DNA of 64,000 bases from Thermoplasmatales archaeon SW_10_69_26 (GCA_003009755.1 PXUB01000042.1:55821-119820), one strand, 5' to 3'; positions 1-64,000 are shown, counted from the first letter of the stretch. Notes: generated by a model not told the origin, from the letters alone. Translations and numbers: made by a program.

Positions 1-1186
1 AGACGCCGGGGTAGTAGTTGTCGAACGTGATATGGTTGTAGGCGAACTCGAAGTCGACGCCGGGCGCGTCGAGGCCGTCGTTCTGGGCGAAGAAGTCGCT
101 GGAGAACCCGGAGTCGACGTACCCGATCGTGTCCCACACGGTGCCCCAGTCGTTGAACTCGCCGCCCCAGGCGCCGGCCTCGGGCGCGGCGTTCCACTCG
201 GCGAAGCTCGGGTTGGCGTTCAGCCGCTGCTTGATGAGTTCGGCGAGCGCGGTCGTGACCTTGACCTCGGCCGGCTCCATCTGCGCGGCGGGCAGCATCG
301 TCAACACGAAGTTGCCCTCACGCAGGCAGACCTCGCCCTCGCCGGCGACGTTGGGCGGGTTCACGCACTGCACCTCGCGGCTGGAGTCGATCAACGCGTT
401 GGCCGGGTAGAGCATGCCGTGCAGGTCGCTGGCGAGGTGGATGTCCGTGAAGTTCGTCGTCAGCCACGTCCAGAACGCCCGCGTCTCCGGCTCCTTGAGC
501 GCGGCGTGCGAGAGCTCGGTCGTGTTGCCGCGGCTCCAGCCGGTCGTCGGGGCCTGGCGGTTGAGGTCGGTCCCGTTGCCGTTGCCGCGAACGTAGTTCT
601 GCGTCTCGACGCCGGCGACGGAGAGGTACTCGGCGTCGTTTTGCCGGTACTCCGCCTGCTCGTGAGTCCAACCGTCGGGGTTGGGGAATAGGAAGATCAA
701 CCGCGTGTAGTCCAGCATGGCGAGCCGGTCCTCGGTCGCCACGCCGGTGTCCGTCTCGTCGTTGGTGGCCTTGGCGAAGTCCTCGATGACGCGGAGACCC
801 CCCTCGCGGCCACCCTTCTCGTTGCCGTGGATCGAGAGCATGAACAGGACGTTCAGCTTCTCGTCCTCGGGCACGGTCGACGCCTCGTTCGTGACCGTGA
901 CGGCGAACGTCGGGAACGTGTCGTGACCGCCGGCTGCGTTGTCCCAGCCGTAGGATGGCCCGATCTCGTGGTAGGTCACGAGGTCGGGGTTCTCCTCCTC
1001 GAGGGTCTCGAGCCCGTCGAGCGCGTCCTCCAGGGACGCGAAGTCGTTCGTCTCCATCGCCTCCGGGAACAGCCGTCCCGTGACCGTGCGGGCCTCCTCC
1101 CCGAACAGGCCGGGGGTCGGGAGGGCCGAGGCCATCGGCGTCGTGATCATCACCGCCGCCAGCAGGATCGCTCCAACCCGTCGCAT
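1..1186 (-). CDS. Secreted M14-family zinc carboxypeptidase (runs off the left edge)
   Basis: Manual translation from ATG 1186 gives signal peptide MRRVGAILLAAVMITTPMASA and M14 motifs SIHGNE (HxxE), PNPDG, RGNGNGTDLNR and SDLHG. Missing from the ORF track because there is no stop in the window. Confidence 0.85.
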   Translation of the reverse strand, partial: MRRVGAILLAAVMITTPMASALPTPGLFGEEARTVTGRLFPEAMETNDFASLEDALDGLETLEEENPDLVTYHEIGPSYGWDNAAGGHDTFPTFAVTVTNEASTVPEDEKLNVLFMLSIHGNEKGGREGGLRVIEDFAKATNDETDTGVATEDRLAMLDYTRLIFLFPNPDGWTHEQAEYRQNDAEYLSVAGVETQNYVRGNGNGTDLNRQAPTTGWSRGNTTELSHAALKEPETRAFWTWLTTNFTDIHLASDLHGMLYPANALIDSSREVQCVNPPNVAGEGEVCLREGNFVLTMLPAAQMEPAEVKVTTALAELIKQRLNANPSFAEWNAAPEAGAWGGEFNDWGTVWDTIGYVDSGFSSDFFAQNDGLDAPGVDFEFAYNHITFDNYYPGV

Positions 1187-1303
1187 GCTCGCTCGCTACT
1201 CACCCTCCGGCTACTTAGGCGTTGTTGGTGAACGGACGGGCGCTTCACCCAGCCGTCCCCTCAGGCCGCAAACGTCGTAGGCCAGGTCCGACTAGGCCGA
1301 CCG

Positions 1304-2014
1304 ATGCCCTTCGACACGAAGCAGGCCGCACGCGAGCGCGTCTGGTCCACGCTCGAGGACGAGGGCCTGGCCCGGTTCCCCTTCCCGCCCCAGGGACGGA
1401 TCCCGAACTTCGCCGGAGCCCAGGATGCCGCCGCCCGGCTCGTCGACCAGCCGCTTTTGCGCGAGGCCGACCGCGTCAAGGTCAACCCCGACGCGCCCCA
1501 ACGCTTCGTGCGCCAGGCCCTGCTCGAGGCCGGCACCAGGGTGTTCGTCCCGACCCCGCGCCTGCGGGGTGGGTTCAAGCGCTTGGACCCCGACGCGATC
1601 GCGGCCGAGGACCTGGCGGACGCAGCCAAGCTCTCGCAGATGGACGCCCACGCCGAACCGGTCGACCTCGACGAGCTGCCCGCCATGGACGCGATCGTCG
1701 CCGGCAGCGTCGCCGTCACCCGCGAGGGCCGCCGCGCGGGCAAGGGCGAGGGCTACACCGACCTCGAGTACGCGATCTTGCGCGAGCTCGGCCACCCGGA
1801 CACGCCCGTCGCCACCACCGTCCACCCGGTCCAGATCGTCGACGGCCTACCGCGCGACGACACCGACGTCCCGCTGTCGCTCGTCGTCAGCCCCGAGGAG
1901 GCGATCCGTGTCGACGAGACGCCGCCCGCGCCGGAGGGCATCGATTGGACGAAGCTCGACGAGGACCGCATCGAGGAGATGCCCGTGCTCGCTGAGATGC
2001 GCCAGCGGTCGTGA
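1304..2014 (+). CDS. 5-formyltetrahydrofolate cyclo-ligase family protein (archaeal/MTHFSD-like)
   Basis: Motifs RFPFPPQGRIPNFAGA, KVNPDAPQ, GSVAV..GRRAGKGEGYTDLEY, TTVHPVQ. Confidence 0.85.
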   Translation: MPFDTKQAARERVWSTLEDEGLARFPFPPQGRIPNFAGAQDAAARLVDQPLLREADRVKVNPDAPQRFVRQALLEAGTRVFVPTPRLRGGFKRLDPDAIAAEDLADAAKLSQMDAHAEPVDLDELPAMDAIVAGSVAVTREGRRAGKGEGYTDLEYAILRELGHPDTPVATTVHPVQIVDGLPRDDTDVPLSLVVSPEEAIRVDETPPAPEGIDWTKLDEDRIEEMPVLAEMRQRS

Positions 2015-2051
2015 CGGGCGCAAAGCTAAGTCTGGCGAGCGGCGGTCCAGT

Positions 2052-2100
2052 GAGAAGGGACAAAGGGAAGGCCCAGGTCGATCCGAGGATCGACGTGGGC
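2052..2100 (-). terminator. Hairpin plus pyrimidine tract downstream of the csp array
   Basis: Minus strand reads GCCCACGTCGATCCTCGGATCGACCTGGGC then CTTCCCTTTGTCCCTTCTC. Confidence 0.5.
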
Positions 2101-2140
2101 TAGGCGTCCTCGCGGACGCAGCCGGGGAAGGCGAGACCGG

Positions 2141-2266
2141 TCAGTAGGGGCTGTCGAGGCGCTCGACGTCGGTGGCGCGGAGGCCTCGGTCGCCCTCTTC
2201 GATCTCGAACTCGAACTCGTCCCCTTCTTGGGGCTCACCGCCTTCGATGTCGTCCATGTGGAAGAA
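2141..2266 (-). pseudogene. 5'-truncated cold-shock protein gene (copy 4)
   Basis: Encodes FFHMDDIEGGEPQEGDEFEFEIEEGDRGLRATDVERLDSPY*. N-terminal half is absent; near-identical to 2590-2690. Confidence 0.8.
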
Positions 2267-2294
2267 TCGTGTGGGGTAGGACGATCGCTACAGG

Positions 2295-2513
2295 CTAGGT
2301 GCCTCCGCCACCGCCGGTCTCGATCCGGTCCAGCTGTTTGGCCCGCAACCCGCGGGGGCCCTCCTCGATCTCGAACGCGAACTCCTCGCCCTGCTGGGGC
2401 TCGGGGCCGTCGATGTCCTCCAGGTGGGAGAAGGGATCATCGTCGGCGTCGGTCGTCTCGAGGAAGCCGTATCCTTTCCGGTCGTGGAAGAACGTGGCCT
2501 TCCCGCTCGGCAT
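2295..2513 (-). CDS. csp: Cold-shock domain protein, divergent copy (RNP2 degenerate, PFSH)
   Basis: MPSGKATFFHDRKGYGFLET..DPFSHLEDIDGPEPQQGEEFAFEIEEGPRGLRA. Confidence 0.85.
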   Translation of the reverse strand: MPSGKATFFHDRKGYGFLETTDADDDPFSHLEDIDGPEPQQGEEFAFEIEEGPRGLRAKQLDRIETGGGGGT

Positions 2514-2557
2514 GGTGGGGCTCCGTTGGAGCAACGATCGCCCGCCGTCAGGCGACC

Positions 2558-2727
2558 TCAGAAGCCTCCGCCGCTGTCGAGGCGGCTGATGTCGGTGGCG
2601 CGGAGGCCTCGGTCGCCCTCTTCGATCTCGAACTCGAACTCGTCCCCTTCTTGGGGCTCACCGCCTTCGATGTCGTCCATGTGGAAGAATTCCGGTCGTG
2701 GAAGAACGTGACTTTCCCGCTCGGCAT
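2558..2727 (-). pseudogene. Cold-shock protein gene with internal deletion and frameshift
   Basis: ATG CCG AGC GGG AAA GTC ACG TTC TTC CAC GAC CGG AA|TTC TTC CAC ATG: 43 nt missing relative to the intact copy, removing RNP1. Confidence 0.8.
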
Positions 2728-2773
2728 TGTCGAACCTCGCTGTGTTTGTCTCGGTATCGGAGATCGGTGAGGC

Positions 2774-2992
2774 TTAGAAGCCTCCGCCGCCACCGCTGTC
2801 GGTGCGGGTGAGGTCGGTGGCGCGGAGACCGCGCTCTCCCTCTTCGATCTCGAACTCGAACTCTTCGCCCTCTTGGGGCTCAGGGCCGTCGATGTCGTCC
2901 ATGTGGAAGAAGACGTCGTCGTCGGCCTCGGGGGTTTCGATGAAACCGTACCCCTTCCTATCGTGGAAGAAGGCTACCTTACCGCTAGCCAT
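2774..2992 (-). CDS. csp: Cold-shock domain protein (intact, haloarchaeal-like)
   Basis: MASGKVAFFHDRKGYGFIET..DVFFHMDDI; RNP1 KGYGFI and RNP2 VFFH. Confidence 0.92.
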   Translation of the reverse strand: MASGKVAFFHDRKGYGFIETPEADDDVFFHMDDIDGPEPQEGEEFEFEIEEGERGLRATDLTRTDSGGGGGF

Positions 2993-3014
2993 CAAACCCA
3001 TTCAAGAACGCCTA

Positions 3015-3030
3015 TTTGATAAGCTTTTCC
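3015..3030 (-). promoter_or_regulatory. Putative BRE/TATA promoter of the csp array
   Basis: GGAAAAGCTTATCAAA about 27-30 nt upstream of ATG 2992, in an otherwise GC-rich context. Confidence 0.55.
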
Positions 3031-3056
3031 CTCCTGGTCGGGGGGCCTCGGCGGTT

Positions 3057-3494
3057 TCAGGCCCGTTCGAGCGCCGAATCGACGTCCTCACGCCGAACCT
3101 CCAGCGTCGCTTCGACGCGACCGTCCCGGACGAGGACGGGGACCTCCTGCAACCATCGATCCCGCAGGCGCTCGTCCTCGGTCACGTCGACCTCCCACAA
3201 GGCGAAGCCGAGCTCGGCCTGGGCATCGCGCAGGATCGCCCGAGCCTCGTCGCAGTGCGCGCACTCGTCGCGCACGACGAGCAGCAACGTCTCCCGACCG
3301 GGATCCTCCTCCACTCGCAGACTGAACGCCAGAGCCGTCAACAGACCCCCAGCGAGGATCAGGCCGGCGCCCAGCCGCCGCGATCCCCGGGCCAGGCGCT
3401 CGAGGCCCAGCCCGAGGACGGCGGTGGCGATCGCCAGCAGGACGCCCGTCGCCTCCGTGAACCGGCGAGCGGGCAGCTCGAACATCGGCCTCAC
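3057..3494 (-). CDS. Membrane-anchored glutaredoxin-like protein (DUF836-like, CxxC)
   Basis: Two N-terminal hydrophobic helices, then ECAHCDEA, EVDV and VPVL. GTGA overlap with petD (alternative ATG at 3485). Confidence 0.7.
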   Translation of the reverse strand: MRPMFELPARRFTEATGVLLAIATAVLGLGLERLARGSRRLGAGLILAGGLLTALAFSLRVEEDPGRETLLLVVRDECAHCDEARAILRDAQAELGFALWEVDVTEDERLRDRWLQEVPVLVRDGRVEATLEVRREDVDSALERA

Positions 3495-4312
3495 CGCACG
3501 CGGTAGTAGTTGCGGTTCAGCTTGAAGACACGGTCGCCCTCGTCCATCATGCGCTCACGCCACGTCTTGATGCCGACGTACGTGAGCACCGCCAAGGTCA
3601 GCGGTAACAGCACCGTCATCCAGCTCAAAAGATCCCACTGCAAGAACTGGAAGAAGGGACCGATCAGGTCCTGGCCGAACTTGGTGGCCGTGACGGGCCA
3701 GCGGTTGTAGATCACGTTGTTGATCGAGTAGACGCTGGCCATCGTCAGGACGCCGAGCGCGAACACGCCCACGGAGGTCGTGAACGGCTGCTCCTGTGGG
3801 CGTTGGGCCTTCCCCCGATCCAGGAACGGGATCAGGAACAGCGGGATCAGCAACGGTGTGTGGAGCCCGATCAGACCCATCAGCTTGGCGTTCATCGGCC
3901 CGATGATCGGGAGCTGCACGATGGCGGTGCTGGGGCCCATGTCCCAGGGGGTCCACCACTGGCGGTCCCAGACGTGCCACCACTCGCCGACCCAGGCGCC
4001 CTCGGGGCCGTTCAACAGCTGGAAGTCGTTGCCCAGCTTGAGGAGCCCGTAGGACCACAGGAGGTACCAGTCCGGCAGGATGACCTCGGGTTGGCCGGCC
4101 GGATTGGCCGGTCCCTCGAGGAAGTAGGGCATGAACGCGGCCAGGTACAGCAGGGCCGCGGTGAAGAAGCAGACGATGACGATGTTGCGCACCATCTCGT
4201 GGGGCCAGAAGGGGAAGCCCTCGACCGGGCGCAGGGATTTCTCATCCCGGCGCTGGTTGTCCATGCGTTCGGCCTCCTCCACGTACTCCTGGGTGAGGGC
4301 CTTCAGGCTCAC
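3491..4312 (-). CDS. petD: Cytochrome b complex subunit IV (C-terminal part of split cytochrome b)
   Basis: FPFWPHE, PANP..PEVILPDWYLLWSYGLLK (PEWY-equivalent), LIPFLDRG. GGAGG lies 8 nt before the GTG. Confidence 0.9.
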   Translation of the reverse strand: MSLKALTQEYVEEAERMDNQRRDEKSLRPVEGFPFWPHEMVRNIVIVCFFTAALLYLAAFMPYFLEGPANPAGQPEVILPDWYLLWSYGLLKLGNDFQLLNGPEGAWVGEWWHVWDRQWWTPWDMGPSTAIVQLPIIGPMNAKLMGLIGLHTPLLIPLFLIPFLDRGKAQRPQEQPFTTSVGVFALGVLTMASVYSINNVIYNRWPVTATKFGQDLIGPFFQFLQWDLLSWMTVLLPLTLAVLTYVGIKTWRERMMDEGDRVFKLNRNYYRVR

Positions 4313-4375
4313 TGCGGACCCCTCCCCGTCGTCGGATGCCGTGTGAACGGTGTGGGCGTGGTCATCGTCGTCTCC

Positions 4376-5179
4376 TCAGTGCGGCTCCGCGATGCCTTGC
4401 CACCAGACGATGGCGACGTGAGCGATCGAGGCGCCGAACGTCAAAAGCGGTAGCAGGATGACGTGCAAGACGTACATCCGCGTCACGGTCTCCTGTCCGA
4501 GCTCGACGCCCCCGAACAGCAGCCCGGCCAGCCACTTGCCGAGGATCGGTGTCGACAACGACATCTCCAACCCGATCCGGCCGGCCCAGAACGACAGCTG
4601 GCTCCAGGGCAGGATGTAGCCGGTGTAACCGAGCCCGAGCGTGAGCAGGAACAGGACGACGCCGAGCAGCCAGTTCAGCTCGCGCGGTTTCTTGTACGCC
4701 TGCGTGAAGTAGACGCGGGCCATGTGCAGCACGACCGCGGACACCATGACCATCGCGCTCCAGAAGTGGACGGCGCGGATCATGAAGCCCAGCGGCATCT
4801 CGGTCATGATCAAGGCGACCGACTGCCAGGCTTGCGTCGCCTCGCCGACGCCCTCCATCATGACCGAGGACGTCGACGGGATGTAGTAGAACGTGAGCAG
4901 GATGCCGGAGATCGTGGCGAAGATGAACGCCAGGAACACGATCGAGCCCAGCGCGTACAGCGGGTACCAGTACCAGATGACGCGCAGGTTGTACTTCTCC
5001 GTGTGCGTGCGCGGGAGCTCGAAGTTCAGCTGATGGTAGAAGTGCTGGATGCTGTCCGCGTAGTTGCGGATGCGGTAGCGCTCGTCGAGCCAGGCGAAGG
5101 CCGCCAGCAGGAGCTTGGCGATTGGGCCGGGCTCGGTGAAGTCGTCGTCACGGCGAGCTTCGACGCCGTCCGGACTCAA
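4376..5179 (-). CDS. petB: Cytochrome b (b6-like N-terminal part)
   Basis: SGILLTFYY, RAVHFWSA..LHMARV, YKKPRELNW, GYILPW.Q.SFW, LHVILLP..AHV, ends GIAEPH. Confidence 0.93.
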   Translation of the reverse strand: MSPDGVEARRDDDFTEPGPIAKLLLAAFAWLDERYRIRNYADSIQHFYHQLNFELPRTHTEKYNLRVIWYWYPLYALGSIVFLAFIFATISGILLTFYYIPSTSSVMMEGVGEATQAWQSVALIMTEMPLGFMIRAVHFWSAMVMVSAVVLHMARVYFTQAYKKPRELNWLLGVVLFLLTLGLGYTGYILPWSQLSFWAGRIGLEMSLSTPILGKWLAGLLFGGVELGQETVTRMYVLHVILLPLLTFGASIAHVAIVWWQGIAEPH

Positions 5180-5181
5180 GG

Positions 5182-6051
5182 CTAGTGCCCACCTCCGCCC
5201 TCGCCGCCTCCGCCCCCGCCGCCGCCACCGGGACCGGCGTCGGGGTACTCGAAGATCGTGCGGTTGTACGTCTCGATCTGGAACGGATCGTAGCGGGACA
5301 GGTGGCAGGTGCAGAAGATCGTGTCGCCGTAACCGGACGAGATCGCCAGCTCGGCGGTGTGGAAGTCCGGCACGCAGCAGAAGTGCGTGCAGAACGAGCA
5401 GCAGGCCATGAAGATGTCATCCGGGTCGTCCGGATGCTCGGGGAACCAGCCCTCGCGGATCTCGTCCGCGATCGGCGTGGGGACCGTCGACATGAACCCC
5501 AGCTCCTCCTTCGGGGCTCGAACGATGATGCCGCTGATCTTGCTCTCGGGCTCGACGCCCTCCGAGCGCCATCGGAACGCGGCGCCCGATCCGGGGTAGC
5601 CCTCCCACTGCTCGTCGGGCGTGTCCTTCGGGAAGTCGCTGTAGTGGACCTCCTCGTCGATGTGCTCGGTGAACCAGGCGTCGAAGCCCTTGGCGACCTT
5701 CTCCTCGCTGACGTCGTAGCGGAGGACGTTGTCGGACTCGAAGCCCTGGAACGTCCCGGGCGCGCGCTCGTGAGAGCAATACTTGTACCACTTGAGCTGG
5801 TCCTCGGCGGCGTCGGGCCGGCCGCGGAGGATCCCGTCGTCGGTGATCTCCAGCGGGATCAACGGCAGGCCGTAGGGCGCCGGCGAGCCGGGGAGGACGC
5901 GCATGCCAGGGTACGAGATGTTGACGATCTCGACGCCGACGTCGGACACGGGTTGCAGCATGCCGAACCCGGCGGCGGTCACGGCACCGCCTGCCCCGAC
6001 ACCGGCACAGGCTTTCACGAAGCTCCTCCGATCGAATCCGTCTCCTGGCAT
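5182..6051 (-). CDS. petA: Rieske 2Fe-2S protein with Tat signal
   Basis: DRRSFVK twin-arginine motif; CTHFCC and CTCHLSRYDP cluster boxes. Confidence 0.92.
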   Translation of the reverse strand: MPGDGFDRRSFVKACAGVGAGGAVTAAGFGMLQPVSDVGVEIVNISYPGMRVLPGSPAPYGLPLIPLEITDDGILRGRPDAAEDQLKWYKYCSHERAPGTFQGFESDNVLRYDVSEEKVAKGFDAWFTEHIDEEVHYSDFPKDTPDEQWEGYPGSGAAFRWRSEGVEPESKISGIIVRAPKEELGFMSTVPTPIADEIREGWFPEHPDDPDDIFMACCSFCTHFCCVPDFHTAELAISSGYGDTIFCTCHLSRYDPFQIETYNRTIFEYPDAGPGGGGGGGGGEGGGGH

Positions 6052-6056
6052 GGTTC

Positions 6057-6344
6057 TCACAGCAGGTCTTCCCACTTCTCCTTCCGCTGCTTCACGACGA
6101 TGATGTCGTCGAGGTAGAAGCGGCGGTAGAGGGCGAGGATGACGCCCAGCACGAGGAACGCGCTAGCGAGCCAGAACGTGAGGATCTGTTGAGCGTTGGG
6201 CGAGTTCCAGCCGAGCACGACGCCGGCCGAGAACAGGCCCACGAACGCGAGCTCCACGATCGTCAGCAACACGATGGCGACAGCCACGCCAAGCGGGGCC
6301 TCGGCCGGTTCGTGTCGGACGACGTCGCCGGGCTCTCTCGCCAC
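6057..6344 (-). CDS. Small two-TM membrane protein in the Rieske/cyt b operon
   Basis: Two hydrophobic helices; tightly packed between cupredoxin and Rieske genes. Confidence 0.75.
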   Translation of the reverse strand: MAREPGDVVRHEPAEAPLGVAVAIVLLTIVELAFVGLFSAGVVLGWNSPNAQQILTFWLASAFLVLGVILALYRRFYLDDIIVVKQRKEKWEDLL

Positions 6345-6353
6345 TCGAACACC

Positions 6354-7133
6354 TCACAAGATCAGGTAGATGCCGAGCCCGATCAGAGCCACCGCGATCA
6401 GGACTTGCGCCACGCGGCCGGGCGAGGGCAGGATGGGCTCCACCATCTCGCGCTCGTCGCCTTCCGCGGCGCCTGCGGCCACCGTGATCGTCTCGGGGCC
6501 ACCGGCGCGATGATCGGTCACGTTCTTGGACTCGCCGTAGCGGAGGAAGAAGAACGTGGCGAACAGGACGATGAAGATGATGACGAAGGAGATGACACCG
6601 ACCCAGTAGGCGAGGTAGTCGACACCGAAGTCCTCGATGCCGCCCTCCTCGCCGCCACCGGTCGCGCCGACGGCGAGCGTGCCCTCCATGCCTTGGGACT
6701 GGTGACCGGGAACCGAGCAGATGTAGCCGACCTCGCCCTCGTAATCCTCGCCGAACGTGACGGTGAGGTTGTACTCCTCACCGGGGTCGAGCAGCGGCGT
6801 CTTGACCGCCTCGCCGTTGCCGTCTTCGCGCTGCCGGACGTCCTCCTCGGCGTGTTCGAAGTCTTGGCTGAGGAACGCGAAGTCGTGGGCGACCCCCCCG
6901 ACGTTGACGACGTGGAAGGTCACCTCGGTGTTGGGGCCGACCGTCATCTCTTCGGGATGGGTCGCGAACGGATCGTCCTGGCCCGGACCCAAGCGAACCT
7001 CGATCGTGGCTTCCGTGGGGCCGGTGAGCTCGTCCTCGGCGGCGTCGCCCTCCTGAGCGGCGACGAGGCCGGAGGCCAACGCGAAACCCGCGATCACGGC
7101 GACCAGGAGGGCGCATCGGGCTCGGGTTCCCAT
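6354..7133 (-). CDS. Membrane-anchored blue copper (cupredoxin) protein
   Basis: Signal peptide; type-1 Cu ligands AHDF...YICSVPGHQSQGM; two C-terminal hydrophobic segments. Confidence 0.88.
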   Translation of the reverse strand: MGTRARCALLVAVIAGFALASGLVAAQEGDAAEDELTGPTEATIEVRLGPGQDDPFATHPEEMTVGPNTEVTFHVVNVGGVAHDFAFLSQDFEHAEEDVRQREDGNGEAVKTPLLDPGEEYNLTVTFGEDYEGEVGYICSVPGHQSQGMEGTLAVGATGGGEEGGIEDFGVDYLAYWVGVISFVIIFIVLFATFFFLRYGESKNVTDHRAGGPETITVAAGAAEGDEREMVEPILPSPGRVAQVLIAVALIGLGIYLIL

Positions 7134-7187
7134 GATGACGTCTCGCCGAAGCGAGTCGACCTATTAGACTTTTGCTTAGCCGACCCC

Positions 7188-7354
7188 CGGCTGTCTGGTT
7201 AAGCAGGGGCCGCGAAGGACACGAAGGATCGCCATGGCCACGAAGGGCCTGTGACTCGCCGCCGGGCGGCGTTGTCACGGCAGCTGCTCTCCTTTGTGCC
7301 CTAGCGTCCCTTCGCGTGCTTGGTGGTCCCCCCGTTTGTTATCCTTACAGCGCG
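7188..7354. mobile_element. MITE-like palindromic element, copy A
   Basis: Flanked by a perfect 10-bp direct repeat AGCCGACCCC (7178-7187, 7355-7364). Imperfect inverted ends CGGCTGT.../...ACAGCGCG. About 90% identical to the reverse complement of 58632-58799. Confidence 0.85.
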
Positions 7355-7491
7355 AGCCGACCCCACCCTCGGGAGGGTCTCCCTGTGCCGGATCGCCAAC
7401 CCGTTCCGGCGACGCCGCGGGGGCTGTGGCTCCCCGTGACCCCGAAAACCTAAAGACCTCATCTGCGGGTCGTGCATGTGGAGGCGAGCCA

Positions 7492-8694
7492 GTGAACCGA
7501 ACCTCGACCGCGATCCTCGTCGCCGTCGCGATGCTTTCGATGTCTGTTCCCGGGCAGGTGTCCGCGCACGAGAGCACGGCGGCGGACCTCAACGAGCTTG
7601 CTTACGACAACGTCTGGCAGATCCTCGGTCCCGGAGGAGAGACCGACGATCCGACCGTCAACGAAGGCCTCAGCACGCTGGGGCTCGACGCCGAGGAGCG
7701 CGGCGGCGAGGCTCCCGACGACAACGAAGCCAGCTGCACGCACCACGACGACGGGATCATCGACGGTCAGGCTCCCGGCGACAACGTCTGCACCGACGAC
7801 GACGGCGACAGCGAACCGGACGACGACGTCCAGAACCTGAAGTTCTTCCAGTGCCAGGGAGCGAAGAGCTTCGCCAACCCCACCGAGCAAGCCGATCTCG
7901 AGTTCGAGGCTCCCTTCCCGGTGAACCACAACGACCTCGAGAACGGCATCTTCGAGGCGACCGGCAGCTTCTTCGTCCCCGTCGGGTTCAGTGGCGAGAA
8001 CGCGAGCGATGTCTCTGAGGTCCACTTCGGCTTCGCGCACACGTTCGCCTGGCCCGCCTCCTCCTCGCTGTGCCAGCCCCCGTTCCCGCTGTCCGGCGCC
8101 TACTACGAGTTCTACCGCGGCGACACGACGCCCGAGGACGGGTTCGAGATCCCGGTCAACACGCTGCTCGTCCCCGACGCCCCCTACGGCGCCGTGCTCC
8201 GCGCCCTCGACGAGACCGGCAACACGCTCGGCGTGGCCTTCGTCTACGCGAACGTCAACAACTACCTCAACGACGCCAACTTCCGGCCGAACACGCCGAG
8301 CACATGCGATAGCGATAACCCCGGCAACGCCGGCACCGACCTGTGCCCCTACCACGACACGACGCCGCCGCGCGCGACCGTCTACAAGTCCTTCGAGATG
8401 CCCGACGACGTCTTCCCGCGCGGTGAGAACGCGGACGACGAATGCACCGAAGGTGTCGCCCTCGAGTACGGCGAGCCGGTGGAGACGTTCGAGGTGACCC
8501 GACCCAACGGGAACTCGGTCAGCTTCGACACCTACGACCCCGCCAACCGCGACGTCGACTCGACGCCCCTGGTGACCACGGCGAGAGACGACTGGGGTCC
8601 CGGCTTGTGCATCCTGAGCCCGCCCGGCGAGTTCACCGTGAAGGCGTGGGACCAGTCCGGCAACATCGGGGCGCAAACGATCATCACGACGTAG
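7492..8694 (+). CDS. Secreted acidic Cys-containing hypothetical protein (~400 aa)
   Basis: GGAGG then GTG 7492; signal peptide NRTSTAILVAVAMLSMSVPGQVSA; acidic composition; no TM anchor. Confidence 0.85.
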   Translation: MNRTSTAILVAVAMLSMSVPGQVSAHESTAADLNELAYDNVWQILGPGGETDDPTVNEGLSTLGLDAEERGGEAPDDNEASCTHHDDGIIDGQAPGDNVCTDDDGDSEPDDDVQNLKFFQCQGAKSFANPTEQADLEFEAPFPVNHNDLENGIFEATGSFFVPVGFSGENASDVSEVHFGFAHTFAWPASSSLCQPPFPLSGAYYEFYRGDTTPEDGFEIPVNTLLVPDAPYGAVLRALDETGNTLGVAFVYANVNNYLNDANFRPNTPSTCDSDNPGNAGTDLCPYHDTTPPRATVYKSFEMPDDVFPRGENADDECTEGVALEYGEPVETFEVTRPNGNSVSFDTYDPANRDVDSTPLVTTARDDWGPGLCILSPPGEFTVKAWDQSGNIGAQTIITT

Positions 8695-8712
8695 TCCCGA
8701 GGCCACCACCAT

Positions 8713-8760
8713 GGCCGCGCTCCGCGCGGCCTCCCCTCCCGTCTCTTCTCTGCTGTCTTC
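8713..8760 (+). terminator. Hairpin plus pyrimidine tract
   Basis: GGCCGCGC-TCC-GCGCGGCC followed by TCCCCTCCCGTCTCTTCTC. Confidence 0.5.
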
Positions 8761-8871
8761 CACCGCCCAGCGGAGCTATGCCACCCTGCACGTTCTGTGC
8801 CCCAGGTCCGTTGTCCCCCATCACTCAAGTAGGACGAGACGCCTCGGTAGACCGAGGCAAGGAGGCAGTCG

Positions 8872-11358
8872 ATGAGTCGCAAAGCTATCGCTATCCTCGT
8901 CGCCGTCGCGATGGTGACCGTGTTCGTCCCCGTGTCGGCCGCGACGCACTTCAGTGCAGGATACGAAGATACCGTCGCGACCGGGGCCGTGGAAACCCCC
9001 GAGAGCCCCTCGGTGGCCGGGGACGAGACGGGAACCGACGACACGCCCTACGGCGTAGGGACCAAGGAGTCGGGGTGCTACGACGCTGACGCCACGATCA
9101 GCGCGGACGAGGCCACGGACGCGGCCACGACGGACGGGTTCTGCGGCGAGCTCGTGTACCAAGAGGACACGAACTACAAGCTCGTGAGCCCGCCCGACCA
9201 GGAGATCGTCGACGACGGGTTCATCGACGACTTCGACGTCCAACGCACCTACTTCGTCGGCTCCGGGATCGGCTTGTGCGAGCCGATGTGCGACGACGGC
9301 GACGACGCCGTCTCCGCCCAGAACCTGACCTGGAACGCCACCCACACCGCCGGCTCCGAAGCAGGCGTCACCGACGGCCCCGGGGACGCGCACGGGGAAG
9401 AGGACGGCCGGTCCAACAGCTACGTCGTCGAGGCGCAGACGGCCCACGCGCCCGGCGTCGTCCAACGCAACACGGACCTGTGGGAGATGAACGGCTGGGT
9501 CATTCCCTCCCTGGGCTACGGCGGCAGCTTCGTCGGGTTCCTCGAAGACAACGAAGGCAACGTCATCGACGACGACCGCCTCCAGAGGGAGATCGAAACG
9601 CGGGTCCTCGACGGGCGGTTGAGCCCCGAGACCGAGGCCAGCATCTGCGGGTACACGCCCGACCGCCAGTTCCAGTCCACCGGCGAGCAGGGCTTTTGCG
9701 AGGCCCCGCTGCTCTACGTCCCGCCCGACGAGGGTCCCGATCCCTCCGATCCCGGCTTCGACGACTACGACGACTCGTGCGAGTCGCCCACCTACGTCTG
9801 CGGTGAATCCACCGAGGGCGGGTACTGGGAGTCCGAGGCCGTCGGCCTCGCCGGCGCCTACGGCGGCCGCTACCAGGGCGAACACATGCGCTGGCACTGG
9901 GTCATCGCGCCGAACCAGCCCGATTGCCCCAACATGGAGCCAGGCTTCGACTTCGGCTCCGATCGGGCCGAGATGCCCTACCTGGCGCACGACCTGGACG
10001 TCTACACTCCGCCCCAGCGCCTGTCCGCGTTCGGCGACCAACCGTCCACCGACAACCTCTACAGCATCGACGACGGCGAGGACGGGTACGCGAACAGCTT
10101 CATCCAGGAGTCGCCCGACGTGCCCGCCGTCCCGATCGAGGAGACCGAGGAGCAGGCCGAATCGACCGCCGAACCGGTCCGCAAGGGTGACGTGCTCGAG
10201 CCCAACCACGCCTCGCCGGCCCCCAGCGGCATCGACGACAACAGCCGCGTGGCGATCAGCGAGGATCGCACCCTCGGCCTAGGCTGCAGCGAGCTCGGCC
10301 AGACCGAGACGGACGCCACCAAGGACCCGTGGGTCAACTACCTCGACACGAGCGTGAGCGTCGACCGCACCCTGACGGTGCGCGAGCCCGTCGTGGAGGA
10401 GCGGGCACCCCCGACGAAGGGCGGCGTCTCGACCGCACAGTACGGTCTCTACGGATCGCAGGACGACGAGCACGACGGCGACAACGACCCGACGACGGAC
10501 CTGTACTCGACCTCGGGCAACGTCGGCATGTTCACCGACAAGAACGACGACGGCGAGTACGACGTGGTCGTCGGTCCCAGCAACGCCGCCAGCGGCTTCG
10601 GCGCCGGCGTCTACTCCGGCGGCAACATCGAGGCGACGGGCGCCTACCCCATGCTGTGGGACATGCACGTCAACCAGACCGACTCCGGTCTCGAGGTCGA
10701 CGAGACCTCCGGCTGCAGCGGCCCGTCCAGCCAGGAGTTCGCGAAGACGATGAAGCAGGCCGGCTACGGTCCGAACACCGGCCTCGCGCAGGCGATCTAC
10801 CTCCGCGAACCGACCGTCTTCGAGGACAGCCAGCTCGACGACGCCGACACGGCGGTATACGACGGCAACAACATCTACGTTCTGCTGAACGACGCGGCGC
10901 GGACCGCCTGGGACGGCGAGATCGACGACGGCGGCGACGACACCACGCTCGGCGAGGAGGTCGACGCCCTCGTCGAGAACCTGCGGACGTTCGTCGTGAC
11001 CGAGCACGAGGCCCCCACAGCCTCGCTCGAGGTCGAGGAGCCGGGCTCAGACCTCGGCCTGGACTCGGACTTCTTCAGCCAGTGCGGGACCGACACCGGT
11101 GGCTACTCGCTGAACCCCTCGTTCCTGCACAGTTGCCGCATCGACTGCTCGGGAGACACGATCGCGACCATGTACACGTTCGAGGTCGACCGCGACGACC
11201 CCGGCACGATCGGCGGCGGTCCGATCCCCGGCTTCCAGATCGACGGCTCGGCCTACGACTTCGGGACCGGCCAGCACACCTGGTACGACGTGGACCCGTT
11301 CGACGGTGACGCCGACCGCAACGAGCAGCGGATGACGCCGCCCTCGACGGCGCAGTGA
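8872..11358 (+). CDS. Secreted acidic hypothetical protein, paralog A (828 aa)
   Basis: AGGAGG RBS, signal peptide, and colinear similarity with 11521-13997 along its length. Confidence 0.88.
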   Translation: MSRKAIAILVAVAMVTVFVPVSAATHFSAGYEDTVATGAVETPESPSVAGDETGTDDTPYGVGTKESGCYDADATISADEATDAATTDGFCGELVYQEDTNYKLVSPPDQEIVDDGFIDDFDVQRTYFVGSGIGLCEPMCDDGDDAVSAQNLTWNATHTAGSEAGVTDGPGDAHGEEDGRSNSYVVEAQTAHAPGVVQRNTDLWEMNGWVIPSLGYGGSFVGFLEDNEGNVIDDDRLQREIETRVLDGRLSPETEASICGYTPDRQFQSTGEQGFCEAPLLYVPPDEGPDPSDPGFDDYDDSCESPTYVCGESTEGGYWESEAVGLAGAYGGRYQGEHMRWHWVIAPNQPDCPNMEPGFDFGSDRAEMPYLAHDLDVYTPPQRLSAFGDQPSTDNLYSIDDGEDGYANSFIQESPDVPAVPIEETEEQAESTAEPVRKGDVLEPNHASPAPSGIDDNSRVAISEDRTLGLGCSELGQTETDATKDPWVNYLDTSVSVDRTLTVREPVVEERAPPTKGGVSTAQYGLYGSQDDEHDGDNDPTTDLYSTSGNVGMFTDKNDDGEYDVVVGPSNAASGFGAGVYSGGNIEATGAYPMLWDMHVNQTDSGLEVDETSGCSGPSSQEFAKTMKQAGYGPNTGLAQAIYLREPTVFEDSQLDDADTAVYDGNNIYVLLNDAARTAWDGEIDDGGDDTTLGEEVDALVENLRTFVVTEHEAPTASLEVEEPGSDLGLDSDFFSQCGTDTGGYSLNPSFLHSCRIDCSGDTIATMYTFEVDRDDPGTIGGGPIPGFQIDGSAYDFGTGQHTWYDVDPFDGDADRNEQRMTPPSTAQ

Positions 11359-11376
11359 TCACGCGCGTCACCACCT

Positions 11377-11403
11377 GCTGGGGGGCAACCCCCAGCCCCT
11401 TCT
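11377..11403 (+). terminator. GCAA-tetraloop hairpin after paralog A
   Basis: GCTGGGGG-GCAA-CCCCCAGC followed by CCCTTCT. Confidence 0.5.
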
Positions 11404-11520
11404 CGGGGCCAGCCACCACCGCCGACAGAGCTCGGTGTTCCCCCAGATGCGTGCAACAGGAAAGCTTTTGAAGGCCCAGTGGAACTTCTTGACACGGCTC
11501 TGCCAGGCAGGAGGCGTTCC

Positions 11521-13997
11521 ATGAAGGCGAGAACACTTGCGGTTTGTCTAGCGGTAGCGATGCTCACGGTCACCGCGCCATCCGCCATGGCGCTTCACTT
11601 GAGCGCCGGCGGGGAGGACACGGTGCTGACGGGGATTCAGGAGGGGCCGGACTCCCAGAGCGTGGCGGGAGAGGAGAAGGAGACCAACGACACCCCCTAC
11701 TGACGCAGAAGGGCTTCTGCAGCGACCTGGTGTACAACGAGGACACCGAGTTCGTGAGGTCCAGCCCTAAAGATCAAGATCTCCGGCCCGCGGACACCGA
11801 GGGCAAGATCACGATCGACAAGTTCGACGTTCAACGTGCCTACTACACGGGCAACCTGTTCGGCGCCAGCTTCCTGCTGGGCTTCTCCGGCGAGCTCGTG
11901 GGCGTCGATGGACTCGCGTGCGTGCCCATATGCGACGACGGCGACAGCACGGGCGCCCAGAACACGACGTGGAACACGGTCCACGAGGTCGGGGCTGAAG
12001 CCGGCCTCACGGACGGCCCCGGGGACGCGAGCCAGAACGAGGACGAGGCCGACAACGACGGCCGAGCCCAGGACACCGGGGTCGCGCTCCACGTGCGCAA
12101 CGCGCCCGGCGTCATCCAGGACAACACGAACGCCTGGCAGATGAACGGCTGGGCCATCCCGTTCCCGACCGAGCGCTTCGTCGGTCAACTGGTCGACGAC
12201 GAGGGCAACACCATCACCGACGACCAGCTCGAGGATCGCGTCACCACGCTCGTCGACGAGGGGATCCTCACCAAGGGGACCACCCCCCAGATCTGCGGGT
12301 ACACGCCCGACATCAACTTCAGGTCCACCGGCGAGCAGTCCTTCTGCGACAGCCCGATGCTCTACATCGGCGACAAGGAGGACAACTCCGACGGGCTCCG
12401 CTTCGACGACTACGGTGAACAATGCGGCTCGCCCGCCTACGTGTGCGGTCCCTCCAACGGTGCCTACTGGGAGTCCGCCGCGGTCGGCCTCGCCGCCTAC
12501 GGCGGCCAGGACCAGGACGACCACATCAGGTGGCACTGGGTCGTTGCGCCCAACCAGCAAGAGTGCGGCTTCACGCAGCCCGGCTTCGACTTCGAGTCCG
12601 ATGGCGCGAAGAAGCCCTACCTCGCCCACGACCTCGACGTTTACACGCCGGTGCAGGACCTGAACAACGCTCCGCACACGTCGATCGACGGCACACAAGC
12701 GTACGCGAGCGCCCTGTCCACCGAAGGGACCGACGTCCTATTCGATGCCCTCGACCAGGTGCCGGACCTCCCCGGTGGCGTCGACGACGCCGTCAACGAC
12801 ACCGCGGACGCGGTGGACGAGGCGACCGCCTCCGTCACGACGGACAGCGTGCTCGAGCCCAACCACGTCGGCGCCGAGGACACCACGATCGACGACGACA
12901 GCCAGCAGCGCGTCGACGAGGAACGGTCCGTCACCGAAGACCCCTGCCAGCAGCTCGACGCCGACGAGAGCCCCGTCACGGTCGATCCGTGGGTCAACCT
13001 GCTCGACGCGGGCGTCGAGGACACCCGCGATCAGAACGTCGTCCTGGCCCCCACAGACGATCCGCTCGCCGGGACGAGCACCGTCGCCGACGGGATCGGC
13101 CTCTACGAGACCGACGACGACTCGGTCGACGACGACAACGACCGGACCACCGACCGCTACGTGACCGACGGCTTCACCGGCGTCTTCACCGACAAGAACG
13201 ACGACGGCGAGTACGACCGCATCCTCGGCTTCGGCGACGCCACGGACGGCTTCGGGTCGCCGGTCTACAAGCCGGACGACGTCCAGAGCGTCGGCGCCTA
13301 CCCGATGCTGTGGGATATGGAGATCAACGTCGAGAACGGCCAGCCCGTCGTCGACGAGAACGCCGGCTGCTCGCTCAGCGACTTCCCGTTCTCGAAGGCG
13401 ATGAAGGATGCTGGCTACGGGCCGAGCACGGGTCTGGCCCAAGCGATCTACCTCGAAGAGCCGACCGTGTTCCAGGAGGCCTCCAGCCCCTCGAACGCGG
13501 CGCCCTACGACGGCGGCCAGATCTTCGTCCTGCTCAGCCAGTCGCCACGTACCCAATGGGACGGCGACATCAGCCAGACGGACAGCGACCTCCCCCTCGA
13601 CGGCGAGGTCGATCGCCTGGTCCGTGAGCTGATCGACTACCTCGAGGCCGAGCACGGCATCACCGTGACGGCCGACGACGTGGAGGAGCCGGGCGCCGAG
13701 CTGGGTCTGGACAGCGACTACGAGAGCCAGTGCGGTGAGTCCACCGGCGGCTTCACCTCCGCCGTGTCGTTCACGCACACCTGCGAGTCCGGCTGTGCGG
13801 GCGACACGATCGCGACCGCGTACAGCTTCGAGGTCGCCGACGATCCGCTCGGCGGTGGGGAGATCCCGTCCTTGACGATCGAGGGCTCCGCCCACGAGTT
13901 CGGTCTCGGCCAGCAAACCTGGCACGACATCGACGCCTTCGACGGCGACCCGGACCGCAACGAGCAGAGGGAGAGCCCGCCGCCGACCGGCGACTGA
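11521..13997 (+). pseudogene. Secreted protein paralog B, frameshifted at ~11700 (deletion or assembly gap)
   Basis: MKARTLAVCLAVAM..NDTPY* (11521-11703) continues in another frame as TQKGFCSDLVY. About 24 codons present in paralog A are missing at the junction. Confidence 0.8.
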
Positions 13998-14013
13998 TCG
14001 GCTGATCCAGCGC

Positions 14014-14061
14014 ACGGGGGCCAAGCCCCCGTTTCCCTCTTCCTCTTCTCCGTCTTCCTCC
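14014..14061 (+). terminator. Hairpin plus pyrimidine tract
   Basis: ACGGGGGC-CAA-GCCCCCGT followed by TTCCCTCTTCCTCTTCTCC. Confidence 0.55.
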
Positions 14062-14142
14062 TCGTCGCAGATCGTTGTGCCCCTGCGCCGACCCGCGATC
14101 GGGGCGGTCCCCCCAGGGATCGTCTCCCCCGGGCCGAACTGG

Positions 14143-14155
14143 CAAAGGTTTAATG
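14143..14155 (+). promoter_or_regulatory. Putative BRE/TATA promoter (likely leaderless transcript)
   Basis: CAAAGGTTTAATG; TATA-like box about 26-31 nt upstream of ATG 14180. Confidence 0.55.
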
Positions 14156-14179
14156 AGCTGCTGGGGGTCCCTTCCCACG

Positions 14180-15421
14180 ATGCGACGGTTCTCCCGAGCC
14201 AGCGCGGTCCTGTTGACCGCCGTCCTCGTCATCTCTCCGATCGCCTCTGCACAGCCGATGCTGCCGAGGGTGCTCGACGAGCACGTCGGCGAGGTCGACG
14301 AGGATCTCAAGGAAGCCAACTCGACGTACGGGAACCGATCCGAGTTCCAGCGCGCGACCGCCTCGCTGTCCCGGGCCAGCCTGTCGTTGCTCAACGACGC
14401 CTGGATCGTCTCCCAGGACGAGCTCGTGAAGGCCAACGGTGGCCTGGAGACCGGGCTCGCTCGCGCGCAAGCGAGCGGGTCGGGATCCGACCAGCAGATC
14501 GTCGACCACGGCCGCCAGCTCGCCAGCGAGGCTCGCAGCGAGCTGCAGCGGATCCGCGGCAGCCTGGACAGCATGGAGCGCACCGGCCTCGAGCCGGTCG
14601 CCTTCTCCGGCGGCCTGACCGCCGCCTACACGGCCAACCGGGCGATGGATCTGCTCCGCGAGCACGACCGCGGGCTCCAGCAGTGGGAGAAAGGCAACCA
14701 GAACGAACAGGTGAAGATCGCCATCGTCTCCGGCGGCGCTGGCGCCAAGCTCGCCACCTCGATCGCCTCCGACGTCCTCGAACGGACCACCGAGGCCCGC
14801 GCCAACGCGTCCACGAGCGACCTGCTCACCGGGGACGAGCTGGACGAGCTCGTGAAAGACCGCGTGGGCTGGTCGGAGGCCAACGCCGCGCCCGCCGCCC
14901 AACCCAGCCGGGAGCGCGTCACCTCGCTGGCCGACGAAGACGAGCGGCTGATGGCCCTGTCGGCGTACACGATCTACTTCCAGGACGTCGCGTTCAACGG
15001 TGCCAACATGCAGCAACAGCGCGGCAAGGACATCGACGCCTTCCAGGAGGCCCACGACCTCGTCGAGCGGGACAAGCCGGCCGTCGAGGCGTGGGTCCAA
15101 CAGCTGGACGTCCCCGGCGACGTCGCGCTCGGAGCGGTCGCCAGCGCCGACTTCACGCTCACGCTCAACCAGAACGCGACCGGACAGGCTCGCAACCAGT
15201 CCGGCGCCTACGCGCTCGGCATGGCCCACCTCGGCATCGAGCAGGCCGGCCTGCTCGTCGAGGCGTACTCGGACCTCGAGCACGAACCCGGCACCGAGCT
15301 GGTCTCCCCCGACGCCAGCTCGCAAGACGAGGGTCTGCTGTCGGTCCCGGCTCCCGGAGCCCTCGTCGCCGCGGTCGCCGCCGCGTTCGCCGCGATCCGA
15401 TCGCGGAGGGCCCAACGGTGA
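14180..15421 (+). CDS. Secreted, probably alpha-helical surface protein with C-terminal sorting signal
   Basis: Signal peptide MRRFSRASAVLL..ASA; ends VPAPGALVAAVAAAFAAIRSRRAQR. Confidence 0.85.
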   Translation: MRRFSRASAVLLTAVLVISPIASAQPMLPRVLDEHVGEVDEDLKEANSTYGNRSEFQRATASLSRASLSLLNDAWIVSQDELVKANGGLETGLARAQASGSGSDQQIVDHGRQLASEARSELQRIRGSLDSMERTGLEPVAFSGGLTAAYTANRAMDLLREHDRGLQQWEKGNQNEQVKIAIVSGGAGAKLATSIASDVLERTTEARANASTSDLLTGDELDELVKDRVGWSEANAAPAAQPSRERVTSLADEDERLMALSAYTIYFQDVAFNGANMQQQRGKDIDAFQEAHDLVERDKPAVEAWVQQLDVPGDVALGAVASADFTLTLNQNATGQARNQSGAYALGMAHLGIEQAGLLVEAYSDLEHEPGTELVSPDASSQDEGLLSVPAPGALVAAVAAAFAAIRSRRAQR

Positions 15422-17091
15422 AGCGCGCCCTCGTCCTCCCGCTGGTCCTCGTGGTCGTGACCGGCATGATCCCGGTCGGGACAGCCCAGGAGGACGAGGG
15501 CGAGGACGAGCCTCGCTGCATCGAACCGCCCGACGTCGAGCCCACCTACGAGTGGGCCTACAACCTCTCGAACGACCGCACCCGGTACGTCGAGGTCGTC
15601 GATGCCGACACCCCCGCGACCACCTCGCGTGGCCACCACAACATCACCAAGCTCGGCTTCGAGGAACAGACCGCCGACGGGGAGCGCAAGGCCTGGGGAA
15701 GCCAGGTCCGCTTCGCGGCCGATTCCCCCTACCCGTGGGCGTTGTCCACGCAGGACCGCTGGGAACGAACCGACGAGGGCGAGCTGCGGCGGATGGACGC
15801 CTACGATCCGCCGTTCCGCAACGTCCACTACACGCAGGAAACCTGTCCCGGCCAGTTCTGGGAGTTCGAGACGCACCACACCATCCGGTACGGCAAGTAC
15901 GGGCAAGCCTCCAGCGATCAAGCCAACGAAACCTGGCAGGTCCGTGCCCTGCAGTGGTCGAACGTCTCCGTCCCCGCTGGGACCTTCGAGGCGCTCGAGA
16001 TCGCCTCGGTGCGGACCGCCGACCAGTACCGCATCACGACGCACTGGAGCCCGGAGGTCCAGGGACCGGTAAAGGTCGTGCAGGGGCCGGGCGGAGCGCC
16101 CGAGAGCACGCGCGAGCTGAGCTGGTACATCCTCGACCAGCGCCCGAGCCCGGTCTGGTGCTACAGCGTCGAGAACGCCACGTGCGGTCCCGACGCCGTC
16201 CACCCCACGGCCGGCGACACGCTGTACCTGAACGGGTCCGCCAGCTACGACGTCGAGGGCAACGTCACCGACTACACCTGGCGGGTCAGCGGCGAGGTCC
16301 ACCGCGGCCCCGTCGCCTCGTTGAACCTCACCGAGGAGCGGACCCTCGACGTCCGCCTGTTCGTGACCGACGAGGCCAACCGCACCTCCACGCTCGGCCA
16401 GACGATCTACGTCGCACCCGAGGAGGGCACCGGGGTCGGCGTCAGCGGACCGACGAAAGCTCTCGAAGGACAGGTCGTCACGCTCGAGGCTCACACGAGC
16501 TTCGACCCCGTCGAGATCCGATGGCGGGACAACTCCACCGTCGTCGGCGACGGGGACACCTACCAGTTCTACATGGAGGAGACGACGAACCTCAGCGTCG
16601 ACGCCTTCCACGAGTCCGGCCGCGTCTCCACGACCAACCACACCGTCCACCTCGTCGACGACGGCGAGGGGTCCGAGGGCAGCGACGAGCAGACCCAGCG
16701 TTACCCGCCCGGCGGCTCCGAGCGGCTCGCCATCCTCGAACCCTTGGAGGGCCAGGTCGTGCCCTCGAGCTTCGAGGTCGTGGTCCGGGCGGAGACCGAG
16801 GCCACGCTCACCGCCGACGACCGCCCCGTCTGGCAGGGCACCGCCGACCCGTCCGAGCGCGTCCCCGTGAGGCTCGACCAAGGCGATCGAACGCTCGTCC
16901 TGGCGAGCTCATCCGAGCAACAGACGGTGAACGTGACCGTCTCGGCCGACGCGACCGGCAGCGGCGACGAGGCCGCGACGACGGACAACGCCTCGACCGG
17001 CGACGGCCTGGCACCGACACCGGCGCCCTCCGCACTGCTCGTAGCCGGCCTGGTGGCCAGCTTGGCCCTGGCTCGCCGACGCGAGCGGTGA
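15418..17091 (+). CDS. PKD-domain surface protein with C-terminal sorting signal (~557 aa)
   Basis: GTGA overlap; signal peptide; VSVPAGTF motif; PKD-like LNGSASYDVEGNVTDYTW..LFVTD; ends TPAPSALLVAGLVASLALARRRER. Confidence 0.85.
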   Translation: MKRALVLPLVLVVVTGMIPVGTAQEDEGEDEPRCIEPPDVEPTYEWAYNLSNDRTRYVEVVDADTPATTSRGHHNITKLGFEEQTADGERKAWGSQVRFAADSPYPWALSTQDRWERTDEGELRRMDAYDPPFRNVHYTQETCPGQFWEFETHHTIRYGKYGQASSDQANETWQVRALQWSNVSVPAGTFEALEIASVRTADQYRITTHWSPEVQGPVKVVQGPGGAPESTRELSWYILDQRPSPVWCYSVENATCGPDAVHPTAGDTLYLNGSASYDVEGNVTDYTWRVSGEVHRGPVASLNLTEERTLDVRLFVTDEANRTSTLGQTIYVAPEEGTGVGVSGPTKALEGQVVTLEAHTSFDPVEIRWRDNSTVVGDGDTYQFYMEETTNLSVDAFHESGRVSTTNHTVHLVDDGEGSEGSDEQTQRYPPGGSERLAILEPLEGQVVPSSFEVVVRAETEATLTADDRPVWQGTADPSERVPVRLDQGDRTLVLASSSEQQTVNVTVSADATGSGDEAATTDNASTGDGLAPTPAPSALLVAGLVASLALARRRER

Positions 17092-17352
17092 CCGGTCCCC
17101 GAGGACGAGGGCCGATCTGTGAGGCCCCTCGCGCCGAGGGATCAGCGACGGGCGCCCCCGCCGAGACCGCCTGGACCGACGTCGGCCCCTTCGAGGGCGA
17201 TCTGGACCGCGACGGCGAGGACGGCAACCGGCCCCAACACCACGCGAGACGTGCCGGCCCGCCGGTGATCGGCGCCCGCTTGCCCCCACCTGAATACAGA
17301 CGCACCACAAGCTTGAAGGGCACTTCGGCGGACTGCCGAGCGGGGACCACAC

Positions 17353-20300
17353 TTGGGCAAGAAGAAGACCGCGATCGTTCTCACACTGGCATGCGTCGTC
17401 GTGGCGTTCGCTATCCCCTACATGATGGGGGGTTTCGACGCCGCGAGCGACGCCGACGGAGAGGCTACGAGCACGGACGACGCCGACGGAGCCGACGCCT
17501 TCGAAGGGCCCTCGGCTACGGCCAACGGCGACGATGCCAACGGTGCCGGGTCCCCCACCGACCAGGCGATCGTCGACGATCTGCTCACCGCGGCCAACCC
17601 CGGCTCCTCCGAGGGAGACACGATCCGGTCCCGTCTTGCCCCCCTGACGGCCACCGCCAACGACTCGGCGGCTGAACCCTACCCCACCCCCGAAGCGACG
17701 ACGCTGTACCAGGCGACCCTGGCCCACCCCGCGCACAGCGACCAGGACCTGCGCTACGTCGAGACCCTCCAACCGCTCCCCGAGGACCTCGACCGCGCGC
17801 TGGCCCAGATCGTGATCGCCCACGGCGTCTCCACCCAGATGCTGAACAGCGACCCCGCGCCCGGCGCCAGCCTGCGCGCATCCGTCACGATGGCCACGGC
17901 CCTCGACACGGCGATGCCCACGCTCGAGCGCTACGTCAACCACCCCGTCTGGGACACGACGAGCTCCGCCGACGAGGACGCCTCCACGGCCGAGCTGCAG
18001 GCGCCCCCGCTGCCCGAGGCGCTGCTCGACCTCTACGCCTCGCTGGGGTACGACCAGGCGACGGTCGACGAGCTCGAAGCCCCCGCCGAGGCCGCCGCTG
18101 GTGAGCTCCCCCCCGAAGAAAGCCGGGCGCTGGCTCGCCTGGTGACCGCTCAAGCCAACGTGCAGCGCGCTACCGCAAGCTCCCTGCTGTTCGTCGCCGC
18201 CCCGGCCTCCCACGGACCGTCCGAGGACGCCGTCGACGCGATCGACGACGGCATCTCCGGCACCCCGCTCGAGCAGCTGACGGTGGCCACCCAGCAGCTG
18301 CGAGCCGCCGCCCAGTCCGCCCACGACACGATCGAGACCTCGCCCGCCGACGAACAGGTCCGCGAGGAACCGTGGAGCGACCCGCTGGGCCTGATCGTGG
18401 TCGGGACCCGCGGCGAGGACACCTACGACGACCAGCACGGCACCGGTCAGGCGATCCTCGACGGGGCGGCCGACGCGGCCGCCGGGCAGGCCGACGGTCT
18501 GCGCGCGCTCGTAGGTAACGCGACCGCGAACACGAGCGACGTCTCCACCATCGCCCAGCTCGACGAGACCAGGGACGGGACCACCCGCAGCGAGGCCGGC
18601 GTGGACGCGGCCAACCGGTCCACGGAACCGAAGCCCGGCTGGCACATGCTCGTGCTCGACCCCGGCGGGAACGACACCTACCGGAACAACGCCGGCGGCA
18701 TCGAGGCCGGCAGCGTGATCGTCCGCGCCGACGTCGACGCTCGCGGCGCCAGCGAGGGCGTCGAGAGCCTGATCGTCCGCGGCGACCGCGTGTGCTCGCC
18801 CGGCGTCGGGTTCTGCGAACCGGACCAGCCTCCGCGCGTCGGCGCGCAGCTCCAGAGCATCGCCGCCGGAGCCACGGCCAGCCAGGGACCGGTCCCGCTC
18901 GGGCTCCCCCTGACCGCCACCGTCGTCGACACCGACGGCGACGACAGCTACGAGGACACCGGCGACGCGATCCAGGGCTCCGCCGACGGTCTCGGGGTCG
19001 GTCTCCTCTACGACCGCGCCGGCGACGACGAGTACGAGGGCACGCACGTCGCCCAGGGCGCCAGCGAGAACTACGGCATCGGGATCCTCGTCGACGGCGA
19101 AGGCAACGACACCTACGAGGCTCGCGAACGAGCCCAAGGGTGGGTCGAGCTGCCCGACCCCAGCGCAGAAGCCACGGTTCCCCTCCTGTTCTTCGAAGGT
19201 GAGGACCCCCGACCTGAGATCGCGCTCGCCCGCATCGCCGAGGGCTCCCTCATCGACACCGGCGGCAACGACGGCTACCGCCTGGCCAACGACGTCGGCG
19301 GCCAAGGCATCGTCGAGACCCCCGAAGGGATCCCCCGCCAACTCGTCAACAGCTTCGGCTACCCGGCCGAGCAGGTCACCGCCCAGCTCGTCGACGTCGG
19401 CGGCGACCAGACCCTCCCGATCCCCGAGCTCACGATCCGCGGGCGGACGACCGAGATGACACCCTCGCGGGTCAACGTCAGCGAGGAGACACCGGCTCAC
19501 TTCTGGCTCACCCGCCGCGTCCCCGAGCCGCCCTCGGACGACCCCGGCGGCCTCGCAACCGACACGTCCCGGTTCAAGACCGCGGTCCAGCTCGACCCCG
19601 AGGCGGTCCCGGATCCGGTCAGCGAGGACGCCGTGCGCGCCGGCAAGGTCCAGTTCACCTGTCGCGAGGGGGGCTCCTTCGCGAACGACGCGAACGAGGA
19701 CGCGACCGCGGAGCGCCTCGCCTGCGGGGTCGGCGCAGGCCTCGGCAACACGCCGCCGCTGTTGCTCTTCGGCGAACCGACGAACGTGACCGATCCGCCT
19801 GCGCTCACGGTCACGTTCGGCGGTGACACGCACTACAACGGATCCATCGCCTCGATGGGTCACGAGTCCTCCCCCAGCCAGTTCTTCGCTGGTAGGATCG
19901 CGGCCAGGTTCACCCCGGAGATCCTCACCGACCTCGCAGGGAACGACACCTACGAGGGGGAGAACAACACGATCGCCTCCCTGGCCAACTACGGTGTCGG
20001 GATGGTCATCGACCGCCAGGGAGCGGACGAGATGATCGCCCAGAACCGATCGGTCGCCTACTCGGAGGCCGCCCTCGACCTCCGGTCCGGCCCCGTGGCG
20101 GCCGTGCTCGACCTCGACGGTGACCTCACCGTGCGCTCGGGCGAACGGTCGCAGGGCTTCGCCAGCCTGATCGACAGCCGGGAGGTCGTCGCCGACGAGA
20201 ACTTCCCCCAGCGGACTCCCCGCGGTCAGATCGTCCCCCCGATGGCGCTGCTCGACGCTGGCGCCTCCGCCGACGAGCTCGACCCCGACACGGCCACGCC

Positions 20301-23300
20301 GGGTCTCCCCAGCGAGGACGAGGCCCGCAACGCCGTCGAGACCGCCGGCCTCGATCTGACGGCCGGGAACGAGAGCCAGGGGTTCAGCGAAGGCCTCGGT
20401 GTCGGCGTCGTCGTCGGCTCCCCCGCCAGGGACAGCTACGAGGTCGACGGCTGGGGCCAGGGCGTCCACGACGGTCAACAGCTGCTCACCCGCTTTTGCG
20501 AATTCGACCCTGCAAGCAATGCAGGCGAGGGCCAAGCCGACACCGTCCGGAATCGGCTCCGCGACGTCAACCCGTGGGCCGGAGGCATCGGCCTCCTCAT
20601 CGACCCGGCCGGCGACGACGACCACCTCGTCGACAGCGGCGTCGGTCTCGGCGACGCCACCGCCGACGAGGCCGCCTGCTCCAACCCCAACTCGCTCGGG
20701 CCCCACCACGTCAACGTGCTCGGGCTCGGCACCGTGCTGGACGTCCGCGGTGACGACGCCTACGAGGTCACCGACGAACCGCCCCGTCCGGCCAGCTTCC
20801 CGCCGCGGAGCTGCAGCGGAGGGAGCCTCTCCGAGTGCGAACCCAACGACGACAGGGCCTGGATGTCCATCTCCGAGGAGAAAGCCGCTGGCGGCAGCAC
20901 GACCGGTGTCGTCAACGGACCGAGCACGATCGGGTTCGGCGTGGACAACGTCCGCAACGCCCACCACCTCGGCATGGCCGCCTGCCGCAACCTCGACGCC
21001 TACGAGGCCGGCTTCCTCGACCGGGAGAAGATCGAAGGTGCCCGAGAGAGGGTCGAAGACGCCGGCTTCGGCGGCCCGAACACCAGCGCCGCCGCCTCGG
21101 CTGCGGTCCTCGAATGCGACGAGGCGCTGGCCGACCTGTGGGAAGCCTACCTCGGCGAGGTCGTCGAGGACACGCTCTCCGTCGACCGTCGCCCCAACCT
21201 CGAGGTCGCCCTGCCGCGCGCCGGCGGCGACGTCGACGTGGCCTCCGGTCAGACCGTCGACGCCTCCGACGAGCTCGGCGACGACCGCCTGCCGCTGCCG
21301 GACGAGATCACCACGCCCGAGGATCCCGAACCGCTGTTCCTCGGCGAGGCCGCCCGACCGCAGTGTCAGGACCGCCAGGACGACCGCGAGGTCAGCCCTC
21401 GCGGGGACCCCGATCTCGGCTGCCTGTCGGTCACCCGCGACATCGACATGGGCCAGTGGTTGACCAACGACCCCGCCTCCGACCGGCTGGACCCCGGGGA
21501 CACGCTGGGCTGCAACTGCTCGGTCCGCCTCTTCATCGAGGCCGACCAGGGCGGCGACAGCATCAACCTGCGCACGCTCGACGACCGCGGCCTGTACCCC
21601 GACCGCGGCCGAGCCACGACGCAGACAACCGACACGCAGACCTGGTACGACGCCTTCAACCGCTTCCGCGTCCCGCTCACCGTCGACGAACCGATCCAGG
21701 ACGGCCGCCTGCGCGGCGACTTCGTGCAGCCGGAGGCAGCCGCCGACTTCCCGCTGAACCTCTCCCAGCTGCCCACGGGCCTCGCGCGCGCTCAGGTCAC
21801 GGCGGTCGTCGAGGACACCGCCGCCGAGGAGACCGGCGGCGCCATCCCCTCGGCCGTCGAGCGCTGGCGACCCACCTTCATCCACGAGCGCTCCTTCCAG
21901 CAGGCCTACGTCAGCCAGACCGACGACGAGACGACGGTCTTCCTGGCCGCACCGGGCCCGGTCAGCGACACGACAGAGGCCACGCTCGCCATCGCCCAAG
22001 CCGACGCGGACCTGCGCGAGGAGCTCACCGACCAGGGCTGGACGGCGGCCAACGCGACCTCGTTCAGCCACGAACTCCCCTCGAAGACTGTGATCGACGG
22101 GCCCAGTCGATCGCCCGTCATCCCGCAAGCGGGAGCTCCCGCCTGCGCGGCGTTGATCGACGACCGGTTCGACGGCGACGCCGGCGTCTGCTGGACCGGC
22201 TCCGAGGTCGTCGTCGGTCTCCCGCTCGGCGAGGTCGACCCCGCCGACGTCGACGAGCTCGGCGCCGACGGCGAAGGCCTCCCCGTCGAGGACCTGACGC
22301 TGTCGGACAGCGAAGCCGAGCCTCGCATCCGCTTCTCCAGCGAGGACACCTACGGCGTCGACACGAGCGCCGAGAACGTCACCGAGCAGCCGGACGTCTC
22401 CGCGCTGCCGGACGTCCGCGGCGTCCCCGGCAGCGAGGTCGGACCGGCCGGCCGGGACGTGGCCGAGACCATCCTGGGCGATCGCAGCGACGAGAACTGG
22501 GCCCTGCTCACCGTCGAAGCCGACGAGGACGAGGCGATCGGGTTCTCGGCGATCGACCCCGACGACCGCGGCGATCTCGACGAGGTCAACCTAACCACCC
22601 AGCATATCCGCACGGAGGACTACAGAGGCGAGGGGACCGTCGAGAGGCTGGATGACCCCAAGCCCACCCACGAACACGCGCCGGTGCACCGTTCGCTGGG
22701 CGTGGGCGATGCCGACCACGCCCACCTGGAGATCTGGCAACCGCCCTCCAACGACGCCGAGGTTCTCGAGGACGAGAGCCTCGTCTTCGATGACACCGAG
22801 CGCCACGTGATGCCGTGCGCCAACCTCAACTACGTGAAGACCGACGACGTCCAGCGCCTGCTCCAGGAACAAGCGAGGAACGACTCCGATCTCCGCCACC
22901 GCACGTGTGCCACCTTCGCCGCCGACGGCGAGCTCAACTACCTGCTCCCGCTCGGCGGTCTCTCCGGCACCCAGATCGTGCGGCTGGAAGCCCACGGCAT
23001 CCAGGCCGACGGCGAAACCACGACCAAGCAGATCACCGGGTACATCGATCCGGTCGGCCCCCAAGGCCAGGTCTTCGTCGACCCGGCAGCCAACAAGACG
23101 GCCGAGACGTCCGTGCGGCTGCAGCTGTCGACGCAGACCGCCGAGACCCCGATGCTCACCCAGGCCCCCAGCGATCCCGGCTCCGACAGCGACCTCGACG
23201 CGATCGCGCTCGAAGCCCGCGGTCCCAACACCACCTGGCAAGAGGTCGACGACACCTGGGACCAGATCCCGACCCCGCTGCGCCCCAGCGTGGACGCTGA

Positions 23301-25536
23301 CGTCAACCTGACCAGCTTCACCGACCCCGAAGCCGACGCCTCCACCGTCGAGCTGCGGGGCGTGCTCGAGGACGAGTCCAACAACACGCTGCGGACCAAC
23401 GTCCGCGAGTTCGTGGTCGACCGCGCGGAACCGAACATCACCGAGTCCCGGATCGTCTCCGGAGCCGGCCAGGACCGACTCATCCTCTCCGTCGACGAGG
23501 CGATCGCCGACGTCGACTGCCGGACCGAGGACTGCCCGCTCGAGCCCCAGGAACCGATCCCGGGCGCCGAGCCGGAGCCGTTCCTCGACCGGACGCGGAT
23601 CGACATCGGGGCCCGCACGATCTCCATCCCGATCTTGAACCTGGAACGCGGCCCCACCTACCAGGTCGGCCTCGAGGTCACCGACACGCTCGGCAACACC
23701 CTCGCGACCAACCTGACCCTGGACACGTACACACCGATCACCGTCGATGCGAGCCCGATGGAGAACACTCTCGTGAACAAGACCGTCACGCTCAGCTGGA
23801 CGACCGAGACCCGCGACAGCCAGACGATCTCGACCTTCTCGAGCGCCTACCTCCTCCTGCCGGACGGCCCCTGCGCCCTGATGCAGTCCAACCCCGGCGT
23901 CGTTCCGGCCAACGAGGAGCAGACGAACGAGGAGGGGCCGCTCAGCGTGCGCGGCGAAGCCGGGGAGTCCGCGTGCGTGATCCCCGACGAGGGCGTCGAC
24001 GCCACGCTGCTCATCTACGCGCTCGCCCCGAACATCGACGGGCTCGCGCTCGACCGCGTCCCCGTCCACGTCGACACCGCCGGTCCCTCGGTCACCGTCG
24101 ACGGGCCCGAGGGATGGGTCAACGACACCGCGAGAGTCCAGGCCTCGTCCAACGACTCCCTGGCCACCCAGCTCGAGATCTTCGTCGACGGCGAACCGCA
24201 AGGGATCGAGGGCTCCGAGGGCGAGATCACGATCAGCGAGGAAGGCGAACACGCCGTGCTCGCCCGCGCCACCGACGAAGCCGGGAACGCCGCCGTGAAC
24301 CGGACGACCGTTCGCATCGACAAGACCGACCCCAGCGTCGACGCCCGCGTGCTCGGCGTCCGCGGCGGGCTCGCGCTCGTCAACGCCACCGCGGCCGACG
24401 AGACCTCGAGCGTCCGCGACGTGCAACTGTTCACGCGCTCCACCAGCGGCCCGGCCGTGCCGGGCGTCGGCGACGAGAGCGTGCTGCTGTCCGTCCCCGT
24501 CGAACCCTCCGAGGACGAGCTCGTGCTCCGCACCCGCGACCAAGCGCAGAACACCCGCGACCTGCGGCTGTCGATCGCCGACGTGCCGCGCGTCGAGGAT
24601 GGACCGCTCGTCACCGGCGTGGACCTCACGACGCCGGCTCCCGACACGCTGCGGGCCTCGTTCGACACCTCGAACGAGACCACGCCCGTGGTCATCGTCG
24701 ACGCCGGCGACCGCCACGTCGAGCGAGCCCTCGAGCCCGGCACCGAGCACGCGCTCACCATCGAGCGACTGCCGCCCGGGTCACAGGCCCAGTTGACGAT
24801 CACCACGCCGCGCGACAGCTCCCTCGTGCCCGTCCTCAACGCGACGGCCCCGATGCCCGAGGACAGCCAGCCGCCCACCGCGCTCGGCAACGTGCAGGCC
24901 GAGCCCGTCGAAGGCGCGGTCCGGTTGACCTGGGAGGAGGCCGACGACGACATCGGCGTCCGCGAGGTCGTCATCCAGCGCGATGGCACCGAGGTCGCCC
25001 GCCCATCGGCGAACACCTATACGGACGAGCCGGGTGTCTTCGACGAGCACACCTACAAGCTGGCGGCGGTCGACCACGCCGGCAACCGTGGTCCGTGGAG
25101 CGAGATCGACGCTCGACCGATCGCCACGTTCCAGATCACCGAGCTCACGACCGATCCCGAGGTCCTCTCCCCCGACGACACCGTGACGGTCGAGGCGACC
25201 GTCCAGACGCCGGCCGGCCTCACGCCGGACGTCGTCACGGTGAGCCTCGGCGGTGAGCAGCTGCCGATGCAGCCGGCCGACGAGGGTCCCTACTCGGCCA
25301 CGTACGAGGTCACCACCCGGCTGCCGACGCTGGACGTGGCGGCCGAGGAGACCGACATGGTGGTCAACGCGACCGCCGGCGACCGAACCGAGACCGAAAC
25401 GTTCCCGGCCCCGGTCGTGGCTACCGTCGGCCCGACCGGCGGCGCCGACCCCGACGAGGTCCCCGCGGCGGGGATCGGTTGGGCGATCGCGACGATCGCC
25501 CTCGTTGCTGTCACCCGACGGAGGTGGTCCCACTGA
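17353..25536 (+). CDS. Giant surface protein (2727 aa): Gly/Asp LxDxxGxDxY repeats, Ig-like and FN3-like domains, sorting signal
   Basis: TTG start, N-terminal hydrophobic segment, repeated GLLYDRAGDDEY/GILVDGEGNDTY, FN3-like VRLTW..YKLAAVDHAGN; ends VPAAGIGWAIATIALVAVTRRRWSH. Confidence 0.9.
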   Translation: MGKKKTAIVLTLACVVVAFAIPYMMGGFDAASDADGEATSTDDADGADAFEGPSATANGDDANGAGSPTDQAIVDDLLTAANPGSSEGDTIRSRLAPLTATANDSAAEPYPTPEATTLYQATLAHPAHSDQDLRYVETLQPLPEDLDRALAQIVIAHGVSTQMLNSDPAPGASLRASVTMATALDTAMPTLERYVNHPVWDTTSSADEDASTAELQAPPLPEALLDLYASLGYDQATVDELEAPAEAAAGELPPEESRALARLVTAQANVQRATASSLLFVAAPASHGPSEDAVDAIDDGISGTPLEQLTVATQQLRAAAQSAHDTIETSPADEQVREEPWSDPLGLIVVGTRGEDTYDDQHGTGQAILDGAADAAAGQADGLRALVGNATANTSDVSTIAQLDETRDGTTRSEAGVDAANRSTEPKPGWHMLVLDPGGNDTYRNNAGGIEAGSVIVRADVDARGASEGVESLIVRGDRVCSPGVGFCEPDQPPRVGAQLQSIAAGATASQGPVPLGLPLTATVVDTDGDDSYEDTGDAIQGSADGLGVGLLYDRAGDDEYEGTHVAQGASENYGIGILVDGEGNDTYEARERAQGWVELPDPSAEATVPLLFFEGEDPRPEIALARIAEGSLIDTGGNDGYRLANDVGGQGIVETPEGIPRQLVNSFGYPAEQVTAQLVDVGGDQTLPIPELTIRGRTTEMTPSRVNVSEETPAHFWLTRRVPEPPSDDPGGLATDTSRFKTAVQLDPEAVPDPVSEDAVRAGKVQFTCREGGSFANDANEDATAERLACGVGAGLGNTPPLLLFGEPTNVTDPPALTVTFGGDTHYNGSIASMGHESSPSQFFAGRIAARFTPEILTDLAGNDTYEGENNTIASLANYGVGMVIDRQGADEMIAQNRSVAYSEAALDLRSGPVAAVLDLDGDLTVRSGERSQGFASLIDSREVVADENFPQRTPRGQIVPPMALLDAGASADELDPDTATPGLPSEDEARNAVETAGLDLTAGNESQGFSEGLGVGVVVGSPARDSYEVDGWGQGVHDGQQLLTRFCEFDPASNAGEGQADTVRNRLRDVNPWAGGIGLLIDPAGDDDHLVDSGVGLGDATADEAACSNPNSLGPHHVNVLGLGTVLDVRGDDAYEVTDEPPRPASFPPRSCSGGSLSECEPNDDRAWMSISEEKAAGGSTTGVVNGPSTIGFGVDNVRNAHHLGMAACRNLDAYEAGFLDREKIEGARERVEDAGFGGPNTSAAASAAVLECDEALADLWEAYLGEVVEDTLSVDRRPNLEVALPRAGGDVDVASGQTVDASDELGDDRLPLPDEITTPEDPEPLFLGEAARPQCQDRQDDREVSPRGDPDLGCLSVTRDIDMGQWLTNDPASDRLDPGDTLGCNCSVRLFIEADQGGDSINLRTLDDRGLYPDRGRATTQTTDTQTWYDAFNRFRVPLTVDEPIQDGRLRGDFVQPEAAADFPLNLSQLPTGLARAQVTAVVEDTAAEETGGAIPSAVERWRPTFIHERSFQQAYVSQTDDETTVFLAAPGPVSDTTEATLAIAQADADLREELTDQGWTAANATSFSHELPSKTVIDGPSRSPVIPQAGAPACAALIDDRFDGDAGVCWTGSEVVVGLPLGEVDPADVDELGADGEGLPVEDLTLSDSEAEPRIRFSSEDTYGVDTSAENVTEQPDVSALPDVRGVPGSEVGPAGRDVAETILGDRSDENWALLTVEADEDEAIGFSAIDPDDRGDLDEVNLTTQHIRTEDYRGEGTVERLDDPKPTHEHAPVHRSLGVGDADHAHLEIWQPPSNDAEVLEDESLVFDDTERHVMPCANLNYVKTDDVQRLLQEQARNDSDLRHRTCATFAADGELNYLLPLGGLSGTQIVRLEAHGIQADGETTTKQITGYIDPVGPQGQVFVDPAANKTAETSVRLQLSTQTAETPMLTQAPSDPGSDSDLDAIALEARGPNTTWQEVDDTWDQIPTPLRPSVDADVNLTSFTDPEADASTVELRGVLEDESNNTLRTNVREFVVDRAEPNITESRIVSGAGQDRLILSVDEAIADVDCRTEDCPLEPQEPIPGAEPEPFLDRTRIDIGARTISIPILNLERGPTYQVGLEVTDTLGNTLATNLTLDTYTPITVDASPMENTLVNKTVTLSWTTETRDSQTISTFSSAYLLLPDGPCALMQSNPGVVPANEEQTNEEGPLSVRGEAGESACVIPDEGVDATLLIYALAPNIDGLALDRVPVHVDTAGPSVTVDGPEGWVNDTARVQASSNDSLATQLEIFVDGEPQGIEGSEGEITISEEGEHAVLARATDEAGNAAVNRTTVRIDKTDPSVDARVLGVRGGLALVNATAADETSSVRDVQLFTRSTSGPAVPGVGDESVLLSVPVEPSEDELVLRTRDQAQNTRDLRLSIADVPRVEDGPLVTGVDLTTPAPDTLRASFDTSNETTPVVIVDAGDRHVERALEPGTEHALTIERLPPGSQAQLTITTPRDSSLVPVLNATAPMPEDSQPPTALGNVQAEPVEGAVRLTWEEADDDIGVREVVIQRDGTEVARPSANTYTDEPGVFDEHTYKLAAVDHAGNRGPWSEIDARPIATFQITELTTDPEVLSPDDTVTVEATVQTPAGLTPDVVTVSLGGEQLPMQPADEGPYSATYEVTTRLPTLDVAAEETDMVVNATAGDRTETETFPAPVVATVGPTGGADPDEVPAAGIGWAIATIALVAVTRRRWSH

Positions 25537-28500
25537 AACGCGCGTTCACCATCTTGCTCGCCCTGATGACGATCGTCCCGTCGATCGTGCCCGCTGCCGC
25601 CCAGCAGCCGGACCCGGGACCGGAGGATCCGGCCCCCGAACAGCCGCCGGAGGAACCCCCCGAACAGCCGCCCGAGGAGCCCCCCGAAGAGCCGCCCGAG
25701 GAGCCCCCGGAAGAACCGCCCGAGGAGCCACCCGAGGAACCACCCGAGCAACCTGACCCGCCCGAGTCGCCCGCGGACGAGTCCCCGCGCGCGACGTACT
25801 TCTCGGAGGACTTCGACGACCTGTCCGGGTTCGCCCAGCTGCAGCTCGAGGGTGACCGCAACAGCGAATCCCTGTGGCACGTCGAGCCGTTCGGCGAGAA
25901 CGGCTCCAAGGCCGCCGTCCTGAGCGACAGCCAGGGCCTACCCCGCGGCCTCCACCAGGGGATCGCCAGCCCGGCGGTCGACCTCACGCCGATCCCGAGC
26001 CTCGTCCAGGACCAGACCGCGAACAGCGCCGCCGAGGCCGGCGTCGAGCGCGGCAGCCGCGCCAGCCAGGAGGCCGTGCGTAGCGCGGTCGCGTCCGAGG
26101 ACACGCTGGACTACTTCGACGACCTGAGCCGCAACCCCGTGTTCGAGATCGGCGACCTGACGCTGCCGCAAGGCCAGGCGTCGCTCACCCTCATCCACAG
26201 CTTCAACTTCGACCGGACCCAGAACGAGCAGGGCGAGGCCGTCAGCGGCTTCGCCGTGGAGGCCCGAACGCCCGGCGGGGAGTGGACCCCGGTCCAGGCG
26301 TCCGCGCTCGTCGAACCGGCCGAGGAGGCCGACGCCCCCGGTCCCCGCAAGCAGGCCGAAGGCGTCAACGTCCCCGGCAACGTCAACCCGTGCAGCATCG
26401 AACAGTCCACCCAGGACATCCTGGATTCGCTGCCCTTCCGGGATGTCGACGAGGAGGCCATCCCCGGCTACCAGGAGTGCGACCAGGATGGCCTCTCCAC
26501 CGAGGCCGAGACCGAGGCCAACCAGTACCTGATCACGATCGGGGACACCACGTTCCAGGTCTCCACCGGTCCGGCCAACAACGGCACCGTCCAGGACGAG
26601 GGCGCGCCGCTGTTGCCCAACGCCTACATCCAGCCGCTCGACCAGCGCGGCTACACCGGCACCAGCGACAGCGACGACGACGGCCAAGCTGACGTCGTCG
26701 GCCACCAGTTCGATCTCTCCCCGTGGGCCGGCAAGCACGTCGAGCTTCGGTTCCGCGCCGGGACCAGCGCCGTCACCGAGGTCCCCGGCGGGTTCTGGGC
26801 CATCGATCACGCCGAGATCAAGGCCCCCGCCCGCTCGGCCGACCTCCGCGTCAACCTGACCGCGCCCAGCCTCGACCACGAGGCCCCGCCCGAGCGCGCC
26901 CTGGACGACCGCGGCCTCGAGGAGCAGTTCCCGGTCCGCGCCGAGATCCAGAACGTCGGGTTCACCGCTCAAGACGGTCCCTTCGAGGTCGAGTTCACGA
27001 TCCGGCAGGACGGCGAACCCGTCGACCAGACCGTCGTCGAGGCCGACCCCGGCCAGCTCGGCTTCCTCAACACGACCACCGTCCAGTACAACCTGACCGC
27101 GCTCGGTAGCACGCCCTACCAGATCTCCGCCGAGATCGTCAGCCAGCACCCCGACCAGCGGCCGACGAACGACGCGGACGCCGACCTGCTGCCGGTGGGC
27201 GTCGACGAGAGCGCATCGATCGACATCCGACCGGCCACCACGGTGACCGAACCCGGCGAGCTGTTGTCGACCACCGTCGTCGTGGAGCCGGATAGCAACG
27301 TCCCGATCAACGGGACCCTCAGCCTCACAGCTTTCCCCTACGACCCCGAAACCCAGTTGCCGATCGGCGACGGGAAGATCGAGCTGGGCGAACAGCAGAT
27401 CCAGCTCCCCCGCGCCGCCGACAAGCACCCGGCCGGCGTCGAGGACGCCCTCGAGAGCGCCGAGTTCACCCGCACGCTCCCCAAGGGTGCCTACCTGCTC
27501 GTCGCCCAGATCGGTGACTCGACCTCGCAGACCCCCATCGGTGTCGGCACCCCGCCGCCTCCGGTGCTCAGCGAGGACTTCGACCGGGTCGATCCGGGCC
27601 CCGAGAGCTTCTCGCTGACGACCGACAGCGGCGAGTGGACGGCCCGACCGGCCGGCGACGTCCGCCCGGTGCCGAGCGTGATCGATCCCGGCAGCATCGT
27701 CAACGGTAGCGCCTGGGTCCCGCTCTCGCACGAGTCCACGACCCTCCGCCCCGAAGGTGGCGAGAACGTGACCTCGGGATCGGTGAACCAGCCCAGCCTC
27801 CCCGCATGCCCCACCCCGCTCATCCTCAGCGTCGTCGTCGACGAGGCCGGCGTGGAGTGCGAAGTCGGAGAGGGCGGGGATCGCGTCGGAACACCGCTCG
27901 TGCTGCGAAGCCCCGAGGGCACCCAACGCATCCACGCGATGGCGACCGAGGTCCCCCTCCACGACGCATCCGAAGCCAAGCTCGAGTACCTCTCCAGCCT
28001 CGTCCCGCCCAAGGGTGGGTCCGGGGTCAGCGAGGCGCGCGTGTACGTCGCCACCGACCAGGACACGCAAGATCTCGAGAGCCAGCTCACCAACCCCGAG
28101 CGGTGCGCCCCGGTGAGCCAGGCGGTCGACGAGACCGCGCCCAACCAGACCGACCTCCTCGCGCAGGGTCCCTGCGAGACCGTGAACCCCGAGCCCCGGG
28201 AGCGCTTCCTCGTCCAATCCGTGTTCGACCTCGAGGAGATCATCCGATGCGAGCTCCCGAAGGCGCTCGAGACGGGTGGCGAAGCCGTCACGGACGTCAC
28301 CTGCCCCGGCCAGAGCGGCGGATCCCAGGCAGCCTGTCCGAGCACCGGCGGTGCCGGGGCCGAGGGCGAGGTCTGCACCGTCTCGGAACCGACCCAGCTG
28401 GCCGCGCTCGCCCCGATGCTCAGCGGAACCCTCGTCGCCCGACACGACGAGGCCCACACGTGGCAACGGAACGCCGTCGATCTCGACGCCTGGGCCGGCC

Positions 28501-31500
28501 AGAACGTGACCGTCGGGTTCGTCTACATCGGCGAATCCCAGGAGGCCAGACAGTCCTACAACGTCCGTCCCTACGGCGACGTCGAACCGTTCGCAGGCGC
28601 AGGCGTCGACTTCCGATCCAGCGTGGCCGGCACAGCCACCGACCCGCTGTCCGGCACGATCGGGTACGAGCCGACCGGACAGTCCCAGGGCGCGTTCCTC
28701 TCCAGCCGCGTCAGCGTGGAGAGCGACGAGGGCGTCAAGCTCGAACCCACCGACACCGACCGCATCCGCAACCGCGTCGTGAACACCGCCCAGACCGTGC
28801 GGCCCGGCACCGCCGACACCGGGTGGAACACGATCGGTTACGACCACGCGACCGGGCTCGGTGACGCCGAGACCCCGCTGCGCTCCGCGGCCCAGGTCCT
28901 CACCGGCAACGGTGATCCCGTGGCCGAGGGAGCCCAGGCCGGCGACGGCATCGAGCTCGGCACCCGCGAGGAGACCGACAGTGGCGTGGAGCTTTTCCCC
29001 CGCCGCCTCCACGAGGACGCGAAGAAGGCCGGCCAACGCGCCCCCAGCTCGCTGCGAGCCCACGCCGACGACCCGGCCGTGACCGTGCTCGGGTCGCCGA
29101 CGATCGACCTCACGGGATCGGAGAACCCCCACCTGCGGTTCCGGCAGAAGTTCGATCTGCAGACGGAGGAAGGCGCCCAGCTCGTCAACGAGGAGTTCAA
29201 CCTGTCGAAGCTCGCCTCCACCCTCGACCTGCCGAGCAACGTGACCAACGAGAAGGAGTGCGCGGTCGGTCAACGTGATGCCGAAGCGGGACCCGGCGGT
29301 GCCAACGTCACCCTCGAAGGGTTCCATTGCCTGTTGGAGGAACGGAGATCCCAGGACGACGACTACAACGTCCAGAACGAGATCCTCAACCCCGCCGTCG
29401 CCGAACCGAGCGTCTCTGCGGGCCTGTACGTCCGAGCCAGCCCCGTCGGCGAGGACGAGACCCAGCTCGTGGAGCCGGTCGACGGCTACCGCTACCCGAT
29501 CGAGGACTCCGCCGGCTTCCAGCCGACCCTCGACTACACGGTGAACTCGCCCGACAGCTACCCCGGCTACCAGACCGGCTTCTCCACGAACTCCGCCGGG
29601 GACGAGGCGGTCTGGAACCAGCCCGTGTACAAGGAGGCCCGCCAGCCGTCGTTCGCCGGCACCCCCGCTTGGGCCGGTGACAGCGACGTCGACGGCGACG
29701 ACGAGGCCGACTGGGTCACCTCCGAGCTGGATCTCTCGGCGTTCGGCGGCGAGCGCGTGAAGCTGGAGTTCGTGCTCGTCGGCCGTCAAAACCACACCAC
29801 GCCCGGCGATCCCACCGAGGACGCCGGGACGCTGCTCACCGAGGAGCCGTGGTCCCTCGACGACATCGAGGTCGTCGAGTCCGACGTCGAGGGCGAGGTC
29901 GAGATCCAGTCCCTCGACTGGCCCACCACGGATCTGCCCGTCGTCACCCCCGGCACCGACCTGCCGGTCCGCACCACCGTCACCACGCCGACCGGGCTCG
30001 ACCAGACCATCCACGCCAAGGCGGTGCTCGTCGACGCGAACGGCTGTGTCCGCGGCAGCGACACCGTGCAGGCCCAGTTCGAGAACGACGCCGGACGGAC
30101 CGAACCGATGCCGCCCGGCGCCACCCTGACGATGCCGGACATGGTGATCGACGGGTCCAACGTCGACGGCGCCACCCCCTGGGACGTGCTCGTCGGCGTC
30201 GACGTGGGCCAAGAGCCCTCCGTGCTCGCGCCCTCGTCGGTCGAGACCCGCCCCATCCAGGGCGACGTCAGCCGACAGATCTCCACCGGGGCCCTCGACG
30301 TCTCCGAGGGTGCCACCATCGACATGGCCGCCCAGGACGCCAACTGCGAGCCGTCCGCGGACATCCTGACCGTCACCCCGCAGAACACCCGCCCCAGCGT
30401 CACGAAGGACGTCACCGACGACCGCGAGCTCACCTTCGAGGTCCTCTCCGACGACGCCGAGGAACCCGACCCCGGCTGCGATGCCGCTCGCATCGTCGGC
30501 GACACCCGCCGATCCTTCGGCGAAACCGGCAGCTGTGCCCCGATCCTGCTCGCGGTCTCCGAAGGCCAAGGCTCGGACGCCGGCGGGGAGAGCCTGCTGC
30601 TGTACTCCGACCAGGCCCCCGCTGACAGCTCCGAGAACCGGACCGCCCGCGTGGAGGCTCCCTCGCAGCGCGTCCCGGTCGGCAGCCCGATCGAGGTCAG
30701 CGTGGACGTACCCCGCGACCTCGACCAAGCGGCCATGCACGTGATCGACCCCAGCGCTCCCAGCCCGGACCCCCAGCGCGTCTGGGGTGGGCTCGGCACG
30801 ACGCTGGACGCGACCGAGGACACCAGGATCCCGCTCACGCTCGAGGACGCCGGCCCCAAGCTGCTCGTCCTCACCGGTGACAGCGAGGACCATCCCTCCA
30901 CGATCGGCGGCACGCTCGTCGTCGGCACGAACGCGGACAGCGCCGGCGACCCGACCGTGATCGACAACAAGGCCGAGATCACGACGATCGCCGGCGAGCA
31001 AGAACAGCTCGCGGTGACCGACGTGTCGGTCACCCCCAGCTCGGCGCTCTCCACGACCTCGCGAACCATCGAAGCCGAGGTCCAGAACACCGGGACCACC
31101 ACGCTCGAGAACGTCACCGTCGAGTTCAGCACCGAGGGCACCCTCGTCGCGGAGAAGAGCCGCAGCTCGCTGCGCGCCGGCGAATCCGCCACCTTCACCG
31201 TGCCGGACTTCAGCCCCGGCGGCGAGCCGAGCATCGTCATCCGCGTCGACGCCACCAGCAACGAAGGCCTCACGGCCACCGGTGCAGCCTCGGCCCGCTC
31301 GCTCGTCGAGATCGGATCGCTGACCCCGCTCGAGAACGCCAACTCCGACGGCTGGAACGTGCAAGGCGACCAAGCCCAGTTCCAGAACCCCGAGACCAGC
31401 GAGGCGCCCGCGGACACGACCGGCACCGTGGACCTCGTGCGGCAGGCAACCCGCGCCGAGGAGGGTGCCCGCCTGGAGGGTCTCGCGGGCGTCGCCGTCC

Positions 31501-34500
31501 AGCTCGACCACAAGCTCGACATGGAGGAGCGCTTCGACGGCGGCCAGGTCGTCCTCTCGAACGACACCGGGACGCGCCCGCTGTCCGTCGGCGACGCCAC
31601 CAAGGAGATGGGACCGTTCAGCCCGATCGGTGGCGAGGCCCTGACCGGGTTCCGCGACCGGCCCGACGAGACGGTGAAGCTCGACACCGCCGACGCGAGC
31701 ACCGAGCAGCTCGTCGAGCAAACCGCCGTCGACCGGTTCGGCTTCCCGCTGCTGACCGACGACCCCGAGGACGAACCCGAGCCGGATGCCATCGTCGACT
31801 GCGCGAGCCGGACCTTCATCGACGACCAGATCAGCGTCGATCGCTCCCAGCCGTACTGCGAGCACGCCCAGGCCACCATCCCGACGCCGAGCACGGCGAT
31901 GTCCCGCGGCGTGTTCCACCTCCAACCCTCCGAGTTCCTCTCCGGTGAGGACTCGTGGACCGCCGAGCACGACAACGGCGACGAGTACAACATCACCGTG
32001 AACGAGGCCACCAGCTACGTCTTCCTCGAGGGCGGCCGCGATCTCGTGGCCTCCGCCCAGGATCAAGGCAAGCTCTCGATCGCGTTCGAGGAAGCCCGCC
32101 AGCTGGACCCGTTCTTCGAGGCCCGCGAGCGCCCGATGTCCGTCGAGGTCTGCGCCCGCTTCATGTCCGTCGAGGACGACGGCAACGTCACGGTCCGTCA
32201 GGAGCCCGACGTCGTTCGCCGATGCACGGGCCTCACCCACGACGAATCCGGGGACCAGCTCCTCGAGAAGCCGTGGAGCAAGACGATCGTCTCGATCGGG
32301 AACATCCCCGAGACCGGGCCGGGCCAAGACAGGTACAACATCGTGCGGCTCGAACTGTCCCTGCAACAGGACCGGCGGTCCGACGATGGCACCGGCCTGA
32401 TCGGCGACGGCGAGGACACCCGTGACTCGCAGGGCCTCGACCAGCCCATCCGCGGCTGGTTCGTCGGCCCCGTCACGGCCTCGGCCGGCGACACCGAGAA
32501 GACGTGGACCCCCGACGCCCGCGCGCTCACCCAGACCGACCCCAACACCGGCGCCAGTGCCGGTCAGCTCGACGCCGCGATCGACCCCGGCGACAACCCG
32601 GGGAGCGATCGCAGGGAGAAGCAGATCGACCAGTTCAGCGCCGTCGGCCTGACCGACGTTGATATCGTCAAGCGAAGCGACGGCGAGGTCCAGACCCTCA
32701 CCGGCAAGAGCACGGTCAGCGGCATCGACGATCGCAGGGCGAAGGACGATCCCACGTTCAAGCTCCCCTTGACCGCGTGCGCCTGGTCCCGTGCCGGCTC
32801 CTGTAGCTGGACCCAGATCGTCGACACCTACCTCGGATCGAACTGGGGATCCACCCAGGACGACAAGATCCAGGCGCTCGCGACGGCTCCCTTCGCGATG
32901 AATCTCACCTGTTCGCAGCCCGCCGACCTGCCCTTCGAGGTCGACAACACCAACTCCGACGCGAAGGGCGACGACGACCCGCCGACGGCGAGCGGCTGCG
33001 ACCGCACGACCGACCTCCCCGGCATGGGGGTCCAGGTGCTCGACAGCTCCACGATCGACCGAGGCTCCGGCAACGCGTGCGGCGACGCCGAGGTCGGGTC
33101 CCCCGTCCTGTGGCGGACCCGGTGCCTGCGCGGTGAACGGTGGGATGCCTCGTCCACCACGACCGACGAGAACGGGGACAGCATCCGCTTCACGAACCGA
33201 CCGCTCGAGGCCAGCGTCCCCGGCCGTCTATCGGACCTGACGGCCCAGCCCAACGACACGACCTCGATCGAGGTTACCTTCGACGGGCAAAACGGCGACC
33301 TCCGGGTCTACGCCTGCCAGCGGACCGACCCCCTCGACTGCACCGTCGACGACCACTTCGACGCGCTGACCCTCGTCGACGGGGACGAGAGCCCGTACGT
33401 GCACGAGGATCTACCGGAGGACTCCCGCTGGTGTTACCAGGTGGTCGTCCCCAACTCGCCGGCCGCCAACCAGCGGTTCCGGACCGCCTGTTCGAGCACG
33501 CTGCGCTCGCCGGCCTCGGTGACCAGCTTCGAGGCACGCCCCAACGGGACGACCTCGATCACCGTCGAGTGGGACCGCAACGATCTCGACCAGCACGCCG
33601 ACGCCGACCGGTTCAACGTGACGCGCTGCACCCTGCAAGACCACCAGGACGACAGCTCGGCGTGCGGGTCCTACGCAGACCCCGTCGAGGAGGTCGACGA
33701 CGGGGAACGCTTCGTCGACGAGGATCTCGACCCCGGCGTCTACTGCTACCGCATCTGGGCGGTCCACGACCGCGGCGGGGAGGACGACCTCGCCAGCGAC
33801 CCGGTCGTCGACTGCGGCGCCACCGACGAAGGCGGCGATGCCGTCACCGGCCTGTTCGTCCAACGCGAGTCCGACCCCTACGAGCGCGTGCTGGACTTCG
33901 AGACCGTGGACCGCGAGATCGAGGGCCGAGCCCCGAACCTCACCGTCCGATGGAACAACTACACCGCGGACGGCGGCGGGCAGACGAACTACACGGTCGA
34001 CCGCTGCGACCCGCAAGGCGACGTCGACTGCTGGAGCGGCGAGGGCTTCGAGACGACCAACAACCAGACCGTCACGCTGCAGTCCCGCTACGTCGACGAC
34101 GAGGACCTCGACACCGCGGACCGGCGCTGCTACCGCGTCATCGCCACCACCGGCGAGGAGCCCCGCTCGGCGCCTTCCAACATCGACTGCGGGACGACCG
34201 TCGAGACGCCGAGCGCACCGCGCGCCCTCGACGTCCGACGCGGAGCCGACAGCTCCGGCGACCTGCGGTACACGTTCGACGCGCCCGCCCGCGATGGCGG
34301 CGCCATCGTCGAGAACTACACGATCGAGCGCTGCTCGTTGTCCACCGTCGACGACTCCTGCGAGGACGGCGAGTACACCACGGTCGACAACCGCTCGACC
34401 GCACCCGCGGGGGACATCAGCGAGACGTTCGAGACCGGTAGCGGTCCGCACTGCTACCGCGTCAGCGCCGTCAACGTCGCCGGTGCCGGCGAGCCCGCCG

Positions 34501-37500
34501 TCGACTGCGGGACCGCCCGCGGTGGCGAGATCGGCGGCCAGACCCCGCTCCGGTCGAAGGGCCACAGCCTGGACTACCGGATCGTCATGCCCGTCGACCT
34601 GCGCTTCGCGGCCGACCAGGCCCAGGTCTGGGCCGAGCCCGATTTCGAGGAGCTGACCAAGGAGGATGGGAACAAGGACCTCTCGGTCAGCGTCCGCGCC
34701 CAGGCGCGGATCCAGGGCCAGGACACCTGGGAGGACGTCCCGCAATGCGTCACGAAGGAACGCACGGATTCGAACTGCAACACCGGCTGGCAGCCCGTCT
34801 CGGGGATCGCCACCGGCAACAACCTCGACCTCAGCCGGTTCGTCGGGCAGCAGGTCGAGCTCGCGTTCCGCGTCCAGATGGCCCACCCGGCCGTCCAGGT
34901 CGATCCGCCCAGCGGCGACCCCGAACCGGCGCTCGCCCTCAACGACGTGACCGTCGAGGCCGGGTACCTGCAGCTCGTCGACCTCGACATGCTGCTGAAG
35001 GCCTTCACCGACCCCAGCATCCAGGGCGAGGGGTGGAACGTGCGCGGCGTGCAGCTGTTCGGGCTCCCGATCAAGGCCAACGTCGGGCTGACCGACATCG
35101 ACAGCAAGACCCTGGTCGAGGACGAGCTCCACGTTCACACCGACACGAGCGCCGAGCGCGACGTGTTCATGTCCGCTGCGGCGAACGTCACCGTTTACAA
35201 CCAGGGTGTCGAGCCCGAGACCGTGCCGCTGGAGGCCAGCCTCCAGGCGCGTACCAGCTCCAGCGACCCCTGGCAGTTCAGCACGAGCCAGGGCTGGACC
35301 GAGACCGACGATCCAGGCATCGGCGCCGATGGCAAGTGCAACGTCGACATCCGACCCGACGAGGTCGACCTCGAGCCCGGCCGATCCAAGCAGATCGCCA
35401 CGCGCATCGTCTTCACCCCCGAAGACGGGAGCGGGTGGCTGGACCCCAAGAACACGCCCGAGGACGAGCTGCTGGCGCAGTGCTTCCCCGCCTCGCTGGG
35501 CACCTCGGACTCCAGCTACGACTTCCGGTTGCAGATCAACGCCTCCGAGGTCCCCGAGGGTGACTACGTCTCCTCCGACGACCGGATCGAGCAGACCGTC
35601 CGGCCCAACCCCTTCCGGGACAATCTCGGCGACTACCGGTCCCACAGCCCGGGCCTCGGGATCGAGGACTTCTCCGTGGAGCCCACCCGCCCGGCGCCCG
35701 GTCAACCGGTGCGCGTCACGGCGAACGTGAGCCTCACGGACCAGACGAGCCGCGGCGCCGACATCGAGCTCCGGCTCGTCGACCCCGCTACCGGGGAGAT
35801 CCAGCGATCGCTGAGCGGCACCGACGCCGACACGCCGATCACCACCTTCGCGCCCTACCGGACGACCTCGCTCAACTGGACCCTGACCGACGTCCCCGAG
35901 GGCGAGTCGATGGTGAACCTCACCGCCGAGATCACCCGCACGAACCTCGAGAACGAAGAGGAGGTCCCCACCGATTCGGCCGCCGGCTGGATGGCCCGAG
36001 GGTCGGTCGAGGACGACGTCCGCGGATACGCATCCGACGACGTCGGGGCGCTGAGGACCGGCGGCGACGCCCGCTACCAAGGCGGGAACACCACCTACGT
36101 GACCACCCAAGGTCAAAACGAAGGCGACGATGGCTCCGTCGGGATCCTCGAGCGCTGTCGTTCGGTGGTGGATCCCGAGTCGGGCGAAACCTGCCTCAAC
36201 CAGGGATCCGACGGCGAGCTCGCGGCCGTCATCGGCACGCCGTGGATGAAGCTGGAGGACTCGCCGCCGCCGCTGATCGGGGTCCGAGCCCGATGGAACT
36301 TCGACAGCGAGGACCAGAACGAGGACGATCCCGGTCACCCGGTCGCCTCCGGGTGGGCCGTCCAGGTCTGCCACGTCGAGGAGGTCCGCTCCGGCCAGTG
36401 CCCGATCAACACCAGAGACGACGGTGACTCCGGCACCGAAGACGGCTGGGCCTGGCGGACCGTCGACGTCTTGCGGACCTCCGACGGCACGCTGACCGAA
36501 GCCGTCAACCCCGACAGCGTCCTGCCGAGAGGGGAGTGCGACGACCGACAGAATTCGGAGACCACCTGCTCCGCCGTGAGCGAGGACTGGGCCAACATGA
36601 AGACCGGCGACGACGTGATGACGAACACGTCGGCCGGGTTCGCCCGCGACCGAAGCGAAGAGGGTGCCTTCCGCACCGTCATCGCCTCCGGCACCGAGTG
36701 CCCGGACCTCGGCGAACAGCACTGCCCGCTGTCGTGGAACCAGACCGACGGCGGCGACCGCGACGACCACTACCGCGTCCGCCTGGTCGCCTTCTCGTCC
36801 GACAACAGCCGCAACGACGAGCTGACGGTCTCCGACATCACGATCGCCCCCGTCGGCCTGACCGGCAGCCAGCGGCAGGACACCTCCGGGTTCCCGATCC
36901 CCGAAAAAGCCCCGAAGGCCGTCCCGATGAACCTCGACTCGCTGGGAGAGATCGGGACCAAGGTCGACGCCAGCGTGGACGAACCCGAGGGCTGGGACGC
37001 CAGCATCGACGGCCTGCCCGCCACGAGCACCGTCGAGGAGGGCACCGAGCCCCGCCTGCTGGTCGAGGCACCGATCTCGCCCAGCGGCATCTCCCAGAGC
37101 GCGACGCTCAACCCCCGCTTCGGCGTCCAAGCCGAACCGCTCCGCAGCATCGAGGAGGTCGTCCCGATCGGCGTCCAGGCTGGGCAGCACCCAGACCTGG
37201 TCGTCGAGGACGTCGAACGAACCGACGACGTCAAGAAGGGTGACGAGACCCTCGTCCAAGTGCGTGTGCAGAACGTCGGGTTCGAGACGAGCGAGGAGGT
37301 CGAGGTGACCGGCGTCGCCCGCTACGACGACGGCCAGGTCAACCTCCTCGAACCGCCCAAGGACCAGGACAAGGTGACCCTGCCTGCGCTCCCGCCCGGC
37401 GTCGAGGAGACCGTCGTCCTCAAGTGGACGCCCTCCCAAAGCGGCAACGCCACCGTGCGCGTCGGGGCCGACCTCACGCGCGCGGAACCGCTGTCCGGCC

Positions 37501-39299
37501 CCGTCGTCTCCGAGTGGGGCGGCGGCGAGCTCGCCGAGCTCAAGGAGTGCAGCGACCCCGACTGCAACAACGTCGGCACCACCCGCGCCGACGTCATCCC
37601 GCCGCGGGAAGCCGACATGGGCGTCGACGTGGCCGTGGTCGCCGATCCGCCGCTCGTCGTCGGCGAACCCGTCGACGTGCGGGTCACCGTCACGAACGAC
37701 GGACCGGCCACCGTGCCCGCCTACGAGGTGCGACTGCTGGCGGGCGTCGTGAGCCTGCTCGAGGACGACCCGCTGCGCGTGACCGACCCGCTCGCCCCCG
37801 GCGAGACGTGGACGCGCACCGTGCGGATGATCCCCGGCTTCGGCGGCAACCTCGACCTCGTCGGCCAGGTCAGCGCCGACGAATCGCTCGTCCGCGAGCT
37901 CCGGGGTCTGCAACCCGGCGGCGGTACGTTCGACGACGACAACGTCGACGACCGTCGCATCCCGGTCGTGGCTCGCGGCCTGTCGGTCGACGTGCCTCGC
38001 GCCATCGACGGTCAACCGATCGCCGACAACGGCACGCTCGAGGTCCCCGTCACGTTGACGAACCTCGGCAGCGAGGAGCTGAACGTGAGCGCGGCCGCCA
38101 GCACCGACAGCGGCATCGGCACGCTGGTGGACGAGGACGGGGACCCGCTCGGGTCCGTGGACCTCGCCCCCGGCGAGGCCCAGAACGGGACGCTGCTGCT
38201 GCTCTACGAGCAGCTGCCCGACGCTGGCCGGCAACCGGTCACGATCGACGCCGTGAGCAAGGCCGGCGTGGAGCGCGCCTCGGTCGACGTCGACGTGCCC
38301 GCCCGCACCGACGTCGGGGTTCGACCCGTCGTCGAGCGAGCCAGCGCCGGCAAGGTCCAGCTCCCGATCACGGTGGACGCCACCGGGAACTCCCCGATGG
38401 AGGCCCAGATCGCGATCGACGCGCCCGGGCTCACGCCCGCGTCGCAGACGGTCGAGCTGGCCCCCGGCAACGCCACCCAGGTCACCGTCCCGACATGGCT
38501 GGACGCCTCTAGTGCCTCCACCGTGGAGGGCGAGGTCGTCGTGCGATCCGATACCCTGACACAGAAGGCTCCCTTGCGCATCACACAGGACGGCGACGTC
38601 ATGCCCACGATCGAGGACGCCCGCCCGACCGGCGGATCGAGCCCGCACACCTGGGTCGAGGTCTCCAACCTCGGCTCCACGGCCGGCAGCTTCGAGCTGG
38701 CGCTCGTGCAGGACGGTGAGACGCTCACGACCGAGACCGTGCGCGTCGACGGTCGCTCGACCGAGAACGTGACCCTGGAGGCTCTGCCGGACCCCGGTCC
38801 GGCCCAGGTCCAGCTGACCGCGCCCGCGACCGACGCCCAGCTGAACTGGACGATGGACGTGCCGGACCTGCAACCGGACATCCGGGTCCTGCACGCCCGC
38901 CTGGACCCCGTGTCGCCCGACGAGGGCGAGACCGTGGACGTGCAGGCGACGATCGCCAACGAGGGCGGCAGCGCCGTGGACCTGCGTCCGGGCCTGTTCG
39001 TCGACGGCGTGCTCCACACCGTGTCCGCGCAGACCCAAACGGTCGACCCGGGCAGCGTGACGAGCGTCTCGTTCGAGTGGACCGCCGACGGCGGCGAGCA
39101 CACTCTGTCCGTGAGCGCGGACCCGCAGGACCGGATCGACGACGTCCGCGCCAGCGACGACGCCCTCGCACGCGAGGTCGAGATCCAAAGCGGGTCGGCC
39201 GCCGGTCCGCTCACCGTGGACCTGCTCCCGCTGCACCCGCTCGCGGCGTTGGCTCTGATCGCCGCGGCGGCCTGGCTTCGGAGGGATCACAGCGGATGA
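25533..39299 (+). CDS. Giant surface protein (~4590 aa): beta-sandwich repeats, Cys-rich FN3 x4, CARDB/NEW3-like domains, C-terminal anchor
   Basis: Uninterrupted 13.8-kb acidic ORF; signal peptide KRAFTILLALMTIVPSIVPAAA; four DLSx(W/F)xGxxVxLxF-type motifs; CARDB-like PDLVVED..VRVQNVG; ends PLHPLAALALIAAAAWLRR. Start uncertain (CTG 25533 or GTG 25524). Confidence 0.9.
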   Translation: MKRAFTILLALMTIVPSIVPAAAQQPDPGPEDPAPEQPPEEPPEQPPEEPPEEPPEEPPEEPPEEPPEEPPEQPDPPESPADESPRATYFSEDFDDLSGFAQLQLEGDRNSESLWHVEPFGENGSKAAVLSDSQGLPRGLHQGIASPAVDLTPIPSLVQDQTANSAAEAGVERGSRASQEAVRSAVASEDTLDYFDDLSRNPVFEIGDLTLPQGQASLTLIHSFNFDRTQNEQGEAVSGFAVEARTPGGEWTPVQASALVEPAEEADAPGPRKQAEGVNVPGNVNPCSIEQSTQDILDSLPFRDVDEEAIPGYQECDQDGLSTEAETEANQYLITIGDTTFQVSTGPANNGTVQDEGAPLLPNAYIQPLDQRGYTGTSDSDDDGQADVVGHQFDLSPWAGKHVELRFRAGTSAVTEVPGGFWAIDHAEIKAPARSADLRVNLTAPSLDHEAPPERALDDRGLEEQFPVRAEIQNVGFTAQDGPFEVEFTIRQDGEPVDQTVVEADPGQLGFLNTTTVQYNLTALGSTPYQISAEIVSQHPDQRPTNDADADLLPVGVDESASIDIRPATTVTEPGELLSTTVVVEPDSNVPINGTLSLTAFPYDPETQLPIGDGKIELGEQQIQLPRAADKHPAGVEDALESAEFTRTLPKGAYLLVAQIGDSTSQTPIGVGTPPPPVLSEDFDRVDPGPESFSLTTDSGEWTARPAGDVRPVPSVIDPGSIVNGSAWVPLSHESTTLRPEGGENVTSGSVNQPSLPACPTPLILSVVVDEAGVECEVGEGGDRVGTPLVLRSPEGTQRIHAMATEVPLHDASEAKLEYLSSLVPPKGGSGVSEARVYVATDQDTQDLESQLTNPERCAPVSQAVDETAPNQTDLLAQGPCETVNPEPRERFLVQSVFDLEEIIRCELPKALETGGEAVTDVTCPGQSGGSQAACPSTGGAGAEGEVCTVSEPTQLAALAPMLSGTLVARHDEAHTWQRNAVDLDAWAGQNVTVGFVYIGESQEARQSYNVRPYGDVEPFAGAGVDFRSSVAGTATDPLSGTIGYEPTGQSQGAFLSSRVSVESDEGVKLEPTDTDRIRNRVVNTAQTVRPGTADTGWNTIGYDHATGLGDAETPLRSAAQVLTGNGDPVAEGAQAGDGIELGTREETDSGVELFPRRLHEDAKKAGQRAPSSLRAHADDPAVTVLGSPTIDLTGSENPHLRFRQKFDLQTEEGAQLVNEEFNLSKLASTLDLPSNVTNEKECAVGQRDAEAGPGGANVTLEGFHCLLEERRSQDDDYNVQNEILNPAVAEPSVSAGLYVRASPVGEDETQLVEPVDGYRYPIEDSAGFQPTLDYTVNSPDSYPGYQTGFSTNSAGDEAVWNQPVYKEARQPSFAGTPAWAGDSDVDGDDEADWVTSELDLSAFGGERVKLEFVLVGRQNHTTPGDPTEDAGTLLTEEPWSLDDIEVVESDVEGEVEIQSLDWPTTDLPVVTPGTDLPVRTTVTTPTGLDQTIHAKAVLVDANGCVRGSDTVQAQFENDAGRTEPMPPGATLTMPDMVIDGSNVDGATPWDVLVGVDVGQEPSVLAPSSVETRPIQGDVSRQISTGALDVSEGATIDMAAQDANCEPSADILTVTPQNTRPSVTKDVTDDRELTFEVLSDDAEEPDPGCDAARIVGDTRRSFGETGSCAPILLAVSEGQGSDAGGESLLLYSDQAPADSSENRTARVEAPSQRVPVGSPIEVSVDVPRDLDQAAMHVIDPSAPSPDPQRVWGGLGTTLDATEDTRIPLTLEDAGPKLLVLTGDSEDHPSTIGGTLVVGTNADSAGDPTVIDNKAEITTIAGEQEQLAVTDVSVTPSSALSTTSRTIEAEVQNTGTTTLENVTVEFSTEGTLVAEKSRSSLRAGESATFTVPDFSPGGEPSIVIRVDATSNEGLTATGAASARSLVEIGSLTPLENANSDGWNVQGDQAQFQNPETSEAPADTTGTVDLVRQATRAEEGARLEGLAGVAVQLDHKLDMEERFDGGQVVLSNDTGTRPLSVGDATKEMGPFSPIGGEALTGFRDRPDETVKLDTADASTEQLVEQTAVDRFGFPLLTDDPEDEPEPDAIVDCASRTFIDDQISVDRSQPYCEHAQATIPTPSTAMSRGVFHLQPSEFLSGEDSWTAEHDNGDEYNITVNEATSYVFLEGGRDLVASAQDQGKLSIAFEEARQLDPFFEARERPMSVEVCARFMSVEDDGNVTVRQEPDVVRRCTGLTHDESGDQLLEKPWSKTIVSIGNIPETGPGQDRYNIVRLELSLQQDRRSDDGTGLIGDGEDTRDSQGLDQPIRGWFVGPVTASAGDTEKTWTPDARALTQTDPNTGASAGQLDAAIDPGDNPGSDRREKQIDQFSAVGLTDVDIVKRSDGEVQTLTGKSTVSGIDDRRAKDDPTFKLPLTACAWSRAGSCSWTQIVDTYLGSNWGSTQDDKIQALATAPFAMNLTCSQPADLPFEVDNTNSDAKGDDDPPTASGCDRTTDLPGMGVQVLDSSTIDRGSGNACGDAEVGSPVLWRTRCLRGERWDASSTTTDENGDSIRFTNRPLEASVPGRLSDLTAQPNDTTSIEVTFDGQNGDLRVYACQRTDPLDCTVDDHFDALTLVDGDESPYVHEDLPEDSRWCYQVVVPNSPAANQRFRTACSSTLRSPASVTSFEARPNGTTSITVEWDRNDLDQHADADRFNVTRCTLQDHQDDSSACGSYADPVEEVDDGERFVDEDLDPGVYCYRIWAVHDRGGEDDLASDPVVDCGATDEGGDAVTGLFVQRESDPYERVLDFETVDREIEGRAPNLTVRWNNYTADGGGQTNYTVDRCDPQGDVDCWSGEGFETTNNQTVTLQSRYVDDEDLDTADRRCYRVIATTGEEPRSAPSNIDCGTTVETPSAPRALDVRRGADSSGDLRYTFDAPARDGGAIVENYTIERCSLSTVDDSCEDGEYTTVDNRSTAPAGDISETFETGSGPHCYRVSAVNVAGAGEPAVDCGTARGGEIGGQTPLRSKGHSLDYRIVMPVDLRFAADQAQVWAEPDFEELTKEDGNKDLSVSVRAQARIQGQDTWEDVPQCVTKERTDSNCNTGWQPVSGIATGNNLDLSRFVGQQVELAFRVQMAHPAVQVDPPSGDPEPALALNDVTVEAGYLQLVDLDMLLKAFTDPSIQGEGWNVRGVQLFGLPIKANVGLTDIDSKTLVEDELHVHTDTSAERDVFMSAAANVTVYNQGVEPETVPLEASLQARTSSSDPWQFSTSQGWTETDDPGIGADGKCNVDIRPDEVDLEPGRSKQIATRIVFTPEDGSGWLDPKNTPEDELLAQCFPASLGTSDSSYDFRLQINASEVPEGDYVSSDDRIEQTVRPNPFRDNLGDYRSHSPGLGIEDFSVEPTRPAPGQPVRVTANVSLTDQTSRGADIELRLVDPATGEIQRSLSGTDADTPITTFAPYRTTSLNWTLTDVPEGESMVNLTAEITRTNLENEEEVPTDSAAGWMARGSVEDDVRGYASDDVGALRTGGDARYQGGNTTYVTTQGQNEGDDGSVGILERCRSVVDPESGETCLNQGSDGELAAVIGTPWMKLEDSPPPLIGVRARWNFDSEDQNEDDPGHPVASGWAVQVCHVEEVRSGQCPINTRDDGDSGTEDGWAWRTVDVLRTSDGTLTEAVNPDSVLPRGECDDRQNSETTCSAVSEDWANMKTGDDVMTNTSAGFARDRSEEGAFRTVIASGTECPDLGEQHCPLSWNQTDGGDRDDHYRVRLVAFSSDNSRNDELTVSDITIAPVGLTGSQRQDTSGFPIPEKAPKAVPMNLDSLGEIGTKVDASVDEPEGWDASIDGLPATSTVEEGTEPRLLVEAPISPSGISQSATLNPRFGVQAEPLRSIEEVVPIGVQAGQHPDLVVEDVERTDDVKKGDETLVQVRVQNVGFETSEEVEVTGVARYDDGQVNLLEPPKDQDKVTLPALPPGVEETVVLKWTPSQSGNATVRVGADLTRAEPLSGPVVSEWGGGELAELKECSDPDCNNVGTTRADVIPPREADMGVDVAVVADPPLVVGEPVDVRVTVTNDGPATVPAYEVRLLAGVVSLLEDDPLRVTDPLAPGETWTRTVRMIPGFGGNLDLVGQVSADESLVRELRGLQPGGGTFDDDNVDDRRIPVVARGLSVDVPRAIDGQPIADNGTLEVPVTLTNLGSEELNVSAAASTDSGIGTLVDEDGDPLGSVDLAPGEAQNGTLLLLYEQLPDAGRQPVTIDAVSKAGVERASVDVDVPARTDVGVRPVVERASAGKVQLPITVDATGNSPMEAQIAIDAPGLTPASQTVELAPGNATQVTVPTWLDASSASTVEGEVVVRSDTLTQKAPLRITQDGDVMPTIEDARPTGGSSPHTWVEVSNLGSTAGSFELALVQDGETLTTETVRVDGRSTENVTLEALPDPGPAQVQLTAPATDAQLNWTMDVPDLQPDIRVLHARLDPVSPDEGETVDVQATIANEGGSAVDLRPGLFVDGVLHTVSAQTQTVDPGSVTSVSFEWTADGGEHTLSVSADPQDRIDDVRASDDALAREVEIQSGSAAGPLTVDLLPLHPLAALALIAAAAWLRRDHSG
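25635..25752 (+). repeat. 12-bp coding tandem repeat, (P)PE[EQ] x ~10
   Basis: PEQPPEEPPEQPPEEPPEE... with synonymous codon variation; a linker right after the signal peptide. Confidence 0.9.
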
Positions 39300-42200
39300 G
39301 GGCTGCCCCCCTGATCCTGCTCGCGCTCCTCGTGCCCGTCGGGTTCCTGATCGTCACGGGCGAGGAAGCCCAGGCCCAATCCGGCGGCCCCGACTGGTAC
39401 GACGAGGACTGGCCCTTCCGGCTCGTCGTCCAGGCCGACCGGACGGCCCAGGTGACCGATCTCGGTGAAGCCCGGTCCGATCTCGTCGGCTACGAGATCG
39501 CCTTCGACGACGCCCTCGACCGGGCGCAGTGGCCAAGCTCGCTCGTGACCGCCTCCGACCCCTCCTCCATCGTGGTCGTCCCCTACGGATCGCTGGCGGC
39601 CGGCACCCAGCCGGGGGACCCGCTCCCGCGCACCGTCTCCGACCCGGTCTCGACGACCGGCAGTTGCGAGGTCGGCGAGATCTCGCGCTGCCTGATCACC
39701 TGGGAACGCGTCCCGGGTGCGAAGGCCTATGGCATCTACTGGGCGCCCGATACCGCCAACGTCGACGTGCCAGACACCGGCGAGGGACCCCAGCTCGTCG
39801 GCACCACGATGGGCCAAGAGCACTGGGCGTTCTTGCGTCCCTTCGACCAGCCGGACCTCCACGTCTCCCCCGTCCCCGACGACGCCCGGATCACCGCCTT
39901 CACCGCGACCGGTCAGCAGACGATCTACGCCGACGGCAGCGGCTCCAACTGTGAGACGCGCAACGACGTGCTCACGTGCTCGGTGCCCTCCGTGAAGGTC
40001 CGCGTGCTCACCAGCGAGCCGACGACCACGGTCGTCACCGAGAACAACGGACCGGCGACGTACCCGCTCGTCGGTCCCCAGGGCCAGGTCGGCAACGAGC
40101 TGCACGGCGTCATCCCCGGCGGGACCTGGGACGAACCGCCCGAGCTCGTGCTCTGGGCGCACAACGGCTCCTGCAGTGGCGGATGCGAGGTCGAGGTCAG
40201 CCCCGCGTCCACCCGGCAGAGCCCGGTCACCGTGACCTCCTCGGCGGCCGTCACCGTCGAGCTCTCGACCCGGACCGACCCCCAAGCCGTCGTCGCGGAC
40301 GCGCCCGGCGACGAACAGATCCACGCCGCCTTCCGCGGGCCCGGGTTCATGCCTGTCGACGCCCGCGACGCCGAGCGGACGAACACGTGGCTGCCCGTCG
40401 ACAGGTTCTTCTCCGCCCAGACCCCCCAACCGACCCGCGTCGATCTCAACGACATCAGCAAGTCGAAGGTCCTGCAAGAGGACCGCCGCGTCGATCCGCC
40501 GATCTCGCAGGTGTCGCTGGACCCCGAGACCGACACGCTCGAGGTCGTCTCCGAGGACCCCGTCTACACCTACGCCGGCCGGATCACCGACCTGACGGAG
40601 GCCACGCACCAACCGATCCCCGCCCGGGATCGTCTCCCGGTGCCGGCCAACGCCCGCCTGCTGGCGCTCACGCCCCAACTCGGCGGCGCGACGCAGACGG
40701 CGAACCTCGAGTCCGTCTCCGGTCAGGACCCCACCACGCAACTGCTCCGCCTGTCCGCGGGGGCCTCCCGCGGGATCGTGGACCCCGGCAACGAGCCGTC
40801 CGTCGTCGGCGTCGACACGAACGCCCCGATGGGGTTCGTCGTTACGAACGAGGGAGCCGGCGACAGCAACCTGTTCGGTCAAGCTCTCGGCGTCCGGCAA
40901 CCGGTGCAGGCCACCGTCGACAGCGCCGACTACCTCGCCGACGCCATCGACATCGCCGTCACCCCGCAGAGCACGTTCGCCGGCTCCGGCGCCGTCGTTG
41001 ACTTCAACGTCACCGTGCGGAACCTCGCCCAGGGCTCCGGTGGCTCGGTCCCCTCGCTGTCGGTCGACCTCAGCCTCGATCCGATCGGGACCGCCGAAGG
41101 CAACGTGTCCACCACGCTGGAGACCTCGACCGTGCAGCTGCCCGGCGAAGCCGATGCCACCCGCACCGTCGGGGTCTCGGCCCGCGTCGCCGAGGGCCTC
41201 AGCGACGTCGTGCTGCCCCTCCGCGTCAACGCGACCGTGGAGGGCGCCGACGGGCTGACCGCCAGCGACAAGTCGCGTATCAGCGTCGTCACCATCCGGG
41301 ACTTCCAGTTCACCTACACCGACGGATCCAGCGAGCAAACCCAGACCGCGCAACCCGGCAGCACGAACACCTTCGACCTGCAGGTGCGCAACACCGGCAC
41401 CGTCCCCTCCTCGATCACGCTCGAGAAGGACGCCTTCGGCGGCGAGGGCTTCGACACGTGCCTGCGGGTCTCCGGCGGCAGCTGTTCGTCGTCGATCACG
41501 CTCGAGGACATCCAACCGGGGAACACGCGCACGGCCGAGCTCCGCGTGGATTCGCCCGACAAGGAGTCCGAGGACCGCCTGGAGGTCACCGTCCGCGGCG
41601 AGCTCGCAGACAACGCCGGCCCCGTGCGCACGGTGGACGCCACCGTGTTCCTCAACGTCCCCGTCGTCGCGACGATCGACACCGATCCCTCGCGCCTGCA
41701 GTTGACGCCCGGGGCGAGGGAGACCGTCGACGTGACCGTCATCAACCAGGGCGTGCAATCCGACGCGCGCCTGTCCTTGCCCAGCTCCGGCGGCGCGATC
41801 AACGCCACCCTCGTCGATCCCGAGACCGGCGAACCCAACGCCACCCTGTCCCAGCTTCTGGGCCCCCGCAACACGCAAGCCGCCGTGTGGGAGACCCAGC
41901 TCGAGATCGAGGTCGCCGAGGACGCACCGCCCGGCCTGCGCACCGAGACGCTGCTCGACCTCCGCCTGCAACCCGGCGGCGGACTGCCCTCGTTCGGGAC
42001 GAGCAGCAAGGTCAGCGTCCAGGTCATCCGCCAGCTCAGCAACGAGCCGTTGAACGCGCCCACGATCCCGCCCGGCACCGCGACCCGGGTCGAGGTCCCC
42101 CTGCAGATCGGCCTGTTCGGGGACACCAGCGTCGACGTGCGCCTCGACAGCGCCCCGCCGCTGTGGAACGTGACCCCGCCCACGGAGCTGAGCTTCGACG

Positions 42201-45200
42201 AGGACGGCCGCAGCCTGCTGGCGTTCAACGCGACCCCGCCCGCCGGTGCCGAGCCCGGGAACGCGACCGTGTCCTTCCGCGTGCTCGACCCCCTCGGCCC
42301 CGGCGGCGTGCTCCCCGTCGACCTCGGCGTCGCCCGCGGCGGACAAGCCGAGATCTCGACGCGCGAGCGCCTGGGCGTCGCCATGGGCAGCCCGACCGTG
42401 CTCCCGCTGACGATCCGCAACGTCGGGAACGAGCCCTTGTCGGGGGACATCGTCCTCGAGAACGCGCCCGGCAACGTCACGCTCACCACGCCGCCCTTGC
42501 CGACCCTGGCGCCCGCGAACGGCACGACGACGCTGCCGGCGACGATCACCGCTCGCGAGAGCGTCGAGGGCCCGGTCTCGGTCGGCGTGCTCGACGGTAG
42601 CCGCCGAGCCGGGAACACGACCGTGGACCTCGTCGCCGATCGCGCCGAGATCTCCCTCAGCCCGAACCTCATCGTCCCCCAAGAGGATCCCAGCCCCGGC
42701 GAGAGCTACCCCGTGACCGTTACCGTCAACAACGACGGCCGCGTACCCGTTCGCAACCTCACGGTGGCCCTGCTGGAGAACGACGCTCGCCTCGCCGACC
42801 GCGCGATCGAACGCCTGCCCGCGAACGGTTCCGCGACGGTCACGATCGAATGGCTCCCCGACGAGGAGGTCAGCCGCTCGGACCTCAGCGTCCACGCCGA
42901 CCCCGACGGCCAACTGATGCAAGACCGCGAGGACGACAGCCTCGGCTTCGACGATGCCAACGAGACGCCGGGTCCGGGCCTCGTGTTGCTGTTGCTCTCG
43001 CTGGCGGTCCCCTCCGGGCTCAAAGGCACCTGGCAGCTGTTCAGCCGACGCGAGCGCTGGCTCGCCATCGGCGGCGTCCTCCTGTTGCTCGTGCTGATCC
43101 CGGCCCTGTTCATCCCGGCGATCACCGTCGACCAGTCGCCGGCCGACGCCAGCACACCCGAGGAGTTCAACGACACCGACGCCGACGGCGTCTCCGACGC
43201 CGCCGAGGTCACCCGCTACGGGACCGACATCCAGAACAACGACACCGACGAGGACGAGGTCCCCGACGGCTGGGAGGCCCAGTACGCCCGCTTCAACCAG
43301 ACGTTCAGGGATTTCCGCCCCGACCCCGGTCGCCCCGACGCCGGCGAGGACATCGACGAGGATGGCCTCACGAACCGTCGGGAGTTCGAGGCCGGGACCC
43401 ACCCCCACGAGTCCGACACCGACGAGGACGGGTTCCCCGACGGGTGGGAGGTCCGCTCCGGGCTCGATCCGACCACGGCCACGCCCGGCGACGAGGACTG
43501 CTCCGGCAACGGGCTCACGAACCAGGAGGAGTTCGAGCTCGGCACGTTGGCGTGCCTGACCGACAGCGACCGCGACGGCATCCCCGACACCGCCGAACGA
43601 GCCGGCGAGTGGACCTTCCAGGACGAGGACTACGAGTTCGACCCGACCGACCCCGCCACGCGGTCCACCGGCGGCTCCGGGTCCCCCGACGGGTGGCTGC
43701 TCGTCCACGACCTCGACCCGCACGTCAGCGAACACTCGACCGCCGACCCCGACGGGGACGAGCTCTCCACCACGCGCGAGTGGAAGCACACCGAAGCTCG
43801 CGGCTTCGCCGATCCCGGCAACTGGTCTGAGGGGCTGGACCCGACGACGGCCGACACGGACGGCGACGGCCTCCCCGACGGCTGGGAGCTCCGCAACGGG
43901 CTCGATCCGCTGGACGCCGAGGACGGCAGCCTCGACTCCGACGAGGACGGCCTCACCAACGGGGCGGAGTTCCAAGCCGGCACCGATCCCGAGGCCGCCG
44001 ACAGCGACGGCGACGGGCTCTCGGATGGCGAGGAGGTCGACGGCTACGAGATCACGGTCGACGACGAGACGACCCAAGTCCGTTCCAACCCGCTGATCGG
44101 GGACACCGACGGCGACGGCCTCACCGACTTCCAGGAGCGCGAGGGCCGCGTCGAGGATCGCAGTTTCCCCGCGACGAACCCGCTGAGCAGCGACACGGAC
44201 GGCGACGGGCTCTCCGACGGCGGCGAGGTGTTCGCCCTCTCCGGGCCCGACACGCTCGATCCGACCGTCTCCGACAGCGACAACGACGGCCTGCTCGACG
44301 GCGAAGAGTGGGACCTGTGGATGGGGAAGGCCGAGCAAGCGCGCTCGGACGCGGGCTACGCCGCCCGCATCGACGCGCAGACGCGGCGCTCCGTCGACGA
44401 CATCCCCGCGATCCTCGAACCGACCGGCGACCTCGACGACGACGGGATGCCGAACGTCCTCGACCCGAACGCCGACACGCCCGAAGACCTGTCCTCCCTG
44501 CCCGAAGCCGAGCAGGAAACGCTCGTCGACGGCGAGGAGGCCTTCCCGCCCTCGCGGTCCGGACGCACCCTGCCCACCAGCGACCCCTCGCTGCGGGACA
44601 CCGACGGCGACAGCCTGCCCGACAGCTGGGAGCGCGAGTACACCGAGTTCTCCTCCGACGTCGGCGGATGGCTGCTCGACCCGCGCCGAGCCGACAGCGA
44701 CGGCGACGGCACCCCCGACAACGAGGAGGACCTCGAGACCGCCTGCTACAGCGACCGAGAGATCGAGGGCGACGGCGTCCCCTGGTTCAACTTCGCCTAC
44801 ACGAACGAGCTCGAGCTCGAGCGCGGCACCGACCCCCTCGCCTGCGACAGCGACGAGGACGGGCTCCCCGACGGATGGGAGATCGAGGGCGCTCGCCGCA
44901 TGCAGTCCTCCGGGCTGCAGGTCCAGCTGAACCCCAACAGCGAGGACAGCGACAGCGACGGCACGCTCGACGGTGACGAGACGAGCCCGACCGGTGTCCC
45001 CAACACCGACGCGATCCTCTGGGCCGAGGACCCCGCCTGCACCGACGGCGCCCCGAAGACCGGCAAGGGCGTGTGCCTGTACCGCTGGGGCGGGGGCGAC
45101 CCGGGCGTCCCCGACCGCTCGATCCCCACCGACCGCACCGACACGTCGTTCGTCCAGATCGCCGACGACCGATGCGACCCCGGTGAGCGCTGCCACCTCG

Positions 45201-48200
45201 TCCGCGCCCAGCTCGCGTTCGCTCACGAGGTCGCCCTGCAGACGGACCCCAGCCTCGTCGACACCGACGCGAACGGCTACGTCGACGCCTGGGAGGTCCT
45301 GCACGGGCTCGACCCCACCGATCCCACGTCCCCGCAGGGGGACAGCGTCGACACCGACCCCGGCCCCTCCCAGGGAGACGGCCTCACGATGCGAGAGGAG
45401 TACGAGGCCGGCACCGACCCCTTCAACCGCGACACCGACCAGAACGGGCAGGGGCTCCCCGACGGCGTCGACGTCGATCCCCTGGACCCGACCGACGACT
45501 CCGGGGACTGCGACTGGGACGGCATCGACGACCCCGAGGAGGCACGCCTGCCCGGCGCCGAGCCCGGCACCCCCGACACCGACGGCGACGGCCTGGTCGA
45601 CGAGAGCTACTCCCCCGAGGGCTGCCGGATCGACGGCGAGATCCTCCGCGAGCCCACGCCCGGCGTGGATCTCATCGCCATCCCCACCCCGAACGAGGAC
45701 CCCGACGACGACACCGACGATTTCCTCGGCGAAGCCGACATCGGGACCGACGCGGCCGCGTGGGAGACCAACAACGACGACCTCCCCGACGGATGGAAGG
45801 CCCTCTACGACCTCGATCCGGGGACCTCACACACCACCAGCGACACCGACGGCGACGGGATGAAAGACACCACCGAGTACGAGCTCGGCCGCCCCGCCTG
45901 GTGGCACGAGGGACCGATCGAGATCGACGGCGAGATCGAGGACGGTCACGGCGCCTGGTGGTTCGGCTCCGATCCGCGCTCGTCCAGCACGCGCGACCTC
46001 GACGGGGACGGGCTCGACGACGGCCTGTTCGACCCCGAACCGCTGAGCCCCGACAACGACTGCCAGCTGCCCGACGCCTGGTCGCTGCCCCCCGCCTGGA
46101 ACGAGGCCCACTGCCTCTCCGAGAAGCCCGCCGAGGAGGACCTCGAGGAGGTCCTCACCGGGCTGCGCCAGCTCGCCTACGAGCACGTGTTCACCGCCGA
46201 CGATCCCGACGCTCGACGCTCCGCCGACGAGGCGGCCGACGCCGTCGAACTCCACACCGAGGATCTGCAGATCACGCCGGAGGTCCTCTCCACGCACGAG
46301 CCGTTCAACGTCACCGTGCCGCTGTGCGCCGAGTCCGGCGATCGCTGCACGCAAACCGACGACCGTCCCCCGCTCGTGGGCATCTACGCCGTGACCAAGA
46401 AGGGCGCCGACCCCAACCCGAAGGAGGACCCCCTGCTGTGCGTGATCGACCCAGCGACGGACGGCGAGCCCTGGGTCGCCGACACCGAAAGCGACGGAAC
46501 CGCCCACGTCGAAACCGACGCCTGCCCGTTCGAGCCCGGGCAACGCACCCTCACCGACGACACGGACCCGCTCGTCCTCGCCCCCCACGCCCACGGCACG
46601 CTGCGACCCGGCGGCTCGTGGACGATCGAGGACGCCGATCTCGTCCCCGGCAGCCAGCTGCGCCTGGCCGCCTGGCCCCTGCCGACGAAGGTCGGGTCGA
46701 CGCCGCTCGTCGCCGACCAGACCGAGGAACCCGAGACCCCGGCCGTCGTCTCCCAGACCCCGGCCGCCGAGGGCGTGCTCTCCGTTCGCGACGACCCCGT
46801 GCTCGAGGCCGGCGAGGACAAGGAGGTGACCGTGCTTTTGCGGGACCGGGCCGGCTTCGTGATCCCCGACCGCCCGGTCGAGGCGTCCTGGAACGACGCC
46901 GAACCCGAGCGCCAGCTCGTGGACAGCCGCGGACGGCTGAACCTGACCCTCGACGGCATCGCCACCGACGAGCCGACGACCCGTCCGCTCAACGCGTCGT
47001 TCAGCGGATCCGGCGTCGTCGAAGGCACCGAGCGGACGTTCCCGCTCCCCGTCCGCGTCGGCTCCACGATGCGGCTCTCCGTCTCCCAGGGCACCGCGCC
47101 CGGCCAGCTCCCCGCCGAGGTGTCCCTCACCGACACCACCGGCACCAGCCTGTCCCAGCGACCGGTGACCGCCACGGCCCAGCTGCCCGGCGAGGGGACC
47201 GCGAGCGCGAACGCCACGACCGGGCCCAACGGCAACGCGACGGTCTCGATCCCGTTGCCCGCCGGCACCGACCCCGGCCAGGCGAAGGTCTCCGCGTCCT
47301 TCGCCGGCGACGACGAGGCCGCACCGAGCACCGCCGAGGGCCTGGCCGACATCCGCGTCGACCCGCAACTCGAGCTGCAGGCCCCCGACGAGGCGCGCCT
47401 CACCGAGGGCGTCCGTCTCACCGTCAACCTCACGCACCCCAACGGCGACCCGGTCGCGCCCGCGCCCGGTGAAGCCTTCCAGATGGTGTTCCGCCTCGGC
47501 TCGCTCGAGGAGACCCGCAAGATCGTGTCCGCGCCCACCAAGGGCCAGATCACGCACGTCTTCCCCAGCGGGCCCGATCTGCCGCTGGGCACCAGCTCGC
47601 TCGAGGTCGAGCTCCGCGATGGCCGCTTCAACCCGGCCTCCAGCGTCAGCGACGAGGTGACCGTCCGCAGCACGGTCGACACCGAGCTGTCCACCGACGT
47701 GCTCGGCGTGGGCGTCGACAACAACGTGACCGTCGAGGTTCGCGATGCACTGGGCCGACCGATCGACGACGCGTCCGTGACCGTCGACGTGCGCGAGGCC
47801 ACCGCCACCGCTACCACCGGCACCCGCGGCGAGGCCCCACTTGCCCTGTCGCTGCCGCTGTCGAGCCAGCGCGGACCCGCGAGGGCGACCGTCGACGTCG
47901 ACGGCACCAACCGCACCGTGCCCTCCTCCGAGGACGTGGACGTCACCGTCACGCTCGGCACCGAGTTCCGCACGTCCCCGACCGTCACCGGCTCGCTCGA
48001 CGGGTTCGATCTGCAGGGCCGGCTGGTCACCGCCACCGGCGAGGGCGTCTCCGAGGCCCTGGTGCGCGTCACCGGCCTCGGTTCCCTGGACATCGTCACC
48101 GGGCCCGACGGCGGCTTCTCCGCCCAGCTGACGCCACCGCCTGGCACCCAGCCCGGCAACCAGACGCTCACCCTCGCCTACGAGGGCGAGGACACGCTGG

Positions 48201-49237
48201 CCCCCGCCCGCGCCGAGGTCACCGCCGACCTGTTCCAGACGGTCAACCTCACGCTCGAGGAACCGCCCCTCGTCCCGACCGGCGGGCAAGCCCGCATCAC
48301 GGGCGAGCTCGTGTCCCGCGGCGAGCCCGTCGAGGATGCGAGACTCGAGCTCACCATCGGCAACGCGACCACGACCGCGACGACGGCCTCCGATGGCTCC
48401 TTCACGATCGAGGGCCCGATGCCCGAGGGCGAGTCCGGGGCCGTGGACGCCACCGTCGGCTTGCCCCGTCAACAGGGCCTGGCGGAGACGACGCGCGCCC
48501 TCCAGATCCAGGCGGTGGAACCGGTCGACCTCACCACGTCGAAGCGCTCGACCGACGACGGCGTGACCGTCACGATCCAGGCCGCCACCAGCAGCGGCGA
48601 CCCCGTGGCTGGCGAGACCATCGTGGCCTCCCTGCCCGGCGGCCAGACCCAGCTCACGACGAACGACGACGGTGTCGCCCGCTACCACCTGTCGTCCGAC
48701 ACCGCCGACGAGGGCACGCAGATCGAGTTCGTCTACCAGGGCTCGGACACGCAGGCCCCCGCCTCGACCACGGTCAGCGTCCAGTCCGCCAGCGCACCGA
48801 TCTCGGGCACCCCGATCGGGATCGCCGCGATCGTGCTCGTGATCGCCGTCGAAGGCGTGATCCTCTGGCGCGTCTACCGTCGACGCAAGGTCGTCGACAC
48901 CGTCGTGGACGCGGTGCAGGACCTCGAGAACCGGCTGCGCGCCGGCGACGAACTGCGCGCCGCCGTCATCCAGACCTTCCGCCGCATCCAGAACGGGCTC
49001 GAAGCGCTCGGCCAGGAGGAAGCCGAGTGGGAGACCCACCGCGAGTACCTGGCCCGCAGCTTCGACGCGATCGACGCCGACGTGGACGAGTTGGGACCGT
49101 TCATGGACCTGCTCGACCGCGCCCAGTACGGCGCCGAACCGCTGGGCCCCCAGGACCGGGTCCGCGCCCTCCAGCTCTCGCAAGGTCTGTTGGACGAGCT
49201 CGTGACCGCACCGACCCGCGGAGGGGATCAGACGTGA
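39296..49237 (+). CDS. Giant membrane/surface protein (~3310 aa), apparent fusion: NEW3/CARDB-type protein plus Ca-binding-repeat/Ig-like/DUF4129 protein
   Basis: ATGA overlap; signal peptide; internal TPGPGLVLLLLSLA then a second hydrophobic helix; many DxDGDGLxDGxE repeats; C-terminal TM and DUF4129-like ETHREY..LLDRAQYG. Confidence 0.85.
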   Translation: MRAAPLILLALLVPVGFLIVTGEEAQAQSGGPDWYDEDWPFRLVVQADRTAQVTDLGEARSDLVGYEIAFDDALDRAQWPSSLVTASDPSSIVVVPYGSLAAGTQPGDPLPRTVSDPVSTTGSCEVGEISRCLITWERVPGAKAYGIYWAPDTANVDVPDTGEGPQLVGTTMGQEHWAFLRPFDQPDLHVSPVPDDARITAFTATGQQTIYADGSGSNCETRNDVLTCSVPSVKVRVLTSEPTTTVVTENNGPATYPLVGPQGQVGNELHGVIPGGTWDEPPELVLWAHNGSCSGGCEVEVSPASTRQSPVTVTSSAAVTVELSTRTDPQAVVADAPGDEQIHAAFRGPGFMPVDARDAERTNTWLPVDRFFSAQTPQPTRVDLNDISKSKVLQEDRRVDPPISQVSLDPETDTLEVVSEDPVYTYAGRITDLTEATHQPIPARDRLPVPANARLLALTPQLGGATQTANLESVSGQDPTTQLLRLSAGASRGIVDPGNEPSVVGVDTNAPMGFVVTNEGAGDSNLFGQALGVRQPVQATVDSADYLADAIDIAVTPQSTFAGSGAVVDFNVTVRNLAQGSGGSVPSLSVDLSLDPIGTAEGNVSTTLETSTVQLPGEADATRTVGVSARVAEGLSDVVLPLRVNATVEGADGLTASDKSRISVVTIRDFQFTYTDGSSEQTQTAQPGSTNTFDLQVRNTGTVPSSITLEKDAFGGEGFDTCLRVSGGSCSSSITLEDIQPGNTRTAELRVDSPDKESEDRLEVTVRGELADNAGPVRTVDATVFLNVPVVATIDTDPSRLQLTPGARETVDVTVINQGVQSDARLSLPSSGGAINATLVDPETGEPNATLSQLLGPRNTQAAVWETQLEIEVAEDAPPGLRTETLLDLRLQPGGGLPSFGTSSKVSVQVIRQLSNEPLNAPTIPPGTATRVEVPLQIGLFGDTSVDVRLDSAPPLWNVTPPTELSFDEDGRSLLAFNATPPAGAEPGNATVSFRVLDPLGPGGVLPVDLGVARGGQAEISTRERLGVAMGSPTVLPLTIRNVGNEPLSGDIVLENAPGNVTLTTPPLPTLAPANGTTTLPATITARESVEGPVSVGVLDGSRRAGNTTVDLVADRAEISLSPNLIVPQEDPSPGESYPVTVTVNNDGRVPVRNLTVALLENDARLADRAIERLPANGSATVTIEWLPDEEVSRSDLSVHADPDGQLMQDREDDSLGFDDANETPGPGLVLLLLSLAVPSGLKGTWQLFSRRERWLAIGGVLLLLVLIPALFIPAITVDQSPADASTPEEFNDTDADGVSDAAEVTRYGTDIQNNDTDEDEVPDGWEAQYARFNQTFRDFRPDPGRPDAGEDIDEDGLTNRREFEAGTHPHESDTDEDGFPDGWEVRSGLDPTTATPGDEDCSGNGLTNQEEFELGTLACLTDSDRDGIPDTAERAGEWTFQDEDYEFDPTDPATRSTGGSGSPDGWLLVHDLDPHVSEHSTADPDGDELSTTREWKHTEARGFADPGNWSEGLDPTTADTDGDGLPDGWELRNGLDPLDAEDGSLDSDEDGLTNGAEFQAGTDPEAADSDGDGLSDGEEVDGYEITVDDETTQVRSNPLIGDTDGDGLTDFQEREGRVEDRSFPATNPLSSDTDGDGLSDGGEVFALSGPDTLDPTVSDSDNDGLLDGEEWDLWMGKAEQARSDAGYAARIDAQTRRSVDDIPAILEPTGDLDDDGMPNVLDPNADTPEDLSSLPEAEQETLVDGEEAFPPSRSGRTLPTSDPSLRDTDGDSLPDSWEREYTEFSSDVGGWLLDPRRADSDGDGTPDNEEDLETACYSDREIEGDGVPWFNFAYTNELELERGTDPLACDSDEDGLPDGWEIEGARRMQSSGLQVQLNPNSEDSDSDGTLDGDETSPTGVPNTDAILWAEDPACTDGAPKTGKGVCLYRWGGGDPGVPDRSIPTDRTDTSFVQIADDRCDPGERCHLVRAQLAFAHEVALQTDPSLVDTDANGYVDAWEVLHGLDPTDPTSPQGDSVDTDPGPSQGDGLTMREEYEAGTDPFNRDTDQNGQGLPDGVDVDPLDPTDDSGDCDWDGIDDPEEARLPGAEPGTPDTDGDGLVDESYSPEGCRIDGEILREPTPGVDLIAIPTPNEDPDDDTDDFLGEADIGTDAAAWETNNDDLPDGWKALYDLDPGTSHTTSDTDGDGMKDTTEYELGRPAWWHEGPIEIDGEIEDGHGAWWFGSDPRSSSTRDLDGDGLDDGLFDPEPLSPDNDCQLPDAWSLPPAWNEAHCLSEKPAEEDLEEVLTGLRQLAYEHVFTADDPDARRSADEAADAVELHTEDLQITPEVLSTHEPFNVTVPLCAESGDRCTQTDDRPPLVGIYAVTKKGADPNPKEDPLLCVIDPATDGEPWVADTESDGTAHVETDACPFEPGQRTLTDDTDPLVLAPHAHGTLRPGGSWTIEDADLVPGSQLRLAAWPLPTKVGSTPLVADQTEEPETPAVVSQTPAAEGVLSVRDDPVLEAGEDKEVTVLLRDRAGFVIPDRPVEASWNDAEPERQLVDSRGRLNLTLDGIATDEPTTRPLNASFSGSGVVEGTERTFPLPVRVGSTMRLSVSQGTAPGQLPAEVSLTDTTGTSLSQRPVTATAQLPGEGTASANATTGPNGNATVSIPLPAGTDPGQAKVSASFAGDDEAAPSTAEGLADIRVDPQLELQAPDEARLTEGVRLTVNLTHPNGDPVAPAPGEAFQMVFRLGSLEETRKIVSAPTKGQITHVFPSGPDLPLGTSSLEVELRDGRFNPASSVSDEVTVRSTVDTELSTDVLGVGVDNNVTVEVRDALGRPIDDASVTVDVREATATATTGTRGEAPLALSLPLSSQRGPARATVDVDGTNRTVPSSEDVDVTVTLGTEFRTSPTVTGSLDGFDLQGRLVTATGEGVSEALVRVTGLGSLDIVTGPDGGFSAQLTPPPGTQPGNQTLTLAYEGEDTLAPARAEVTADLFQTVNLTLEEPPLVPTGGQARITGELVSRGEPVEDARLELTIGNATTTATTASDGSFTIEGPMPEGESGAVDATVGLPRQQGLAETTRALQIQAVEPVDLTTSKRSTDDGVTVTIQAATSSGDPVAGETIVASLPGGQTQLTTNDDGVARYHLSSDTADEGTQIEFVYQGSDTQAPASTTVSVQSASAPISGTPIGIAAIVLVIAVEGVILWRVYRRRKVVDTVVDAVQDLENRLRAGDELRAAVIQTFRRIQNGLEALGQEEAEWETHREYLARSFDAIDADVDELGPFMDLLDRAQYGAEPLGPQDRVRALQLSQGLLDELVTAPTRGGDQT
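43170..46040 (+). repeat. Thrombospondin type-3-like Ca-binding repeats (DP..DTDGDGLPDGWE)
   Basis: Many degenerate copies, e.g. DTDEDGFPDGWE, DTDGDGLPDGWE, DSDGDGLSDGEE. Confidence 0.85.
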
Positions 49238-50193
49238 ACCGGCGACGTTGGGCCGTGATCGCGTGGGCGCTGCTCGTCCTCGGCTACACGGTCGCCGCCG
49301 GCTTCACCGTCCCTCCCCGCGAGGGCACGGCCGACCCCGACGGGACCGGGCACCACTCGGCCGCCCAGCTCGAACGGTTGATCGCCACCTCCGCCGACGG
49401 CAGCGATCGGCTGTCGCTCACCCCGAGCACGAGCATCCACGGCCCCACCGAGCTCACCGTGATGGTCGCCCCCGAACGCTCGCCGTACCCGACCGAGGGC
49501 GACGTGATGAACGACGTCCTGGCGGACGGCGGCACGGTCGTGCTCTTCGCCGCGACGCCCGCCTGGAACGGGTTCCTCGCCGAGCACAACATCCAGCTCG
49601 ACAACTCCACCCTCATCCCGACCGCGAACCCGTCCACGAGCAACCTGCTCACGCTCGATCTCCCCGCCAGCCTCGGCTCGGGGGAGCTGCTCATGCCGAA
49701 CGCGACCGCGGTCAGCTCCGAGGATCCCAACGTGACGACCTACCAGCCCGACGAGGAGACGGTGCTCGACGAGAACGGCAACGGACGCATCGAGGTCCCG
49801 CCCGACCAAGCCGGGGCCTTCCCCGTGGCCGCCTCCACGAGCGTCGGCGACGGCCGCCTGGTCGTCATCGCCAGCTCCGAAGCCGTGCTCGGCGCCGGGC
49901 TCGAACGCAACCTCGACGCCACCGGCGACATGCTGTCCACGCTCTCCGGCGACCAACCCGCCGCGTTCGACGCTGCCACCCACCCGCGAGGCTGGAAGGA
50001 TCTGGCCCGTGCGCCCGCCGGCGCCACGCTCGGCGTCGCGCAGGCCTCCCCGGCCGGGTTCGGCGTCGTCGCCCTGCTCGGCATCGGGCTCGTCTTCGCG
50101 CTCCCCAAGCGACCCACCGAGGAGGAGGTCACCGGCGCCCTCGACGAGTTCACCGACACCACCCGGGAGGTGATGCTCGATCGAGGCGATTGA
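49234..50193 (+). CDS. DUF4350-like membrane protein
   Basis: GTGA overlap; N- and C-terminal TM; LADGGTVVLFA, VGDGRLVVIASSE, FDATH-like motif; sits between DUF4129 and DUF58 genes. Confidence 0.7.
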   Translation: MNRRRWAVIAWALLVLGYTVAAGFTVPPREGTADPDGTGHHSAAQLERLIATSADGSDRLSLTPSTSIHGPTELTVMVAPERSPYPTEGDVMNDVLADGGTVVLFAATPAWNGFLAEHNIQLDNSTLIPTANPSTSNLLTLDLPASLGSGELLMPNATAVSSEDPNVTTYQPDEETVLDENGNGRIEVPPDQAGAFPVAASTSVGDGRLVVIASSEAVLGAGLERNLDATGDMLSTLSGDQPAAFDAATHPRGWKDLARAPAGATLGVAQASPAGFGVVALLGIGLVFALPKRPTEEEVTGALDEFTDTTREVMLDRGD

Positions 50194-50200
50194 CCGCACC

Positions 50201-51409
50201 TTGGTCGCGGCCGGCCTCCTGGCCGCGGTCACCTTCGTCACCGGGTCCCCGATCCCCGCACTGACCGGCGCCGGCCTGCTGACGCTGGCCGGCCTGTTCC
50301 AGCTCGTCCCTCCGGTCGGATCCGTCGAGGCCGAACGGGAGGTCGACAGCGTCCGCACCGTCGAGGGCGGTGACGTCGTCTCGCGCGCCCGCCTCGACGG
50401 CACGCTGCGCGTCCCGGGCGTGATCACGCTCGACGACGAACCCCCGGCCATCGCCGAGATCCAGTCCCCCGGCCGGCGAACCCACCTCGGCGTCGGCGCC
50501 TTCGCGCTCGAGGGCGACACCGAGATGACACTGCCCGTGCGCGGCGTCGCGGACATCGGTCCGCTGACGGCGTTCGCCCTGGATCCGCTGGGCCTGGTGA
50601 GCCACCGGTTCGAGGCCCTGTCCCCCGACAGCGTGCACGTCTGGCCCCGTGGCGAGGACGCCGACGAGCAACCGCTGCGCGCCCGGTACGAGCGGATGCT
50701 CAGCGGCCGCCACAACGTGCCGAACCCCGGTGAGAGCCTGGAGTTCTACGGCATCCGCGAGTACCAGCCCTCCGACCCGATGCGCAAGGTCAACTGGAAC
50801 CAGACCGCGGCCAAGGGCGAGATGCTCGTCAACGAGAACGAGCAGCAGACCTACGGCGAGGTCGCGGTGTTCGTCGATGCCCGCCGCATCACCGGCATCG
50901 GCACCCACCGCGAGAACCCTCTGCACGAGGTGTGCCGGTTCGCGACCACCCTGGGAAACATCGCGTACGCGACCCAGGACGTGATGCGTGCCTACGCGTT
51001 CGGCCCGGCCGACTTCGACCGGTTCCGGCCCGACCCCGGCAGCCCCTGGAAGGACCAGTACAACGACTGGCTGACCGAGCTGGAACCCGCCGGCGACCTC
51101 ACCGTCGAACCCGTGCTCGACGAGGTGTTGCCCTACCTGACCGAGCGATCGATCGTCGTCTTCATCACCCCCCTGTTCGGTGACGACGTCATCGGCGACG
51201 CCGCCCACCGGGCGATGGCGTTGGAGAACGACGTGCTTGTCATCGCGACCGGGCTCCCCGACAGCCTGCCCGACGCCATCCAGGACAGCCTCGACGAGGA
51301 TCGCGAGGACCGGCTGGCGAACCTGCGCGACCGCGGGGTCCCCGTCATCGACGCCGCGGCCGGACGCACGCTCGAGCAAGCCATCGACGAGCAGGAGGCG
51401 ATGATGTGA
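50201..51409 (+). CDS. DUF58 (vWA-like) protein; start uncertain
   Basis: DPLGL, EFYGIREYQPSDPMRKVNWNQTA, VAVFVD; N-terminal TM pair. Confidence 0.85.
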   Translation: MVAAGLLAAVTFVTGSPIPALTGAGLLTLAGLFQLVPPVGSVEAEREVDSVRTVEGGDVVSRARLDGTLRVPGVITLDDEPPAIAEIQSPGRRTHLGVGAFALEGDTEMTLPVRGVADIGPLTAFALDPLGLVSHRFEALSPDSVHVWPRGEDADEQPLRARYERMLSGRHNVPNPGESLEFYGIREYQPSDPMRKVNWNQTAAKGEMLVNENEQQTYGEVAVFVDARRITGIGTHRENPLHEVCRFATTLGNIAYATQDVMRAYAFGPADFDRFRPDPGSPWKDQYNDWLTELEPAGDLTVEPVLDEVLPYLTERSIVVFITPLFGDDVIGDAAHRAMALENDVLVIATGLPDSLPDAIQDSLDEDREDRLANLRDRGVPVIDAAAGRTLEQAIDEQEAMM

Positions 51410-51912
51410 ACCGGATCGCGCTCACGCTGGCCGCCCTCGGCACGCCCGGCCTTCTCGTCCTCCCCTTCGCCACGACCTCGGAACTGGTCCCGTTCGTCGC
51501 CGTCGTCGGTCTCGTCGCCCTCGGCGGCGTGACGGCGATCGCGGGCGCAGCCACCGGCCGCGTCCGCGTCCACGGCGCCGGGATCGCGCTCGCCATCACG
51601 GGCGCCGGCCTGACCGGCGTCGGCCTCCCGACCGCGTTCGTGGGCCTGGGGGTCGCATCCGCAACGCTTTTCATCGCGTCCCTCAACCTGCACCTGGTGC
51701 TACCCGAGCACGGGGGCGGCGTCACGCTCGTGTTCGCCGCGCTCGTCAGCTCGGCCCTCGTCGCCGCGCTCGGCCTCCTGGCCGGGCGAGGGGCACGGTT
51801 CCTGGGTGGCGGCGGTGTCGACGCCGCCGGGGGTGTCGCGGCCTGGCTCGTGCTCGTGGCCGCGGTCACCTGGGGACTGGTCCGATGGGCGCAGGAGGCC
51901 CAGCCTGGATGA
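51406..51912 (+). CDS. Multi-TM hypothetical membrane protein
   Basis: Almost entirely hydrophobic; NTGA overlaps on both sides. Confidence 0.75.
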   Translation: MNRIALTLAALGTPGLLVLPFATTSELVPFVAVVGLVALGGVTAIAGAATGRVRVHGAGIALAITGAGLTGVGLPTAFVGLGVASATLFIASLNLHLVLPEHGGGVTLVFAALVSSALVAALGLLAGRGARFLGGGGVDAAGGVAAWLVLVAAVTWGLVRWAQEAQPG

Positions 51913-54900
51913 CATCCGCTCGCCATCGACGCTCGGTCCTGTTCGCGCTGCTCGCCGTGGCTGCCCTCGTCGGCGTCGCCGCGGCTGCCCAGGGCCAGGA
52001 TCGCATACGTGGGGACGTGCTCGTCAACGAATCTAGCCTCATCGGTTTCACCGACGCCGAGGACACCGCGATCGAGGAGGTCGACGAGCGACCCTCGGAC
52101 TCCCGCCTCGAGGCCTCGGACGTCGGCCTGCGCGGACCCGACACGGTCTCCCGTCCCTCCGGGGACGAGGGACAGCGTGCCTACATGCTCGGCCTGAGCG
52201 CCAGCGCCGCCCTCGGCATCGACCAACCCGTGCTCGACCGGTACGCCAACGGCGAGCTGGACGACGCGTTCCTCGAGCTGTCCTACCAGAACGGCTGCAG
52301 CAGCCCCAACGGCGAGCTCGTCGTCCAAGCGATCGAAACCCGCTCCTGGTCCCCCTTCGACGTCGGATGGGACGACACCACGCTGGGCAACGGCTCGATC
52401 GCGATCGATGGCCCCGAGCTCGCTCGCGCCCCGATCTCGACCAGCAGCGCCCAGGACAACCCGGACATCGGCTGCAACCAGGCCACGTTGGCGCTCGAGA
52501 CCGACCGAGTGGAACGCGTCCTGAACGCCGAGCTCGGCGGGATCGCGCTCACCTGGCAGGGCGAGCAACCGCTCAACGTCTCCACGCTGAACAGCGAGGA
52601 CCCGCCCGTGCTCGACGTGAACTTCACCACGCAGGGCCCCTCGGTCGACGAGATCGCCGTCGCCGACGGGTACCCGGCCGTGGTCGACACGGGCGAGCGG
52701 TTCTCGATCGCCGTCAACGCCACCGATGCCCAGGACCTGCCCGACGACGCCGTCGCGATCGACGTCGCCCCCCAGAACGAGACCGTCAACAACGCCAGCA
52801 CGCTCGAGGCGACCCGCTCGGGCGATCTCTTCGTCGCCTCGCAGACCTTCACCGCCGACGCCGAAGGCCGCTACACGCTGCAGGGCCAAGCCACCGACAC
52901 GGACGGGTGGATCGACCGCGAGCCACCCGACGCCTCGGCCCCCCACGTCGTCGCCGACGGCACCGCTCCCGAGATCCCGGTGGCCACCCTCGGCCCGCAA
53001 GCCACGGGCACGCTCGTGGACGCCGACGAGGGGACCTCGTTGGATTTGGCCGCCAACGTCAGCGACCTCACGTGCGCCGCCGGCGTCTCCCCCTGCGGCG
53101 AGTGGCGTCTCGCGTGGCACGACCAGACCCTCGCCAACGGGACGCTCACCTCCGACCACCGCATCCAAGCCCAGGTTCCGCTCCCCCGGCCCGGCAACAC
53201 CACGGCCACGCTCGTGGTCGAGGACGCCATCGGCCACACCAACCGGTCCACGACCTGGACGCTGAACGTCACGGACACCGTCCCACCGACCGCGAGCCCG
53301 CTCGAGGGCACCGATCTCTCACCCGGCCAAGGCATCACGGTCGAGAACGGGACCCCGATCCAGCTGCGAGCCCAGATCGAGGACGACCTGCCCGTCGAGG
53401 GCCGGCTCGTGCTCGAGGGATCGCAGACGATCGACCGCGATCTGCCCGCCCCGGACGAGGACGGCCTCATCGAGGCCGAGATCACCGGCGTCCCCCAGGG
53501 CAGCTACCGCGCCCGGCTCGTGCTCGACGACGGCACCCACACGCGCCGCGTCGGGTTCGGCGACCTCACCGTCGCCGCCCAGGGCGCGCCCAGCGTCTCG
53601 ATCGACCTGCCCAGCACCCGGATCGGGCCCAAACAGGCGCTGGACGCCACCGTCCGCGACCGCGACCTCGACGAGGCCAAGACCACCGTCGTCGCCGAGG
53701 TCAACGGCCTCGAGGTCCAACCCGACGTCGACCGCGAACCCGTCGAGAACGGTCTCGATCTCACGATCCACCTCGGCGACGTCGGGCACGAGGACATCGT
53801 GAACGTGACCGTGCGCGCCCAGGACCGACAGGGCCTGGAAGCCGACGCCCGCGCCCGTGTCACCGTTGACGCCGAACCCCCCACCCTCGTCGAACCGGAG
53901 ACGGACACGTGGGCCGCGCCCGGCGACACGGTGCGCCTGTCCGCCAGGGACCCGGGAGGCGGGGACGTCTCGATGACGCTCGATGCCCCCCAGACCCGGT
54001 CGGCTGGACCCAGCCCGCGATCGGTGACCATCGACAAGCTCGTCCCCGAGCCGGGGCGCCTCGTCAACGTCTCCGTCACGTTGAGCGACGACATCGGCAA
54101 CGAGCAGACCACGTCCGTCCACGTCGGGCTCGACGACGCACCGCCCGAGGCCTCGCCGGTGTTCACCCGCGAGGGCCTCATCATCGACACCCAGGACAAC
54201 GCCAGCGGCGTCCTGCGCGTCGACGCCCTCGTCGGCGTCGACGGTGAACCGCTGAACGAGACCCAGGTGTTCCAGGAGAGCCCCACCCGGTTCTTCGTCG
54301 CCACCGGCGACCTCACACGCGGCGACGAGGTCGCCCTCGCCGCCCAGGTCCGCGACCGGGTGGGCCACGAGACCGCCCTCGGCACCGCCCAGGACCCGCT
54401 CGAGCTCACCGTGCCCGACCGCGCGCCCCGCATCGAGATCGAACGCGCCTCGGCCACGATCGCCGACGTCGGACGCGTGAACTGGACCGCCGAGGATCCC
54501 GACGAGGATCCCCTGGACGTGACGGTCGAGGTCACCCGCCCCGACGGCACGAGAGAGACCGTCTCCGGCCAAGCCATCGGATCGCACGCGATCGAGCCCG
54601 GGGAACCGGGCCGCTACGGCGTCACCGTCGAGGCCAGCTCGGCCGGCAACGCCACCCAGGCGAGCACGTTCTTCTACCTCGGCCCCGAGGGCCGCCTGGT
54701 GCAGGCCACCTCCGTGCCCGACGACGTGGAGCCCGGTCGCTCGCTCGTCGTCGAGCTGTCCTTCGCCAGCGAACCCCAGCAGGTGTTCGTGACCGCCACC
54801 GACGAGGACGAGGCCGTCACGAGCGCCACCGTGGACCTGCAAGGCTCGCAGGCCACGGCCACCTTCGAGGGGCTGCCCGAGGGCACCTACGACCTCGAGG

Positions 54901-55124
54901 CGACGGTCGTCCACGAGGAGGGCGCCAGCGAGACGGTTCACATCGCCAGCGTGCAGTCCCAGCAACCGCTGGGCGACCGCTTGGGCGAGTTCGCCATCCC
55001 CCTGTTGATCCTGCTCGCCATCGGGCTCGTCGTCGCGATCGCGGTCCTCGTCTACCGCCAACGCCGAGACGAGGAGGACGAGGACGCCGAACTCGAGCCC
55101 GAGGCGATCGACGGCGCCGCCTGA
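51909..55124 (+). CDS. Type-I membrane surface protein with Ig-like repeats and possible DNRLRE-like N-terminal domain (~1071 aa)
   Basis: Signal peptide; repeated strand-rich units ending D..GN/D..PP; C-terminal TM followed by RQRR and an acidic tail. Confidence 0.8.
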   Translation: MTSARHRRSVLFALLAVAALVGVAAAAQGQDRIRGDVLVNESSLIGFTDAEDTAIEEVDERPSDSRLEASDVGLRGPDTVSRPSGDEGQRAYMLGLSASAALGIDQPVLDRYANGELDDAFLELSYQNGCSSPNGELVVQAIETRSWSPFDVGWDDTTLGNGSIAIDGPELARAPISTSSAQDNPDIGCNQATLALETDRVERVLNAELGGIALTWQGEQPLNVSTLNSEDPPVLDVNFTTQGPSVDEIAVADGYPAVVDTGERFSIAVNATDAQDLPDDAVAIDVAPQNETVNNASTLEATRSGDLFVASQTFTADAEGRYTLQGQATDTDGWIDREPPDASAPHVVADGTAPEIPVATLGPQATGTLVDADEGTSLDLAANVSDLTCAAGVSPCGEWRLAWHDQTLANGTLTSDHRIQAQVPLPRPGNTTATLVVEDAIGHTNRSTTWTLNVTDTVPPTASPLEGTDLSPGQGITVENGTPIQLRAQIEDDLPVEGRLVLEGSQTIDRDLPAPDEDGLIEAEITGVPQGSYRARLVLDDGTHTRRVGFGDLTVAAQGAPSVSIDLPSTRIGPKQALDATVRDRDLDEAKTTVVAEVNGLEVQPDVDREPVENGLDLTIHLGDVGHEDIVNVTVRAQDRQGLEADARARVTVDAEPPTLVEPETDTWAAPGDTVRLSARDPGGGDVSMTLDAPQTRSAGPSPRSVTIDKLVPEPGRLVNVSVTLSDDIGNEQTTSVHVGLDDAPPEASPVFTREGLIIDTQDNASGVLRVDALVGVDGEPLNETQVFQESPTRFFVATGDLTRGDEVALAAQVRDRVGHETALGTAQDPLELTVPDRAPRIEIERASATIADVGRVNWTAEDPDEDPLDVTVEVTRPDGTRETVSGQAIGSHAIEPGEPGRYGVTVEASSAGNATQASTFFYLGPEGRLVQATSVPDDVEPGRSLVVELSFASEPQQVFVTATDEDEAVTSATVDLQGSQATATFEGLPEGTYDLEATVVHEEGASETVHIASVQSQQPLGDRLGEFAIPLLILLAIGLVVAIAVLVYRQRRDEEDEDAELEPEAIDGAA

Positions 55125-55129
55125 GGCAG

Positions 55130-55151
55130 GCGAGGGTTCGGGACCCTTCGC
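55130..55151. terminator. Hairpin between convergent genes
   Basis: GCGAGGGT-TCGGG-ACCCTTCGC just after the stop at 55124. Confidence 0.3.
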
Positions 55152-55309
55152 TCGCGATCGCCTTCATCCTGCTGGTGGGTTGTGCCCTGCGGGCCCCTCG
55201 AGCCTCGGCCCCGCTGGATCCCCTCTCGGGCTGGCCCCGAGGGCGGCCCGTCTTCCCGCCGGTCCCCTCGTTGCTACTGTTTCCCTGCTCGTTTGCCCGT
55301 CCGTGACCG

Positions 55310-57136
55310 TCACTCGTCGGGGTACATCGTCTCGATCTCGTCGGCGAAGTGCTCCTCCACGACGCGGCGCTTGATCTTCATCGTCGGCGTCATCTCGTCG
55401 TGATCCTCGTCGAGGACGCGAGGCAGCAGGGCGATCTCCTTGAGGCTCTCGTAGCGGGCCAGATCCTCGTTGACGCGGTCGACCTCCGCCCAGATCCGGT
55501 CCCGGACGGCTTCGTTTTCCACGAGGTCCCCGTGGCTGTCGACGGCGAGGCCCTCCTCGTCGGCCCAGGTCGTCAGCTGCTCGAAGTCGGGCGCGATGAG
55601 CGCGGACACGAACTTGCGGTCCTCGCCGACGACGAGGACCTGCTCGATGAAGGGTCGCTCCTTCAGCTTGCCCTCGATCTTGTTCGGCACGATGTACTTG
55701 CCGTAGGCGGTCTTGAAGATCTTCTTCAGCCGGTCGGTGATGTAGAGGAACCCGTCGTCGTCGAGGCGGCCGACGTCGCCGGTGCGCAGCCAGCCGTCCT
55801 CGGTGAACAGCTCCTCGGTCTGCTCGTCGAGCCCGTCGTAGCCCTGCGTGACGTTGGGGCCTCGAACCTGGATCTCGCCTTCGTCCTCGGCGCCGTCCCA
55901 GGTCTCCTGCGCGATGCGGACCTCGACCTCGTCCAGCGTCTGACCGACGCTGCCGATCCGGTAGGCGCCCGGCCGGTTGCAGCTGATGACCGGGCTCGTC
56001 TCGGTGAGGCCATAGCCCTGCATGATCCACAGACCGGCGCTGGCGAAGAACTCCATGATGGCGGGGTTCAGCGCCGCACCGCCGGACACGAAGTACTTCA
56101 GCCGGCCGCCGGTGACGTCCTGCAGCTTGTCCAGCACGAGCGTGTCGGCGAGGTTCTTCTTCACGGCCAGCCAGCCCTCGACGGGCTCGTCGTGGATCTC
56201 GTGCCGGGCGACCTCGCGGCCGACGCCGACCGCCCACGCGAACAACCGCTCGGCGACGGGGCCCTTGTCCTCCATCTTGTCGCGGATGCTCTGGTGCATC
56301 TTCTCGTACAGGCGCGGCACCGACAGCATCACGGTCGGCTGCACCTCCTGCATGTTGTCCTGCAGCTCGTCCTGGCCCTCGGCGAAGCACACGGTGGATC
56401 CGGTCGAGTAGGGCACGAACTCGTCGCCGGTGCGCGCGAAGCTGTGCGCCAGCGGCAGGAACGCCAGGTGGATCTCCTCCTCGATCGGGAGAGCCTCGAC
56501 GGTGGCTTCCACGTTCGAGGCGAAGTTCCGGTGGGTGAGCATGACGCCTTTCGGGTCGCCTGTCGTGCCGCTCGTGTAGACCAGCGAGGCCAGATCCTCG
56601 GGCCCGCGCGCGTCCATGCGCTCGGGGAGGGTCTCGGGCAGCTGGTCGTTGTACGTGTTGCCCTGGGTGTACAGCTCGTCCATCCCCAGGATGTTGGACT
56701 TCTCCTCGTAGCCCTCGGGGACCGGGCCCATGACGACGATCGTCTCGAGATCGTCGAGGCGACCCTGTTGGCTGAGCACGCCCTCGAGCTTGTCCTCGTC
56801 CTCGACGAACACGACCTTGGCGCCGGCGTCCTCGAGGATGTAGCCCGCCTGGTCGGCCGGCAGGGTCTCGTACACGGGCGCGGTGACGGCGCCGGCGTGC
56901 ATCGAGGCGTAGTCGGCGATCACCCACTCGGGGCTGTTGGCCGACCAGATGCCCACGCGGTCGCCCGGTTCGAGATCGAGGAACAACAGGCCGCCGGCCA
57001 GGTCCTCCACGAACCCCTGCAGGTCCTCGTACGTGATCTCCTGCCAGCGTCCCTCGCGCTTGTAGCGCATCGCGACCTCGTCGGCGTGCTCTTCCGCCGA
57101 GGCCTGGAACAGATCGACGAGCGTTCGCTGTAGCAA
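55310..57136 (-). CDS. fadD: Long-chain fatty acid--CoA ligase (AMP-dependent synthetase)
   Basis: YTSGTTGDPKG, FLPLAH, VPRLYEK, GYGLTETSP, GWLRTGDVG, ITDRLK. GGAGG precedes TTG 57136. Confidence 0.9.
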   Translation of the reverse strand: MLQRTLVDLFQASAEEHADEVAMRYKREGRWQEITYEDLQGFVEDLAGGLLFLDLEPGDRVGIWSANSPEWVIADYASMHAGAVTAPVYETLPADQAGYILEDAGAKVVFVEDEDKLEGVLSQQGRLDDLETIVVMGPVPEGYEEKSNILGMDELYTQGNTYNDQLPETLPERMDARGPEDLASLVYTSGTTGDPKGVMLTHRNFASNVEATVEALPIEEEIHLAFLPLAHSFARTGDEFVPYSTGSTVCFAEGQDELQDNMQEVQPTVMLSVPRLYEKMHQSIRDKMEDKGPVAERLFAWAVGVGREVARHEIHDEPVEGWLAVKKNLADTLVLDKLQDVTGGRLKYFVSGGAALNPAIMEFFASAGLWIMQGYGLTETSPVISCNRPGAYRIGSVGQTLDEVEVRIAQETWDGAEDEGEIQVRGPNVTQGYDGLDEQTEELFTEDGWLRTGDVGRLDDDGFLYITDRLKKIFKTAYGKYIVPNKIEGKLKERPFIEQVLVVGEDRKFVSALIAPDFEQLTTWADEEGLAVDSHGDLVENEAVRDRIWAEVDRVNEDLARYESLKEIALLPRVLDEDHDEMTPTMKIKRRVVEEHFADEIETMYPDE

Positions 57137-57269
57137 AACGGGCCACCCTCCAGGGTGACGCATCCTGGCACGCCCTCATAAAGCTATGTGCGCGGCCGCA
57201 GCCCGGCGGCGTCGACCCGGGTCCTCGCCAATCGTGGCAAGCAAGTACCCCCAGCTCGTTCGACCGAGC

Positions 57270-58031
57270 GTGGACGCCAGCGTCGTCGTGGTCGGCAACG
57301 AGCTGTTGTCCGGGCACACCGAGGACGCCAACGGCCCCTTCCTCGCCGAGCAGATGCGCGAGCTCGGCCACCGCGTGCGGCGGATCACCGTCGTCCCCGA
57401 CGACGAGCACGAGATCGTGTCCGCCCTGCAGGATGCCAAGGCCCGGGCCGGTCTCGTGTTCGTGTGCGGCGGCCTGGGCCCCACGGCCGACGACGTGACG
57501 ATCGACGCCGTCGCTGCGTTCCTCGAGCGCCCGCTGCACGAACCCGAGCCCGCCCGCGAGCAGATCCACCGCATCTACCGCAAAGGGCACAAGCGCGACC
57601 TCATCGACAGCCCCGACGTCGACGACGACGCCTGGCGCATGGCCCGGGTCCCCGAAGGCGCCACGGTCGTCCGCAACGACGAGGGCGCCGCCCCCGGCAG
57701 CGTGCACACGGTCGCCGACACCCGGCTGTACGTGCTCCCGGGGCCGCCCGCCGAGCTGCAGTCCGTCGTCCACCACCTCCGCCGCCGGGACCTGATCCCG
57801 GTCGAGGACGCGATGACGGAGATCGAGGTCGAGCTCGACACCTTCGAGGCCCCCGTCTCCAGCGAGCTGGACACGCTCGACCGCGAGAACCCGGACGTCG
57901 AGATCGGCTCCTACCCCCAGCACGGGGAACGCCGGGTGGTCGTGCGGTTGCGCGGCGAGCCCGAGGCCGTCGAGGACGCCCACGAGGCCCTGAACGAGGC
58001 GCTGGGCGACATCGTGATCGACGGAGCCTAG
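57270..58031 (+). CDS. cinA: CinA-like molybdopterin-binding-domain protein
   Basis: VGNELLSGHTEDAN, GGLGPTADDVT, LPGPPAEL, IGSYP. Confidence 0.85.
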   Translation: MDASVVVVGNELLSGHTEDANGPFLAEQMRELGHRVRRITVVPDDEHEIVSALQDAKARAGLVFVCGGLGPTADDVTIDAVAAFLERPLHEPEPAREQIHRIYRKGHKRDLIDSPDVDDDAWRMARVPEGATVVRNDEGAAPGSVHTVADTRLYVLPGPPAELQSVVHHLRRRDLIPVEDAMTEIEVELDTFEAPVSSELDTLDRENPDVEIGSYPQHGERRVVVRLRGEPEAVEDAHEALNEALGDIVIDGA

Positions 58032-58032
58032 G

Positions 58033-58629
58033 ATGCACGTCAAGGACGAGGTCCGCCTGATCGGGTTCGACGAGGGCCCGTTCACCTTCGAGGATACCAC
58101 CTGCCCGCTGGCCGGCGTCATGACGCGCGGCGGCGGCTACCTGGAAGCCGTGCTCGTGGACGAGATCACCGTCGACGGCACCGACGTCGACGACACCGTG
58201 ATCGAGCTGCTCGCCGACAGCTCCCTGCTCGAGACCGCCCAAGCGATCGCCTTCCAGGGCGGCACGCTGGCCGGGTTCAACGTCCTCGACCTCGCCCGCC
58301 TGCACCAGACCCTCGGCCTGCCCGTCCTCGCCCTGACCGAGGACGAACCCGACCCGCCGGCGGTCCGGCAGGCCCTGAGGGACACCGTCCGGGACCCCGA
58401 CCGGCGCATCGAGCTGCTCGAAGCCCAGCCCGTGCACCCGGTCTCGCTGGACGAGGGCACCATCCACATGCGCCACGTCGGCGGCGACCACGACCAGCTG
58501 GCCGAGCTCGTCCGCGCCCACACCGTGCGCGGCCTGCGCCCGGAACCGGTCCGCATCGCCGGCCTCGTGGCTCGCGCCCTCGCCCGCGGCTCCTCCACCG
58601 GGACCCAACCCCCCACCGAACCGGACTAG
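58033..58629 (+). CDS. DUF99 family protein (endonuclease V-like)
   Basis: IGFDEGPF, ITVDGTD, GGTLAGFNVLD, PEPVRIA. Confidence 0.85.
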   Translation: MHVKDEVRLIGFDEGPFTFEDTTCPLAGVMTRGGGYLEAVLVDEITVDGTDVDDTVIELLADSSLLETAQAIAFQGGTLAGFNVLDLARLHQTLGLPVLALTEDEPDPPAVRQALRDTVRDPDRRIELLEAQPVHPVSLDEGTIHMRHVGGDHDQLAELVRAHTVRGLRPEPVRIAGLVARALARGSSTGTQPPTEPD

Positions 58630-58631
58630 CC

Positions 58632-58799
58632 CGCGCTGGAAGGAAGAAACGGCGGGGGGCCACCAAGTACGCGAGGGGACGCCAGGGCACAAAGAAGAGC
58701 AGCTGCCGTGACAACGCCGCCCGGCGGCGAGTACACAGGCCCTTCGTGGCCATGGCGATCCTTCGTGTCCTTCGCGGCCCCTGCTTAACGAGACAGCGG
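58632..58799. mobile_element. MITE-like palindromic element, copy B (inverted relative to copy A)
   Basis: Flanked by CGGACTAGCC (58622-58631) and CGGGCTAGCC (58800-58809), 9/10 match; reverse complement matches 7188-7354. Confidence 0.85.
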
Positions 58800-58837
58800 C
58801 GGGCTAGCCTGCCCTCACCTTTTTGCCGGCGACCCCG

Positions 58838-59830
58838 ATGGCGGCTGCGGTGGCCGAACGACTCGTCCGCTCCCGAGGCTCGACCTCGCCCGATCACGGT
58901 GCCAAGCCCGCCAAGCGGCCCGTGGACGAGTACGTCCGCCGGGGAGCCGTCGTGCTCGACAAGCCCGAGGGCCCCTCCAGCCACCAGGTCGCCGCCTGGG
59001 TCCGCGACATCTTCGACGTGGACAAGGCCGGCCACGCCGGGACCCTGGACCCCAACGTGACCGGATTGCTCCCGATCGGGCTCGCCGACGCCACGAAAGG
59101 CCTGGAACCGCTGAAGGCCCAGGACAAGGCCTACGTCGGCGTCATCGAGCTTCACGACGACGTCCCCCGCAACCGCATCGAAGAGGCCTTGTCCACCTTC
59201 ACCGGCGACGTCTACCAGCGGCCGCCCAAACGCAGTGCCGTGAAACGCCAACTCCGGGTGCGCCGGATCGACGACTTCGATGCGATCGAGATCGACGATC
59301 GCCGCATCCTGGCCCGCGTCGACTGCGAGGGCGGCACCTACATCCGCAAGCTCGCCCACGACGTCGGCACCTACCTCGGCGTCGGCGCCCACCTCGACGA
59401 GCTGCGCCGCACGCGCGTCGGCCACATCACCGAGGACCGGGCCGTCACGCTCCACGACGTCAAGGACGCCTGGGAGGAGTTCAAGCAGACCGGCCGCGAC
59501 GACTGGTTGCGCGAGGCCGTGATCCCCTTCGAACGCCTGCTCGACCACCTGCCGCGGATCACCGTGCGCGACACCGCCGTCGACGCCGTCTGCCACGGCG
59601 CCCCGCTGGCGATCCCGGGCGTGCTCGACATCGAGCGCACCATCTCGGCTGGCGACCAGGTCGTCCTCATGACCTTGAAGGGCGAAGCGGTCGCGCTCGC
59701 CGAAGCCGAGAAGACCGCCGTCGAGACGATCATGCAGGAGACCGGCGTCGTCGCCCGGCCCCACCGCCAACTGATGGACGAGGGCACCTACCCCCAGCAC
59801 TGGGGCGAGGACGAAGCCGAGGACGCCTGA
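58838..59830 (+). CDS. cbf5: H/ACA RNA-guided pseudouridine synthase Cbf5 (TruB family, PUA domain)
   Basis: LDKPEGPSSHQV, GHAGTLDP, YQRPP.RSAVKRQLRVR, GTYIRKLAHD, ELRRTR, MTLKGEAVA. Confidence 0.95.
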   Translation: MAAAVAERLVRSRGSTSPDHGAKPAKRPVDEYVRRGAVVLDKPEGPSSHQVAAWVRDIFDVDKAGHAGTLDPNVTGLLPIGLADATKGLEPLKAQDKAYVGVIELHDDVPRNRIEEALSTFTGDVYQRPPKRSAVKRQLRVRRIDDFDAIEIDDRRILARVDCEGGTYIRKLAHDVGTYLGVGAHLDELRRTRVGHITEDRAVTLHDVKDAWEEFKQTGRDDWLREAVIPFERLLDHLPRITVRDTAVDAVCHGAPLAIPGVLDIERTISAGDQVVLMTLKGEAVALAEAEKTAVETIMQETGVVARPHRQLMDEGTYPQHWGEDEAEDA

Positions 59831-59831
59831 C

Positions 59832-60548
59832 TCAGACCTGCTCGTCGTAGGCCAGCTGGCGCTGCAGCGTGCGTGCCTGCTCCAGCAGGCGACCGATCTC
59901 ATCCATGACCTCGTCGGTGATCTTGCGGTACAGGTCGACGTCGCCGACGCGATCCTCGACCCCGTGGTACACCATCGGTTCCCCGGCGTTGATCACCAGC
60001 GGGTCGTCGAGGTTCGGGACGCGGGCGTGCTTGGGCAGGATGCTGTAGCTCGTCAACGCCACGGGGACGACCGGCTGCCCGCTGCGCACGGCCACGCGCG
60101 CAACGCCGGTCCGACCCCGGCGCAGGGAGCCGTCGATCGTGCGCGAGCCCTCCGGGAAGATGCCGGACAGCCTGCCCTCGCGCGCCAGCTCGACCGACTT
60201 GTCCACCGCGGCCTGGTTGCCGCCCGAGATGCGGTCGACCTTGATCTGGCCGGCCTTCTCGAAGAAGGTCTCCGTGATGGGGTTGCGGAACAGCCCGGCC
60301 TTCGCCATCCAGTGCACGGGGCGATCGAGAACCGAGCCCAGGAACACCGGGTCGAACCAGGAGGCGTGGTTGGACGCGATCACGCCTCCGCCCTCGTCGG
60401 GCACGTTCGCCAGCCCTCGCGCCTCGACGTCGAAGCTCTCTTGGACGGGCCGGCTTGCCAGGCGCTTGAGCACCTCGTACACCGGCACCTCCTCCCACTC
60501 CTGGGGGTTGGCACCCCTGAGACCGAGATCGAACGGGAGGAGCCCCAT
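59832..60548 (-). CDS. plsC: PlsC-like lysophospholipid acyltransferase
   Basis: NHASWFD (HX4D), MAKAGLF, FPEGSRT. Confidence 0.88.
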   Translation of the reverse strand: MGLLPFDLGLRGANPQEWEEVPVYEVLKRLASRPVQESFDVEARGLANVPDEGGGVIASNHASWFDPVFLGSVLDRPVHWMAKAGLFRNPITETFFEKAGQIKVDRISGGNQAAVDKSVELAREGRLSGIFPEGSRTIDGSLRRGRTGVARVAVRSGQPVVPVALTSYSILPKHARVPNLDDPLVINAGEPMVYHGVEDRVGDVDLYRKITDEVMDEIGRLLEQARTLQRQLAYDEQV

Positions 60549-60618
60549 CGCGTGGCGATACGAGGCGGTTGCCAATACGTTTGCGGCCCATGGCAACCCA
60601 CCCCAGCCACGGGCGCCC

Positions 60619-61698
60619 TCACTCCTCGCCGGGCACCGGCGGCTGATCGAGCTCTTTCTGCGGCGGCGTGGGCCGCTGCTCCATGTAGATGCCGAGCATC
60701 GTCAAGAACAACGCCAGGATGACGGGACCCAGAAGGAAGCCCATGAACCCGAACGCGATCAAGCCGCCGATCACGCCCAGCAGCGCGATCGTCGGGTGCA
60801 TGCCCGAGCGTTCGCTCATGATCTTGGGCTTGACCACGTTGTCGATCGTGGACACCAGCAGGGCGCTCCAGATGAGCAACCCGACCCCGCGACCCGTGGC
60901 ACCGCTCGCGATGAGGAACACGCTCACCGGCAGCCACACCAACGGCGGCCCGATGACGGGGAGAAGCGACAGGATCGCCGTCAGGAACCCGAACAGGACC
61001 GGCGCTGGCACCTGGAAGATCCAGAACCCCAGCCCGGCGGCCAAGCCCTGCACGACGGCCGTGGCCACCTGCCCGAACACGACGGCGTCGGTGTAGTTGC
61101 GCACCTCGTCGAGGATGCGTTCCTCGGTGTCCGGCTGCAGAGGCATCAGCTCCTCCACGAAGTCCACCAGCCGGTCACCGTCCCGCAGCGCGTAGTACCC
61201 GATGAACAGGACCACGGAGACGCCCAGCCCGAACTCGGCGAGGAACTGGGCCGCGTTCGGCAGCGCGTTCAGCACCGCCTGGCGGGCCTGGGGGACGGCC
61301 TGCTCGATCGCGGCATCGGCCGGCGTTTGGCCCTCCCGGGTCTCCGGCCAGCCCAGGTACTCGCGCGTCCAGTTCGTCACGCCCTCCAGGCTCTCGCGGA
61401 CGTCGGCGACGGTGACCTGCTGGGCCAGGTCCTGCGTCTGCAACACGAGCTCGTACCCGAGGTAACCGGCGGGGACGAGCACCAGGATGGACAACACGAT
61501 CAGGGACAAGGCGGCCGAGATCGCTCGCCGGGGGGCCAACCAGTCGTAGATGCGGGCGAAGATCGGGTACCCGAGGTACCCGACGAGCAGCCCGCCGAAG
61601 ATCAGGGACCACAGCGGGGCCACCATGAGGAACGAGAGGACGGCCAGCGCGGCCAGCAGGAGGTACATGGCCGGGTGGATGTCCTCGCTGGTGCCCAT
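60619..61698 (-). CDS. AI-2E family transporter
   Basis: YYALRDG, LPVIGPPLVWLP, IDNVVKP, HP..LLGVIGG..FGFMGFLLGPV. Confidence 0.9.
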   Translation of the reverse strand: MGTSEDIHPAMYLLLAALAVLSFLMVAPLWSLIFGGLLVGYLGYPIFARIYDWLAPRRAISAALSLIVLSILVLVPAGYLGYELVLQTQDLAQQVTVADVRESLEGVTNWTREYLGWPETREGQTPADAAIEQAVPQARQAVLNALPNAAQFLAEFGLGVSVVLFIGYYALRDGDRLVDFVEELMPLQPDTEERILDEVRNYTDAVVFGQVATAVVQGLAAGLGFWIFQVPAPVLFGFLTAILSLLPVIGPPLVWLPVSVFLIASGATGRGVGLLIWSALLVSTIDNVVKPKIMSERSGMHPTIALLGVIGGLIAFGFMGFLLGPVILALFLTMLGIYMEQRPTPPQKELDQPPVPGEE

Positions 61699-61821
61699 CG
61701 CCGGCCAAGGCTCGGTTTGCCTAAAGAAAGAACCGCTTCCCCGCTTGGGGCCTCCCAGCCTCGGGTCGCCCGTGGGAGAGACGTGCAGCCTTTAAGCAGG
61801 TCCAGATGTACGCGGGGGGTG

Positions 61822-62469
61822 ATGGCGTCCTCCAGGCCCGGCGTTGGCCGGTTGATCGTGGTCGAAGGCGTCGACGGGGCTGGCAAGACGACGGTGGCCC
61901 GACGCCTCGTCGACCGGCTGAAGCAGCGCGGCCACGACGTGCACGCCACGCGGGAACCGACCGACTCCTTCCGCGGCGACGCGATCCGACGAGCCCTGGA
62001 CGACCCCGACCACGATCCGGTCAGCGAGGCGCTGTTGTTCGCGGCCGACCACGCCGCCCACGTCGCCGGGCTCCGCCAGCGCCTGGCCGAGAACCAGCTC
62101 GTCGTCAGCGACCGCTACTCGACCAGCTGGCGCGTCTACCAATCGATCACGCTCGCGGACGCCTGGCCCGACCAAGCCGACGTCGACCCGGCGACGTGGC
62201 TCGAGGACCTCGTGGCGCCCTTCGAGCTGGCGCCCGACCGCGTGCTCGTGCTCGACCTCCCCGTCGAACAGGCGCTGGCTCGCCTCGACGACCGCGCCCG
62301 CGAGACCGAGAAGTTCGAACGCGGCCGCTTCCTCGAGACCGTGCGCGAGCGCTACCAGGCCCTCACCGAGCAAGAGGGCTACACCGCCGTGGACGCCACC
62401 GGATCGATCGAGGCCACCGTCGACACCTGCCTGCAGGCGATCGACCCCGTGCTGGAGGGAGAGCCGTGA
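61822..62469 (+). CDS. tmk: Thymidylate kinase
   Basis: VEGVDGAGKTT, TREP, LLFAAD, SDRY..S.VYQ. Confidence 0.92.
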   Translation: MASSRPGVGRLIVVEGVDGAGKTTVARRLVDRLKQRGHDVHATREPTDSFRGDAIRRALDDPDHDPVSEALLFAADHAAHVAGLRQRLAENQLVVSDRYSTSWRVYQSITLADAWPDQADVDPATWLEDLVAPFELAPDRVLVLDLPVEQALARLDDRARETEKFERGRFLETVRERYQALTEQEGYTAVDATGSIEATVDTCLQAIDPVLEGEP

Positions 62470-62801
62470 ACCTGCCCGGCAGCGCCAAGACCCACCTCTA
62501 CGTCGGCCTGATCGTGGCCTTCGTGGGCATCGTCGTCGGCGGCTACGCCTACACCGGCGATCGCATCTACGACATCGTGTACCTGCCCGTGGCCCTGTTC
62601 GGGCTCGCGCTCGTCCTCGCCGGCAGCGCGCTGGCCGGCTACGGCCAAGCCAACCGACCGCGGCTGGGCGGCCGCGGCCAGGACGAGGAACCCTCCATCT
62701 TCGGCAAGCTGGCGCTGTGGATCACGGATCGAGCACGCGGCGACGACGCCGAGCCCGAGGCCGAAGCCGACGACGTCGACGAACCGGCCGCCTCGTCGTG
62801 A
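62466..62801 (+). CDS. Small two-TM hypothetical protein
   Basis: GTGA overlap with tmk; two hydrophobic helices and an acidic tail. Confidence 0.7.
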   Translation: MNLPGSAKTHLYVGLIVAFVGIVVGGYAYTGDRIYDIVYLPVALFGLALVLAGSALAGYGQANRPRLGGRGQDEEPSIFGKLALWITDRARGDDAEPEAEADDVDEPAASS

Positions 62802-64000
62802 CTACAGCGAGGACTCGACCCGCTCGAGATCCACCCGCTCCCACGGCTGGCGGCGGTCCTCGTTGAACCCGTGCAGCCGGACCCGGTCGGCGTCCTCGCG
62901 GATCCGCGCCACGCGGTAGGGATCGTCGACGCCGACCACGTAGAAATCGTGGATCTCGGCCGTCTTGGCCTCCTCCCGCAGCGGCCGAAGCACGCGGCCC
63001 CGGCGCTGCACGTGCTGGCGTTCGCTGGTGCTCGAGGCCGCCAGCACCGCCGCGTCCGCGTCGGGTACGTCCAACCCCTCGTCCAGGGCCCGCACCGTGA
63101 CCAGGACCCCGGCCTCCATCCCGCGGTAGGTGGACAGCGTGCGGTCGCGCTCCTCGTCCCCCATGCCGGAGTGGTAGACCAGCGTGCGCAAGCCCTCGTC
63201 GCTCGAGCAGCGCGCCAGATCCTCGGCGAAGTCGATCTCCTCGGCGAACACGATCGTCTTCTTGTCCGACAGGCGATCGGTCAACCGCTCGAAGACGTCG
63301 ATCTTGCCGCGCGCGTTCTTCACGATCCGCGAACGGGCGAACAACAGCTCCTGAAGCTCCTCGGCCAGCTCCCCGGCGCCCTCGCCCCGTAGCAGGGCCA
63401 ACAGCTTGCCCAGCTCCTCCATGCCCGGTGGGTCCTCGAAGGCGTCGTCGATCTCGGCGATCACCAGGTTCAGCTGGCCGTTCAGGTCGTCGTAGGCCTG
63501 CTGCTCGCGCTCGGTCAGGTACGTCGAGTGCAGATGGTACTCGTAGTCGGCCAGGTGTCCCTCGTCGACGGCCTCCCGCAGCTCGTAGCGGTAGGCCACG
63601 CCCTCGAAGTACTCCTGCAAGCGTCGGGTGCCCTGGGGATCGTAGGGCCGGTGGGGCGTGGCCGACAGACCCAGCCGATGGTCGAAGGCGTCGACCAGGG
63701 CCTGGCTGTACGCCGGCGCGCCCGCCCGATGGCACTCGTCGACGACCAACAGCCGCCGGTCGTGCTCGCTGGCCATCGCTGCCAGCACGTCGGGGTTCCG
63801 GCGGGCTGTCTGGATCGGTGTGAGCGCGACCGGGGCCGCCTCGACGCGGCGTAGGCTCGCCGATCCGCTGACCGCTGCGATCTCGTCCTCTACGAGCCCC
63901 GCGTGGTCGACGAGGTCGGCCGTCCACTGGTGCAACAGGGCCCGCGTGGGGACGACGACCAGCGCGCGCTGGTTGCCGGCGCGGGCCCACTCGATCGCGC
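62802..64000 (-). CDS. Superfamily II helicase (XPB/Rad25-like); 5' end outside the window
   Basis: VVVPTRALLHQW, VVDECH, LGLSATP, LDEGLDVPDA, QRRGRVLR. Confidence 0.88.
   Translation of the reverse strand, partial: AIEWARAGNQRALVVVPTRALLHQWTADLVDHAGLVEDEIAAVSGSASLRRVEAAPVALTPIQTARRNPDVLAAMASEHDRRLLVVDECHRAGAPAYSQALVDAFDHRLGLSATPHRPYDPQGTRRLQEYFEGVAYRYELREAVDEGHLADYEYHLHSTYLTEREQQAYDDLNGQLNLVIAEIDDAFEDPPGMEELGKLLALLRGEGAGELAEELQELLFARSRIVKNARGKIDVFERLTDRLSDKKTIVFAEEIDFAEDLARCSSDEGLRTLVYHSGMGDEERDRTLSTYRGMEAGVLVTVRALDEGLDVPDADAAVLAASSTSERQHVQRRGRVLRPLREEAKTAEIHDFYVVGVDDPYRVARIREDADRVRLHGFNEDRRQPWERVDLERVESSL

Follow-up and report, generated by a model that had tools for sequence, protein, structure and literature searches.

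Within the IS6/IS26 family, the MITEs recorded in ISfinder are, according to the available text of PMC7986276 and PMC6807381, only MITEBth2 and MITEHarch3 (227 and 336 bp), one of which bears a haloarchaeal-style name. The element described here resembles them in being short and gene-less, in possessing IS6-type ends and in presumably being moved in trans by an IS6-type transposase. Compared by description and not by sequence, it differs in its length of 168 bp, its palindromic character throughout, its 9-bp target duplication and its 47 copies. A target preference of MITEBth2 or MITEHarch3 goes unmentioned in the available portions of the same two papers. The longer archaeal 'IS6' elements (ISH14, ISH15, ISH29, ISPfu1/2/5, ISMja1 and others) span 700–850 bp and carry one ORF of 206–237 aa (PMC6807381, Table 5, in the part available), and the accessible part of a P. 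furiosus re-annotation gives 17–33 IS6 copies. As in the MITE, ISfinder records 9-bp duplications for ISH15 (ends CG/CA) and ISPfu5, as relayed in the available text of PMC6807381. The candidate partner IS of the MITE is like these archaeal elements in its size, its single ORF, its DDE transposase with E--F---K-R and W---F signatures and the TGT at positions 6–8 of its ends; it is unlike them in that its closest named relatives are 25–34 % identical, its tips read CS/CG and not GG and its transposase contains a 17-residue acidic insertion.

Insertion directed at promoters has been described for DDE transposases of bacteria. TnGBS ICEs, the ISLre2 family and the ISKra4 group insert 15–17 bp upstream of the −35 box, those members whose inverted repeats are near-perfect do so in both orientations and the authors propose a contact with the initiation complex (PMC3942029, available text). 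As far as they are described there, these elements are like the MITE in combining a DDE enzyme with a fixed distance upstream of promoters and, where ends are symmetric, with both orientations; unlike the MITE, they belong to a bacterial Mutator-like transposase superfamily and address sigma-A promoters, not BRE/TATA. In yeast, Ty3 (and also Ty1 and Tf1) aim their integration at the transcription-initiation complex and thereby spare genes from insertions; the eukaryotic factors have homologues in archaeal TBP and TFB. Ty3 and Ty1 (Pol III) and Tf1 (Pol II) differ from the MITE in using eukaryotic retroviral-type integrases, and there is no sequence relationship. Already known, then, are IS6-type MITEs, common archaeal IS6-like ISs, 9-bp duplications and bacterial promoter-directed DDE transposition. 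A literature search in full-text article bodies, taken together with the available text of PMC7986276 and PMC6807381, returned no report of promoter-directed insertion by archaeal IS6-like elements.

The DNA that we analysed is a stretch of 64 000 nucleotides from Thermoplasmatales archaeon SW_10_69_26 (hereafter the window), which forms part of contig C42 in a 2.82-Mb genome of 49 contigs that is 95 % complete. The presence of one TFB gene and one TBP gene in the genome and of an archaeal-type cbf5 next to one of the insertions identifies the genome as archaeal. A sequence-only reading of the window had reported two inverted copies of a palindromic element some 51 kb apart, and both the repeat finder and a base-by-base reading of the two sites bore this out: 7184–7253 matches 58734–58803 over 70 nt (96 % complementary) and 7254–7357 matches 58629–58732 over 104 nt (87 %). 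The whole window holds no other long inverted pair of comparable quality. The features at the two sites are listed in Table 1.

Table 1. Copies A and B of the MITE in the window, their target duplications and their neighbouring genes and motifs
Feature	Position	Strand	Detail
MITE copy A, 168 bp	7187..7354	+	ends CCGGCTGT...ACAGCGCG
Left 9-bp target-site duplication, copy A	7178..7186	.	AGCCGACCC
Right 9-bp target-site duplication, copy A	7355..7363	.	AGCCGACCC, identical to left
BRE/TATA-like motif, leftward gene of copy A	7160..7173	-	putative promoter role
Plastocyanin/azurin-family copper protein, promoter-side gene of copy A	6354..7133	-	ATG 54 nt from MITE end
MITE copy B, 169 bp	58632..58800	-	read directly and by BLASTN
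Target duplication, copy B	58623..58631	.	GGACTAGCC; includes TAG stop codon (58627-58629) of upstream Endo_dU gene
Second target duplication, copy B	58801..58809	.	GGGCTAGCC; 8/9 identical to GGACTAGCC
Endonuclease dU gene (PF01949, Endo_dU)	58033..58629	+	3' end within copy B target duplication
T-run (TATA-like) upstream of cbf5	58820..58824	+	begins 20 nt from copy B end; putative promoter role
cbf5-type pseudouridine synthase (DKCLD, TruB_N, PUA)	58838..59830	+	possible starts ATG 58838 or GTG 58850

Copy A occupies a divergent spacer. Counted outwards from its left end, an A-run lies at positions 14–17 and TCTAATAGG at 19–27, so that the register described below is held towards the leftward copper-protein gene; the TATA-like motif of the rightward gene is ~80 nt away from the MITE. 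At copy B, the candidate starts of cbf5 fall at +38 (ATG) and +50 (GTG) from the MITE end, and the spacer is so short that the target duplication takes in the stop codon of the Endo_dU gene. ORFs that overlap the MITE are spurious and represent read-through from the flanks only, the 168-bp element itself being without coding capacity.

Three further repeat regions were seen in the window. At 43100–45900, a very large acidic ORF region holds a dense array of ~13–30 diverged repeats with D-x-D-x-D-G-x-x-D-x-x-E-like units, which we take to resemble thrombospondin type 3/calcium-binding repeats. A tandem 12-nt repeat extends over 120 nt at 25633–25752 (seven overlapping matches) and encodes a proline/glutamate-rich linker, and the stretch 2150–2992 contains a ~118-nt direct repeat in four copies (72–97 % identical) together with a ~231-nt pair.

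The expectation of the sequence-only reading that more copies would exist genome-wide proved right. BLASTN of copy A against the whole genome returned 47 copies or fragments, every one of them in a unique flank, and one solitary 21-nt left end. The consensus built from 36 complete copies is 168 bp long; mean identity to it is 94.7 % (range 90–97 %) and pairwise identity 91 %, and the corresponding mean divergence of 5.3 % gives no sign of very recent movement. These 36 copies made up the flank table, the other 11 of the 47 having been set aside before counting (six 5′-truncated, two incomplete at the 3′ end or running off a contig, two in a composite on contig C6 and one beside an N run). The target duplication, initially read as 10 bp, is 9 bp: in the 9-bp register it is perfect in 20/36 copies and has at most one mismatch in 29/36, whereas the 10-bp register is perfect in only 8/36, and the tenth matching base at copy A is a C that is the MITE's own first base. 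A shift of the register by one base accounts for some of the seven exceptions. As a control, flanks were re-paired between different copies, which gave 0/36 perfect duplications and 1/36 with at most one mismatch; the earlier interpretation of the sites as independent insertions by staggered cuts thus holds across the family.

The ends of the MITE read 5′-CSGGCTGTCT...ACAGCGCG-3′, with terminal inverted repeats CSGGCTGT and CGCGCTGT. The two halves align with each other end to end, so that the whole element is an imperfect inverted repeat, and the RNA fold has z = −4.6 on either strand. Variation is distributed unevenly along it: the left half (positions 13–84) varies by 1–3 % between copies and several stretches of the right half by 5–9 %; subfamilies, or a constraint that differs between the two ends, could be behind this. 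The six 5′-truncated copies were considered as parts of a longer element, and this was ruled out, as their upstream sequences are unrelated coding DNA.

Several copies have unusual arrangements. At C38:104296–104466 and C29:70403–70571, each MITE carries the other's duplication (CCTCCCGGC and GCCCACCGG); promoter-like motifs stand on either side of one of the two and are absent beside the other. Recombination between copies, replicative inversion and an assembly chimera would explain these swapped duplications equally well. At C6:21089–21390, a MITE truncated at about position 130 is fused head-to-tail to a full copy, and a single 9-bp duplication (GGGTTCCCC) bounds the pair. The solitary left end lies upstream of the window at C42:10145–10165, is 100 % identical over its 21 nt and has a TATA-like TTTTCGTATAGG next to it; a deletion or an excision may have left it behind.

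Outside this genome, the MITE was not found in 40 relatives searched, where the single match (29 nt, E value 3e-4, in relative G010) is at chance level. A conserved 27-mer of the MITE had 0 exact matches in the contigs of species-representative genomes and 0 in those of JGI metagenomes, and BLASTN against PLSDB plasmids returned no match. We looked for empty alleles in the contigs of four halite metagenome runs over a 20-kb stretch with three copies and saw none: the contigs break at the MITEs, where depth spikes tenfold, and among 15 of the 62 joints on this stretch none skips a MITE. In five genomes of the same family, genes are 65–76 % identical and the orthologous spacers are too diverged to align; the corresponding spacer in one of them (G005) is ~290 bp long and unrelated.

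The sequence-only reading had seen no transposase in the window; across the whole genome, relatives of the transposase described here are absent from the window's contig and match only on contigs C36, C37, C38 and C41. That reading had also pointed to longer elements with the same ends and an ORF as worth seeking, and a search for the MITE end motifs outside the known copies recovered three of them, ~790 bp each, on C38, C41 and C36, in addition to two fragments on C37. The IS measures 790–795 bp between its inverted repeats, its inverted ends match at 13/16 positions and it encodes one 238-aa ORF. The copy on C38 is intact; that on C41 is frameshifted by single-base gaps in the coding region, and that on C36 is without its left end. 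The left ends of the IS (C38, C41 and the copy in the related genome G001) and of the MITE have 19/25 terminal bases in common.

The 238-aa protein appears to be a DDE transposase of IS6 type. It matches the IS6-family model NCBIfam NF033587 with E values of 6e-21 and 1e-23 (75–84 bits, under the curated cut-off of 125) over profile positions 84–199 of 202, the catalytic part; Pfam assigned no transposase family to it. Archaeal IS6 members have the signatures E--F---K-R and W---F after the catalytic E (Harmer and Hall, PMC6807381, available text), and the partner transposase reads ETWFGLLKER and WAQAF at these places. For the archaeal branch of the IS6/IS26 family, a length of about 700–900 bp and terminal repeats of 15–20 bp with GG tips and a cTGTt core are expected. 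A TGTC-type core at positions 6–9 marks IS6-type terminal repeats in the available text of PMC7986276 and PMC6807381, and both the MITE and the IS have TGTC at positions 6–9, although the sequence-only reading had not recognized the ends as those of a known archaeal IS family. Their tips are CG/CC, not GG, and GG tips are missing from many archaeal members (Harmer and Hall, PMC6807381, available text). The family norm of an 8-bp duplication is not followed either, with 9 bp at the MITE and 9 bp (8/9 identical) at the IS of G001. The closest named relatives, transposases of DDE or IS6-family type with 25–34 % identity, come from haloarchaeal plasmids. In the GC-rich subclade formed by the present genome (G000) and G001, the 17-residue acidic insertion lies at about residues 96–112, after the first catalytic D and before the next conserved block; it is missing in a 41 %-identical relative from G210.

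The idea of a non-autonomous element mobilized in trans gains support from the gene-less MITE and the terminal bases that it shares with a candidate helper. None of the three IS copies in the genome has a visible duplication, one is missing its left end and another is frameshifted, which we count against a helper that is still active today. Judged from these sequence comparisons, the ~790-bp IS6-like IS is most likely both the source of the MITE and its mover in trans.

Both strands of the MITE fold as a single long, imperfect hairpin, as would be expected of a REP/BIME-like or PATE-like palindrome moved by an HUH enzyme (IS200/IS605 or RAYT) or of structured regulatory RNA genes placed by promoters. 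We consider both very improbable. Site-specific 9-bp duplications are found throughout the family, and we know of no HUH-moved elements that make such target duplications; the MITE ends match a DDE-type IS, and the copies lie in both orientations relative to the neighbouring gene. Rfam returned no match to the MITE at a permissive threshold and none to the whole window at the gathering threshold. We also considered the hairpin as a conserved RNA structure and rejected this: across the 59 pairs of the consensus hairpin, 183 base-pair cells are mutated, 47 of which still pair and only 7 of which changed on both sides, so that compensatory changes are absent, and change is as frequent at paired as at unpaired positions (4.5 % versus 4.0 %). 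The palindrome is inherited, not maintained.

The main point, absent from the sequence-only reading, is the position of the MITE relative to promoters. In a loose test, 30/37 complete copies have an AT-rich heptamer (at least 5 A/T) starting 14–22 nt from one end, compared with 13 % of random genome positions and 22.5 % of random intergenic ones. The consensus of the 31 flanks with such a heptamer consists of the duplication at positions 1–9 (GC-rich, without a recognizable motif), six bases that are mainly C/G, A16 A17, two C/G and then T20 T21 T22 W23 W24. A strict test looked for AANNTTTWW, with 6 or more of its 7 specified bases required, at 60 positions per flank in all 74 flanks. Its 29 matches all start at positions 14–18, 16 of them at 16, and none starts elsewhere up to 60 nt; 21/37 copies qualify, against 0.26 % of random positions and 0.9 % of random intergenic ones. 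The copies that fail number 7/37 in the loose test and 16/37 in the strict one.

On the motif side, called start codons cluster 41–63 nt from the MITE end, the gene calls being those of a crude GC3-based caller. Upstream of 517 called ATG-start genes of the genome, A is enriched at −35/−34 and T from −31 to −27. Motif and spacing agree with those beside the MITEs, and we read the AT-rich motif there as the probable BRE/TATA of mostly leaderless genes. The end facing the motif is the left one in 14 cases and the right one in 17, and both orientations of the MITE occur. The gene on the other side lies at distances from 2 nt to >1000 nt.

The register recurs at the IS ends. Flanking the C38 IS on the left are AA at 16–17 and TTTAA at 20–24; the C37 fragment has AA at 16–17, a T-run at 21–24 and an ATG at +51 beyond its right end; and at the C41 copy the register is off by 1–2 nt. 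Three other IS ends in the genome have no promoter-like flank. In G001, which belongs to the same family and another genus, the IS transposase is 78 % identical and the right flank has AA at 16–17 and TTTT at 21–24. A 45 %-identical IS in G013 has a 9–10-bp duplication, AA at 15–16 and a T-rich box at 19–26, and a 28 %-identical IS in G016 has no promoter-like flank.

A scan of metagenome contigs gave 46 loci, 26 of which were full-length and analysed, yielding 20 distinct ISs with clear ends. Their transposases are 34–48 % identical to the partner transposase, and four of the ISs have perfect 8-bp duplications. In the 39 flanks of these environmental elements, A stands at positions 14, 15, 16 and 17 in 23, 23, 30 and 21 flanks and T at 19, 20 and 21 in 23, 20 and 26; W alternates up to position 26 and C/G is back at 27. 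Four haloarchaeal plasmid relatives (25–34 % identical) were also inspected. Two fit the register, one with a perfect 8-bp duplication and AA at 16–17 and the other with AA at 15–16 and TATTTG at 19–24, and two are without confidently set ends; that the plasmid relatives share the register is suggestive only. The distance from element end to TATA (19–20 nt) is thus conserved between relatives that duplicate 8 bp and relatives that duplicate 9 bp.

Could such a pattern arise from random insertion followed by purifying selection, which in a compact genome would purge copies from coding sequence and core promoters? The genome is dense, with ~82 % in called ORFs, the spacer of copy B is short enough for the duplication to hold the upstream stop codon and the copies, ~5 % from their consensus, are old enough for selection to have acted. 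Selection, however, gives a boundary and not a point such as the single narrow cluster of strict matches, and the strict test is passed by only 0.9 % of random intergenic positions. On its other flank, a copy often has free spacer measuring from tens to hundreds of nt, and unrelated IS copies in other genomes and in metagenomes keep the same register. Selection alone cannot produce a peak 1–2 nt wide, and we regard this explanation as improbable.

We favour, at a probability of roughly 80 %, promoter-directed integration of a 168-bp gene-less MITE that most likely descends from the ~790-bp IS6-like IS and is moved by it. The transposase would bind the roughly 20-bp ends and expose their 3′-OH groups, which would be joined to the target DNA with a 9-bp stagger. 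In front of apparently leaderless genes, this stagger would lie ~42–50 nt upstream of the start codon, with the BRE just downstream of it and the TATA box 10 nt downstream, so that the core promoter and the coding sequence stay intact and the MITE may point either way. From sequence patterns we infer that this transposase moves the MITE and that the AT-rich motif functions as a promoter. By analogy with IS26, movement may pass through a replicative cointegrate resolved by recombination (PMC7986276, available text); the pair with swapped duplications is compatible with such a route and no proof of it.

How the site would be recognized is a separate matter, on which we lean towards promoter DNA bound or bent by TBP/TFB and away from bare sequence; the BRE-binding core of TFB would adjoin the cut site. 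A complex prediction for the transposase and the TFB core of the genome's single TFB scored 0.51, compared with 0.00 for the best of three controls, with at least 97 % contact agreement between runs and a partner pLDDT of at least 79. The mark used is passed by 58/80 solved complexes and 2/110 mismatched pairs, and scores of 0.60 or below include only 7/80 solved complexes plus both passing mismatches. By the tool's rating, a pass of this kind is wrong in most cases, save where the contact was already likely on other grounds. The prediction thus hints weakly at a contact between the transposase and TFB. The only TBP gene (L132, G000:C4:10620–11093, minus strand) matches the second TBP repeat over 67/85 profile positions, and its ORF extends into an arginine/proline-rich tail (293 aa in total); a frameshift in the assembly could account for this shape.

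Alternatively, the same MITE and IS6-like partner may be at work with a transposase that reads naked DNA, either as AA..TTTWW or as intrinsic shape, and does not touch TBP, TFB or the initiation complex. This is a serious possibility, less likely than not yet well within reach. The register is set by a sequence motif in GC-rich and AT-rich hosts alike, protein contact is backed by just the weak complex prediction and archaeal ISH6 elements are reported to prefer an AT-rich motif (PMC3942029, available text). Against it, the duplicated 9 bp are GC-rich and without consensus, so that, whichever way the element points, recognition of naked DNA would have to act 10–15 bp to one side of the cut; the flanking motif matches promoters in its degeneracy; and the TFB prediction, weak as it is, leans the other way.

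Returning to promoter-directed integration, a broader claim would be that a whole clade of archaeal IS6-like transposases, along with their MITEs, docks on the pre-initiation complex (TFB/TBP on BRE/TATA) and cut one to two helical turns upstream. We put this forward tentatively, at a little under even odds. If true, the docking clade would be an archaeal DNA-transposon counterpart of yeast Ty3 and of bacterial TnGBS, and the 47 copies would form a natural map of the promoters that were occupied while the element was active. Promoter-directed integration itself, if it holds, would let an archaeal case join the few known promoter-tethered mobile elements, and a compact 2.8-Mb genome would tolerate ~47 insertions because a safe position spares its genes and core promoters. 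The element ends could then be used to mark promoters in an uncultured lineage, and the register could serve promoter-proximal insertion tools in archaea. The MITE and its partner would offer a simple system for how a transposase reads a TBP/TFB-bound promoter.
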